Source: Mobula hypostoma
Lineage: Eukaryota
Length of the DNA: 64,000 nucleotides
Assembly (NCBI RefSeq): GCF_963921235.1
Contig: NC_086097.1
Coordinates: 29,328,001-29,392,000 of the forward strand
Reading direction: 5' to 3'
The notes beneath the pieces are model-generated. The model was not told the DNA's origin. It worked only from the letters and a program-made list of their open reading frames with translations, and searched no databases. Shown here one piece after another: positions 1 through 64,000 of the stretch. A program made the position numbers and the translations under genes. Position 1 is the stretch's first letter. Each line of letters starts with the position of its first letter.

Positions 1-1239
1 CATCTCAGGATCTCCATACCTTCCGCCTAGGCTTGTGATGATGATCACCATAACCCGTTGTCCTTCGAGACAGATGGATGCCAACCAACCAATGTGTGTA
101 CAGCTGAATGATAATAAATTGAATTTTAACTTGAACTTGAATCATAGTGTAGGTTAAAAGGTTGGTGCACCATTGTGGGCCGAAGGACCTGTATTGTGTT
201 GTACTGTTCTACGTTCTATAATTAGACAGTCTGTCTTATGAAGAATGGGGAAGAATGGGGAAAGAGGTAAAGATAGTCACAGAATAAATAATTTAAATTG
301 GTAAATCTGGTAAATTGGTTCAGTGAAGTACAGTGAAAAAGTAGAGCCATGCACACAGATCATTTCATTAAAATCAATGCATTCAGGAAGGAAAAAGAAA
401 ATTAAAAACAGTGCAGAATAAAGTGTTACAGTTACAGAGCAAGTGCAGTGCAGGCAGACAATAAGATGCAAGATCATAATGAGGTAGATTGTGAGGTCAA
501 GAGTCCATCTTACCGTACAAGGAGATGGGCTTATAACAGTGGGACAGTAGTTGTCCTTGAGCCTGGTGGTATGTGCTTTCAGGCTTTTGTATCTTCTGCC
601 CGATGGGAGGGTGATGAAGATAGAATATCCAGGGTGGCTGGGGTATTTGATTATACTGGCTGCTTTACTGAGGCACCCAGACATGTAAGACAGAGTCCAT
701 GGAGGAGAGGCTGGTTTCTGTGATGTGCTGAGCTGTGTTCACATTCTCTGTGCCTTCTTACAGAGGTATGTTCCAAGGTCATTATTAGACCAAAATCAGA
801 TCTCCAGGCACAGGTTGAGGAGAGATGAATAGAAGCTTGGCAAAAGTTTTGAGAAGCGTCTGTACCATTCAATGTTGTGCGAGGTAAATTGTGAGGTTAG
901 GAGTCTGCATTATCATGCTAGGGAACCATTCAATAATGTTATAACAATGGGGTAGAACCAACCCTTGAGCCTGATGGGTACATGCTTTAAGACTTTGTAT
1001 GTGCTGTCCAACAGGAGAGGGAAAAAAGAAAAGATGGTTGAGATAATTTAGGCTGCTTTACTGAGACAGCAGGAAGTGTAGACGAAGTCTATGGAGAGGA
1101 GGCTGCTTCTTCTGTCCACTGGGAGTGGGGCGGAGAGAGAATGCCTTGGGTGGGAGGTGTCTTTGATTATGTTGGTATATTTACAAGAGTGAGGTTCGAA
1201 AGAAATTTAATACAAGTTAGCAGTGGTTTGCTCCTAAAG

Positions 1240-2321
1240 AAGGTAAGTTTGCAAATAAATATGGAAAATGAGAAGACAGCAGATGAATTAAAGAGATGTT
1301 TTGCTCTATTAAATTGGAAAATAACAAATATAATTCCTTCGGGAGGGAAACAGAAAGCAGGAAATTACAGGTCAGTTAGCTGAACATCTGCCACAAAGAA
1401 ATGTTAGAATCCATTATTAAATATTTTATAGCAGGGCACTTTGAAAATTGTAAGATGATCAGGAAAAGTCGACATAACTTTATGAAAGAGAAATCATAAT
1501 TTATTGGAGTCCTTTGCAGAAATTACCCATACTGTGGGTAAAGGGGAGCCAGTGGATGTACTAAGAGAAGGTGCAGGGAAGATTTACCAGGAAGCTGTCT
1601 GGATTAGGGAGCATACCCTTTGAGGAAAGGCTGAGTGAACTAGTGTTTTTCTCTTTGTATTGAAAGAAGATGAGAGCAACATAGAACACTACAGCACAGT
1701 ACAGGGCTTTCAGGCCACTGACCTTTTAACCTACTCTAAGGTCAATTTAACCCTTCCCTCCTGCATAGCTCTGAATTTTCCTATCATCCATGTATCTAAG
1801 AGTCTTTTAAATGCCCCTCTATCTATCTGTACCACTACTCTGGCACATTCCATACACCCAACACACTCTGTATTATATAAAAAAAACTACCTCTGATATC
1901 CTTCCTACACTTTCCTCCAATCACTTAAAATTGTGGTCCCATTTCAGCCCTGGGAAAAAGTCTCTGACTCTTCAATCTATGTACCTTATCATCTTGTACA
2001 CTTCTATCGTCAGCTCTCATCTCCATTCATTCCAAAGGTAACTTGATAGAGGTGTACAAGATGATAAGAGAGATAGATCGAATAGAAGGCTAAACTGGAT
2101 AGTCAGAGGCTGAAATGGCTAGCACGAGAGGGCACAGTTTTAAGGTGCTTGGAAGTAGGTACAAAGGCAATGTCAGGGGTAAGTTTTTTTACACAGTGAG
2201 TGGTGAGTGCGTGGAATGGGCTGCCTGCGGCAGTGGAGGCGGAAATGACAGGGTCTTTTAAGAGATTTCTGGATGGCTACATGGAGCTTAGAAAAATGGA
2301 GGGCTATGGTAAAGCCTAGGT
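1240..2321 (+). mobile_element. Patchwork of CR1 fragments whose 3' end continues at 4875-4950 after the hAT
   Basis: GNYRSVS-like RT relic. The CR1 3' UTR gggctatggtaaagcctaggt|agttctaag is split by the hAT. Confidence 0.7.
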
Positions 2322-4874
2322 CAAGGGTGGCCAACCTTTTACATTCCATGCATCAATTTTTACACGCACAATTTCAGATGCGCCATACAACTCTTTCACC
2401 CCCATTCAATTCTTGTAAAATATGTTAATATTGATTTAATACAAAAACACGATAAACATTATTTACCTTAATGAGACTTTTGAGTCTGTTTTGATTTCGC
2501 CAAGCTTTTAATATTTGGAGTTAAATTAGTTACTGAGGGCAGCAGAGAATTCTTCAAATTTGAATCAGTCAATCGCGACTTCATTTTGTTTTTAATCAAT
2601 TTCATGGCTGAAAATGCTTGTTCACATCCATACGTTGTTCCAAAACAACAGATATAACTCTGGGCAAATTTTCTTAGTTCTGGAAAATGTTCACAGGGTA
2701 ATGATTGTCAGAAATTAATCATGTCAGAAGCATTTGGGACTGAGGGAAGCTCGTCAAATTTCATGTTCAATGATGAATTTGTTTTCAAGTCAATAAGTTC
2801 CATTTGTATGTAACTAGGCATCTTCATGATTTTTTGTTCACTAAGTGAAAGTGGGTTTATAAATGCAAGTATGCAGTCTTCTTCAGCAAAAATCACGAAA
2901 ATGACTTTCAAATGACTCTTGCAATAACCTGATTTTTTCAATATATTTTGTAAAATTGCCATTATCTTCAGCACATTCACTCTGCTCTTTTACGTGCAGA
3001 AACTGGCTCAAATCCTCATTTTCTAGCTGAGAGGTGAAGAGTTTTAACTTCATCTTGAATACATTGATATCATTTACTAAGCTAGGAAACAATTTGTTCT
3101 TGCCCTGGAGTTTCAAATTTAGATCACTGAAATGGCTGGTAACATCAACCAAAAATGCTAAATCAAATAGCCAATTGTTATCACATAAGAGGGCTCTTTT
3201 CTCAGGCAGCTCATTTTTCTCTCTAGAAAATTATGAACAGTATTTTTTCAGTTTTCAAGATCTGCTCAGAACCTGCCCTCTACAAAGCCAGCACACCTCA
3301 CAATGAAGGACGAGATCGCCATATTCCAAATCTAACATTTCACAATATTCTCTGAATTTTCGTCTGTTTAATCCTCTTGCTCTAATTTTATTCACGCATT
3401 TCACAACCAGTAACATAACACGCTGCAAATTTAAAGTTTTTCCACACAGTGACTCTTGGTGTACAATGCAGTGATATTTTAGTAGAGGACGACCAAAAAA
3501 GTTTTCGAGCAAAGTTGTAGTCCCAACGGCTTTACCTATCATTGACGGCGCTCCGTCAGTACAAATATCGACGAGTTTACTAGAATCTAGTTGCAGATTT
3601 TCGAGGCATGACCTTACTTTGTCAAATATGTCTGATCCTTTTGCTTTTCCATGAAGTGACTCGACCGATAAGTTCTTCAAAGACGCTAAAATTATCATCA
3701 ATTCCTCTTATAAAAATGCTTAACTGGGCTACATCACATACGTCAGCAGATTCCTCCAAAGTTAAAGAAAAGAAAGTACAAGCATGGACAAGGCCTTTCA
3801 GTTGCTCAGATACATCGTGACAAAGTTCTTCGGTGCGTCTCATAACTGCTTGCTTTGACAGAGCAATTTCGTCTACTTTCCTTTCGATATTTTTATCACC
3901 AAGACATCTTGCAAATATTTGGAGACAAGGCTTAACAATTTCTTCTCCATCAGAGAAAGACTTCCGTTTTTTGGCCAACGCTTAAAGCAATTTTGTAGGA
4001 CGCTTCTGTCATCGCCAAATTTTCACAACTTCTTCGAACAAATATATTTTGTCTTCTTTTGATTTCTTCCTTTTTCTTAATCACATATTCTTTCCGTAAC
4101 TCAGACCCAAGCACTAGCTTCAGTTTTCCTTCTATTTCAGTCTGATGTTGTGTTTTATAGTGTCTATTAAGATCATGTCTTCTATTATGTGAGAAAGCGT
4201 TTTCACAAACAATGCACAACGATTTTCCTGTTGGACCTGCTGTAAACAAGAACTCATTTTCCCACTGTTCATTGAATTCACGCTTACCATCACTTTCTGA
4301 TTTTCTTTTGCTCATTTTCCTATGGAACTGTGGTGGATAACTGAATATAAAAACAAGGCTTAATTTTCAAAAAAGTACAAAACTGCAAATGTTCACAAAG
4401 GATGAACAAAGCATAACTCAATACCACACAAGTGTCAATTGTAAACTGACTGGCAAAAACCTGCAACGCACCGCTGGTGCAGACGCCTGGCGCCTCAGAA
4501 TCAAACAAGTATCAAACATGTATTGAACAGTTATGGAATGAATGCAGAACAAAAGTTGAACTCATTGAACATTTTTTAATAATTGAAAACAGATTAATGT
4601 GAAAGAAGATAACATTCGCCAAAAGATGTGCATGAAATAATAAAATCGCTAAAAATAATTGCTAAGTTTTAGATTTATGCTCAGTAAAACCCATTTCTAG
4701 CTCTGAGCTACTTGAAATCCTGTTATAGATTTTTTTTCTACAAATCGGTTTTTGGTTAATACTTTTTGCATGAGCAGGCTTACTTTTTTATTATCATCGC
4801 TGGGGTGCCATGCGCCACTTCTAATCATCCAATTTACCACTATTGGCGCATGCGCCATAGGTTGGCCATCCCTA
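2322..4874 (-). mobile_element. Full-length Buster/Charlie-group hAT DNA transposon (GTF2IRD2/SPIN-like transposase, frameshifted)
   Basis: TIRs CAAGGGTGGCCAACC / GGTTGGCCATCCCTA and a perfect 8-bp TSD GCCTAGGT (2314-2321, 4875-4882; nnnTAnnn). Transposase fragments 4315 down to ~2480: REFNEQWENEFLF, ESADVCDVAQLSIFIRG, CTDGAPSMIG, HCIVHQESLC. Inserted into a CR1 3' UTR. Confidence 0.95.
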
Positions 4875-5401
4875 GCCTAGGTAGTTCTAAGCTAGAGGCA
4901 TGTTCAACACAGCTTTGTGGGCCGAAGGGCCTATATTGTGCTGTATGTTTAGTATGCTTCTAAATACTTTTTTCCCAGGGTGGAAATGGTTAATAGAAGA
5001 GGGCATGACTGTAAGGTGCTTGGATGAAAGTACAGGGAGATTTTTTTTTAAACATAGAGAGTGGAACACACTGCCAGGGATGGTGGTAGAGGCAGATATA
5101 TTAGAGATTTTCAAGAGACTCTTAGATAGGCATGTGGATGGAAGGCTATGGGGGAGGGAAGGGTTAGATTGATCTTGGAACAGGTTAAATGGTAGGCACA
5201 CCATCATGGTCTGAAAGTCCTGTACTATGTAGTAGTGTTCCATGTATACTCAGATTTCTGGAATGCAATTGATCAGGCGCTGCATAATAATGCAATCGCA
5301 CAGCACGGAAATAGGCCCTTTGACACAACTGGTCTGTGCTGAACAAGATGTTCACCTGAGGCAGAACCACTTGCCATCGTATGACCCATATACCTCTAAA
5401 T

Positions 5402-5481
5402 CAGGGGTTCCCAACCTGGAGTCCACAGACCCTTTACTTAATGGTATTGGTCCATGGCATATAAAAGGTTGGGAACCCCTC
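5402..5481. mobile_element. 80-bp hAT MITE (Charlie/MER5-like)
   Basis: TIRs CAGGGGTTCCCAACCT / AGGTTGGGAACCCCTC and 8-bp TSD CTCTAAAT / TTCTAAAT. Confidence 0.88.
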
Positions 5482-6607
5482 TTCTAAATCATTGCCATCT
5501 GTATGGTGGTCCAATACTCATTACTGCCATCAGGGAGGTGACACAAGAGCTTGAAGATCCACACTCAGTAATTTAGGAACAGCTCCTCCTCTGTCATCGT
5601 CAGATTTCAGATTGGCCCATGAACTTTTCAACATTCCCTCAGTCTTTACCTCCTGTATTTATTCTTACACTTAGTGGAGTTTACGCTTTGCACTATACGG
5701 CTGTCACAAAACAACACATTTCACAACACGTCAGTGATAATAAACCTGATTCTGATATGCTTAGAGAGACCGAACATTTGTGACAGTGCTTTGTCAGGAA
5801 GTGGAAACATGGAAAGAGAGGACAAGGTGGACTCAGATGTAGGAAGGGGACACCAGGAAACTTTACAGCAAAAAGGCTTTGGAGGTGGGTTTGTGGCTTC
5901 CAAGGAATGGACAAGGCTGGGTCCGTCCCTTCATTGCCACTTTCATGATTATTCATGTTAATGTGTCAAGGTGCTGAGCATTTGTGAATGCGGATGTGAA
6001 GCCCTCTCCTATGCCCAAGTCCTCTAACCAGAGCTTCCTTATGGCATCAGTTAATATAGCAAAATTTGCCTGGTCTGACAACTTATATTGTGGATGATGT
6101 GTTGACCCAAAAAAGGCTGATCAGGGATACATTGACTCAAGTCATCTGATAGAGGTGCATATGTTGAGAGCCATAGATTGAATAGATAATTGGGGACTTG
6201 TTCCCAGTGTAGAAAAGGCTAAAACAAGGGGATAAAATTTTAAGGAGTTTGGAGGAAAGCGGGGGAAGAGAGAAGAGGGTGTCAGTGCTCAGTGCTAAGT
6301 TTTTATTTTTAAACACAGGGTGGTGTATGCGTGGAACTCCCTGCTGAGGTGAAAGATTCAGATACATTAGAGGCATTTAAGAGACTCTTAGATAGGCACA
6401 TGTATGGAAGAAAAATGGAAGGTTTTGACATAGGGAAGGGTTAAGATTAATTGCCATGTAGTTTAAAAGTTAGACACAACAGCTTGGGCTGAAGGGCCTG
6501 TACTATGCTGTACTATTCTGTGTCATGCTCTATATTGCACTCAGATACCCTCTAGTGGCTGAAGTCAATGCTGGCATCCTTCAGACATGAATGCTGCTTT
6601 ACTCAGG

Positions 6608-6785
6608 CAATACACACAAAATGCTGGAGGAACTCAGCAAATCAGGCTGCATCTTTGGAGAGGAATAAACAGTCAACGTTTTGGGCTGAGACCCTTCACC
6701 AAGACTTGATGCAGTTGAAACTGTTTATTCCTCTCCATAGGTGCTGCCTGACCTGCTGATTTCCTCCAGCATTTTGCATGTATTG
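6608..6785. mobile_element. Older palindromic PLE 3'-end insertion
   Basis: caatacacacaaaatgctggaggaactcagca...gaggaataaacag is inverted against ctgtttattcctc...tcctccagcattttgcatgtattg. Decayed hammerhead on the minus strand. Confidence 0.78.
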
Positions 6786-6980
6786 TTCCAAATACATTCC
6801 AAATACGCATGGTAAGGGTTAGTAAGTTGTGGGCATGCTATGTTGGCACCAGAAGCATGGTGACACTTGTGGGCTGCCTTCAGCACATCCTCGGACTGCT
6901 TTTTCCCCTTGCTGCAAATGATATATTTCACTGTATGCTTTGTCGTACATATGACAAGTAAACCTATAACAACAAATAAA

Positions 6981-7172
6981 ACTCTTCTTCAGCTTCCAGC
7001 CGGGTATAGCTATTGATTATAACTGATGTTTTGATAACTAGCTCTGCCATTTTCACCAGGGATGAAGATGGCAGAGTTGGTCATTGAAATGCCAGCTATA
7101 TTTGATAACTGTACCCGGCTGGAAGCCCGGGAAGAGTGTATTCGTCATATACACCAGGAAAGCACTAGATCC
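6981..7172. mobile_element. Palindromic 3' end of a probable second PLE family
   Basis: actcttcttcagcttccagccgggta...ctctgccattttca pairs with gatgaagatggcagag...tacccggctggaagcccgggaagagt. Degenerate GATGA...GAAA core. Confidence 0.6.
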
Positions 7173-7744
7173 TTTTTCAAATTTATAATAAACTTGAATT
7201 TCATCCTTGACAGATTTTTTTTTAAACTCTCCATTATGGGAAAGGTTGGGGTGCAAGTTCTACTACTGGAGCTGGGGAGAGAGACAGGAACTCTTGACAA
7301 TCAGTCCAGGAACCAAAAAAATACAAACAATTCCAAAGGTGCTTTTAATGAAGTGGTATCATTCAAACAATGGAAAAGCCAAGACTTGCCGAATTCTTAG
7401 CTCATTCTGCAACTCATCAGCAGCCTATTGAAGGATGCCTTTCCCCAACAACCTCATCCAGCAGGGAGCTGCAAAACATTGACACGTCATAAGACTCAAA
7501 CCCCTGTCTTCACATAGGATTTGCTGACAGAGCTGCGTTACAGTCTGAATGTTGGTTTTAACTACAGGAGTCATGGCTATAATAGTTTTGACAAGAGTCC
7601 AAGACACATAACTAGATGCCATTAAAAACAATGGCAGTCCAAGTTTCAAGGAGCATGGCCCAGACACTACCGTGCTCAACATTCAACTACTCCTCAAGTG
7701 GATGAACAGATGTAGTCATACTGGGGATTGGGAGATGGGAAAAT

Positions 7745-8240
7745 TAGTTTATGGTTGTCACAGGTACTGAGGTATAGTGAAAAACATCTCTCATACACTG
7801 TTCATACAGATCAATTCATTACAACAGTGGATTGAGGTAGCAAAGGAAAAACAATAACAATGTAAAATAAAGTGTTATAGTTATAGAGAAAGTGTAGTGT
7901 AGGCAAAAATAATAAAATTATGAGTTGAGACTGAGGTCCAGTCCTTTTCATAATAAGTAACTGTTCAATGGTCTTATAACAGTAGGGTAGAAAGTTGTCC
8001 TTGAGCCTGGTCGTATGTGTTTCAGGCTTTTGCATTTTCTGACCAACAGGAGGAGGGAGAATGTCTGGAGTTTTTGATTATGCTGGAGGCTTTACAGAGG
8101 CAGTGGGTAGTGTAGAATCCATGGAGGGGAGGCTGGCTTCTAGGATATGCTGAGCTGCATCCACAACTCTCTGCAGTTTCTTGTGGTCATGGACCATAAC
8201 AAGCCACATTGCATCTGGATAGAATACTGAGAGAGAGCGC
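7745..8240 (-). mobile_element. Rex1-like LINE 3' end (similar relics at ~300-1180 and 29210-29560)
   Basis: HTTRLKDNF motif and the shared 3' UTR. Confidence 0.65.
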
Positions 8241-8264
8241 TTTCTCAGCTGTGGCATCAAAACG

Positions 8265-9212
8265 ATTGGACAAGAGCAAGATATTGATGATGTTGCTGAC
8301 GATACGAAGATAGGTGGAGGGGCCAGTAGTGCTGAGAAAACAGAGTCTGCAGAGAGACTTCGATAGATTGGAAGAATGGGCAAGGAAGTGGCAAATGAAA
8401 TACAATGTTGGAAAGTGGATGGTTATGCACTTTGGCAGAAGGAATAAACGGGCAGACTATTATTTAAATGGGGAAAGAATTCAAAGTTCTGAGATGCAAC
8501 GGGACTTGGGAGTCCTCGTACAGGATACCCTTAAGGTTAACCTCCAGGTTGAGTCGGTGGTGAAGAAGACAAATGCAATGTTGGCATTCATTTCTAGAGG
8601 AATAGAGTATAGGAGCAGGGATGTGATGTTGAGGCTCTATAAGGCACTGGTGAGACATCACTTGGAGTACTGTGGGCAGTTTTGGTCTCCTTATTTAAGA
8701 AAGGATGTGCTGACGTTGGAGAGGGTACAGAGAAAATTCACTAGAACGATTCTGGGAATGAGAGGGTTAACATTATGAGGAACATTTGTCTGCTCTTGGA
8801 CTGCATTCCTTGGAGTTTAGAAGAATGAAGGGAGACCTCATAGAAACATTTTGAATGTTGAATGGCATGGACAGAGTAGATGTGGCAAAGTTGTTTCCCA
8901 TGATGGGGGAGTCTAGTACGAGAGGGCATGACTTAAGGATTGAAGGGCGCCCATTCAGAACAGAAATGCGAAGAAATTTTTTTAGTCAGAGGGTGGTGAA
9001 TCTATGGAATTTGTTGCCATGGGCAGCAGTGGAGGCCAAGTCATTGGGTGTATTTAAGGCAGAGATTGATAGGTATCTGAGTAGCCAGGGTTATGGTGAG
9101 AAGGCGGGGGAGTGGGACTAGATGGGAGAATGGATCAGCTCATAATAAAATGGTGGAGCAGACTCAATGGGCCGCATGGCCAACTTCTGATCCTTTGTCT
9201 TATGGTCTTATG
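8265..9212 (+). mobile_element. CR1 LINE 3' fragment
   Basis: LQRDFDRLEEWARKWQM, LYKALVRHHLEYC, RRNFFSQRVVNLWN and a tcttatgg tail. Confidence 0.9.
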
Positions 9213-10334
9213 TTCACACTAGGGGACTTGAATCTCCCAACCCTCTTGGCCTTAGCACTGTACATGCAAACAGAAGCACATGTACTACACCCCAGATTCC
9301 TGAACTTAATGAAGAATAGTTTTATCACAACTAGGGGATTTCTTGAGGTTCTTTGCTTAAACATCAACTGCCCATTTCCCTCCACAGATGCTGCCTGACC
9401 CTCTAATAGCTTGTTTCCTTTTGCTCAAGATCTGTCCAACTTAATAGGAAGGATGCAGGTGCAGTAACTTAGGAGTGTGAAATGAGCACTAAGTTGCAGA
9501 TCAAACTTGGAGGCCAGAGGTCGCAGGGAACTAAATGAAGGTGCCTCTCCACTGTGGAACTGGCTGACCTTACAGTAACTGTGAGATGAGTCCACATCTC
9601 TGAGGATTGTCACCTTGTCATAGTGGAGTGGCCTGTGATCCCAGTGCCTTTTGGAGCTCATCTCCTGGCAGGGCAACACACAGTGGAAAGGTCAAGGGGA
9701 AGGATCCAACCAAGATCTCAACGGTGGAAGACAATAACACATCACAATGGCAGAGGTGGAGGAAGATTGCAGTAGTGAAGGCTCCCTGTTGTCTTGCAAT
9801 CTATACCACTGGACCCTGACCACAATCTTTCAAGGACCATGTGGTGGCTGCCCGTGCATCAGCCTCCCTATATTAAACAGTCATGCACAGGCATTCTCTA
9901 TTAAGAGAAAATAACCACTTGGGAGAACATAGTGCTTGACTGAAGAGATCACACTGCTGCAATTAACCAACTGATTTCAAGCCAAAATGATTTATTGGGT
10001 TTCTGACACCACAAAGCCCAACAAAGTGGCCTATTAATGACAGAACTCAAAGCCATCACCCAACTGGCTTCATCATTCTCAGATATTCTTTCCAGATGTG
10101 TAACCATTCATAGACAGATACAAGGTATTCCATAATCTTTGGGTAGGCTTCTTTACCAATGTGGGCCTTCGTTAACATTTTGGAGCCATTAATTTCAGCT
10201 GATTTCCAGCCCTTCAGATCCTCTTGGATTTAACAATCAGAGAAAAAGCAATTCAATGGCATTGCCATTTCCGAATCTCTCACTATGAACATTTTGGAGT
10301 TCACCATTAACAGTAAAAAAAAAGTAGAAATTTA

Positions 10335-10920
10335 ATCAGACTTGGGAGTCCTAGTGCAGTACTCCCTAAAGGTTAACTTGTAGGTCGGGTCAGGATATGA
10401 TGCTGAGGTTATACAGGGCATTGTTCAGGCTGCATGTGGAATATTGTGAGCAGTTTTGGGCTCCATTTCTAAGGAAGGATGTTATGGCATTGGAGAGGGT
10501 CCAGAGGAGACTCATAAGAATGATCTAGGAATGAAAGGGTTTACACCTGAGAGAGTTTCATGGCTCTGGGTCCATACTTGCTTAAGTTTAGAAGTATGAG
10601 GATTCTCATTGAAACCTACCAAATATTGAAAGGCCTAGATAGAGTGAATGTGCAGAAGATATTTTCAATATTGGAGGAGTCTAGGACCAGAACTAAAGTA
10701 CGTCCCTTTAGATCAGAGATGAGGAATTTCTTCAGCCAGAAGGTGGCGAATCTGTGGTATATTTAAAGCAGAGGTTAATATCTACTTAATTACCAAGGGT
10801 GTCAAAAGTTACAGGGTGAAGGCTAGAGAATGGGATTAAGAAGGAAAATAAATCAGCCACAAGCAAATGGTGAAGCACCAATGGGCCGAATGGTTTAATT
10901 ATGATCCTACCTTATGGTCT
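10335..10920 (+). mobile_element. Degenerate CR1 3' fragment
   Basis: ETYQILKGLDRV, MRNFFSQKVANLW. Confidence 0.8.
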
Positions 10921-11619
10921 TGGATCAATGCAGGTAACACTTGATATCTTGAAGCAAATGATTCACAACAGCAACCTGTGTTTTTTTTAAATCTACAAAA
11001 AGGAGTGCAATACCCATGATTGCAGCTCCCACAAAAACACTTGAATAATGCCCTACTCACCACCAGAGCTCCACGCAGCCTTCGTGTTCACTGCAGCTAC
11101 CCGATCATCTTACAAGCCTGACACACTGTACTGGTTGTGAAGGTGGCTCACTACCACCTTTCCAAGAACAATTAAATCCAGATGATAAATGTTGCTCTTG
11201 CCAGTGAAAGCTGTATGCCAAAAAAAGAGAGAAAAAAAACAGCTGACTGGAAAGCTGTTCTTCCTTTGAGAGGCATGCTGTACTTGAAGTATCAGCATAA
11301 AATCACATCAAAATCTTTCTTTATAAAGAGACAAAACAACAAGGGTTCTTAAACTCAGAAGACATGCCAAAAAAGATCACTGAAGAACTATTTCCAGATA
11401 ATTCTCAATCTCTGAGATCTCAGCCCCTCTGGTTATTATAGAATAACAAAAAAATCAGTATTCTTTTTTGTATTCATCTTTATTGGAATTTGGCAGTGTA
11501 AGCATTAGGGAATCCCTAGCCATTTGTGATTCAGATTTACTTATCACATGTACATCGAAACATAGCGAAATGTGACGCTTGCGTTAACAACCAATACACC
11601 CAAGGGCAAGTGGGGGCAT

Positions 11620-11830
11620 CCCATGGCAGTGTAGTGGTTAGCACAATGCTTTACAGTACCAGTGACTTGGGTTCAATTCCTGCCACTGCCCATAAGGAGT
11701 TTGTACATTCTCCCTGTGACCGCGTGGGTTTCCTCCCACGGTCCAAAGATGTAGGTTAATTGGTCATTAGGCTAAGATTAAATTGGGGGATTGCTGGGCA
11801 GTGCAGCTCAAAGGGCTGCTGCATCTCGAT
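11620..11830 (+). mobile_element. tRNA-derived SINE (similar copies at ~28330-28620 and ~61505-61705)
   Basis: A box gtgtagtggttagc, B box ggttcaattcc, body ggagtttgtacattctccctgtgaccgcgtgggtttcctccca. Confidence 0.75.
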
Positions 11831-11832
11831 TA

Positions 11833-12460
11833 CAGGAGAAGATGGCGCGAGGGCAGCACGCGCCGCCACTTCGGTGGTGATGTCTGTTATCTGTCAAGTA
11901 GGGGACCATGCACAATTCTGAATTGATGGAGATGGACGTGAGAGTATGGAGGAACATCTGGAAAACTTCTGAAATGCCCGCTTTGCTGCCGCTGCTACTG
12001 TGTGGTAACCGGAATCTCCGGAGCAGAAGGCCCCAAAATCCTTGGCTTTGCGTATTTCAGCGGCTGGGACGAGGTCGAGGGCGCTCGGGAGGCTGGTTGG
12101 AAGCCGAAGTTTTTGGACAGATGGACTCAAGTGTCGGTTGCTTCCAAGGCATTGGCAAGTTGACAGTGCCTGGAGGTTTATGGCAGGGAGTTTCTACCTT
12201 TTGCCGCCTGCTATTGGGGACTCAGGGACTTTTGAGACTTTATTTACCGTGCCCATGGTTTGTTCTTCATCAAATTATGGTATTTGCTTTGCACTGCTGT
12301 AACTATATGTTATAATTATGTGGTTCTGTCAGTGTTAGTCTTTGGTTTGTCATGTTTTCTGTGATATCACTCCGGAGAAACATTGCATCATTTCTTAATG
12401 CATGTATGCATTTCTAAATGACAATAAAAGAGGACTGAGTGTTCTCATAATCTAATCTAA
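11833..12460 (+). mobile_element. Non-autonomous GC-rich retroelement with an (ATCTA)n tail, nested at the 3' end of a tRNA-SINE
   Basis: Head GGAGAAGATGGCG, tail aaatgacaataaaagaggactgagtgttctcataatctaatctaa. A related copy lies at 32941-33345. Confidence 0.75.
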
Positions 12461-13009
12461 ATAAATGTCACCACACATTCTACTGACAACATAACATGTT
12501 CACAATGCTTGGCAGAAGAAAACAAGCATAAACATTTTCAGTATGTGGACTGCTAGCAGGACTTCACACTGAAGATGAAGTATAAAGTTAATTGCAGGAT
12601 TCTTAGTAGTGTGGAGGAACAGATGAATCTTAGGTCCAAATCCATAGATTTCTCAAAGTTTCCACTCAAGTTCATAGTGTGGTTTAGAAGGCTATATGGT
12701 GTGTTGGCTTTCATTAGTCAGGAGATTGAGTTCAAGACTACAAGGTAATATTGCAGCTCTAGATCTTTGGTTAGATTACACTTGGAATATTGTGTTCAGT
12801 TCCAGTCCCCACATTATAGAAAGGATGTGAAACTTTAGAGGGGGTACAGAGGAAATTTACTAGGATACTGACTGGATTAGAGAGCATGTCTTATGAAGAA
12901 AGGTTGAGGAAGCAAGGTAGATTTTTTTTAAGCAAAGAAGTATGCGAGGTGTAGAAAATTGAGAGGCAAAGCCAGAACTTTTCTTGCAGGGTGGCAAAGG
13001 CCAATACCA

Positions 13010-13340
13010 GTCGGCCTGAAACGTCGACTGCGCCTCTTCCTATAGATGCTGCCTGGCCTGCTGCGTTCACCAGCAACTTTGATGTATGTTGCTGGCATTT
13101 GTTTAAGTTCAGTGGAAGTTAGAAGGAGGTTCTTTTAAAAACCAATAATAGGTCATAAACACCTAGTCTGCAGATGCTGGAAATTATTGTCTGTCCTTTA
13201 TCTTTCCAACCCATCTGGCTTCACCAGAGCTACTCTTTCCCCACCCCCCACCTTTTTTACTCTAATGTCTTCCAGCTTCTTTTCAGTTCTGAAGGGTGTT
13301 GGCCTGAAATGTCGACTATATATTCATTCCCACAGATGTG
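13010..13340 (+). mobile_element. Two short PLE 3'-end fragments
   Basis: tcggcctgaaacgtcgactgcgcctcttcctatagatgctg (13011-13092) and a more decayed copy at ~13170-13340. Confidence 0.7.
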
Positions 13341-13981
13341 CAGTACGTGAGCCAGTTTGACCTGCAGGGCTCTTCCTAAAATTGATGTACTGCAATTACA
13401 GTAAGAACACTAAGAATGGCTTGAGTTATCTGAGAAGCACAAGGAAAATTAGAGATTTATAAAAAGATTAACTATGCAAAATCTGCACTCTTTTTTAAAA
13501 ACTGGAGCAGAAGTAACAGATATCCTAAATGAATATTACATAAGTGTTTGATAGGATAAAATAAAGACATTTCCATGCAAAAGGAAAGACCAGTGAAAGA
13601 GTGAACAGAAGAGCTTCACCAATAAATCCAACAGCTTTAGAGGAAATTTCAGTACTGCCACATTCTTTCTCAAGAAACATTAAGGCAAATTACTTGGGGC
13701 ATTTAATAGAAAGCTAGGTAAGTCCACATGGAAGAAAGTACTAGGATATGATGATTAGATTAGGTGGTATGTATGAAGAATAAATATTGACATAGGACTT
13801 TGGCATTAAATAGTGTATCTGTCTTGTGCTGTAAAGTTCTGTGAAGCAACGTGCTGGCAAAAATGCAAAGGGCTGATACATAAACTCGCTTTAGCATTCC
13901 TGAGTACAGAAGCTCAATTCATACATTATTTTGATGCGAGGAAACCTCCACACTTTAAAATAATGACCAACCAGACCATAC

Positions 13982-13987
13982 TTTATT
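13982..13987 (-). terminator. Candidate polyadenylation signal AATAAA of DICER1
   Basis: Plus-strand tttatt. GU-rich sequence follows on the minus strand (gtatggtctggttggtc...gtgtgg) and repeats resume further downstream. Confidence 0.6.
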
Positions 13988-14065
13988 GTTGATACTTAGC
14001 TACAATTACAAAAAGAAACCATTAAAAAGTAAATCGTGATCCATAAGGTGCAGAATGCAAATCTC

Positions 14066-16021
14066 TGCAGCAAGTTTACAGTATGAATGAGATAGATTCT
14101 ATGTCCCTTGCAGACTGCTGCAGTATGTGATGTTGCAGTTCATTTAGTTCCAAAACATTTTGTACTCATTCCCATTCTGCTGCAGGTGCTTTAAAAATCA
14201 CACTATTTACAATACAGCAAACGCCCGCAATATTCAAACGCCTCGCAAACACGCACTTTTTCTTTTCTTAAATGTCACAGTTATCATTCTGGTACAAAAT
14301 ATCAACAAAACAATAGATTTCTGCCACCGCTGCTGCTGACCCGCTGTTGCAATGAGGTTAGAGTGCATTAAAGTCATGTGTTGTACAGTGAATGAGGGAC
14401 CGCAGGCACACAATAGATAGCAAGTTCATCACCTTTCACAAATAAAACCTTAGCAGTTATTACAGCAGCAAGGCCCAGACCTAAAATAAAACAAATCTTT
14501 TCTCATTAAGCATATTAGCATATACATTTCTCGTTTGAAATGAGGTAAAGCATGGTGCCAAGTGCAATGCTTAAATCGTGCTACATCTATATAACAGCAA
14601 AAGGGGGGTGGGGGGGAAACAGAACTGTGTTTTGTGTCTTGACAAAGACAAAAAAATAAAATGCAGCATCGATTAGGACTTTAAATGAGGAAGGTTGTTA
14701 CAGTGGAAAAATATGATTTTATAAGTGACTGTAAATGATAGAAGCAGCCCACGCTTCTTTTAATTCTTAAAAAGTGTGATGCGCTGTTAATACTGAAAAT
14801 AATTCCAAATTGGTGACATTGTGTTTGGTGTCATATTCTTTGTGACATTTCTAGCTAAATAAAATCTCTTTGAAAGTACAATATATGGAAATGAGTGTTT
14901 GCCCAAGTCTATGCCCATATGTTGGGGAACAAATCTGTTTTCTGGATCATGCAGATTAAAAGGAGTCTGCACTAATCAATTATGTACATGTGACAGCAGT
15001 TTTAAAAACAATTACTCATTTGTCAGCTTATACATTAATAAAAAGGTAGCCACATTTCTTTACTAATTAACAGATTTAAAAGGCTTTACTTTTCCAAGTG
15101 AAAAGAAAGTGATGTGAAAATGGAACATCTTAACACGTATCAAATTCATGTCTCCGTTTCATGTCAACAATAAAAGCTAAAGGCTAGCTTTCAAAATCTG
15201 AAACGGATCATTGTAGGAGAAGTGGGTAACATTGAGAGGATTTACCTGGAGAGCAAGCATTGAGACAAAGTTTCCAAATGTATTTTTAAAAACAAAAAGT
15301 AAATTAAAGAGGTATTATAGTTACAGTGCAAAAACAATTATTTAAAAATTTCAAGCATAATATAAAAACATAGCACCAAAAATAACGAGAAATCAAAAAC
15401 GCATGCAAATGAGAACTGAGGTATTCAAAGGGAAGAACGCCTAATTGGTTTCTACTGAAAACATAACCACTACCTTGAGCTGAGCTAAGTAGGATGCATC
15501 CTCTCTTTAAAAGCTTGTACGCTGAAGACTGATTAAATGTAATCATATCTTATCACAGGATTTTCTGTTCCTTGCCTGTGCCATGTACATTTTAACTTTT
15601 ATAAACTAAATGATGCAGCATGAATGTGGTTTCTTCACAAATACACAGCTTTGGTGTAAAATTCAACTGTTATGGTGCTATGGAAAAACACCGAGGATAG
15701 TCATGTGCGTGAATGTACATGTGCTGATTCGCGCGAGTGCTTGTTCTCTGTCCATGCATATGCAGGCGCCTGTGTGCATGTGTGCCTCAGTACGTGTATG
15801 TGTGTATGTGTATGCACATATATACATGTAATTTGCTGCATGCACTTATGTCTATGTATGTGTGTACGTATGTGCATTTTACCCCACCCCACTTATAAAT
15901 GGAAAGGTGCTCATTAATAAAATAAACTTTCCAATTTTCTTTTAGAAAAATCTGCAGCATATTTTATGAATGATATGTCTAAAATCACTGTCATTAGAGC
16001 AACAGTTTCAGTGCTGCAGCA
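14066..16021 (-). promoter_or_regulatory. Cluster of miR-103/107 sites in DICER1 3' UTR
   Basis: Plus TGCAGCAT (mRNA ATGCTGCA, 8mer) at 14662, 15614 and 15953. TGCAGCA (7mer-A1) at 14066 and 16015. Confidence 0.7.
15700..15880. repeat. Degenerate (TG/TATG)n simple repeat within the 3' UTR
   Basis: gtgtgcatgtgtg...tgtgtatgtgtatgcacatatatacatg. Confidence 0.8.
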
Positions 16022-17014
16022 CCAATTTACTGTCCTTTACATTTGGAAGCACCGCACTCACACCGTCAGCACAATGCACTTTCCCTAGAGACCAAATAGT
16101 GTAAATTTAGCTACTTGCATGAAGAAGAAAATTGTCAACACCTTAAATCTAAGTATCTGAAGCCATCTTATCTGTATTAAAATATATATGCAGCTACCTC
16201 TAGCTCTGCAGTAAGTTACACAACCACAACTCCAATGGAGGTCAGTCAAGGGCTGTAGTTCAGTATCATATAGTGTGTATTAAATGGGAATGTAAAACCA
16301 GCCATAGAAATGTATCAAAAGGTTCAAGAAAACAAAACAAGTGGGGGTTATTTTCAATTAAGGCAAAACCCTTTTGATTAAATGCAAGAGACTCATTGTG
16401 TGGCATTAAGTTGAACAAATGCTACTGTAAATGCCAGTCGCTTTAAGTGGAACCTGTTCCTATTTAAATTAAGTGCAAAACAAGGATAGGGCATGCCACC
16501 TCAAAATGTGAACAGATGACAAGGAAACAGGACAATACTGGCACGCTAGCTCTCTCTTACCAGCTCACACGACAGTTTTACACACCGTGGTTGGACTGGC
16601 ACTAGTGCACAGGTCAAGAATTTCAAGATTACTAAAAATGTGCAATCTAATAACTAATCACTTTCCAGCATAAGCTTCCTGGCTCACTAAACACCAAGCA
16701 AAAGCTATTAAAAAAAATCAGTAAACAGCATAGGGAAACCTGACAACTGTTAAAATGCTTGCAAAATGAATATAAAGCACTCTTGTGATTAATCTAGCAA
16801 AAAGGGAAGGAGGAGGGGGAAGGATTGTGTTCGCGCAAGAGCTTACTATATTCTACAATTATTCTTAAATTAACTACTGTACTACAAACACTTTACACCT
16901 TCATAAAATAACTGGCTCACTCTTGACAACCCAGTCTCGTTTTTTGAGATCCCCAGGTGAGCTTATGAAAAGGTGCGGGCTGGGCTGGGGTTCGGGAGTA
17001 CAGAGGACAAATCC

Positions 17015-17221
<207 letters not shown>

Positions 17222-19808
17222 TTAATGAGACATTTCAGTTAAACAAGGGAAAAAAAATCAACAGCTTACTTTGGTACAGAATGCACATAAAACAGGAGGA
17301 TTATACTCAAGTCTGTGCTGCTGTTCAGTTATTTCTTGGCTTTAAATATTTGATTGCATATGGATGCCTATTCATCATGTAACTCAAATGACCAACCATA
17401 CCACAATTTATTGTTGCTTTCCAAAATTCTGTGTTAATTTGCTTAATTAGGTTAAGTTTCCCAGTTACTGTGACGGGTATTACTGGATTGACCACTCTAG
17501 CCTCTGGACACTAGTCCAGTAACTTCATTGTTAAATTGCCATAAGTGAACAGTATACAGGGACGGTAGGAAACCACTTAGTCCCTCAATAAAAATATGGC
17601 TGAAACTCAAACTCTATATAGCAGCCTTTCCCATATTGACTGATTAACAAAAGAAAATCCATCTCAGATTTAAAACTAAGTATTGAACTTACAACAATTT
17701 GTTTACTTATATTTTTATTCTTCCTCAGCATGGAAAAGTTTTCTAACTTCATTCTTGAAAGGTCCAGCACTCTTTTTACAACTATGCCCCTACTGCAAGG
17801 CTCTGCAATTATAATATATTTCTTTCCATTTACCCTATGGTTCCCTTTAATATCCTGAAAATAAAAACTGGATCAAATAACCATCAACTAAAAATTCTCC
17901 AGGCAATAAAATCCTAGTTTGTATAATCTCTTTATATATAATGGACAGTTTTAATACCCCTACTTCCTAAAGATGGTAAAATACAGCTAATCATCTTTCT
18001 AATCCATTTCATTATGTCATATAAACCAAAGTATTCACAAACAGCAGAGCAAGTGCTTTAAACAAGACTTGAAAGTATTGTGGTTGGCTTATGATCAAAC
18101 AGATTATATACTAAATGACAGAACAGATATCTAACCTGCCATTTAGGTCTCGGCTAATGTGAGTTTAAGTGAACTCTACCTGTAGATACGTTGCCTTCAT
18201 TATAAACAAGAGTTTTTATATGCGCGCGCAGCAAAATCATCACAAAGTCATACACAATAACGTGGTTACTATTTTAGAGGCATCGTCTAAAGGTCAGCAC
18301 AGCATCGTGGTCAAAGGGCCTGTACTGTGCTGTTGTCTTCTATTTAGTGATTTCTGCACAGAACGTGCTTGGAGTTACTGTACATATTATCCTTAGAATG
18401 TTGATGTGGATAAGCTGTGAAACTCCAGCTTCTGATTCTAGAGGCCATTGTGCTGTATAGTTGGGGAAACTTCAATGTCGGAAAACTGAAATAAAAGCTA
18501 AATTTCAGAGCAGGACTAAGGACATCTCAGAAGACTTGAATGCAGTTGAATTGCCCCCTTAATCTGTATTTTAAATATTCAATGCCTAGTTGTGTTTTTC
18601 AAGAAATTCTAACCCTTAGCACTTTATTTTTGTTTTATGAAAGATGTTATTCAATTTGCACATTTAATCTGGATCACATCAGCCCTTTGGCATATGAAGT
18701 CTGTGCCATTATTTTTCTCCAAAGGCTCTCCAGTTTAATTCTACTGCTCATTTCATCCATCCTATTTTGTCTGAGTTTGACATAATGGATCATGTTTAAA
18801 TAAAAGTCTACAACAGAGAAGTCCACATTTTAAACAACATCTGTTCAAAAGAAATATTTTTTTGCTCCTCTGTTTCTTTCATTTTTAAAAATGTTCACTT
18901 CTTGCGTTCTTGTCAACAAGTAAAGAGCCCTGATTTATCTCAATCACATTGATGACTTAAATTTCTTTTTTAAAATGAAAAGTAGCTTTCAAAAACACCT
19001 CTTTTCTGGTCCTCAACCAAGCACTTTATCCATTGCTTATAATAATGTGAACAAGGCTGTACTAACCACAGGTTAAAGGGTCCTTTAATCCTCATTACCA
19101 GTTTATATTTTATTCATAGTGGCAATCCTGAAACACCTATCCTTACAGACATTCATATTTTTGCAAGTAACAAAATATACTATTATTATATTTTAAATGC
19201 GCTTGAATTCATTTTACCAATTTCCATTGTTCCTACTGTTTCTGTAAGTGAAAATACAATAATAAAAATTAAAGCATAAAACAACACAACTGGATATATC
19301 TCATATGGAGTGTAAGAGGTTGCAATCCCTGTTTGAGAATCTGAAGGAGCTACACCTCAAGTTCTGGCTTCACTTCAGCACCATGCTATGGTCACCAGTT
19401 GCGGAGAGGAGAGAAGAGGAGATGAGAGAGTTGCTCGAGGGAATCTCCTGTTAGGCTTACTCCTGGCCCTGGCCAAGATGGCCAATTATGGGTCCAGGCC
19501 AACTGCCTGCCCCTCTTCTAGGGTTATGTCTGTGCCTGAGTGTCTATGGGCACAATGGGGGAAGTTTCTAGAGCAGTGGGCCCCGCAGGGACTTGAATGT
19601 TTTATAGATAATAGCAATTGTATTTTAATTTGAAACTGTAAATAGTTTTGTGAACCTCTGATTATTGTATGTACTTCTGTGAATAAATATTTGTACATTT
19701 GTAAAAAAAAACCCTCTTTTATTTGCTTATATATTTGATACAAAGGTGTGGCTGTTTTCTGAACTGCTTTACTCTATTATTGGTGTGCAACATTTTGACA
19801 ATCCTTTA

Positions 19809-20139
<331 letters not shown>

Positions 20140-20394
20140 TCAAGAAAAAACACAGTTAAAGATTGCAGACAGACTCTTGGTTTAGTGTAGGGGATGAAGA
20201 ATAAGTGATTACTGAAGATTTTCTCCAATTGGCAAAATTTTGACCTGGAGGTTTACACACAAAACCTGTAACACTAGTAAAATAACTTAAAAATATTTTT
20301 AAAAATAAAATTATTTTCCAAGCAAACAGAGTCATTGCAGCCATTGGCGTGGTCTGCCAAACCGTTTAGATTCCCAAGAACCCAAGTCTTTTTT

Positions 20395-20450
20395 ACAAAG
20401 ACCCACTGTTTCAGCTGTTCTTCACAAAGACCCACTGTTTCAGCTGTTCT
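20395..20450. repeat. 29-bp tandem duplication
   Basis: acaaagacccactgtttcagctgttct occurs twice. Confidence 0.85.
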
Positions 20451-20914
20451 CATCCCAAAGAACCCTTATTACCACTCGATTCTGTCACCTACCCTGTGTT
20501 CAATTCTATGAAGCTTCTGATACTCTCTACCAATTCGACAGTTTCCTAATCCCAACTCATTCACCATTACCATCAATCTGTCTACGCCTGCATCCCACAT
20601 CAGGATAATACAAGGGCCCTTGACTTCATCCATCAACATAGAACATATCACCCTCCCCCCCCCCACCTTATTTGAGGGGCTAATTTAAAATTGTCAGTAC
20701 AAATGCAAACAAGTCAAGAGATGCTTTAGAGTCAATGATGCTTCAATTTTTTGTCACAAGGAATGTTTATGCAAAGAATAGGGACAAGCAGAGATTATTT
20801 TTGGACCACTCTGGTTAAAGTATCTTAAGTCTTTGATGGGCAGAATGGTTACACTAGGGAGTCAGCAGAGTCACTGAATCATGAATGGGATCCATAATAT
20901 GTAATTATCGACAT

Positions 20915-22879
20915 CAGGGTTTCTCAGCTGGGGTTCCATTAGAGGTTGCTAGGGGTTCCACAAGAGATAGTAATTAAAAAAAAAATGGCTTTTTGGAACA
21001 CACTTTCAGTGGTGGGCAGTGACTGAGCAGCTTCGCTAGCAATCTCGTTTGAAGTCTCTCAGCCCAGTATGGCAGTGTGCAGTAGGTCCGCATTTATCTC
21101 ACTCAGTCCACTCTCAGTCTTTGACGTGAAATAGGGGAGGCCGTCGACAATTGGTGAGCGCTGTATTGCACAGAGGGGAGGGTGGCAAGCTGATGGGGAG
21201 CAGGAGTGCATTTTCAAAGCATTACATGGACTTGCCCAACGCGGGCTGTGACATCAGCCTCTCCCTCCCCCAACTTCCCCCGATGCGTCGCCGACTGATT
21301 TATGGGAGCAAATAAACTACTAGTGTAGTAGAAAATCGGAGGGAATTTTTCATTCTAAAGATGGTCCAGTGTGGCGATTTTTTGAAGAGGAGGTGTGAGA
21401 AATATGGATTCTAGGCCACTGACTACAGACAATTCTGATAAGGTTGATGATAAAGAATTACAATCTGAGTCATTTCACTGCACTAGTGCAACAACGGACA
21501 CAAAAAAAAAGTCCATCTCTACATGAAAGTTACTTATCAATGGATTTTACATGGACTGGTGATCCAAGTTGTCCTATTCCATTGTGACTAGTCTGTGGCA
21601 AACAACATACAAAAGTAGCAATGGCTCCAGCAAAATTGAAAGAACACTTTACAAATCACAGCCATATGACACATAAAGCGCTAATTGTTTTAAACCGCTA
21701 TTGGAATCTCAAAACAAATAGATTAAAGCTTTTAAAAATAAAGTCACAGTCAGCAAAAAGAATCAGGAAACAAGTTATTTAGTAGCTTTAAGACCAGTTC
21801 ACTCCAGAATGTTTAAAAAAAAAATCTGTGTGAAAACCTGGACACAGAGCTCACCAATCTCCTGCTACAAACAGAAATCAGGTGGATTAGCAGAGGAAGA
21901 GATTTCAACAGTGTGTTTGACTGAAAGGTGAATTGCAGGAGTACTTTCAAGAAAATAGTAAGCCAGATTTTGCTAAGTACTTGGAAGATGAAGAATGGCT
22001 GCAGAAACTAGCCTACTTAACAGACTTTTTTTAAATCATATAAACCAGTTGAACAAGTCTCTGCAAGGCCCTGGAGAAAATGTTTTTACTTCCAGTGACA
22101 AGATTCTTAAATTTAAAAGGAAACTGAATCTCTGGAAAAACCATGCTGCAAAAGAAAATCTTGAAATGTTTCCATTGCTGCTTGGGCTTGAGAGTGAGGA
22201 AGGATAACAGAAAGTCAAGTCTTATTAAAAACCACCTAGAAGAACTGCAGAACAAAATTGAACACTATTTTTCTCCTCCCTCAACTGTATGACTGGGTGA
22301 GGGACCCCTTCTCTGAACCTTCTGCTCAGCCTGAGAACTTGTCTTTGAGAGAAGAGGAAGAACTTTGTGAGCTGCACTCTGATCATGAACTCAAGATGAG
22401 ATTTATTGGCCTGCCTCTAGACAAGTTCTGGATTTCTGTGAAAGAGTACCCTGCCATTCATAGGAAAGCAGTTTTCAACTTCTTACCTGTGTGAGCAAGC
22501 TGTTTCTTGTTTAACAAACATCAAGAGCAAGGATAGAAATAGTCTCATTTCAGTAGAAGGTGAAATCCATGCTTATCTCAAGTTTGACCCAGAATTGAGA
22601 AATTTATTATGTTTGCCTTATGAGATTTTAAAATTTAAGAAAGGAAAAGAGATTAATTTCAAGAAAGGCAAGCTAAGCTTAACTATTTTATTTTCCCGGG
22701 AAAGGCTGGCTAAACATTAATTTTCTACTCAAAAGAGCATTGACAATTATTTTTGGATTATTATATCAACAACTTACAGATCATGCTAATGTACTGTGAC
22801 CTCTAGATATAATAATTTTTATGCAGAGGTTTCCTGAGACCTGAAAATTACTCCAGGGTAAAATGGTTGAGAAAGGCTG
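20915..22879 (+). mobile_element. Internally deleted hAT-Charlie element (ZBED8/SCAND3-like transposase relic)
   Basis: TIRs CAGGGTTTCTCAGC / GGTTGAGAAAGGCTG with a degenerate TSD (atcgacat / atctacag). Relic peptides GFTWTGDPSCPIP, TEIRWISRG, LNKSLQGPGENVFTSSDKILKFKRKLNLWK. Confidence 0.85.
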
Positions 22880-23124
22880 ATCTACAGAGATGACTGTCTT
22901 ACTAAAGAGTAACCGACGATTTATAATAAATACTGAGGGTAGGATATTCCTAGGAAGTTCAGCAACTCTTCAGATGTTTGAAATGATCCTTATCCCTAAC
23001 CTTGGTCACCTTTTCCTCAGACTGTGGGAAAGTGCTAAGTCTCAATTCAGCAACATTTCATGATACCACATCTGTAACAATTGCAGTGAAAAGTTCTTGG
23101 TTCACTCTTGCAATAACTAAGGCA

Positions 23125-23810
23125 AAGTCCAAAGTAAATACATTATCAAAGTACATATACGTCACCATATTCAATCCCGAGATTCATTTTCTTGCAGGTA
23201 TACTCAGTAAATCCAACAACTATAAAAGAATCAATGAAAGATTGCACCCAACAGCATGGATAAACAACCAGTGTGCAAAACACAACAAACAGTACAAACA
23301 CAAAAGGGAATGAATAAATATATAAGCAATAACTATTGAGAACATGAGATGAAGATAAGTTGAAAGTGAGTCCATAGGTTGTGGGCAGTGATGGGGCAAG
23401 TGAAGTTGAATGAAGTTATCCCCACCGGTTCAAGAGCCTGATGGTTGAGGGGTAGTAACTATTCCTGAACCTGGTGGTGAGTCCTGTGGCTCCTGTACCT
23501 TCTTCCTGATGGCAGCAGTGAGAAGGGAGCATGACCTGGGTGGTGGGGGTCCCTGTTGATGGACGCTGCTTTCCTACGACAGTGTTCTGTGTAGATGTGC
23601 TTAATGGTGGGGAAGGCTTTACCTGTGATGGACTGGGCTGTAACCACTCCTTTTCGTAGGACTTTCCAATCAAGGGCATTGGTGTTTCCATACCAGGCCA
23701 TGATGCAACCAGTCAACATACTCTGCACCACACATCTATAGAAGTTTGTCAAAGTATTGGATGTTATGCCGAATCTTCACAAACTTCTAAGGAAGTAGAG
23801 GTACTGCTGT
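23125..23810 (-). mobile_element. Rex1-like LINE 3' end
   Basis: NFYRCVVQSMLTGCIMAWYG...[10 protein letters not shown] and the 3' tail (plus: aaagtaaatacattatcaaagtaca). Confidence 0.8.
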
Positions 23811-24847
23811 GAAGTTTGCAGAAGATTCAGCATGATATCTTAATACTTTGGCAAACTTCTAATAGAAGTTCAATTTCAACTTCAATGGTCTAATCTGCCT
23901 ACTTTCTTAACATTCTCCAGCTCTTCCAATATTGGACCTCTACACAAATTCAGCTTTGACCTTTTTCACATTATTGATTGTTCTTCATCCTCTATCAGGG
24001 GCATGCCTTCAAATGTCAATGCTCAATGCTATGGAATACCCTCCAAAAAGCTTCCTTACTTTATCGTTTACCACATTCACTGTCTTAATATCTGCTTATG
24101 CCCCAATACCAAATTCTGTTTCTTTGATACCAAGTGTTTCAGCCCAAATGTTCACAATGTCTATCACTTGCACAATACACTTCAACAGCTCATCAAGACT
24201 TCTTCAATACTACTACTACTATGTTGACTCAGACCTAGGGGGCCGGCATCGGGCACAATGACGAACTCTCCACTTCTCCCTCTCCCTCCTCAGTGTGTCT
24301 GAGGGCACACTGAAAGTCTCTAGATGGTTGTTATACACGAATGCTTCTTCAATAGTACCTTTTAAACATGTGCACAACCACTGAGGGACAGGGATGATAT
24401 TCCATGTGTCTAAGAATTATCGGCATGCTTCATAGAACATAATACAGTACAGGTCCTTCAGCCCATGATGTTGTGCTGACCCTTTAACCTACTTTAAACT
24501 CAATCTAACCCTCCTCTCACACATAGCCCTCGATTTTACTTTTTCTTCAAAGTTACACCTTGCCCTTGGAGATGTAGCAAGTTCCTTCACTGCCGCTTTA
24601 TCAGAGTACAGGAGTTTCCTGCTCATCGGCATTGTGGAGCATTTTCAACAGAGGTAGCTGTGCCTCAAAGTGTTGACTTCACTTCAACGAAAGTTAAAGG
24701 TGCTTAATAAATACTGATTTGTTAGGGATGCCCACATTCCATGAACTTCTTAAAGAAAAAGCCCCTTTGTCATGACTTGGTATGTTGTACCAAGAAGTGC
24801 TTTTTCAAATAATCCTTAAAATCCTTTTCTCCAAGAACCGTGGTTCA

Positions 24848-25153
<306 letters not shown>

Positions 25154-26618
25154 TTAAAAAGAAAGATTTAAAAATGCTTAAAATATTGAGTAAAAATAAT
25201 GAGTTAAAATAATTAATCTCACTGTATATATTGAAAAACATGCAGAATTGCCTTCCTGTATAAGGAATCATACTGCGGGAAACAGTGAAACCTGCTAATT
25301 TTCTGATTTATAAAATTTAAACTACTTAATCTCACATACATACATACATAGACACACACACAACACAAGCCCTTCCACTGGAAGCCTGTAACTAGTGCAT
25401 CGTAGGCATCAGTGCTGAGATCCTTCCTGTTACCTACATTACCTTGGATAGGAATATAGGAGGTAAGATTTAAAGCTTGCAGATAAAACAATAGTTAGCA
25501 GTGTTGTGGAATGTCACAGCCTACAGGATATTATCAATCTATTGGCAAGATGGCAGAGCAACAGCAGACTATTTAATTTTGATAAAGACCAGAAGACCAT
25601 AAGATATGGGAGCAGAAGTAGGCCATTTGGCCTATCGAGTCTGCTCCACCATTCAATCATGGGCTGATCCAATTCTCCAGTCATCCTCACTCCCGTCTTC
25701 TCCCCATACCCTTTGATACCCTGGCTAATCAAGAACCTATCTCTGCCTTAAAAGCACCCAATAACTTGGCCTCCACAGCTGCTCGTGGAAACGTGAGGTA
25801 ATAATGCTAGAACACAATAATGAATGGTTGGGCCCTAGGAGTTTTCTGGAACAGAAGGACTTCCATGCACAGGTCAGAGGATTTCTGAAAGTGGTATTGC
25901 AAGTAGATAGGCACGAGCAGCCACATACTGTATATAGTAGGTAAAGGGATTTAAAACCAGACAGAATAGGTTTAGAGTAAAGGACAAAAATTGGAGAGGA
26001 TATGAGGAAGAATACTTTCCATACAGAGGGTACCTGAATAGATAGTAAAAGCAAGCACATTTAAGCATCTAGATAAGTACCTGAATCACCAATTCTTAGA
26101 AGGCTACTTTCTGACTTTTGGATTTGTATAGATAGGTATGTGATGATTGGCATGGACATGGTGGGCCAAAGAGCCTATTTCTGTACTACACAACTCTATC
26201 ACAAGCCCTTAAAACAGTGATCAGTCAAAATAGGTTCCTGCTGCTAAAAAGCACACTTCAGAATCAGATTTATTATCACTGACATGTGACATGCAATTTG
26301 TTGTCACATTGCCTTAGCTCATAATGTAGGTCAAAGGCCAATTAACAACTAATTAATCTACCTTTCCCAATAGTTACAGGGGAGGTGAAAGAAGAAAGAT
26401 TTCTGTTACCAATAAACCAAATGCTTTCCAATCTTATTTGCTGCCCTTAGACATTTGCTTTGAGCCCAGGGCCAGTTTTAAATATATGCAGCTAACAAAG
26501 GGTTCTACCTCCCCATGCCATACTCACTGGTTCCTTCATAATTCTGCACACCTCTACCAAAACAAACCTACACAGTAATACTATACATTCATCAAAAATA
26601 ATTGGCTGAGCTTTTTAC

Positions 26619-27516
26619 CTGTGATTGTATTGTAGTGGTAGGAGGCATGAGTAAATGCCTGTAAAAGGTAGGCCTTGTTCTTGAATTTGTAGTTTATTTT
26701 ATTTTCAAAATTTTCATAACCCGATATTAGATGGCCCAGTGTTCTGTCAGCATCCGGGTGATCAAACATGCACCTCGGAGGAATCTGAAGGTGCCCATAT
26801 TCTAGACCTTTGCAGGGAGATTTCAAAGGAAGAATTTTGGATTCTCCTGCTTTATTGTTTGTATTAAAGGTGCCCTGCTCCTCAGGTGGCCATTTTCTCT
26901 CTTCATCCAGCTTTTCTTCTGCCGGCAGGACTTTCAAACCCAATGAGCAGAGAAAAAGCTGGGCAGCTCTTTCACCACAGCTGGTTAGGTAACAGCCCAA
27001 TAAAGCCTCCACGCAATCAGCAATGCTCTTGTCTGCAATGCATTGCTCTGTGTGCAAGTCGTAAGAGATGCTCTGCTTGCCTGTGTCAACGCCACCATTC
27101 TCTTCAGATGGGTTCCAGAAACCCACAACAAAATCATCCTCATCTGTGGCCTTACTGGGGTCCAAGTAGCACATGGCATCCCAAGAGCTGTAATCAAACT
27201 CGTCACCATCAGAGACGGAATGGCCATTTCCTGTTGCAGATTTTTTAGGAGGTTTCCATTCAAAAGTTGTATCATTGGGTGGGAAGTCAGGCAGAGAGAT
27301 CTTTTTCCCAAAGGCCCCAGACCCCATAAGCATATTGTCAATGAATTTTATATGCTCCTGATCATACTCTGAAAAGTCATCATCATATTCTGCCTCCTCC
27401 TTCTGGGCTGTCCACATCAGATCTTCACGGAAATCAGGGTCGTCATCATCCTCCTCCTCCTCATCGTCATCATCATCCCCATACGCATCACCGTTAGCCA
27501 TTTGTCCTGTTACTGT
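26619..27516 (-). CDS. DICER1: DICER1 exon (exon 23 equivalent): acidic insert, end of RNase IIIa, start of RNase IIIb
   Basis: Acceptor ttatttcAG|ACA GTA. Contains [40 protein letters not shown] and [17 protein letters not shown]. Donor G|GTAAAA. 898 nt. Confidence 0.97.
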
Positions 27517-27563
27517 CTGAAATAATAAATAACAGTTAGAAAGAGGTTTTATTCACATATACC

Positions 27564-28254
27564 TGTAGCCCCCCGGCCAACCTCAGGGTCGCTCGGCTCG
27601 CTGTCGTCTAGGGAAACAGCCCTTGGCCCCGCCAAACTGGGTAATTAGTTTGTGTGGATGCTGTGTGATGTACCCCCACCCCGCCCAAATAACAGACAAT
27701 ACACCAGATACGATTAAATGATTTACAGTTTATAGATATTACTGGAACTATATCATTAACAGAGAATAAAACATAAAAGGAAAATAAAAGGTGCCACACA
27801 TCAAAATTCAATCTCTTTGTGCAGAAACAGTTGGAGCTCAGGACCCTTCTTCTTCACCCTGCGACCCCTCGGACCACCTCGACCGGCTGCCTGGGACCAA
27901 CAACGGTGGTTGACCAGACGCTCCACACGAGTCCGTCTCCGTCCCCTTGCCGAACACCCTCCTTGGGGTCCGACCCCGTTAGCGGACATCACAGCACCTG
28001 GTCCATCCTCTGTCTCTCTCTCCTACCTTCTGCCTCCAAAACTCCGCGCATAGAAATCTTCCAAATACACCAAAATCATAACAACTATCCGAATTGGTTC
28101 GTAACATCTTATCAGCGCCTAACCCAAAACAAGCTGCTAGCGCAAAAACTTTCTCAGTGTTTAACATAACAAAGAAGCATTCCCAAGTATAACATAACAA
28201 AGAAGCCATTTTAATTAGCCTACGCAGTAACATAAGAGACGAAACCCCCTTACA
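27564..28254 (-). mobile_element. Solo LTR (Gypsy/ERV-type), 691 bp; orientation inferred
   Basis: TGTA...TACA termini with a 4-bp TSD TACC at 27560-27563 and 28255-28258. Rich in CpG relative to flanks. Minus-strand TATAAA at 27729-27734. Confidence 0.82.
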
Positions 28255-28944
28255 TACCCATGTCACTAAGATATTTGAAGTGATTATCCAAAGGCAAGCA
28301 ACAGCTGACAGTACCATCACTGGTAATGTATGGTAGCATAATGCTTTATAGAGCTAGTGATTGTAACCGAGGTTCAATTCCCACTGCTGTCTGTGAAGAG
28401 TTTGTACATTCTCCATGTGATCATGTGGGTTTCCACTGGGTGCACTGGTTTCCTCCCACATTCCAAAGGCATACAGGTTAGGATTAGTGAGTTGTGGGCA
28501 TGCTATGATGGTGCCAGAAGTATGGCGACACTTGTGTGCTGCCTCTAGCACATCAGACTGTGTTGAATGTTCACTCAAACAACATATTGCACTGTATGCT
28601 TCAATGTTTTCATGTGATGTAACACAAAGCTAGTCTTTCTTTCTGTATTTCGAAGAAAATGTAGTGGGGAGGCGGGAAGAAGGGAGGAAAAAGTAGTACA
28701 GTAGAGAAAGTTAAGGTAGCAGAATGAATTGTAGACAGTTCAGTGGATTCTAGTTAATTGGGGCAGCTACCTCTTTCCTTAAAGAACAAAAATTAATCAA
28801 GAAAATAGCAGCAATTCACTTCATTTATTTGGGACACTATGCCACTTCATGGGGCAGGATACAGTTGCTGAACTGGGTGGCCGTTACAAGGCACCACATA
28901 GTCTTTAGGGCGAACGTTTTTTTAAATAGCATCAGTTGCATGTG

Positions 28945-29037
28945 ACACACATAAAAATTGCTGGTGAATGCAGCGTTCACTAGCAATTTTTATGTGTGTT
29001 GCTTGAAATTCCAGCATCTGCAGATTTCTTCGTGTTT
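28945..29037. mobile_element. Palindromic PLE 3'-end micro-insertion
   Basis: 27-bp arms (28945-28971 / 28973-28999) plus a terminal tail. 16-bp TSD GCATCAGTTGCATG(T/C)G at 28929-28944 and 29038-29053. Confidence 0.85.
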
Positions 29038-29574
29038 GCATCAGTTGCATGCGTTTGTGTTCAAAAAGCAGAGATTTTTGTCACTGACAGTTGGTGAGAA
29101 ATAAGCAGTAAGACAATTTGAAACTGTTTTACTCACTGCTGTTTTGAAGTATTCAGGTTTGGAGGGGCCAGAAACAGCCGAGAGTGAAAATGAAACAATT
29201 TCACTAAAGTTCAAAGTAAATTTATTATCAAAGTACATATATGTCACCATATCCATATACAACCTGGAGGTTCATTTTCAATGAAAGACCGCAACAACTT
29301 CAGCATTCAACCAGTGTACAAAAGACAACAAACTAAAAAATAATAATAATAAAGCAATAAATATTGAGATCATGAGATGAAGAGTCCGTGAAAGTGAGTC
29401 CATAGGTCGTGGGAACATTTCAATGATGGGGCAAGTGATGTTGAACGAAGTTATCCCATTTGATTCAGGAGCCTGATGGTTGAGAGGTAATAACTGTTCC
29501 TGAACCTGGTGGTGAGAATCCTGAGGCTCCTGTCCTTCTTCCTAATGGCAGCAGTGAGAAGACAGCAATCGATG

Positions 29575-29972
29575 TTCAAGTGTGACTTTCTGGTGGCCAC
29601 TCGTTTCAATTCTACTTCCTATTCCCATTCTGACATGCCAGTCCATGGCCTCCTCTACTGCTGTGATGAGGCTACACTGAGGTTGGAGGAGCAACAACTT
29701 GTATTCCACCTGGGTAGCCTCCAACCTGAAGGCATGGATATCAATTTCTCAAACTTCTGGTAATTACACCCCCCCTTCCTTTCACCATTTGTGTTTCCCT
29801 CACACCTTCTCTTACCTGCCCATCACTTCCCTTCCTTTCCAGTTCTGATGAACGGTCTCAGCCCAAAATGTCAACTTGTGCTCTTCTGCATAGATGCCGC
29901 CTAACCTGCCAAGTTCCTTCAGCATTGTGTGAGAGTTACTTTGGATTTCTAGGATTTGCAGATTTTCACGTA
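29575..29972 (+). mobile_element. PLE 3' fragment (GIY-YIG C-terminus, 3' UTR, decayed hammerhead)
   Basis: VATRFNSTSYSHSDM...EQQLVFHLGSLQPEGMDINFSNF matches the 55-59 kb element. Contains agttctgatgaacggtctcagcccaaaatgtcaact. Confidence 0.85.
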
Positions 29973-29974
29973 TT

Positions 29975-32030
29975 TGTGGGCTGCACCCACTATGTTTTGT
30001 AGAATTTTCTGTTCAAGGGCACTGATGTTTTTTATGCCAGGCGCTGATGCAGCCAGTAAATATACTCTCCACCACACATCTATAAAAGTTTGTCAAAGTT
30101 TTAGATGTCATGCTGATTCTTTGCAAACTCCCAAGAAAGTAGAGGTGGTGTCGTGCTTTCTTTGACAGATCCTCTGAAATGATAGCACTTACATATTTAA
30201 AGTAGTTGACCTCTCTGCAACTCTGATCCGCCGATGAGGACTGGCTCATGGACCTCTGTTTTCCTCCTCCTGAAGTCAATAATCAGCTCTTTGGTCTTGT
30301 TAACAGTAAGAGGTTGGTGCTGTGGCACCACTCAGATTTTCAATCTCCCTCCTATATGCTAATTCATTATTACCTTTGAATCAGCCAATGATAGTGATGC
30401 ATCAGCAAACTTGACTATGGCATTGGAGGTGTGCTTAGCACACTGTCATAAGCGGGGGCTAAGCACACAGCTTTGTGGTATACCTGTGCTGATGGAGAAT
30501 GTGGAGTGGTTGTTGCTAATCCACCAAGTGAGGAAATCAAGGACCCAATTGCACAAGGAGTTGTTGAGGTTTTTGAGGGGACGATGGTATTGAATGCTGA
30601 GCTGTAGCCGATAAAGAGCATCTTGATGTATGCATCTTTGGTCTCCACATGCTCCAGGATTGAGTGAAGAGCCAATGAGATGACATCTGTCGTGGACCTG
30701 TTTCTCCGGTAGGCAAATTGGAGCAGATCCAAGTAATTTCTCAGGCAGGAGTTGATATGTTTCATCACAAACTTCTCAAAACACTTCATCACTGTGAATG
30801 TAAGTGCCACTGGACGATAGTCATTGAAGACAGGTTACCACATTCTTCTTATAAGTGAAGTCTGTTTGAGCAGGTGGGTACATCAGACGGCAGAAGCGAG
30901 ATGTTAAAGATCTCAGTGAACATGACAAACAGTTGATCAGCACAGGTCTTTAGTACTTGGCCAGGTACCCCGTCTGGGCTGGATGCTTTTCGTGGGTTCA
31001 CACATCAGCCTTAGAGACTGAGATCACAGGATCATCTTGGGCTGTGGGAATTTGTGATGGTTTCCCATGTTTTGATGGTCAAAGCAAACAGAGAAGGCAT
31101 TGGGCTATCTGGAGGTGAACCTCTGTTGTCATCTATGTTGCTTGATTTTTCTTCACAGAAGGTGATAACATTCAAGCCCTGTCACAACTGTCGAGTATCC
31201 TTGATTCAAGTTTAGTCCAGAATTGCCACCGCTTGTTTGATGGCTTTCTGGAGAATGTACCTGAACCTCTTGTAACTTTCTGGGACTTGAATGATTCTCA
31301 CTTGGTCCTCAGCAGATTGTGGATCTGATGGTTCATCCAGAGATTCTGGTTGGGTAAGACTGAATGATTTTGTGGGGACACACTCGACTACAACAGTTTT
31401 TATAAAATCTGTCACAATTATAGTGTACTCATTCAGATCCTCCAATGAGTCCTTGAACTCAGCACAGTACACACTCTAAGCAATCCCGCAGCTGCCCCTC
31501 TGCACCCCGGCGACCACCTCTTAGTTGTCCTAATCTTTGGAGCTCTGCTGTATGCAGGTAAAAGGAGGACGGCCAGGTGATCAGATTCCCAAAATGCAGT
31601 CTGGGTATGGAATAGTAGACATTCCTCATCTTAGTAAAACAGCATTGGGAACTTGGGTGCTACAATTTATATGCTGATGGTAATTAGCCAGGGTTTTCTT
31701 CAAACAAGCCTGGATGAAGTCCCCGACCATGATCTGAAATGCATCAGGATGGACTGATTTTTGTCTAGAGAAGACATCATGTAGTATTTCAAGTGTGTGA
31801 TTATAGTCGGCCACCGGTGCCATGTAAACTGTGGTCAGATCAATGGAGAACTCCTTAAGTAAATAGAACAGGTAGCATTAGACAACCATTAGGTATTCAA
31901 GGTTGGGGGAACACAGATTTGACAGAAGTGCCACATTCATACTTTGAATTGAGAAGCCTTCAAGTCTGATCACTGTATCTGGCAAGCTAACATACCTCGA
32001 TTACCCACAGAACACAACAAACCCTCATTT
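29975..32030 (-). mobile_element. Degenerate Rex1-like LINE (APE plus RT fragments)
   Basis: [38 protein letters not shown]. Confidence 0.8.
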
Positions 32031-32084
32031 CCCTCCAACAGCGAAACACTTAGAGAGGAGTGGTTTCATAAGACAGACACAGCA

Positions 32085-33767
32085 TAGATTCAGAAAGGGC
32101 AGGTCCTGTTTGGCAAACTTACTGCAGTTCTTTGAGAACATAATGAGTGCAGTGGACAGAGGGGAACAGGTGGGTGTCATATATTTGGATTTTCAGAAGG
32201 CGTTAGATAAGGTGCTGCACAACAGACTTATAAATAAGATATGGATGCATGGAATTGGAGGAAGTGTATTGGCATGGATAGTGGATTGGTTAACCGATAG
32301 AAGGCAGAGGGTTGGTATAAATGGGTGTTTCTCTGGTTGGCAGTTAGTGGTGAGTGGGGTGCCGCAGGGGTCTGTGCTGGGCCTGCAGCTGTTTACCATT
32401 TACATTGATGATTTGGAAGAGGGGACTAAGTGTAGCATAGTAAAATTTGCCAATGACACGAAACTGAGTGGAAAAGCAAATTGTACAGAGGATGTGGAGA
32501 GTCTGCAGAGGGATATATATAGGTTAAGTGAGTGGGCCAAGGTCTGGCAGATGAAACACGTTGGTAAATGCGAGATCATCCACTTTGAAAGGAATAATAG
32601 AAGAGTAGATTATTATTTAAATGGTGAAAGATTGCAGCATGCTGTTGTGCAGAGGGACTTGGGAGTGCTTGTTCATGAACAGCAAAAAGTTGGCTTGCAG
32701 GTACAACAGATTAAGAAGGCAAACAGAATGTTGGCCTTCAATGCTAGAGGGACTGAATTCAAGAGCAGGGAGGTCATGCTGCAACTATACAGGGTACCGG
32801 TGAGGCCACATCTGGAGTACCATGTGCAGTTCTGGTCTCCATACTTGAGGAAGGATATACTGGCTTCGGAGTCAATGCAGAGGAGGTTCACCAAGTTGAT
32901 TCCAGGGATGAAGGGGTTAAGCTATGAGCAGAAATTGAGTCGCCTGCTGCTGGCGACCGGGGCTGGGGTCGAAGCGTTTGGCAGAGATGGTGCTTGGTGT
33001 CAGAGGGCTGGTTGGAGCTCGAAGTTTTCGGACGACTCAGAGTCGGACTGAGGTCGGGTATAGCAGGGAGTTTTTTTCCTTCTCCCATCTGCGTGAGATG
33101 TGGGACTTTCGAGAGACTTTGAACTTTTTTACCGTGCTCACGGTCTCTTCATCAAGTTATGGTATTGCTTGCCCTGTTGTAACTATATGTTATAATTATG
33201 TGGTTTTTGTCAGTTTTTCAGTCTTGGTCTGTCCTGTGTTTCTGTGATATCACACCGGAGGAATATTGTATCATTTCTTAATGCATGCATTACTAAATGA
33301 CAATAGAAGAGGACTGCGTGTCCTCATAATCTAATCTAATCTAATACCCTCTGGAGTTCAGAAGATTGAGAGGGGATCTTATAGAAACGTACAAAATTTT
33401 GAAAGGGGTAGATAAGATAGAAGTAGGAAAGTTGTTTCCACTGGTAGGTAAGACTAGAACTAGGGTACATTGCCTCAAGATTTTCAGGGGAGAAGATTTA
33501 GGACGGAAATGAGAGGAAACTGTTTTTCCCAGAGAGTGGGGAATCTTAGGAATTCTCTACCCAGGGAAGCAGTTGAGGCTTCTTCACTAAATATATTTAA
33601 GCAGTTAGATAGGTTTTTACATAGTAAGGGAATTAAGGGTTATGGGGAAAAGGCAGGTAGATGGAGCTGAGTTTATGGACAGATCAGCCATGATCTTATT
33701 GAATAGTGGGGCAGGCTCGATAGGCCAGATGGCCAACTCCCGCTCCTATTTCTGATCTTCTTATGTA
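32085..33767 (+). mobile_element. CR1 LINE 3' fragment (RT) with a nested non-autonomous element
   Basis: YLDFQKA, GVPQGSVLG, KFANDTKL, VRPHLEY and a CR1 3' UTR. Confidence 0.92.
32941..33345 (+). mobile_element. 5'-truncated copy of the (ATCTA)n-tailed non-autonomous element
   Basis: Shares ttcatcaa(a/g)ttatggtatt...ctgtgatatcac...ctcataatctaatctaa with 11833-12460 and interrupts a CR1. Confidence 0.78.
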
Positions 33768-35017
33768 ATACAGCAATCTTGCCCCCAGGCACTCAATTTT
33801 GTTCTCCAGTGACTGCACATTTGCTAACAAGACACTGAGCAGAAGGGGTTTCATTCTGAAATCAGCCTGCTTTAGAGCCCCTCCTTCCCACCTCACTTCC
33901 AGCCATTGCGATTAATCTTCCTCTGCTTAAAGGTGCCATACCTGCTTACTTAAGAGTTAAGTCTGCTGAGTTCTTCAGAAGATTGTGAAATCTGTAGTTC
34001 ATTGTCAATTTAAAAACACATTGCTGAAAGGGACATTACATGCTGCAGATTGCAATGAGAGTAATTCAAATGAGGTATATTTAAAAGTATTGTACATAGC
34101 CTGCAGAACATTGCCATCTCGCACCAATAGGAACTACAAAGAATTTGAAGGTATCAACAATCATCTTGAATGTTACAATGAAAATGAAGATTTGGAGAAT
34201 GTGATCGTCGAAAGCATTGCCTAAAGTCAGTGCATTATTTACATTAAGTGTGTTTGCTCATTTACAGTCCATCGAAAAAACTTGACAAGGAATTCCTTTG
34301 TCAATAATTATTAGGAACAAATCACAGTTTTATGGTGCTATAGCAGTTTTATAGTATTGTAGTAGTACTCAGTTAAATAGTAGTTTGTCTTTCTTATACC
34401 TTATGTCTTTCAACTATTTCCATGAAACTTTGGCTACTTAGGGAAGATAACTGGGCAAAGATATACTGGTCCCGATGTATCCCAATTAACTGGAATCCAT
34501 TGTATCTCAGAGTCATTGCTTTTTTTTGAATATCTGAAAAGCTATGTTGGCCAAGAGGGAATTAGTGAGGCAGTATGTAAGCAATAACTGTTTCTTGGAG
34601 TTGGAGTTAAAACATCTGCAAAGACACTAAAGAAATGGACAAAGACATGGATAAGGAGCAGAATGTGACAGCACAGTAGTAGGGTATCTGGCTCATCAAC
34701 TTCTAGTGTCTGGTTAGACAAAAAAGGCAGTTCTAGTCAATCCTTCTTTCCTCACCATCACACAAATATTGGTATTTATTCAATTTCCTTTTTAAATACA
34801 AAATTATTATGAATCACTGCACTATACTTTCAGGCAGAGAATTTGCTGTACTGTGCAGCAGCATTGTGGAGTAACAGTTTCCTCTGACAACTCAGGATTT
34901 GATTCTGAACTCTCCCTGTAACTGGGTGGGTGCTCCAACCTCTTCCCACATTCTAAAACTGCTGGTTGGTTAGACAGCTACTGTACGTTTTGGGGTAGAT
35001 TAATAACAACTAAGCCA

Positions 35018-35150
35018 GCTGGTGGTGTAATGGCATCTGCACCAGACTTCAAGGCCAGTGGTCCCAGGTTTGAATCCGGCCAGCTCCTTTCACGCTTTTC
35101 AACTGTGCTGTGTTGAGCGTTGAGCTAGCAACTGGGCCTTGCAAAAAAAA
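35018..35150 (+). mobile_element. tRNA-derived SINE with an A-tail
   Basis: ggtggtgtaatggc...ggtttgaatcc A/B boxes followed by gcaaaaaaaaaa. Confidence 0.65.
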
Positions 35151-35594
35151 AATCAGAGACAAATGCAAAGTAAACGATGTGACAAAAGGCATGGAGAGAA
35201 ACAGTAACAACAAAATGAGTGTTGATAGACATGTAGAAGAGAGCAAGTTTCAGAGGTGCAGAGAAATGAGAGGAGCAATGGAATTATTTGCTTGTGAAGT
35301 GCTCTAGGCTGAATAGTTTCCTGTATTGTTACAAGACTAAGATACAAGTATGAATGTTTTACTTATTGCATTCTTGAATTTTTTGCCAATCATTTAAAAT
35401 ATGTGCCCTCCACAAATGGGAACAGTTTCTCTTGATTTACTCTATCCAAGCCTATCATGATTTTGAACACTTCTATCTAATCATCTTTCGACCTTCTTGG
35501 TTCCAAATAAACATATTCCAGATTCACTGGTTTAACAGTTCATCCAAAACGCCTTCAGCTCCATTGGAAGTGACAGGGATAAATATGGAATCTA

Positions 35595-37197
35595 CAAACC
35601 CCATTTCCAGAAAAGTTGGGATATTTTCCAAAATGCAATAAAAACAAAAATCTGTGATATGTTAATTCACGTGAGCCTTTATTTAACTGACAAAAGTACA
35701 AAGAAAAGATTTTCAATAGTTTTACTGACCAACTTAATTGTATTTTGTAAATATAGACAAATTTAGAATTTGATGGCTGCAACACACTCAACAAAAGTTG
35801 GGACAGAGCTAAAATAAGATTGAAAAGTGCACAGAATATTCAAGTAACACCGGTTTGAAAGACTCCACATTAAGCAGGCTAATTGGTAGCAGGTGAGGTA
35901 TCATGACTGGGTATAAAAGTAGCGTCCATCAAAGGCTCAGTCTTTGCAAGCAAGGGTGGGTTGTGGCTCACCCCTTTGTGCCAAAATTCATGAGAGAATT
36001 GTTAGTCAGTTCAAAAGGAACATTTCTCAATGCAAGATTGCAGAGAATTTAGGTCTTTCAACATCTACAGTACATAATATTGTGAAAAGATTTAGAGAAT
36101 TCAGAGACATCTCAGTGCGTAAAGGGCAAGGTCGGAAACCACTGTTGAATGCGCGTGATCTTCGAGCCCTCAGGCGGCACTGCCTAAGAAACCGTCATGC
36201 TACTGTGACAATTATAGCCACCTGGGCTCGGGAGTACTTCGGAAAACTATTGTCACTCAACACAGTCCGTCGCTGCATCCAGAAATGCAACTTGAAACTG
36301 TATTATGCAAGGAGGAAGCCATACATCAACTCTATGCAGAAACGCCGGCGAGTTCTCTGGGCCCGAGCTCATCTCAGATGGACCGAAAGACTGCGGAACC
36401 GTGTGCTATGGTCAGATGAGTCCACATTTCAGCTAGTTTTCGGAAAAAACGGGTGTCGAGTTCTCCGTGCCAAAGATGAAAACGACCATCCAGATTGTTA
36501 TCAGCGAAAGGTGCAAAAGCCAGCATCTGTGATGGTATGGGGGTGCATCAGTGCCCACGGCATGGATGAGTTGCATGTATGTGAAGGTACCATTGACTCT
36601 GAGGCATATATTAGGATTTTAGAGAGACATACGTTGCCATCAAGGCGATGTCTCTTCCCGGGATGTCCATGCTTATTTCAGCAGGACAATGCCAGACCAC
36701 ATTCTGCACGGCTACAACAGCGTGGCTTTGTAGACACAGAGTGCGTGTGCTTGACTGGCCTGCTGCCAGTCCAGATCTATCTCCTATTGAAAATGTATGG
36801 CGCATCATGAAGAGGAGAATCAGACAACAGAGACCACGGACTGTTGAGCAGCTGAAGTCTTATATCAAGCAAGAATGGACAAAATTTCCAATTGCAAATC
36901 TACTACAATTAGTATCCTCAGTTCCAAAACGATTAAAAAGTGTTATTAAAAGGAAAGGTGATGTAACACAATGGTAAACATGCCTCTGTCCCAACTTTTG
37001 TTGAGTGTGTCGCAGCCATCAAATTCTAAATTTGTGTATGTTTACAAAATACAGTTAAGTTGGTCAGTAAGACTATTGAAAATCTTTTCTTTGTACTTTT
37101 GTCAGTTAAATAAAGGTTCAAGTGAATTAACATATCACAGATTTTTGTTTTTATTGCATTTTGGAAAATATCCCAACTTTTCTGGAAATGGGGTTTG
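35595..37197 (+). mobile_element. Full-length Tc1 (DD34E) transposon with ~215-bp TIRs
   Basis: TA|CAAACCCCATTTCCAGAAAAGTTGGG ... CCCAACTTTTCTGGAAATGGGGTTTG|TA. Long near-identical TIRs with an internal AAAGTTGGGA repeat. Confidence 0.97.
35956..36977 (+). pseudogene. Tc1 transposase with probable ATG>GTG start loss and one frameshift near 36710
   Basis: GQGRKP, VLWSDES, SVMVWGC, FQQDNARPH and SPDLSPIENVW split across ORFs 35944-36810 and 36648-36977. D-to-E spacing is 34 once one base is restored. Confidence 0.92.
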
Positions 37198-37442
37198 TAG
37201 AAAAATAGAAGTCGGAGGTATCTATTACCCACGTCTTGAGATGTTTGCTAAGTTAGAAGTATTTGCACATAAATACAGTCTGCTTCCTGAAACACACAGA
37301 TGCTGTGTAAACACCTATAAGAATTCCTTCTGCACTGGGAAAGGAGAGGCAAACCAGCTGAGCACGTGATATGTCAGGCCCCATTGTTGCAATATTTTTG
37401 ATGCACATAGATTTGTTTCATTTTGGAGTGGTAACAGGGAGA

Positions 37443-40400
37443 TAGAAACATAGAAAACCCACAGCACAGTACAGGCCCTTCGGCCCACAAAGCTGTGCCC
37501 AACTCGTACTTACTTCAGAAATTACCTCGGGTTACCCATAGCCCTCTATTTTTCTAAGCTCCATATACCTGTCCAGGAGTCTCTTAAAAGACCCTATCGT
37601 ATCCGCCTCCACCACCATAGCCGGCAGCCCATTCCACGCACTCACCACCCTCTGCGTAAAAAACTTACCCATGACATCTCCTCTGTACCTACTTCCAAGC
37701 ACCTCAAAACTGCCCTCTCGTGCCTGCCATTCCAACCATGGAAAAAAGCATCTGCCTATCCACACGATCAATGCCTCTCATTATCTTATACACCTCTATC
37801 AGGTCACCTCTCATCCTTCATCGCTCCAAGGAGAAAAGGCCGAGTTCACTCAACCTATTTTCATAAGGCATGCTCCCCAATCCAGGAAACATCCTTGTAA
37901 ATCTCCTCTGCACCCTTTCTATGGTTTCCACATCCTTCCTGTAGTGACCAGAACTGAGCACAGTATTCCAAGTGGGGTCTGACCAGAGTCCTGCATAGCT
38001 GCAACATTACCTTTCGGCTCCTAAACTCAATCCCACGATTGATGAAGGCCAATGCACCACATGCTTTCTTAACCACAGAGTCAACCTGAGCAGCAGCTTT
38101 GAGTGTCCTATGGACTCAGACCCCAAGATCAGAATCAGAATCCTTTATTATCGCCAAGTATGTGGACACATACAGGGAATTTGATACTGGTTTCCCTGAG
38201 CTCTCGCTGTACAGAATCAAAAAGCAAACAAAACAATAGTGCAAATAATCGTGAACTATATACAATGAGGTATACCAGTGTATGTACAGGTGGACTTGGT
38301 TTATTTAATATACTAAAATTTAAGTGTTCATAAGACTGATGGCATACGGAAAGAAACTGTTCTTGTACCTATTTGTCCTGGCATACAGTGATCTAAAGCG
38401 CCTACCAGAAGGAAGGAGTTAGAACAGGTGATGTCCAGGGTGTGATGGGTCTACAATGATGCTGCTTGCTCGCTTCCTGAATCTAGATGCATACAAGTCC
38501 TGGATCGAGGGCAGCTTCACACCAATAATCCTTTCCGCAGCCCTGACGGTTCTTTGGAGTCTATTCTTGTCTTGTTTGGTAGCTGATCCAAACCAGGCAG
38601 TGATGGACGAACAGAGAACAGACTGGATTATTCCTGAATAGAATTGAATCAGCAGCTCCTGAAGCAGGTTGTATTTCTTGAGTTGACGTAGGAAATACAA
38701 CCTCTGCTGAGCCTTTTTGATAACAGTGTCTGTGTTGGGTGTCCACTTCAGGTCCTGGGAGATTGCGACACCCAGAAACCTGAAAGTCTCCACAGCAGAC
38801 ACAATACTGTTGAGTATAGTGTGTGGGGGGAGTATTGGGGAGCTCCTCCTGAAGTCCACTGTCATCTCCACAGTCTTGAGCGTATTTAGCTCCAGATTGT
38901 TTTGACCACACCAGAGGGCCAGCCATTCCACCACCTGTCTGTATGCAGACTCATCACCGTCTCGGATAAGGCCAATGACAGTTCTGTTGTCTGCAAACTT
39001 CAGGAGTTTAACAGATGGATCCTGTGAGGTGCAGTCATTAGTGTAAAGGGAGAAGAGCAGTGGGGAGAGCACACATCCCTGGGGGGGCACCGGTACTGAT
39101 TGTCCAGGTGCTAGAAATGATGCTCCCCAGCCTCACTTGCTGCACCCCGTCAGTCAGGAAGATCCCTCTGATCCTCCACACTGTCAAGAGTCTCACCATT
39201 AATACTATATTTTGCCATCATATATGACCTACCAAAATGAACCACCTCACACTCATCTGGGTTGAATTCCATCTGCCACTTCTCAATCCAGTTTTGCATT
39301 CTATCAATGTCCCACTGTAACCTCTGACAACCCTCCACACTATCCACAACACCCCCAACCTTTGTGTCATCAGCAAATTTACTAACCCATCCCTCCACTT
39401 CCTCATCCAGGTCATTTATAAAAATCATGAAGAGTAGGGGTCCCAGAACAGATCCCTGAGGCACTCCACTGGTCACCACCTCCAAGCAGAATATGACCCG
39501 TCTACAAACACTTTGCCTTCTGTAGGCAAGCCAGTTCTGGATCCACAAAGCAATGTCTCCTTGGATCCCATGCCTCCTTACTTTCTCAATAAGCCTTGCA
39601 AGGGGTACCTTGTCAAATGCCTTGCTGAAAGCCATATACACTACATCTACTGCTCTACTTTCATCAATGTGTTTAGCCACATCCTCAAAAAAATTCAATC
39701 ACGCTCGTAAGGCACAACCTGCCTTTGACAGAGGCATCTTAATCATATTATGCCTCTCCAAATGTTCATAAATGTTCCTGCCTCTCAGGATCTTTTCCCT
39801 CAATTTACCAACCACTGAAGTAAGACTCACTGGTCTGTAATTTCCTGGGCTATATCTATTCTCTTTCTTGAATAAGGGAACAACATCTGCAACCCTCCAA
39901 TCCTCTGGAACCTCTCCCATCCCCATTGATGCTGCAAAGATCATCACCAGAGGCTCAGCAACCTCATCCCTTGCCTCCCACAGTAGCCTGGGGTACATCT
40001 CGTCCGGTCCTGGTGAATTATCCAACTTGATGCTTTCCAAAACCTCCAGCACATTCCCCTTTCTTAATATCTACATGCTCAAGCTTTTCAGTCCGCTGCA
40101 AGTCATCCCGACAATCGCCAAGATCCTTTTTCCGTAGTGAATACTGAAGCAAAGTACTCAATAAGTACCTCTACTACCTCAGCCGGTTCCATACACTCTT
40201 TTCCACTGTCACCTTTGATTGGTCCTATTCTCTCACATCTTATTCTCTTGCTCTTCACATACTTGTAGAATGCCTTGGGGTTTTCCTTAATCCTGTCCGC
40301 CAAGGCCTTCTCATGGCCCCTTCTGGCTCTCCTAATTTCTTTCTTAAGCTCCTTCCTGCTAGCCTTATAATCTTCTAGATCTCTATCATTACCTAGTTTT

Positions 40401-41210
40401 TTTGAACCTTTCGCAAGCTCTTCTTTTCTTCTTGACTAGATTTACAACAGCCTTTGTACACCACGGTTCCTGTACCCCACCATCCTTTCCCTGTCTCACC
40501 GGAACATACCTGTGCAGAACTCCTCGCAAATATCCCTTGAACATTTGCCACATTTCTTCCGTACATTTCCCTGAGAACATCTGTTCCCAATTTATGCTTC
40601 CAAGTTCCTGCCTGATAGCCTCATATTTCCCCTTACTCCAATTAAACGCTTTGCTAGCTTGTCTGTTCCTATCCCTCTCCAATGCTATGGAAAAGGAGAC
40701 AGAATGTGATCACCATCTCCAAAATGCTCTCCCACTGAGATCTGACACCTGATCAGGTTCATTTCCCAATACCAGATCAAGTATAGCCTCTCCTCTTGTA
40801 GGCTTATCTACATATTGTGTCAAGAAACCTTCCTGAACACACCTAACAAACTCCACCCCATCTAAACCCCTTACTCTAGTGAGATGCCAACTGTTATTTG
40901 GGAGATTAATATCTCCCACCATGACAACTCTTATTATTACACCTTTCCAGGATCTGTTTCCATATCTGCTCCTCGATATCCCTGTTACTATTGGGTGGCC
41001 TATAAAAAACATCCAGTAGAGTTACTGGCCTCTTCCTGTCCTAACTTCCACCCACAGAGACTCCGCAGACAATCCCTCTATCTTCCTCCTTTTCTGCAGC
41101 TGTGACACTATCTCTGAACAGTGCCATGCACCCACCCCTTTTGCCTCCCTCCCTGTCCTTTCTGAAACATCTAAAGCCTGGCACTCGAAGTAACCATTCC
41201 TGCCCCTATT
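37443..41210 (-). mobile_element. CR1 LINE ORF2 fragment, interrupted by a Rex1-like LINE
   Basis: PTRGEAILDLVL, NYRPVSLTSVVGK, GVPQGSVLGP, KFADDTK, VRPHLEYC and a (TTCTATG)-type tail near 37445. Confidence 0.92.
38131..39158 (-). mobile_element. Young 5'-truncated Rex1/Babar-like LINE nested in the CR1
   Basis: 223-aa [21 protein letters not shown]...KAQQRLYFLRQLKK, (GATTCT)n tail, and AAGATC on both sides. Confidence 0.88.
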
Positions 41211-41698
41211 TCGAGATATCAAACGAAAGAGACCCGGAGCAGTGGACTACGAGGGGTAACAAAAAGGGAAAATTTCCTCTTCTTGTATAAGATATCTGTT
41301 CGATTTGAACATATCTGGGCTTGTTTTGTCAAGAATTCTATTCTAAAGCTCTTGGATGCTTGTATGTGCCCTTTAGTAGGATGACTACCTACCATGATAC
41401 TCTGGACATGGTTCCATCAAAGCCAAGTTAACTACCATCACAATTACTTATCAGTTAAAAGTTCTGAAGCTTGCAGATGAAGACATTGCCAACACGTTGC
41501 TCAGCAACAAAATGTTTACTGTCCATTGTGAATTCAGGCACTGGTGCAATTTCAAACAAGTCTTACAAAGTTGATGTGGAAAATATTACTTCATACTAAA
41601 AAGGAATCTGGGAGGCCCCCTAGCTCAGAGAGCTCCCTTTTATTTTTAAATAGGAGTCTTATCCACCTCGTCCATTAGAGAGAGTAGCTTACACCTAC

Positions 41699-41854
41699 CG
41701 TGTCTTTCATTTCACTCTTGTCTGCAATGTATTTGTCCTGATTAACCACGTAGCCAGGAGGAAGCCAATTAACGGGTGGGTCAAATATTGAGACCACCAT
41801 TCGACTAGGAAGACCTTTCTTCTTTCCGAGGCGATAGAGATTACAATTGCTGAC
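41699..41854 (-). CDS. DICER1: DICER1 exon (exon 22 equivalent), RNase IIIa continuation
   Basis: ccAG|GTC AGC AAT TGT gives [41 protein letters not shown]. Donor ACG|GTAGGT. 156 nt, phase 0/0. Confidence 0.96.
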
Positions 41855-43217
41855 CTGGTTAAGTGACACAAAAAGGCAGGTTATTAATTTTATCTAGCAT
41901 TCAAATACAAAACTATCACCAACATTTTTCATGGAAAAGGGAAATGCCTACAATCAAACAGTGGGAAGAAATTTTATTTAACTGTCTTAAAAGAATAGGG
42001 GTATTATTGAATATGTAACTTATCCCACATTAGGGCAGTTAAGCTGATGCCAGGACTTTGAAATTATTCCAAATCAATCTTTCAACAGTCTACTGCAAAT
42101 TATTTCAATAAGTTTGGTACTGCTTTCCATTGCCGTTCCATTCAGTTCTGACTTGGACAAAAAAATAACAAAATGGCATTTCAAATTTCTAACCTTTAAA
42201 ATACACATCCAAGCAATATGATGGGACACTGAAAGATATGTTCAGCTTTAACAGTTCACAAGTCAATTAACGCAAACTGTCAATGCTTAATGACACTTGC
42301 TAATAAGCACTCAATCTGCATTTACTGTGGTAGTGACCATTTGGGCACCTATCCACCAAGTATCACTAGATTTTGTTGCAACTGCACTACTTTCATTTCT
42401 GTATGCATCCAACTTCATCTGCCAGACATTTGTCCCTACTACTAGCCGAGTTCTACACACTACTACAATTTATCACCTTTCCTCACCACTACACTGCAAC
42501 CACCATCTTGAAATAAAGAATAAAAACCAGGCAGACCAACCAGCATCCAAAATGACATCTAATGCAAAGTTGCTCCAGCCTATTCAACTTTGGAACAAAT
42601 CCTCATTTGCAAAACATCTAGAAACTGCAATCTAGACTGGTGGAGCTGCCTCACAAGTTAACCGAGCAACAGGCTGAAAGGGAAATTGTAGGAGTACCTT
42701 CAATTAAATGACAGAAAAAGTTATAAGAGGTGGCTAGAAAATTAAAGCTAGCCTTACTAGTGATACACAGTTCTTGTAAAATAAATAATAAAATCCATTC
42801 TCTCCCTGCCCCCCATGCAGGACATATACCAGAAGCACTGTCTTTGCAGAGCCCTCAGCATTGTCAAGGACTCTTCCCATCTGCAGCACAAGTTCTTTGA
42901 TCTCCCACCATCACGCAGAAGATACTGCAGTAGAAGAACAAGTCTATTAGGCTGGGTAATGGCTTCTTTTCCCAGGCTGAGAGACTTTTGAACACCTTGC
43001 TATCAGCCAGTACACATACATTACAGTGCCAGCAGCATTATATTGATGCATACTTAACTATGTGGTATATGCTCTTTATGTCAACTTGTACATCTACAGA
43101 ATATTTTTATTGTATGTTGTATGTTAATATTATTCTGTGCTGTATGTGATATATATATATACTGTGTTTTGCACCTTGCTGTACATATATGTATGGTTCA
43201 ATCTTTATTTAAATTAT

Positions 43218-43817
43218 TGTATGCCATATCCCCACAAAACATTAGGTTGGAAAATGGGATGTGGGGGGTTTGGAATATGAGAGTTTAGTATGTGTGCGCG
43301 CCAGAAGAGTCACTGAAGTAGTGCAGAGGAACAGGAAAAGAGAAGATGTAGATTTGTACTGAGATTTCAAATAAACACGAGTGGGAACATGGTCCAACCA
43401 AAAATGGGAAGAATAGAACAGGAATGAAGTCATAGATGGATTGGGATGTGGAGTTACAATTTTTCTTGTATTTTTATATAATCACCTATATAGGTACATA
43501 TAATTGTTAAATGAATTTGCTAGTGATTACAGCACAGTTGCTCTTGTATTTTTCTAGAAGCTTCTTAGTTTTCAGTAGCAGGGACCACACCACTTGAATA
43601 TGGCTATTTTATAGGCTAATAGTTATCACTGGAAGTTTTTGTCATCTCTATTCTGAGTACGAGATAACCATAACGGTTTTCTTCGTTTTTTCCTCTCGAC
43701 TCCTCTTTCTTGTTCAATTTCCATTCTTGTAACACTTAATGAAACAACCATAAGCAACAGGTTTTATGCCTCATTCTTGAGATCCATTGGATTGCAAATG
43801 TATCAGGATCTAAAACA
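43218..43817. mobile_element. Possible older solo LTR
   Basis: TGT...ACA ends with an imperfect 4-bp TSD (TTAT / TCAT), 600 bp. Confidence 0.3.
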
Positions 43818-46535
43818 TCATAGAAATTATAGAGCACAGAAATAAGCCCATCGTCTGTGACAACTGTGATGCTCATCTACACTAATTCTATTTGTCTGTA
43901 TTACACCAGTATCTCTCTACTCTTTTCCTATCCAAGTATCTGTACAAGTGCTTTACCAATATTGTTATTGTACATACAACAGTGCAAGTGTTTGTTAGTC
44001 ATTGATTCTATTGTATTTCTTTGTTCTGTGAATGCCTGCAAGAAAATGAATTCCAGGGTAGCATATCGGACATCAGAAGTTTTGAGAGGAGGGGACTTCA
44101 TTCAGGTCCGTTGCCTGAGCACAAAAGACAGCACAGCGGGTTGCTACAGTGAAAAAGAGCTTTGACCAGCAACCAATTGGCATTTAGGATTAATTGATAA
44201 GCAACAGCAAATTAAAGGAAGGCCAGGACAAGTGCAGCAGCGATCGTCTGAATAGACAGAGTCAGGGTGATTTTGAGGCTTCAGCTCTTTGAGGTTTCAA
44301 CAAAGAGATGATTTAGTCAAAGAAAGCAAAGGAAAGAAAAGCTGACGGTTAAGTTTTTTTTCCTTCCCTTCTTCGTATCTACTCAGCAAGGACAGTAGAG
44401 ATGCCAAGCAGGATAGTGGGATGCGAGTAGGCAAGGAGACTGCCAGTGTCCCTGTCGACTACAACTGCAAGAAGTGCATCCTAACAAACCAGCTTCTAAC
44501 AAACTGCGTTAAGGAGTCGGAGCTGGAACTGGGAGAACCATGGATCATTCGAGAGGCCGGGGGGGGGGTGGGGGTGGGGGTGATAGACAGGACATAGAGA
44601 GAGGCAGTTACACCCAAGGTGCAGGACACAGGAAACTGGGTCACAGTCAGGAAAGGGGAAAGGTTAAAGGAGCCAATGCAGAGCACCTATGGCCATCCTC
44701 CTTAACAAAAGGTATACCACTTTGGACAATGTCAGGGAGTGGGGGTGGGGGGGGGGAAAGAATGACCCTAACAGAGGAAAGTCACTCTGGCACTGAGTCT
44801 GCCTCTGTGACTCAGAAGGGAAGGGGCACGCTGCGGTGAAGGGGATTTGTTAACTAAGGAAAAGACTGGAGGTTCTGTGGGCAAGAATAAGATTCCCACA
44901 TAATATATTGCCTCCAGGGTGCCAAGGTCCAGGATATCTCAGATTGAGTTTTCAGCATTCTTAACTGGCAGAGTGAACAGCCAGAGGTTGTGGTCCATGT
45001 AGGTACCAATGACATGGGTAGGATGAGTGATGAGGTTCTGCATAGGGAGTTTAGGGAGTCAGGTGTAAAGCTAAAGGGAAGAACTTCGAGGGTTGTGATC
45101 TCAGGATTGCTACCTACGCCACATGCTAGTGAGGTTAGAAGTAGGAAGATTATAGGGTTTAATACATGGCCAAGGTGTTGGTGTAGGAGGGAGGGCATAA
45201 GATTTTTGGATCATTGGGCTCTCTTCTAGGGAAGGTGGGACTTGTACAGAAGGGGCAGTTTGCATCTGAACTGGAGGGGGACTAACATCCTAGCAGGAAG
45301 GTTTGTTAATGCTGCATGATGGGGCTTAAACTGGAGTTGCAAGGGAATGGGAACCAGAGTGCCAGAACAGTTAGTGGGGAAGTTGAGGAGGGAGATGTTG
45401 GTAAGACCTCAGACATATATTTCAATGCAAGTAGTATCACAGGCGAGACGGATAATAGAGATGAACATGAGGTAGCTGTTTTACAAACAGAGGTAATGTG
45501 TAGTGAGGCGAGACTGGTGATAGGGCAGAACTGCAGACAACAGGATGAGTTGCAATGTTAAAGGCGGACAAAATAGAAAAGGGTGAATACAGGACTGAAG
45601 GTGTTGTATTTGAATGCATGCAGTATACGGAACAAGGTAGATGAATTTGCAGATTGGCAGGTATGATATAGGGATCAGTGAATCAAGGCTGATAAAACAT
45701 TATATGTGGGAGCTTAATGTCTAAGGATACACAATGCATAAAGGACAGGCAGGAAAGCAGATGCGGTGGCATTGCTCTGTTGGTAAAAAAATGAGATCAA
45801 ATCATTTGAAAGAGGTGACATAGGGTCAGAAGGTGTTGAATTATTGGGGATTGAGCTAAGGAACTGCAAGGGACATGATGGGAGTTGTATACAGATCCTC
45901 AAACAGTAGTAAGGACATGGCCTACAAATTACAAAGGGAGATAGCAAAAGGGCAATGTTACAATAGTCATGGAGGATTCCAATATGTAGGAAGATCGGGA
46001 AAATCAGGTTAGCACTGGATTAGAGAAGAAGAAATTTCTAGAGTGTCCATGGGATGACTTTTTAGAGCAGCTTGTGGTTGAGCCCACTAGAGGATCTGCT
46101 ATTCTAGATTGGGTGTTGTGCAATGAGCCAGAATTGATTAGAGAGCTTAAGGTAAAAGAACCCTTAGGGATAATTGATCATAATATGATTGAATTCATCC
46201 TGAAATTTGAGAAGCTAAAGTCAGATGTATCAGTATTACAGTGGAGTAAAGGGAATTACATAGGCACGAGAGATGAGTTGGTCAGAATTGATTGGAAAAG
46301 AACACTGGCAGGGATGAGAGCAGAGCAGCAACGGCTGGATTTTCTGACAGCAATTCGGAAGCCACAGGATATATACATCCCAAAGAGGAAGGAGTATTTT
46401 AAAAGAAAGATGACACTACCATGGCTAACCAGTCAAAGCCACCATAAAGGCCAAAGAGAGAGCATATAATAGACTAAAAATCAGTGGAAAGTTTGAGGAT
46501 TGGAAAGCTTTTAAAAACCAACAGAGAGCAACTAA

Positions 46536-46758
46536 CAACACAAACAACAGGAATTCTGCAGATGCTGGAAATTCAAGCAACACACATCAAAGTTGCTGGT
46601 GAACGCAGCAGGCCAGGCAGCATCTCTAGGAAGAGGTACAGTCGACGTTTCAGGCCGAGACCCTTCGTTAGTCCTGACGAAGGGTCTCGGCCTGAAACGT
46701 CGACTGTACCTCTTCCTAGAGATGCTGCCTGGCCTGCTGCGTTCACCAGCAACTTTGA
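46536..46758. mobile_element. Palindromic mini-insertion made of two PLE 3' ends, inside a CR1
   Basis: 82-bp inverted arms (46587-46668 / 46677-46758) with an 8-nt loop. TSD AGAGAGCAACTAA / AGAAAGCAACTAA. Confidence 0.9.
46670..46705 (+). ncRNA. Minimal type I hammerhead ribozyme in a palindromic mini-PLE
   Basis: AGTC-CTGACGA-AGGGTCTCGGCCT-GAAAC-GTC^GACT, intact. Confidence 0.85.
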
Positions 46759-49700
46759 AGAAAGCAACTAAAAAAGTCATTAAGGCAAAGATGGAATATG
46801 AATGTAAGCTAGCCAATAATACTAAAGAGGATACCAAAAGTTTCTTCAGATACATAAAGTGAAATAGAGGTGAGAGTGGATATCGGACCACTGGAAAACT
46901 ATGCTGGAGAGGTAGTAATGGGAGATAATGAAATGGCGTACAAACTTAATAAGTATTTTGTGACCGCCTTCACTGTGGTGGAAGTTCCAGGTATCAGGGT
47001 CATGAAGAGTGTGAAGTTACCATAACTAGAGAGAAGGCTCTTGGGAAACTGAAAAGGTAGATAAGTCATCTGGACCAGATGGTGTACACCCCGTGGTACT
47101 AAAAGTGGTGGCCCACAAGGCATTAATGATCTTTCAAGAATCACTAGATTCTGGAATGGTTCTGGACTGGAAATCTGCAGATATCACTCCATTCTTTAAG
47201 AAGAGAAAGAGGCAGAAGAAAGGAAATTATAGGCCAGTTAGTCTGACCTCAGTGGTTGGGAAGATGTTGGAGTCGATTAATAAGGATGAGGTCTCAAGAG
47301 TACTTGGAGGCATATGATAAAATAGGCCATAGTCAGTATGGTTTCCTCAAGGGAAAATCTTGCCAGACTGAGGCGCAAAGAGACTTGTGAGTCCTTGAGC
47401 AGGATTCCCCAAAGACTAATTTGCAGGTTGACTTTGTGTTGAGAAATGTAAATGCAATGTCAGCAATCATTGAAAGAGGACAAGAACATAAAAGCAAGGA
47501 TGTAATGTTGAGAGATTATAAAGCACTGATGAGGCCTTACTTGGAGTATTGTGAGCAGTTTTGGGCCCTTATCTTAGAAAGGATGTGCTGAAACTGGAGC
47601 GGGTTCATAGGAGGTTCACATAAATAATTCCATGATTAAACGGCTTTTCATTTGAAGAGTGTTTGGTGGCTCTGGGTTTGTATTCACCTGGAATTCAGAA
47701 GAATGAGGAGTAACCTCATTGAAACTTATTGAATGGTGAAAGGCCTTGATAGATTGGATGTGGAGAAGATATTTTCTATGATGGGAGAGTCTAAGACGAG
47801 AGGACACAGCCTCGGAATAGAGGGGTGTCTTTTTAAAATGGAGATGAGGAAGAATTTCTTTAGCCAGAGAGTGGTGAATCTGTGGAATTCTTTGTCATAG
47901 GCACCAATGGAGGCCAAGTTTTTATATATATTTAAGACAGGTTGATAAATTCTTGACTGGTCAGGGAATGAAGGAATACGGGGAGAAGGCAGGAGATTCA
48001 GGCTGAGAGGAAAATTGGATCAGCCATGATAAAATGGTGGAGCAGACTCAATGGGTCAAATGGTCTAATTCTGCTCCTACATTTTATAGTCTCATATGGT
48101 GACACATTGATAATAAATTTATTTTGAACATTGCACAAGAATCCCAAGGCAACCACTATGTTGTTAAAGAAGAAACATGGATAAATACTTCTGTGTGAGT
48201 ATACAGTAGGTTAATGTGGTATGGATGTATGAAATTGCAAAGGCAAAAGCATATGACCTTAGCAGGTATATTGAGTTGCAATCTAGCATACAAGTTAAAA
48301 ACAGATCACATCACATCAAGGCCAGAGAGAGCGAGCAATCTAACAAGTGTAAGGGTATTGTCAAGAGTTTTTAGCACAAGCTAATAAAATTCACTTATAA
48401 CGGAAGCTGTTCCTTAAAGAAGTTCCTGTTCCAAGGAATTTCTAAAAATACAGGTGTGGTCAAAGTAGTGTAACGATTAGAGAAATGAAAGCAGAGCCTG
48501 TGGCCACAAAGGAGGTCATCCAAAGGTCAGAGTGGCTTCCAAGAGGGTTGGAAAAAGCTGCAAGTGCTGTGAGGTCAAGAGTCACGGGAGAAGGAAAGCA
48601 AGTGGACAGGTTCACCCTTTGAAACAAAAGAAAAGCAAAAACATCTTGCATTTTGATTGGAAACAAAATGGGAAAAGAAATTAATGCAAAAGAAAGCAGC
48701 AGGGCGAGTTCGGAATCACAAAACAAAAATGATTGAACCAAATCTGGCAGCAGAGAACTGGTGCAGCAAAATGTCAGTCAACTAAGAATTGTATTGGATG
48801 AAGGATAAAGAACAAAAAATTATACTCAGATTATGCCAGTTTAGTGATTTTTCCACAGTTCAAGTGCCAGACTGAAAACTGAATAAGAGCGATTAGTTAC
48901 TGAACTGATCCAAACTAGACTAGATTTTAAAATCTCAAAAGAAACAGAACCTTACCATTAGACCTATTCCTCCAAAAAAAATCTTTTAATGAGTGCTAAA
49001 GTAAATGAATTCAGGCTGAAAATGTAGCTAACTGAAGATCCATGTTTTCTCAGTAGGAAGCAAAGGGAATAGTTCTATTTTTAAAAAATAATTTTAAAGC
49101 CTGACATATCTGCCAGATTCCTACTAGTACATGGCATATTGTTGATGACCTAGATACTTGACCTCCAGTTAAAGGAGGGAGAATGAAGAATGTAGCTGTA
49201 TCAATTGTGTGAGCTGTCGGTCTGGATGCCACCATCTAGAAAAGAACTCCGCATTGTAAATCCAGAAGACTCTTCCCATGTAAAGACATTAATTCTATCA
49301 CTGAAAAACCCAATGGAGCTACAAGTGCCACCAGCCACAGGAGAACAACGTACTTATATACAAGGCGTGTTATACAAAGTATAATAAAACCCACATATTA
49401 ATGTAGAGAATCTGCATGTCAGGTTCAAAGCCCTGGTGTAGCAGTTTGGGAACTCCTGTCATGGCTTCACTGCTACTTCAGGTTTGGGACTTAAAAAAAA
49501 TCCAAAGGAGTGGAATATGGAGAAGTGAATAATGAAAATTCATATATTTGAATGAGAAGAGCACATTCAACTAAAATGGATTCTTGTACCTTTCCTGGTA
49601 ATGCTGCCTTGCTGTATTTAAAATATTCACTTCATTGACAGGATTTAAGAAAAGCTGCCACATCAATTAAAAAGCAAAAAAAAAGGACTTTTCAAGTAGA

Positions 49701-52469
49701 TTGATAGGTGCTGAAATAGAAAAATGTGCTAAGTGCCTGAAGGCTATGATGACTTTTGGTTAATAAAGTAAATAGACACCATCTTAAAAAACACAGCCAG
49801 TTTCAACTTACTCAGCTGAATAGATTAAAATACTAATGACTTGAATTTTAACAGCGATTATAAAACATCAAGTTGTTTCAGAGAAACAACCATACAGCTG
49901 AGCTTTAAAAAGTTTATAAGAATTAGTTTCAAAGGAAAGAGTTGGAAAGCTCAAGGCTTTATGGGTATTCGACAACTTTAATCATGGCCACATGACAAAG
50001 CACCTCCCAGGCACAAAAAAAAACAACATCCAGTTAAACTGCTTATTTTCCAATAACCAAAATAACACCAGGAATCAAAAATCACACAGAAGTGCTCAAG
50101 AATAAATAATGAAATGTTAATATACATATTATACACACGCACATAGAGTAAAGCAAATTATATTTGATTTCAGTTTCTTTTTGAGGGGTTTATTTTCCAT
50201 TTTGAGGAGGAAATTGCAAACTATGCTTATAGATTTTTGATACCATCAATTTCCAGTCATTATAACAAAAACTATGAACACTGGAATTAAAAAAAAGTAA
50301 CGGAGAAATGCTGGATGGTGCCAGGGCTTTGCTAGTAGCCTGGAATGTTAACCCATCTCTTCAGAACTTCAAACCTTTCGTGTTTTTATTTCATTTTGTA
50401 TCCTTGTGGCTGCATCAATTTTGTTCAGCGCATCAATTAAACAGCAGCACGCCCGTCATAGCTAAAGCCAGGGGCGACTATTTAGGCAGAAACTGGTAAT
50501 GTTTTCCAGGTGCCCCCTTTCTATTTTCTTTAAAATTGATTTATTAAGGAAACAGCTGCAATTACAACAATATAATTTAGAACACATTTCCTGCTAAATC
50601 ATCCATTTTATTCTTTACACACCACACTCTGAAATAATTAAACACTACAATATTCCCCCCAATCTGAAATTATTCTGTCAGAACATGGGCTTCGTAACAT
50701 TATTCCAGTGTATTACAGTATAATGTATAAATATGCTTCTAACAATCTGTCATTATGGTGACACCTAGAAGACTCTCCAGGATTGATGTGGGCAGACTCT
50801 GTAATCATTCAGTAACTCAAATGAAAAGTACAAGTGTCAAGATGTTTGGAAATATTGCACTGCACTTATAAAATAATAATTACTGTTATGACATTTGATT
50901 TCTTTTGACAGTTTGGAACAGATGGGATTTTTTTTTCAACATTCTCCAAATCTGATTTCCTTACATTTTCCTGTCGTGTGGCTGAATGTGCATCAAAAGC
51001 CTTTTTTTATCCTCCCCATCTGCCTTTTTATTGAGTCTACCAATTTAAGACGGCAGACAGGGTTAATTGTCCTGGCAATGTTTGCATGAGCACAAAAAGG
51101 CTTTTGCAGGAAGACTATGACATACCATGTTGAAACCTGACATTTAATTTCACTTGCCCAGATAGTCACTTGTGACAATTAAACAGTACCTGTCATTTCA
51201 AAAGGGCTATTTATTTCTTAAAAGGCTGATAACCTGCTTTAAAGTAAATCTTAAAAATTACACACATTAGTTGGAATTCAATATTTGCTCGAGCAAAGGA
51301 CCGAGAGCTCCATTTGCAAGCTTTTAAGAGTGGTTCAGTTGATTCATTTAACAAGTGAGGACCCTGCCTGTTTGGATGATATTGAAATGAGAGGGACATT
51401 TTCTTCTTCTGCAGCAATAGACAAAAACAACTTCAGAAATAAAGGATAAAGTACTGGAATCCCAATACTGTACAACTGTTACAACTTCAAGTGAGTAGAG
51501 AAATCATATCATTGAGAAAGTCATTTTCAATAAAAGTGAACATTAAATGTGGTGACTTATTGCATGTTTGAAGAAACAAGACATAAAAATGTTAATGAAT
51601 GAGTTCTCAAACTGATAATCTTATGGAAATGTACATTTAAAAAGAAGGACAAATCATTATTTTCACAGGATACCTTTCCTTGTTGTTTCGCCACCTAGGA
51701 CTGTAGTGATGTTAGTAATTAATTTTGCTTGTGATCCCTAAAGGCATATTTCTAATACCAAGACTGGACTGGGATAGAATGCTCTGCTAAGCAGTATATT
51801 GCCTCTTAAGACAGGCAAAGATCCCAGTCACAGAAGAAAACTGAACTTCCTCACCATGATTTAGTGCAGGAATTTTCTTTCCTGAGACATCCTCCTTGGA
51901 GATTTAGCTTCTAGTTTTCCAAATCGAGGTGAAAGCTTCTATACTTTAGCAGCTTGCCCCCTAAACTGTTTGTGCATAATTATTAACTCAGCTTTTACTT
52001 TATAAAACTCAGTCCTGTCCCAGAGAAAGCCCATTTCCTTTTTTTCTAAGAAAGCAATTTTTGTGCCTGACTGGCAACCACTCACTCTGAGCTCAGTGTC
52101 TGCTTTAGATAATGTGATGCTGCTTGCCTGAAATAACAGGAACAGCAGCAGGTGACAGAGCCTTAAGCTTGGTGCCAGGTGGTCTTTGGTAGTACCACTT
52201 TCACCTGATCCGTGTATCTCTCAGCTTCAAGCCCTCAGTAAATTTATTGATTTGGCTTAAACCATCTTCAATAATTGAGCATCCCTCTACAGTACAGAAT
52301 TCCCTCACATTTACAATATTCAGCCAGATGTCCTTGGTACAACTTCATGTCTGAAAATAACAAATAAGTACTTTAGCCCATGCCCAATTACTGAAATTGT
52401 AAGAGCACAAACTGTGGGTTACTTATTATTAATCAATAACAGACAGACAACACAAACACCTATGAACAG

Positions 52470-53607
52470 CATCTTGACGTCAACTATAGCTCTGCATTTA
52501 ATACCATCATTCCCACAATCCTGATTGAGAAGTTGCAGAACCTGGGCCTCTATACCTCCCTTTGCAATTGGATCCTCGACTTCTTACCCAGAAGAGCACA
52601 ATCTGCACGGATTGGTGATAACATCTCCTCCTTGCTGACGATCAACACTGGTGCACCTCAGGGGTGTGTGCTTAGCCCACTGCTCTACTCTTTATATACC
52701 CATGACTGTGTGGTTAGACATAGCTCAAGTACTATCTATAAATTTGCTGACGATACAACCATTAGTGGTAGAATCTCAGATAGTGACGAGAGGGCGTACA
52801 GGAGTGAGATATGCCAACTAGTGGAATGGTGTCGCAGCAACAACCGGGCACTCAGCATCAGTAAGACGAAAGAGCTGATTGTGGACTTCAGGAAGGGTAA
52901 GGCAAAGGAACACATACCAATCCTCATAGAGGGATCAGAAGTGGAGAGAGTGAGCAGTTTCAAGTTCCTGGGTGTCAAGATCTCTGAAGATCTAACCTGG
53001 TCCCAACATATTGATGTAGTTATAAAGAAGGCCAGACAGCAACTGTACTTTGGTACGTCAACAAATACACTCAAAAACTTCTATAGATGTACCATGGAGA
53101 GCATTCTGACAGGTTGCATCACTGTCTGGTATTGGAGGGGTGGGGGTTACTGCACACAGGAACGAAAGAAGCTACAGAGGGTCATAAATTTAGTCAGCTC
53201 CATGTTGGGTACTAGCCTACAAAGTATCCAAGACATCTTCAAGGAGCGGTGTCTCAGAAAGGTAGCATCCATTATTAAGGACCTCCATCACCCAGTGCCT
53301 ACTCTTTTCTCACTGTTTCCATCAGGTAGGAGGTACAGAAGCCTGAAGGCACACACTCTGTGATTCAACAACAGCTTCTTCCCCTCTGCCATCCGAATCG
53401 TAAATGGACATTGAACCCTCAAGACACTACCTTACTTTAATATATATATATATATATATATAGCACAATTTTTAAGCTATTCAATATACATATACTGAAA
53501 ATTTATTATTTTATTTTGTTTTTTTTCTTCTATATTATGTATTGCATTGAACTGCTAAGTTAACAAATTTCACAACACATGCAGTTGATAATAAACCTGA
53601 TTCTGAT
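52470..53607 (+). mobile_element. Rex1/Babar-like LINE 3' fragment
   Basis: 276-aa ORF with [27 protein letters not shown] and PSGRRYRSL. Tail gataataaacctgattctga. Confidence 0.9.
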
Positions 53608-53842
53608 AAACATGAAAAACAAAAGACCTGTAAACAATGTAGCAACTTTCTTTGACGCTAGTCGAAACTAGTTTCATTTCATATTAGAGGTTACTTTTTC
53701 CAAAGGCTACATTCAAATTTCAACCTTCAAGTATCCAGGTATTCAAGTATTCAAGAGACTGGAAGAAATGGCAAAGATCACAGCATGCAAAAGCTATAAT
53801 ACACTTATTGACACCTTTAAAAGTTGGAGATTTAACACTTAC

Positions 53843-54632
53843 CTTCTTACTCCTCATGTAAGACAGTCGCCCTTCATGGGCATCAGGGTATGTACAAAAG
53901 AGATACGTTGTGATAGCATGTTTCAGGAATGAATCGCCAAGCATCTCCAGGCGCTCCAGATTGAAGCCATCACTGGCATTTGACAAGGTCAAGGCTTGGA
54001 GAATCAGGCCAGGGTTAGGGCCAAGGGTTTCTGTTGTATAAGCGCCAGGGGGGCAGTCACCCAAATCCAAAATCCATTGCAGAATTGCTAGAGGCTCTGA
54101 GGAATTGCAGGAAAATGCCTCCTTTAAGCAACAATCTGAGGTAGGTTTGTTAGTAATTCCGTCTAGGTTATTACTTTGTAGATTACATTCAGAACTGGGC
54201 TTGGGCTGGTTCTCACTGTGGTGTGTGTTAAGCATGGGAACTGAGGTAGCTGGTTGTACAAAGAAGTCATGCCTGTAAGAGTTAATTTGATTTTGATGGC
54301 AAATGCACCCTTGGTTTAGCAATTCAGCATTTCCATTGGTTAGGCTTTCGGTACAAACTACGCCATTAACTAGTATTGTGCTCTTGGTAACTTTGTCAGC
54401 ACTGAAGAGCTTTTTGGGAGACAGATTCTTGGTGGCTGGATTGTTCACAGACATCTGGTGAAGGTTCTCAGAGGAGCTCTTGTCGATAGCACCTCGGTGT
54501 GCAGCATCTTCAGGGGCTACAGTTGTGCTGTGTTTACAGTAACACTCATTCTCATCTGTACAGCAGTTGGCAGCCAGGATATAAGCTTTGCTGTCTATAG
54601 ACTTTTTCCACCCAAAGTCTAGGTTGGAATAC
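53843..54632 (-). CDS. DICER1: DICER1 exon (human exon 21 equivalent): connector/linker plus N-terminal half of RNase IIIa
   Basis: Acceptor ttttcttaaAG|G TAT TCC AAC CTA GAC TTT GGG TGG (YSNLDFGWKKSIDSK). Contains LGPNPGLILQALTLSNASDGFNLERLEMLGDSFLKHAITTYLFCTYPDAHEGRLSYMRSKK. Donor AAG|GTAAGT. 790 nt. Confidence 0.97.
54137..54144 (-). promoter_or_regulatory. let-7 8mer site in DICER1 CDS
   Basis: Plus TGAGGTAG = mRNA CTACCTCA, in the codons for PTS. Confidence 0.7.
54242..54263 (-). promoter_or_regulatory. let-7 target site (8mer plus extensive 3' pairing) in DICER1 CDS
   Basis: Plus strand TGAGGTAGCTGGTTGTACAAAG versus let-7a UGAGGUAGUAGGUUGUAUAGUU. Confidence 0.8.
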
Positions 54633-55376
54633 CTTTAAGAAAAAAATCACAAATGTACAGTGATAAATTGGCAACTTCTGGAGAGCAAGAAGATAAAAGA
54701 GTGTAAATTAGGTACAAGCTCATTTTCCCAGGAGCAGAATTCAAAATCAAAGATGTCTTATCATTGTAATGCACTTCAGATAAAGTTAAGGAATAACCAC
54801 TTACAAGAATGGAATCATATGCACGCTGGTCAGAATCAGCGAGGCAGGAGCCTGGGAATTTAATGCACCAAACTTCTACATTTATTGAAATGAATTTTGA
54901 ATCTTGCCATGACAGAATTTAAATTGTTACGTTCAAGGTGTGAGCCCAGTGGGATGGCCATTTCTTCCCAGCCCGGCCTTGTTTTTGATAACATTGCATT
55001 GACCCTTTCTCTCATCCTATCAAAAGTAACAAAAATGCACAAATCCATTGTCTTCCTTCTATAACGTACAAGTTTTTAAAAATTCAATCACTGCTACTTT
55101 TTCCATCTTTTTTCCAATTTTGATGCCATCCTTGACCCAACAAACCAATTTTCCCATAAGGAATTTCTGAACTTTAGATAGGGTACATTCAAACCAAACT
55201 TTGGGTTGACAGAATTAGGCACCTCTCAATTGTTGGGATGAAAAAAGACAATATCAAGGTTCCAAATTCATAACTGCAACATAGGGCATCAGAAACATTC
55301 ATGTTCTATTAAAGCAACACACATCAAAGTTGCTGGTGAACGCAGCAGGCCAAGCAGCATCTATAGGAAGAGGCGC

Positions 55377-55412
55377 AGTCGACGTTTCAGGCCGAGACCC
55401 TTCGTCAGGACT
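55377..55412 (-). ncRNA. Minimal type I hammerhead ribozyme in the PLE 3' UTR
   Basis: AGTC-CTGACGA-AGGGTCTCGGCCT-GAAAC-GTC^GACT: CUGANGA and GAAA core, stem I AGUC/GACU, stem II AGG/CCU, palindromic ACGU stem III, GUC cleavage triplet. Confidence 0.85.
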
Positions 55413-55705
55413 AACTGAAGGAAGAGTGAGTAAGGGATTTGAAAGTTGGAGGGGGAGGGGGAGATGCAAAATGATAGGAGAAGACAGGAGGGGAAGGGAT
55501 GGAGCCGAGAGCTGGACAGGTGATAGGCAAAAGGGGATACGAGAGGATCATGGGACAGGAGGTCCGGGAAGAAAGACGGGGGGGGGTGACCCAGAGGATG
55601 GGCAAGAGGTATATTCAGAGGGACAGAGGGAGAAAAAGGAGAGTGAGAGAAAGAATGTGTGCATAAAAATGAGTAACAGATGGAGTACGAGGGGGAGGTG
55701 GGGCC

Positions 55706-57064
55706 TTAGCGGAAGTTAGAGAAGTCGATGTTCATGCCATCAGGTTGGAGACTACCCAGATGGAATATAAGGTGTTGTTCCTCCAACCTGAGTGTGGCTT
55801 CATCTTTACAGTAGAGGAGGCCGTGGATAGACATGTCAGAATGGGAATGGGATGTGGAATTAAAATGTGTGGCCACTGGGAGATCCTGCTTTCTCTGGCG
55901 GACAGAGCGTAGGTGTTCAGCAAAGCGGTCTCCCAGTCTGCGTCGGGTCTCACCAATATATAAAAGGCCACATCGGGAGCACCGGACGCAGTATATCACC
56001 CCAGCCGACTCACAGGTGAAGTGTTGCCTCACCTGGAAGGACTGTCTGGGGCCCTGAATGGTGGTAAGGGAGGAAGTGTAAGGGCATGTGTAGCACTTGT
56101 TCCGCTTACACGGATAAGTGCCAGGAGGGAGATCAGTGGGGAGGGATGGGGGGGACGAATGGACAAGGGAGTTGTGTAGGGAGCGATCCCTGCGGAATGC
56201 AGGGGGGGGGGAGGGAAAGATGTGCTTAGTGGGGGGATCCCGTTGGAGGTGGCGGAAGTTACGGAGAATAATATGTTGGACCTGGAGGCTGGTGGGGTGG
56301 TAGGTGAGGACCAGGGGAACCCTATTCCTAGTGGGGTGGCGGGAGGATGGAGTGAGAGCAGATGTACGTGAAATGGGGGAGATGCGTTTAAGAGCAGAGT
56401 TGATAGTGGAGGAAGGGAAGCCCCTTTCTTTAAAAAATGAAGACATCTCCCTCATCCTAGAATGAAAAGTCTCATCCTGAGAGCAGATGCGGCGGAGACG
56501 GAGGAATTGTGAGAAGGGGATGGCGTTTTTGCAAGAGACAGGGTGAGAAGAGGAATAGTCCAGATAGCTGTGAGAGTCAGTAGGCTTATAGTAGACATCA
56601 GTGGATAAGCTGTCTCCAGAGACAGAGACAGAAAGATCTAGAAAGGGGAGGGAGGTGTCGGAAATGGACCAGGTAAACTTAAGGGCAGGGTGAAAGTTGG
56701 AGGCAAAGTTAATAAAGTCAACGAGTTCTGCATGCGTGCAGGAAGCAGCGCCAATGCAGTCATCGATGTAGCGAAGGAAAAGTGGGGGACAGATACCAGA
56801 ATAGGCACGGAACATAGATTGTTCCACAAAGCCAACAAAAAGGCAGGCATAGCTAGGACCCATACGGGTGCCCATAGCTACACCTTTAGTTTGGAGGAAA
56901 TGGGAGGAGCAAAAGGAGAAATTATTAAGAGTAAGGACTAATTCCGCTAGACGGAGCAGAGTGGTGGTAGAGGGGAACTGATTAGGTCTGGAATCCAAAA
57001 AGAAGCGTAGAGCTTTGAGACCTTCCTGATGGGGGATGGAAGTATATAAGGACTGGACATCCAT
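55706..57064 (-). CDS. Penelope-like RT plus GIY-YIG endonuclease ORF (partial; frame stays open to ~57379)
   Basis: 452-aa ORF with RT motifs (DVQSLY, GVAMG, YIDD) and a C-terminal GIY-YIG domain with conserved Cys/His. Confidence 0.88.
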   Translation of the reverse strand: MDVQSLYTSIPHQEGLKALRFFLDSRPNQFPSTTTLLRLAELVLTLNNFSFCSSHFLQTKGVAMGTRMGPSYACLFVGFVEQSMFRAYSGICPPLFLRYIDDCIGAASCTHAELVDFINFASNFHPALKFTWSISDTSLPFLDLSVSVSGDSLSTDVYYKPTDSHSYLDYSSSHPVSCKNAIPFSQFLRLRRICSQDETFHSRMREMSSFFKERGFPSSTINSALKRISPISRTSALTPSSRHPTRNRVPLVLTYHPTSLQVQHIILRNFRHLQRDPPTKHIFPSPPPAFRRDRSLHNSLVHSSPPSLPTDLPPGTYPCKRNKCYTCPYTSSLTTIQGPRQSFQVRQHFTCESAGVIYCVRCSRCGLLYIGETRRRLGDRFAEHLRSVRQRKQDLPVATHFNSTSHSHSDMSIHGLLYCKDEATLRLEEQHLIFHLGSLQPDGMNIDFSNFR

Positions 57065-57380
57065 GGTGAAAATAAAGCGGTGGGGGCCAGGGAACTTAAA
57101 ATCACCGAAAAGTTTAAGAGCGTGAGAAGTGTCATGAACATGGGTCGGAAGGGATTGAACAAGGGGTGATAAAACAGTGTCGAGGTATGCAGAAACGAGT
57201 TCGGTGGGGCAGGAGCAAGCTGAGACAATAGGTCGGCCAGGACAGGCAGGTTTGTGGATCTTGGGTAGGAGGTAGAAACGGGAAGTGCGGGGTGTGGGAA
57301 CTATAAGGTTGGTAGCAGTGGATGGGAGATCCCCTGAGCGGATAAAGTCGGTGATAGTGTGGGAGACAACGGCCTGGTGC

Positions 57381-59101
57381 TCCAGACCTAATCAGTTCCC
57401 CTCTACCACCACTCTGCTCCATCTAGCGGAATTAGTCCTTACTCTTAATAATTTCTCCTTTTGCTCCTCCCATTTCCTCCAAACTAAAGGTGTAGCTATG
57501 GGCACCCGTATGGGTCCTAGCTATGCCTGCCTTTTTGTTGGCTTTGTGGAACAATCTATGTTCCGTGCCTATTCTGGTATCTGTCCCCCACTTTTCCTTC
57601 GCTACATCGACGACTGCATTGGCGCTGCTTCCTGCACGCATGCAGAACTCGTTGACTTTATTAACTTTGCCTCCAACTTTCACCCTGCCCTCAAGTTTAC
57701 CTGGTCCATTTCCGACACCTCCCTCCCCTTTCTAGATCTTTCTGTCTCTGTCTCTGGAGACAGCTTATCCACTGATGTCTACTATAAGCCTACTGACTCT
57801 CACAGCTATCTGGACTATTCCTCTTCTCACCCTGTCTCTTGCAAAAACGCCATCCCCTTCTCGCAATTCCTCCGTCTCCGCCGCATCTGCTCTCAGGATG
57901 AGGCTTTTCATTCTAGGACGAGGGAGATGTCTTCATTTTTTAAAGAAAGGGGCTTCCCTTCCTCCACTATCAACTCTGCTCTTAAACACATCTCCCCCAT
58001 TTCACGTACATCTGCTCTCACTCCATCCTCCCACCAACCCACTAGGAATAGGGTTCCCCTGGTCCTCACCTACCACCCCACCAGCCTCCGGGTCCAACAT
58101 ATTATTCTCCGTAACTTCCGCCACCTCCAACGGGATCCCCCCACTAAGCACATCTTTCCCTCCCCCCCCTCTCTGCATTCCGCAGGGATCGCTCCCTACA
58201 CAACTCCCTTGTCCATTCGTGCCCCCCATCCCTCCCCACTGATCTCCCTCCTGGCACTTATCCGTGTAAGCGGAACAAGTGCTACACATGCCCTTACACT
58301 TCCTCCCTTACCACCATTCAGGGCCCCAAACAGTCCTTCCAGGTGAGGCATCACTTCACCTGTGAGTCGACTGGGGTGATATACTGCGTCCGGTGCTCCC
58401 GATGTGGCCTTTTATATATTGGTGAGACCCGACGCAGACTGGGAGACCGCTTTGCTGAACATCTACACTCTGCCCGCCAGAGAAAGCAGGATCTCCCAGT
58501 GGCCACACATTTTAATTCCACATCCCATTCCCATTCTGACATGTCTATCCACGGCCTCCTCTACTGTAAAGATGAAGCCACACTCAGGTTGGAGGAACAA
58601 CACCTTATATTCCGTCTGGGTAGCCTCCAACCTGATGGCATGAACATCGACTTCTCTAACTTCCGCTAATGCCCCACCTCCCCCTCGTACCCCATCTGTT
58701 ACTCATTTTTATGCACACATTCTTTCTCTCACTCTCCTTTTTCTCCCTCTGTCCCTCTGAATATACCTCTTGCTCATCCTCTGGGTCACCCCCCCTCCCC
58801 TCCTTGTCTTTCTTCCCGGACCTCCTGTCCCATGATCCTCTCGTATCTCCTTTTGCCTATCTCCTGTCCAGCTCTCGGCTCTATCCCTCCCCCTCCTGTC
58901 TTCTCCTATCATTTTGCATCTCCCCCTCCCCCTCCAGCTTTCAAATCCCTTACTCACTCTTCCTTCAGTTAGTCCTGACGAAGGGTCTCGGCCTGAAACG
59001 TCCACTGCGCCTCTTCCTATAGATGCTGCTTGGCCTGCTGCGTTCACCAGCAACTTTGATGTATGTTGTTTGAATTTCCAGCATCTGCAGAATTCCTGTT
59101 G
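57381..59101 (+). mobile_element. Penelope-like element, 5'-truncated, right arm of the inverted pair (frameshift in poly-C near 58160-58170)
   Basis: Near-identical reverse complement of 55314-56992. ORFs 57285-58346 and 58343-58669. Ends ...ccagcatctgcagaattcctgttg followed by the TSD. Confidence 0.95.
58971..59006 (+). ncRNA. Minimal type I hammerhead ribozyme with a G>C change in stem I
   Basis: AGTC-CTGACGA-AGGGTCTCGGCCT-GAAAC-GTC^CACT. Confidence 0.75.
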
Positions 59102-59404
59102 TTCATGTTCTATTAAACTTGGTTTTATCAACATAAAAGCTAAAATAATTCTAAAGCACTTGAATTTTGTACTACCCCAATGCAGAACCTGCAGATTTGA
59201 GCTTTTCAGCAAGGCACTGTGCTTTTGAAATCATATGCTACAAGTAAAAGAAAACAGACTAAATCAGCTTGTAAATCAAAGTAAACTGCCCATTTTTCAT
59301 AAAGAGTTTTCTAGGCATGCACAAGCCTCACCTTCACATTCATGGAATATCAAGCTGCACTAGTTCAAGATTCCCAGAATATGCTTTTCCCAAAAGATTT
59401 TAAC

Positions 59405-59580
59405 TTAAAAATAGAAAGTGCTGGGAACACTCATCCAGTCTCATAGCATTTGTGGGAACAGAATTCATTGTTTTGGGTCTTTGACTGTAACCATTAATAG
59501 TTTTTTGTTCCAATAATGTTGCCTGATATGCTGAGCCTTTCCAGAATTGTGTTTTTATTTTAAAATTTCTAGTATCTGCT
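59405..59580. mobile_element. Highly decayed palindromic PLE-end insertion
   Basis: aaaatagaaagtgctgggaacactca versus tgagcctttccagaattgtgtttttatttt...tctagtatctgc. Confidence 0.5.
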
Positions 59581-61871
59581 GTCTTGATTTTAATTTATCA
59601 TAGAATCGGACATATCTTGTTCTTATGCAAACAATGATACAACAGCTGTGGGAGTCCTTTACAAATCTGCTCACAAAATTCAGAGACAATGTAGTTAATA
59701 AGCAGAAGGGGAAGCAGAATAATGTTGCCTGGGGTATCAGGCAGGAACTAATTTGCCGTAGCTCCACGAAACTGATTGGCACTGTTCTCAGTATGAAAAT
59801 ACAGTGCCGTATTTCTTCTTCCTACCACAGAATGGAAAGCACTATGATAACTACGGCTCTCAATATTCAATGAACACACAAGCTTCAACCACTGTCATAG
59901 TGACTGCTGAACCCTCAGGGGTACTTCAGCGCAGCCACTTAAGTGAGCAAACGTTTATACAAGTAGTCAGGATTTTGCTGTAACATAATCTTTGCGCTGT
60001 GATGACTAGATGACATTATGTTACTGCCGCAAGCTAACATGTACAAACTATGGATAGATCCTTCCTGAAGTTTGTTGCAAGTTATTCACAAAATACTTTG
60101 CACAGGGTCACAAGATGAAACCTCTCAAACATTACAGCACAAGGACACAAATTCATCCAAAAGCAAGTACTTCTAACTGTAAAAGCATGCTTTACACATT
60201 GCATAATCAGACACCAAGGATGAAGTTCAAGAGTGTAATCAATCTCAGGGTTCAGATGACGTTATATACCACTTACTATATGCCTTCACGGTTTCATGAC
60301 ATCTGAACCTTTTCTATTAGATTAGAGCCTTGTAAATTCCATCCCAAGAGAGTCGCTATTTTGTATAATACAATAATCACTGTAAAAATGATTGCATTGC
60401 TAGTGTTTACCCTGGACTGTTACCAGCATTCCTGATTTGAACTTCACCTCTTATGTCAACTGCAGTGATGTTTGTTCCAAACACCGTTACTACGACGTGA
60501 TCTGTTATCCCCAAATGTTATGTTATATTCATGGTTCCTAAAATCAACCTTGTAGTTTCAGGATCCATTAAATGATCCTGAATCTAATTCTGTATATACA
60601 CAAGACCGTAACCAACGATAATCATTGCTTGGAAAGCAAATACACAAATTGTGATGCCTTTTTAAAAGCTCTATGTACTTCACTCAAATATCGCTCAATG
60701 GCACAAAATCCTCACTGTCAGATCCCATCGATGCCAAGGAAACAAGTGCATCTCAGTCTAGGTGTCAACAACTGAGATGTGCCACTCCTCCTCCAAGACC
60801 TGTGGTTGACAATATTTTCCCCGACAAAAGTAGTCGGGAACAAGCGCTCACACTAAGGGAAAACTATAAAGAAAAGAATGAAAACAAATAATATGCCCAC
60901 TTTACTTTGGGGGGGGGGGGGAGGAGTGGAATTCAACAGGTCATGCTCTTGCACAAAATTGGGTCCCTAAGATGTAAATGAAGGTTACCCTGAGTTTTTC
61001 TTTTTACTGAAATTCAAAGAGTCTAACTTCTCTCATATGTTTTGTAGGGATGATTTTGGGGAGCAGCATAGGGGAGTTAGGGTTTAGAAACAGGGACGGG
61101 GGGGGGAGGTGGAAGGGAGGAGTTCGACTGGAGCGCTCAGCAGTCAAAGGCCAGCGATCCTTGAGGACAGATGCTGGATTGGCAGGTGAAAACCAATGAT
61201 CCCTGTGGTCAAGGGCTGGTGAACCCCCTCCTCAGGTCAGTTAGTCAAGAGTTGGAAATCAGAGACAGAGCAAGTGGAGTGAGGGGGTTGGGGGGGGGAG
61301 GAGAGCAGGAGCAGAAGCGTGCAAGTGTGAGAGGGAGAAAAGGGGCTTGTTTTGCTGTTGTTGTTATTCCTTGTGTTGTGGGCATGCTATGTTGACGGTG
61401 TAATGTGTTGACAACACTTGCGGGCTGCCCCCTTGGTTGTTAATGCAAACAATGCATTTCACTGCATGTTTCGATGTACGTGTGATAAGAATCTGAATTT
61501 ATCATCCTGCCACTGTCTGTAAGGAGTTTGCACATTCGCCCCTTGACTACGTGGGTTTCCTCCCACAGTTCAAAGATGTACCAGTTGGTAGATTAATAAT
61601 AAATTGTCATTGTAAATTGTCTTGGGATTAAGCTAGTGTTAAATCGGGAGTTACTGGGCAGTGTGGCTCAAATGACTGGAAGGGCTTATTTTGTGCTTTA
61701 TCTCAAGTTTAAAAAAAAGGCGAGTGAAGGAAACTTGTGCTTGATAGTGGTGGGAGTGCAGCTTAAGTGTGTCTGAATACAATTTGTCACTGTTACTGAT
61801 ATGGGCTTTGATGAATTTGGTAAGCTCAACTCCTGGAGAAGTTTAAACACAGCATAATTTATTCTCAATTA

Positions 61872-63433
61872 CAGAAGTCCCCTGCTTTTCGAACGTTTGA
61901 TTTACGAAACCTCACTGTTACGAAAGACCTACATTAGTTACCTGTTTTCGGAAAAAGAAGGTGTTTTCACCGTTACGAAAAAAGGCAGCGCGCTGAAAAA
62001 AGGCAGCGCGCTAAAAAAAGCAGCACACACCCCGAGCAGCCACTCTCCCCCGGATTCGGAACTGCATTCTCGCCAGCATTGCTTAAACACGTGCCTGTGA
62101 GCAGCCGTTTGCAAGAGGAGTTCTAAGGTATCGGAAAAGTCTATGGGAAAAGACTAAAGGTGTTACACTTAGCGTAAAACTAGACATAATTAAGCGTTTC
62201 GATCGTAGTGAACGAAGGACGGACAAAGTGAGTTCGGCTTGTGGAAGTTGACGAAAATGATGTTGAAGAGGTTTTGGCATCCCATGACTAAGAACTGATA
62301 GATGAAGAGCTGATGCAATTGGAAGAGAAAAGGATAACAATCGAAACCGAATGCAGTAGCGAACAGACTGAAAGTGAAGTCGTCCAGGAACAGAACGTGA
62401 AGCAACTGCATGAGATTTTCGCTGCAATGAAAAAGTACAACTTTAATTTTGAAAGGGTATGTTGGTTTAGGGCATATTTGCAAGATGGTTTGAGTCCTTA
62501 CAAAGAACTGTATGATACAAAAATGCACGAGGCTAAGCAGTCAAGCAAGCCTTCCACATCAGACGACGAACCTCGACTTTCGACATCGAGGCAGGCAGAC
62601 GTGGAAGAAGATGACCTGCCTGCCCTGATGGAAACAAACCACCCTAACCCCTGGGCTGCGGAGAATGCAGCGGTAGCTGGGATGCACCCAACACACCTTT
62701 AAGAAAAAAAGCCGAAATAAGCAAGCTAATTAGGTGCCACCCGGCACGTAAATGTCGGCCCAGATCAGAGGCGATTGCCGATTGCGTTGCCTCTGATCTG
62801 GGCCGACATTTATGTGCCGGGCGGCACCTAATTAATTAGTTTGTTTATTTCAGCTTTTTTCTTAAAGATGTGCTGGGTGTGTCCCGGCTACCGCTGCACG
62901 CTCCGCGGATCGGTATCAGTTTGCTGCCCAGAAGGTGGGGACCACTGCACCACCCCAACCTCCGACGACTCAGCCTAACACACCATCAGTGTGCTCGGCG
63001 CTGTCTTCCCAATTCCGGTAAGTGATACTACATTGTACATACATTATTTCTACTTTAGATCGGCCGTGTATTTTTATGTGTTATTTGGTATGATTTAGCA
63101 GCTTCATAGCTTAAGGGTTACTGGAGAGGGTGTTTCTGCCAGGAGCGCTTGTGTGAGATTTTCGCTACAGAGAACAGTGCGGCAATGATTGTAGAGAAGT
63201 ATTTCTATTTTATACAGGCTGTGTATCTATCATATCACTCCTGCTTTTATTATATGTAAATGTTATTTTAGGTTTTATGTGTTATTTGGCATGATTTGGT
63301 AGGTTATTTTTGGGTCTGAGAATGCTCACAAATTTTTCCCATATAAATAAATGGTAATTGCTTCTTCGCTTTACAACATTCCGGCTTACGAACCGTTTCA
63401 TAGGAATGCTCATAGGATGGCGGGGGAAACCTG
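61872..63433 (+). mobile_element. Internally deleted Tigger/pogo-like DNA transposon
   Basis: TA|CAGAAGTCCCCTGC ... GCGGGGGAAACCTG|TA. N-terminal HTH relic GVTLSVKLDIIKRFDR is fused to a C-terminal relic (EVDENDVEEVLASHD...DEELMQLEE). Confidence 0.82.
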
Positions 63434-64000
63434 TATAAATTAACCTTTCCAGAACATGGATGTACTAGATAAACACTCTATATTAGAACTCAAATATTTG
63501 GCTTTTATATACACTCAATTTAAAAAAAAATCAAGAAGGTAGAAAAATATGAATATGCATCCCGAAAAGAGCAGCAATTTTGGCATTATCATGGAAATCC
63601 CGATGTTGTCACTGATTCCGTCTTTGTTCACAGGCTGTGCTAGTATCAATCAAGAAAATCAGTTAAGTTGATGACTTAGAGACTAGTCTCAACCAAAGTT
63701 ATCGCACAAGGTCAGTGAGGTTTATCAACAATCTGGCATAATCACTGGCTACGATTAGTCATAAAACTTCATTTTAATATGCATGTGTTCATGTATACTA
63801 TTTTGGGAAACAGTAAAAATTCCAGTTGTTAGTTCACACTCTATAAAATGCTTAAAATAATTAAAATGGTGCCGTCTCTGGTCTTGGTTTAGTGTTTGTA
63901 AGGATTTGTTAAGGGGATTGGCTGTTTAGCTTGCTCGATGACACCACTGTCTGAAGACTAAGGATTTGCATGAACTGATGCCTAACAGCAACGGACAATG

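What the first reader, a model, noticed from the sequence alone, without database searches (positions are those of the whole stretch)
55298..59117. Head-to-head Penelope pair integrated as one 3.8-kb event inside a single 16-bp TSD
Seen: two differently 5'-truncated copies of the same Neptune-type PLE are fused at their truncated 5' ends (junction ~57380/57381), so both 3' termini face outward. TTCATGTTCTATTAAA flanks the unit at 55298-55313 and 59102-59117. One end is complete (...gcagaattcctgttg) and the other is ~30 nt shorter. Established: PLEs use a GIY-YIG endonuclease and can show direct or inverted terminal repeats; L1-style twin priming yields only one true 3' end. Inference: both strands of a 16-nt staggered cut primed reverse transcription near an RNA 3' end and the two cDNAs were joined, or a fold-back/template switch copied the first strand.
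Basis: partly seen in the sequence, partly recalled or inferred. Interest (0 to 1): 0.82.

Follow-up and report, generated by a model that had tools for sequence, protein, structure and literature searches.

The report
Ordinary head-to-head Penelope retroelement insertion
Two truncated copies of a Penelope-like jumping gene sit back to back inside one target-site duplication; this is the usual, already published way such elements insert, but here the two copies came from two different RNA templates.

Summary
Window 55314-57380 (minus strand, 2067 nt) and 57381-59101 (plus strand, 1721 nt) are two 5'-truncated copies of one Penelope-like element (PLE). They are joined head to head with 3 nt of microhomology. 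A perfect 16-nt direct repeat flanks the pair, and only the right copy carries the last 32 nt (the "tail").

This is not a rare event. In a positional sample of this 3.48-Gb genome I found 22 more such pairs. Each has exactly one tail and a 9-16 nt target duplication. They make up roughly half of the sampled insertions.

The architecture is in print: an inverted 5'-truncated copy, a 30-40 bp tail at one end, and a variable TSD (Arkhipova 2013; Craig 2021). A PLE protein cuts and extends both DNA strands in vitro from two start sites (Frangieh 2024).

What I add:
- The two arms belong to different subfamilies. Each has at least 39 closer relatives elsewhere than its partner. This argues against fold-back copying and for two RNAs primed at the two nicks.
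- Contigs of two other organisms seem to lack the insertion.
- Short symmetric pairs, by contrast, always share one haplotype.

The scan noted head-to-head PLE dimers before, on other genomes. Interest is modest.

The parts
55298..55313 (.). Left copy of the target-site duplication, TTCATGTTCTATTAAA (14-16 nt, because the first TT is ambiguous)
   Evidence: family D9, exact 16-mer. Ambiguity of TT.
55314..57380 (-). Left arm: a 5'-truncated PLE copy of 2067 nt without the tail. It keeps an open frame of 561 codons (55706-57391, read stop to stop) covering part of the RT and the whole GIY-YIG endonuclease. It carries the minority subfamily haplotype.
56747..57097 (-). Reverse-transcriptase match (residues 99-215 of the 561-aa frame)
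   Evidence: RVT_1, E 3.4e-5, 24.1 bits, below Pfam's cut-off of 29.6
55778..56002 (-). GIY-YIG endonuclease match (residues 464-538). [quoted passage not shown]
   Evidence: GIY-YIG, E 4.4e-4, 20.9 bits, cut-off 22.6. Motifs read in the translation.
57381..57383 (.). Head-to-head junction with 3-nt microhomology (TCC), which fits either arm
   Evidence: three continuous copies (L033, L053, L052) read TCC after ...GGCCTGGTGC; the junction 31-mer is unique in the genome.
57381..59101 (+). Right arm: a 5'-truncated PLE copy of 1721 nt with the tail. Its frame is broken by a 2-nt difference in a run of C near 58160. It carries the majority subfamily haplotype.
59070..59101 (+). The 'tail': 32 nt present only on the right arm (TTGAATTTCCAGCATCTGCAGAATTCCTGTTG)
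   Evidence: alignment. The same one-sided tail occurs in 22 other pairs.
59102..59117 (.). Right copy of the target-site duplication
   Evidence: D9. Contigs of runs X5 and X15 start to match the stretch at 59102 and 59105.
58977..59002 (+). Hammerhead-like core in the 3' region (CUGACGA ... GAAAC, then GUCGAC in the left arm). This is the 26-mer used as a family probe. Its mirror copy lies at 55381-55406 on the minus strand.
   Evidence: window hits; 45,444 exact genomic hits. The motif reading is from recalled consensus and passages of PMC4209133. Rfam gave no match.

Best explanation
This is one integration event of an endonuclease-bearing Penelope-like element, in the standard head-to-head form of that class.

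Shown:
- Two 5'-truncated copies lie with both 3' ends outward inside one 14-16 nt duplication.
- One arm has the 32-nt tail and one does not.
- The junction has 3 nt of microhomology.
- The arms come from different subfamilies.

Inferred mechanism:
1. The GIY-YIG endonuclease makes a staggered double cut that leaves two 3' overhangs of about 14 nt.
2. Each overhang primes reverse transcription of a separate element RNA.
3. One cDNA starts at the downstream start site (after ...CCUGUUG(UUU)) and gives the tailed arm.
4. The other cDNA starts about 32 nt upstream (after ...GUGUUGC) and gives the tail-less arm.
5. The 3' ends of the two growing cDNAs meet, anneal over a few bases (here TCC/GGA), and each is extended on the other. 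This supplies second-strand synthesis and creates the inverted repeat.
For: Structure and single event:
- Searches give the architecture, and one search shows the junction is unique in the genome.

It is the rule in this family:
- Among the first 100 exact probe hits, adjacent hits within 8 kb were 14 tails-out against 4 tails-in, 2 plus-plus and 0 minus-minus.
- I examined 57 of these 100 hits. They gave 22 head-to-head pairs, each with exactly one tail and a 9-16 nt duplication (median 14 over 24 pairs, window pairs included). Two of the duplications (L044, L060) I read by eye in the outputs.
- If tails were assigned independently at the frequency seen in single copies (7 of 16), 24 of 25 pairs with exactly one tail has P = 5e-7.

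Two templates at this locus:
- The left arm carries 653G-949G-971A-990G-1082C. Four of these five sites are non-CpG. The same combination occurs in L034+, L064 and L066; the right arm carries the majority states.
- In two 500-nt segments each arm has 39 other genomic copies scoring above its partner. The partner is absent from all four lists of 40, and the paired lists share no place.
- A 2201-nt contig of run X5 (organism B) matches only from 59102 onward, with 1 difference in 299 nt and 1647 further letters on the left unlike the element. A contig of X15 (organism F) matches from 59105. If the insertion is that young, 2% arm-to-arm divergence cannot have arisen after insertion.
- 7 of 9 long TSD-flanked pairs also differ at family haplotype sites.

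Published support (passages read):
- A purified PLE protein cleaves and extends both strands, and reverse transcription starts at two sites whose spacing is the tail (PMC11167929).
Against: - No read or contig listed spans 57380/57381, so the inversion rests on the assembly and on analogy with the other pairs.
- The letters of the X5 and X15 contigs to the left of 59102 were not shown. The empty site is therefore inferred, not seen.
- Frangieh et al. report no difference in start site between top and bottom strands. The strict one-tail rule is therefore not explained by their data.
- Arms of short symmetric pairs never differ at five haplotype sites (0 of 15 pairs, against about 47% discordance for shuffled partners). 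Two random RNAs cannot be the general rule.
- Within-pair discordance is 16% overall, which is below random.
- The tail-less arm is the longer one in 10 pairs and the shorter in 3 (p = 0.09). This asymmetry has no place in a simple symmetric model.
- The subfamily comparison in the alignment rests on 13-19 other copies per site.
- Gene conversion from another copy after insertion could mimic a second template.
Confidence: 0.6

Rival explanations
1. Fold-back or self-priming. One cDNA was made, its 3' end snapped back on itself (or the enzyme switched to the nascent strand) and copied it, so both arms derive from one template. This is close to the self-priming idea in PMC3846280.
For: - Palindromic junctions are common in short pairs, and their arms always share haplotype (0 of 15 discordant).
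- The junction of the short pair at 46.6 kb recurs 468 times at up to 1 mismatch.
- PMC3846280 proposes self-priming to explain head-to-head repeats.
Against: At this locus:
- The arms carry different linked subfamily variants, and each has at least 39 closer relatives than its partner.
- A copied arm cannot contain a tail that its template lacks, so the tailed arm would have to be made first and be the longer one. Here, and in 10 of 13 unequal pairs, the tail-less arm is longer.

Elsewhere:
- By my reading of the output, L037 is a perfect palindrome with no loop. A hairpin cannot make that.
Confidence: 0.07
2. One RNA, two start sites. A dimeric enzyme sits on the two adjacent start sites of a single RNA. 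Both cDNAs copy that RNA, the tail-less one leading. The subfamily differences arose later by gene conversion.
For: - It explains the rule of exactly one tail per pair.
- It explains the trend for the tail-less arm to be longer (10 against 3).
- It explains the identical haplotypes of short pairs.
- It explains L053, where the tailed arm consists of 26 nt of tail and then jumps over the region covered by the other arm.
Against: - The arms of this pair differ along their whole length at family-polymorphic sites, including 1683 near the 3' end.
- In both 500-nt segments tested the partner is outside the best 40.
- Contigs of organisms B and F suggest a young insertion, which leaves little time for conversion.
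Confidence: 0.12
3. Two independent insertions. A second copy landed exactly at the 5' end of an older one in the opposite orientation.
For: - The arms belong to different subfamilies.
- PLEs are reported to nick their own sequences (PMC11167929).
- One sampled pair (L033) has two tails and no duplication.
Against: - The 16-nt repeat flanks the composite, and no second duplication lies at the inner junction.
- The same holds for all 24 one-tail pairs.
- The one-tail rule would not follow from independent events.
Confidence: 0.04
4. Assembly artefact. Two copies of a very abundant repeat were wrongly joined in inverted orientation.
For: - The family has at least 45,444 probe hits.
- PMC8557442 warns that such structures trouble assemblies.
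- No listed piece spans the junction.
Against: - A perfect duplication flanks the unit.
- The same architecture with a duplication occurs at 22 other sampled loci.
- The junction shows an ordinary 3-nt microhomology.
- A 2262-nt contig of run X1 covers tail, duplication and right flank without a difference.
Confidence: 0.03

Closest known systems
Inverted-repeat insertions of endonuclease-bearing Penelope-like elements, for example Pen2a_Av of Adineta vaga (PMC3846280) and the general scheme of Fig. 2 in PMC8557442
   Same: - An inverted 5'-truncated copy adjoins the 5' end of another copy.
- A tail of about 31 bp sits on only one of the two outer ends.
- A short duplication flanks the whole unit.
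- Head-to-head is the most frequent arrangement.
- A palindrome or microhomology lies at the inner junction.
   Different: - Here neither arm is full length, and no direct pseudo-LTR is present.
- The duplication is longer (14-16 nt against 8-10 bp in the rotifer examples read).
- The arms can be assigned to two subfamilies. I did not find this reported in the passages read or in the searches.
In vitro insertion by the Anolis Poseidon element PAc (Frangieh et al. 2024, PMC11167929)
   Same: - Both DNA strands are cut and extended.
- Reverse transcription begins at two nearby internal sites, and the stretch between them equals the genomic tail.
- Here both inferred start sites follow a UGUUG motif about 32-35 nt apart.
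   Different: - PAc belongs to another clade and lacks the CX2-5CxxC linker.
- The paper reports no strand difference in start site, whereas genomic pairs here have exactly one tail in 24 of 25 cases.
- The paper does not address how inverted pairs arise.
Twin priming of LINE-1 (Ostertag and Kazazian 2001; recalled, not read here)
   Same: The second 3' overhang of the staggered break also primes reverse transcription, and the two cDNAs are joined by microhomology inside one duplication.
   Different: - In L1 the second priming is internal on the same RNA, so the inverted piece is the upstream part and only one true 3' end exists.
- Here both arms start at the element's 3' region and overlap over 1685 nt.
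- Two sampled loci (L051, L053) do look like the L1 type.

Membership tests
Endonuclease-bearing Penelope-like elements (EN+ PLE) | One ORF with a reverse transcriptase followed by a C-terminal GIY-YIG endonuclease | tested here: met
   One search finds RVT_1 (E 3.4e-5) and then GIY-YIG (E 4.4e-4) in one 561-aa frame. Both are below Pfam's curated cut-offs. In one search the nearest Atlas clusters (score 0.97) carry HTH_animal, RVT_1 and GIY-YIG.
Endonuclease-bearing Penelope-like elements (EN+ PLE) | CCHH motif with two cysteines between GIY and YIG (PMC8557442) | tested here: inconclusive
   The translation reads GVIYCVRCSRCGLLYIGET, so cysteines lie between the two motifs. I did not assign the two histidines.
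Endonuclease-bearing Penelope-like elements (EN+ PLE) | A 30-40 bp tail at only one end of the insertion unit | tested here: met
   The right arm alone has a 32-nt tail. The templated end often extends by TTT(GCGT). 24 of 25 pairs have exactly one tail.
Endonuclease-bearing Penelope-like elements (EN+ PLE) | An inverted 5'-truncated copy at the 5' end, with the whole unit inside a target duplication of variable length | tested here: met
   Duplications are 9-16 nt, median 14, over 24 pairs.
Endonuclease-bearing Penelope-like elements (EN+ PLE) | Hammerhead ribozyme motif in the terminal repeat | tested here: inconclusive
   CUGACGA ... GAAAC followed by the palindromic GUCGAC is visible at 58974-59010 and in the mirror copy. 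Rfam found nothing at E up to 1. Minimal PLE hammerheads are described as dimeric and atypical (PMC4209133).
Endonuclease-bearing Penelope-like elements (EN+ PLE) | Pseudo-LTR (partial tandem) around full-length copies | tested here: inconclusive
   No long direct repeat occurs at this locus. None of the longer copies held (L033, L049, L053, L064) showed an upstream repeat of the 3' region within the DNA fetched. No certainly full-length copy was available.
Neptune clade of PLEs | CX2-5CxxC zinc-finger-like linker upstream of GIY-YIG (shared with Nematis, absent in Penelope/Poseidon; PMC8557442) | tested here: met
   CKRNKCYTC precedes the GIY motif in the translation.
Neptune clade of PLEs | Placement of the RT with Neptune elements in a phylogeny | not tested
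   No named reference PLE sequences were at hand. 'Neptune-type' therefore remains 'Neptune or Nematis type endonuclease'.
LINE-1-type twin-priming inversion | The inverted segment is the upstream part of the same RNA, and only one true 3' end is present | tested here: not met
   The arms overlap over 1685 nt and both reach the element's 3' region.
Snap-back (self-primed) palindromic cDNA | Both arms copied from one template, hence the same subfamily markers | tested here: not met
   for this locus. The feature is met for the 15 short pairs.

The most novel reading that the evidence does not exclude
PLE integration is an obligately two-ended reaction of an asymmetric enzyme dimer.
- Each 3' overhang of the staggered break primes its own cDNA.
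- One cDNA always starts at the downstream start site and the other at the upstream one, hence exactly one tail per insertion.
- The two templates can be different RNA molecules, as in the long pairs whose arms come from different subfamilies.
- The two first strands then prime each other, so no separate second-strand step is needed.
- Short perfect palindromes would arise when both cDNAs run off the same short RNA, whose 5' end lies just upstream of the hammerhead-like motif. This would explain their shared haplotypes and recurrent junctions.
Probability: 0.35. Interest if true: 0.6.

Novelty: new member of a known kind. Interest (0 to 1): 0.3.

Why it matters
For annotation, it means little. 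This is a textbook PLE insertion in a genome that holds tens of thousands of them. Such palindromes should be expected, and not mistaken for assembly errors or hairpin genes.

For mechanism, how PLEs make inverted repeats and the one-sided tail is still called undefined in the literature (PMC8557442). This genome offers a large natural data set on that question. The data here give three constraints:
- exactly one tail per pair;
- a duplication of about 14 nt;
- arms from different subfamilies in long pairs but identical haplotypes in short ones.

Any model must meet these constraints. They speak against simple fold-back copying for long pairs.

Tried and rejected
- **Rfam:** a scan of 55200-59200 at E up to 1 gave no family, so the hammerhead reading stays unconfirmed.
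- **Reads across the junction:** none of the listed pieces spans 57380/57381. The tables were cut because about 390,000 pieces were laid, so this says nothing either way. The joint '56993 to 57381, opposite strands' seen in all four runs is only what continuous copies elsewhere produce on this stretch.
- **Stretch laid:** I laid only 56993-59400, to avoid the long inverted repeat. An empty allele therefore could not appear as a joint.
- **Rest of the sample:** I did not use N-padded patterns to pull letters.
- **Hammerhead self-cleavage and the 5'-end pile-up:** I considered whether self-cleavage sets the pile-up of 5' ends at R1563-1600. By the recalled type I layout the cut would lie after GAAACGUC, about 25-40 nt downstream of the pile-up. 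I rejected this as stated.
- **One RNA with two start sites:** I considered this as a model for this locus and rejected it because of the subfamily discordance.
- **Arm-to-arm identity:** on its own it does not discriminate. Within-pair identity is 0.980, against a maximum of 0.980/0.984 to five other long copies.
- **Earlier notes of the scan:** none on this genome.
- **Literature search:** 'Penelope-like' with 'twin priming' returned three papers, none about PLE integration (listing only).


Full report
**What is there**

Three collinear inverted-repeat blocks, 96-99% complementary, join 55308-56992 to 57381-59075. An exact 16-nt direct repeat, TTCATGTTCTATTAAA, lies at 55298-55313 and 59102-59117.

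Aligning the reverse complement of 55314-57380 with 57381-59101 gives the following:
- 33 substitutions and two indels (2 and 8 nt) over 1685 shared columns.
- The left arm reaches 388 nt further towards the element's 5' end.
- The right arm has 32 more nt at its 3' end.

The left arm keeps a 561-codon open frame. It matches a reverse transcriptase and then a GIY-YIG endonuclease (E 3.4e-5 and 4.4e-4, both under Pfam's curated cut-offs). The nearest Atlas clusters are animal proteins with HTH_animal, RVT_1 and GIY-YIG.

The translation shows CKRNKCYTC ahead of the GIY motif and cysteines between GIY and YIG. According to PMC8557442 (passages) this is the Neptune/Nematis type of PLE endonuclease. 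I did not test clade placement by phylogeny.

The right arm's frame is split by a 2-nt difference in a run of C.

**The junction and the ends**

Three continuous copies read TCC after ...GGCCTGGTGC, and the right arm begins TCCAGACC. The arms are therefore joined over a 3-nt microhomology. The 31-mer across the junction is unique in the 3.48-Gb genome at up to 2 mismatches, so this unit did not spread as a unit.

Among 61 tail ends that I hold, 51 continue TTT after CCTGTTG and 11 continue TTTGCGT. The templated tail is therefore often a few bases longer than 32 nt. The first TT of the 16-mer may belong to the element, which makes the duplication 14-16 nt.

**How common it is**

A 26-mer from the hammerhead-like part of the 3' region has 45,444 exact hits in the genome, and none for the reversed control. 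In the first 100 places listed (contig 1, 0-5.5 Mb), adjacent hits within 8 kb were:
- 14 minus-then-plus (tails out);
- 4 plus-then-minus;
- 2 plus-plus;
- 0 minus-minus.

About 13.5 are expected for all orientations together.

I fetched the DNA for 57 of the 100 hits. The other 43 could not be fetched. Comparison with the two window arms and inspection of flanks gave:
- **22 head-to-head pairs.** Several of them have a partner arm that lacks an exact probe match. Every one has a tail on exactly one arm and a direct repeat of 9-16 nt around the unit. Over 24 pairs including the two in the window, the median is 14. Two of the duplications (L044, L060) I read by eye in the outputs.
- **One pair (L033)** with two tails and no duplication.
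- **Two loci (L051, L053)** that resemble L1-type twin priming.
- **About 16 classifiable single copies:** 7 with a tail and 9 without.

Head-to-head pairs are thus roughly half of the sampled insertions. If tails were assigned independently at the single-copy frequency, 24 of 25 pairs with exactly one tail has P = 5e-7. For the nine long or unequal pairs alone, P = 0.0017.

**What is already known**

PMC3846280 (passages) describes:
- Penelope copies with an adjacent inverted pseudo-LTR;
- a characteristic 31-bp tail on one of the inverted repeats;
- 8-10 bp duplications around the whole unit;
- head-to-head as the most frequent arrangement.

It proposes self-priming on an antisense template.

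PMC8557442 (passages) lists, as known PLE traits whose origin is undefined:
- the inverted 5'-truncated copy;
- the 30-40 bp tail at only one end;
- the variable duplication.

PMC11167929 (main text read) shows that a purified PLE protein cuts and extends both strands. It also shows that reverse transcription starts at two internal sites whose spacing equals the tail.

The finding is therefore a clean example of a published signature, not a new kind of event. I found no paper linking PLEs with twin priming (listing) and only PMC3846280 for 'head-to-head' with GIY-YIG.

**One template or two**

Identity alone is uninformative: 0.980 between the arms, against up to 0.984 to other long copies.

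The sites tell more. Of the 33 substitutions, 9 fall at sites where both states are common in other copies. The left arm carries 653G-949G-971A-990G-1082C. That combination recurs in L034+, L064 and L066, four of the five sites are not CpG, and the right arm has the majority states.

I searched the genome with 500-nt pieces of each arm, covering two segments. Each search returned 39 other copies scoring above the partner. The partner is in none of the four lists, and the paired lists share no place. The arms therefore come from two subfamilies.

**Read evidence from other organisms**

Run X1 probably comes from the source organism. One of its contigs covers 59082-59400 without a difference.

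Run X5 comes from another organism label. One 2201-nt contig matches only from 59102, the first base of the repeat, with 1 difference in 299 nt, and has 1647 more letters on its left that do not match the element. A contig of X15 behaves alike from 59105.

That looks like an empty site, although I could not see those letters. If so, the insertion is too young for 2% arm divergence to have arisen in place.

Together these results speak against fold-back copying at this locus. They speak for two RNAs, one primed at each overhang.

**What does not fit neatly**

- Across 24 pairs, arms disagree at 34 of 213 comparisons at family-polymorphic sites (16%). Shuffled partners disagree at 47%, and 0 of 2000 shuffles were as low.
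- All 15 short symmetric pairs share the haplotype at five linked sites, whereas 7 of 9 long pairs differ (Fisher P = 1e-4).
- 31 of 72 arms end within R1563-1600, just upstream of the hammerhead-like core.
- The junction of the short pair at 46.6 kb recurs 468 times at up to 1 mismatch. Another short junction is found at 5 loci.
- The tail-less arm is the longer one in 10 unequal pairs and the shorter in 3 (p = 0.09).

A run-off of two cDNAs on one short RNA with a fixed 5' end would explain the short class. I have not shown it.

**Verdict**

The single-event and two-strand-priming reading is supported, and the fold-back alternative is disfavoured here. Novelty is low. The added value is a set of quantitative constraints on a mechanism that the field still regards as open.

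Noticed in passing
window 46545-46758: A second, short head-to-head pair of the same family. The left arm (about 139 nt) has the tail, the right arm (about 97 nt) does not, and the unit is flanked by AGCAACTAA. Its 36-nt junction recurs 468 times in the genome at up to 1 mismatch. It is either a hot-spot product or a palindromic unit that spreads as such.
   Followed up: partly
element positions R1563-R1600, equivalent to window 58943-58980: 31 of 72 arms in the sample have their 5' end in this 38-nt stretch just upstream of the hammerhead-like core. This suggests a fixed RNA 5' end or a strong stop.
   Followed up: partly
L053 2840-6110: The left end is the duplication ACTTTCTTAACCAC, then 26 nt of tail, joined directly to element position about R480 and running on towards the 5' end. 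The right arm covers R450-1687 without a tail. It looks as if the tailed cDNA skipped the part copied by the other one.
   Followed up: partly
L051 735-2452: An L1-like twin-priming arrangement. A tail-less minus arm covers R387-1688, followed by an inverted upstream piece R8-421 with a 14-nt filler. No clear duplication was found.
   Followed up: partly
L033 680-4358: A head-to-head pair with tails on both arms and no duplication. It is the only exception to the one-tail rule in the sample, and may be two events.
   Followed up: no
L040 2297-2684: 388 nt of unrelated sequence lie between the two arms of an otherwise typical pair. This may be a later insertion or captured filler.
   Followed up: no
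window 55308-55320 and tail-less ends of L036, L038, L039, L043, L047, L068, L070: Where the tail-less arm meets the duplication, the first bases of the duplication often resemble the start of the tail (TTGAAT). In the window it reads TTTAAT, and L038 shares 9 nt with one mismatch (my reading of the and 44 outputs). This hints that the upstream start uses base pairing with the overhang, which differs from the in vitro report of no homology.
   Followed up: partly
window 58155-58170 versus 56203-56215: The right arm has 2 extra nt in a run of C that break its reading frame, whereas the left arm keeps 561 open codons. A homopolymer length error in the assembly cannot be excluded.
   Followed up: no
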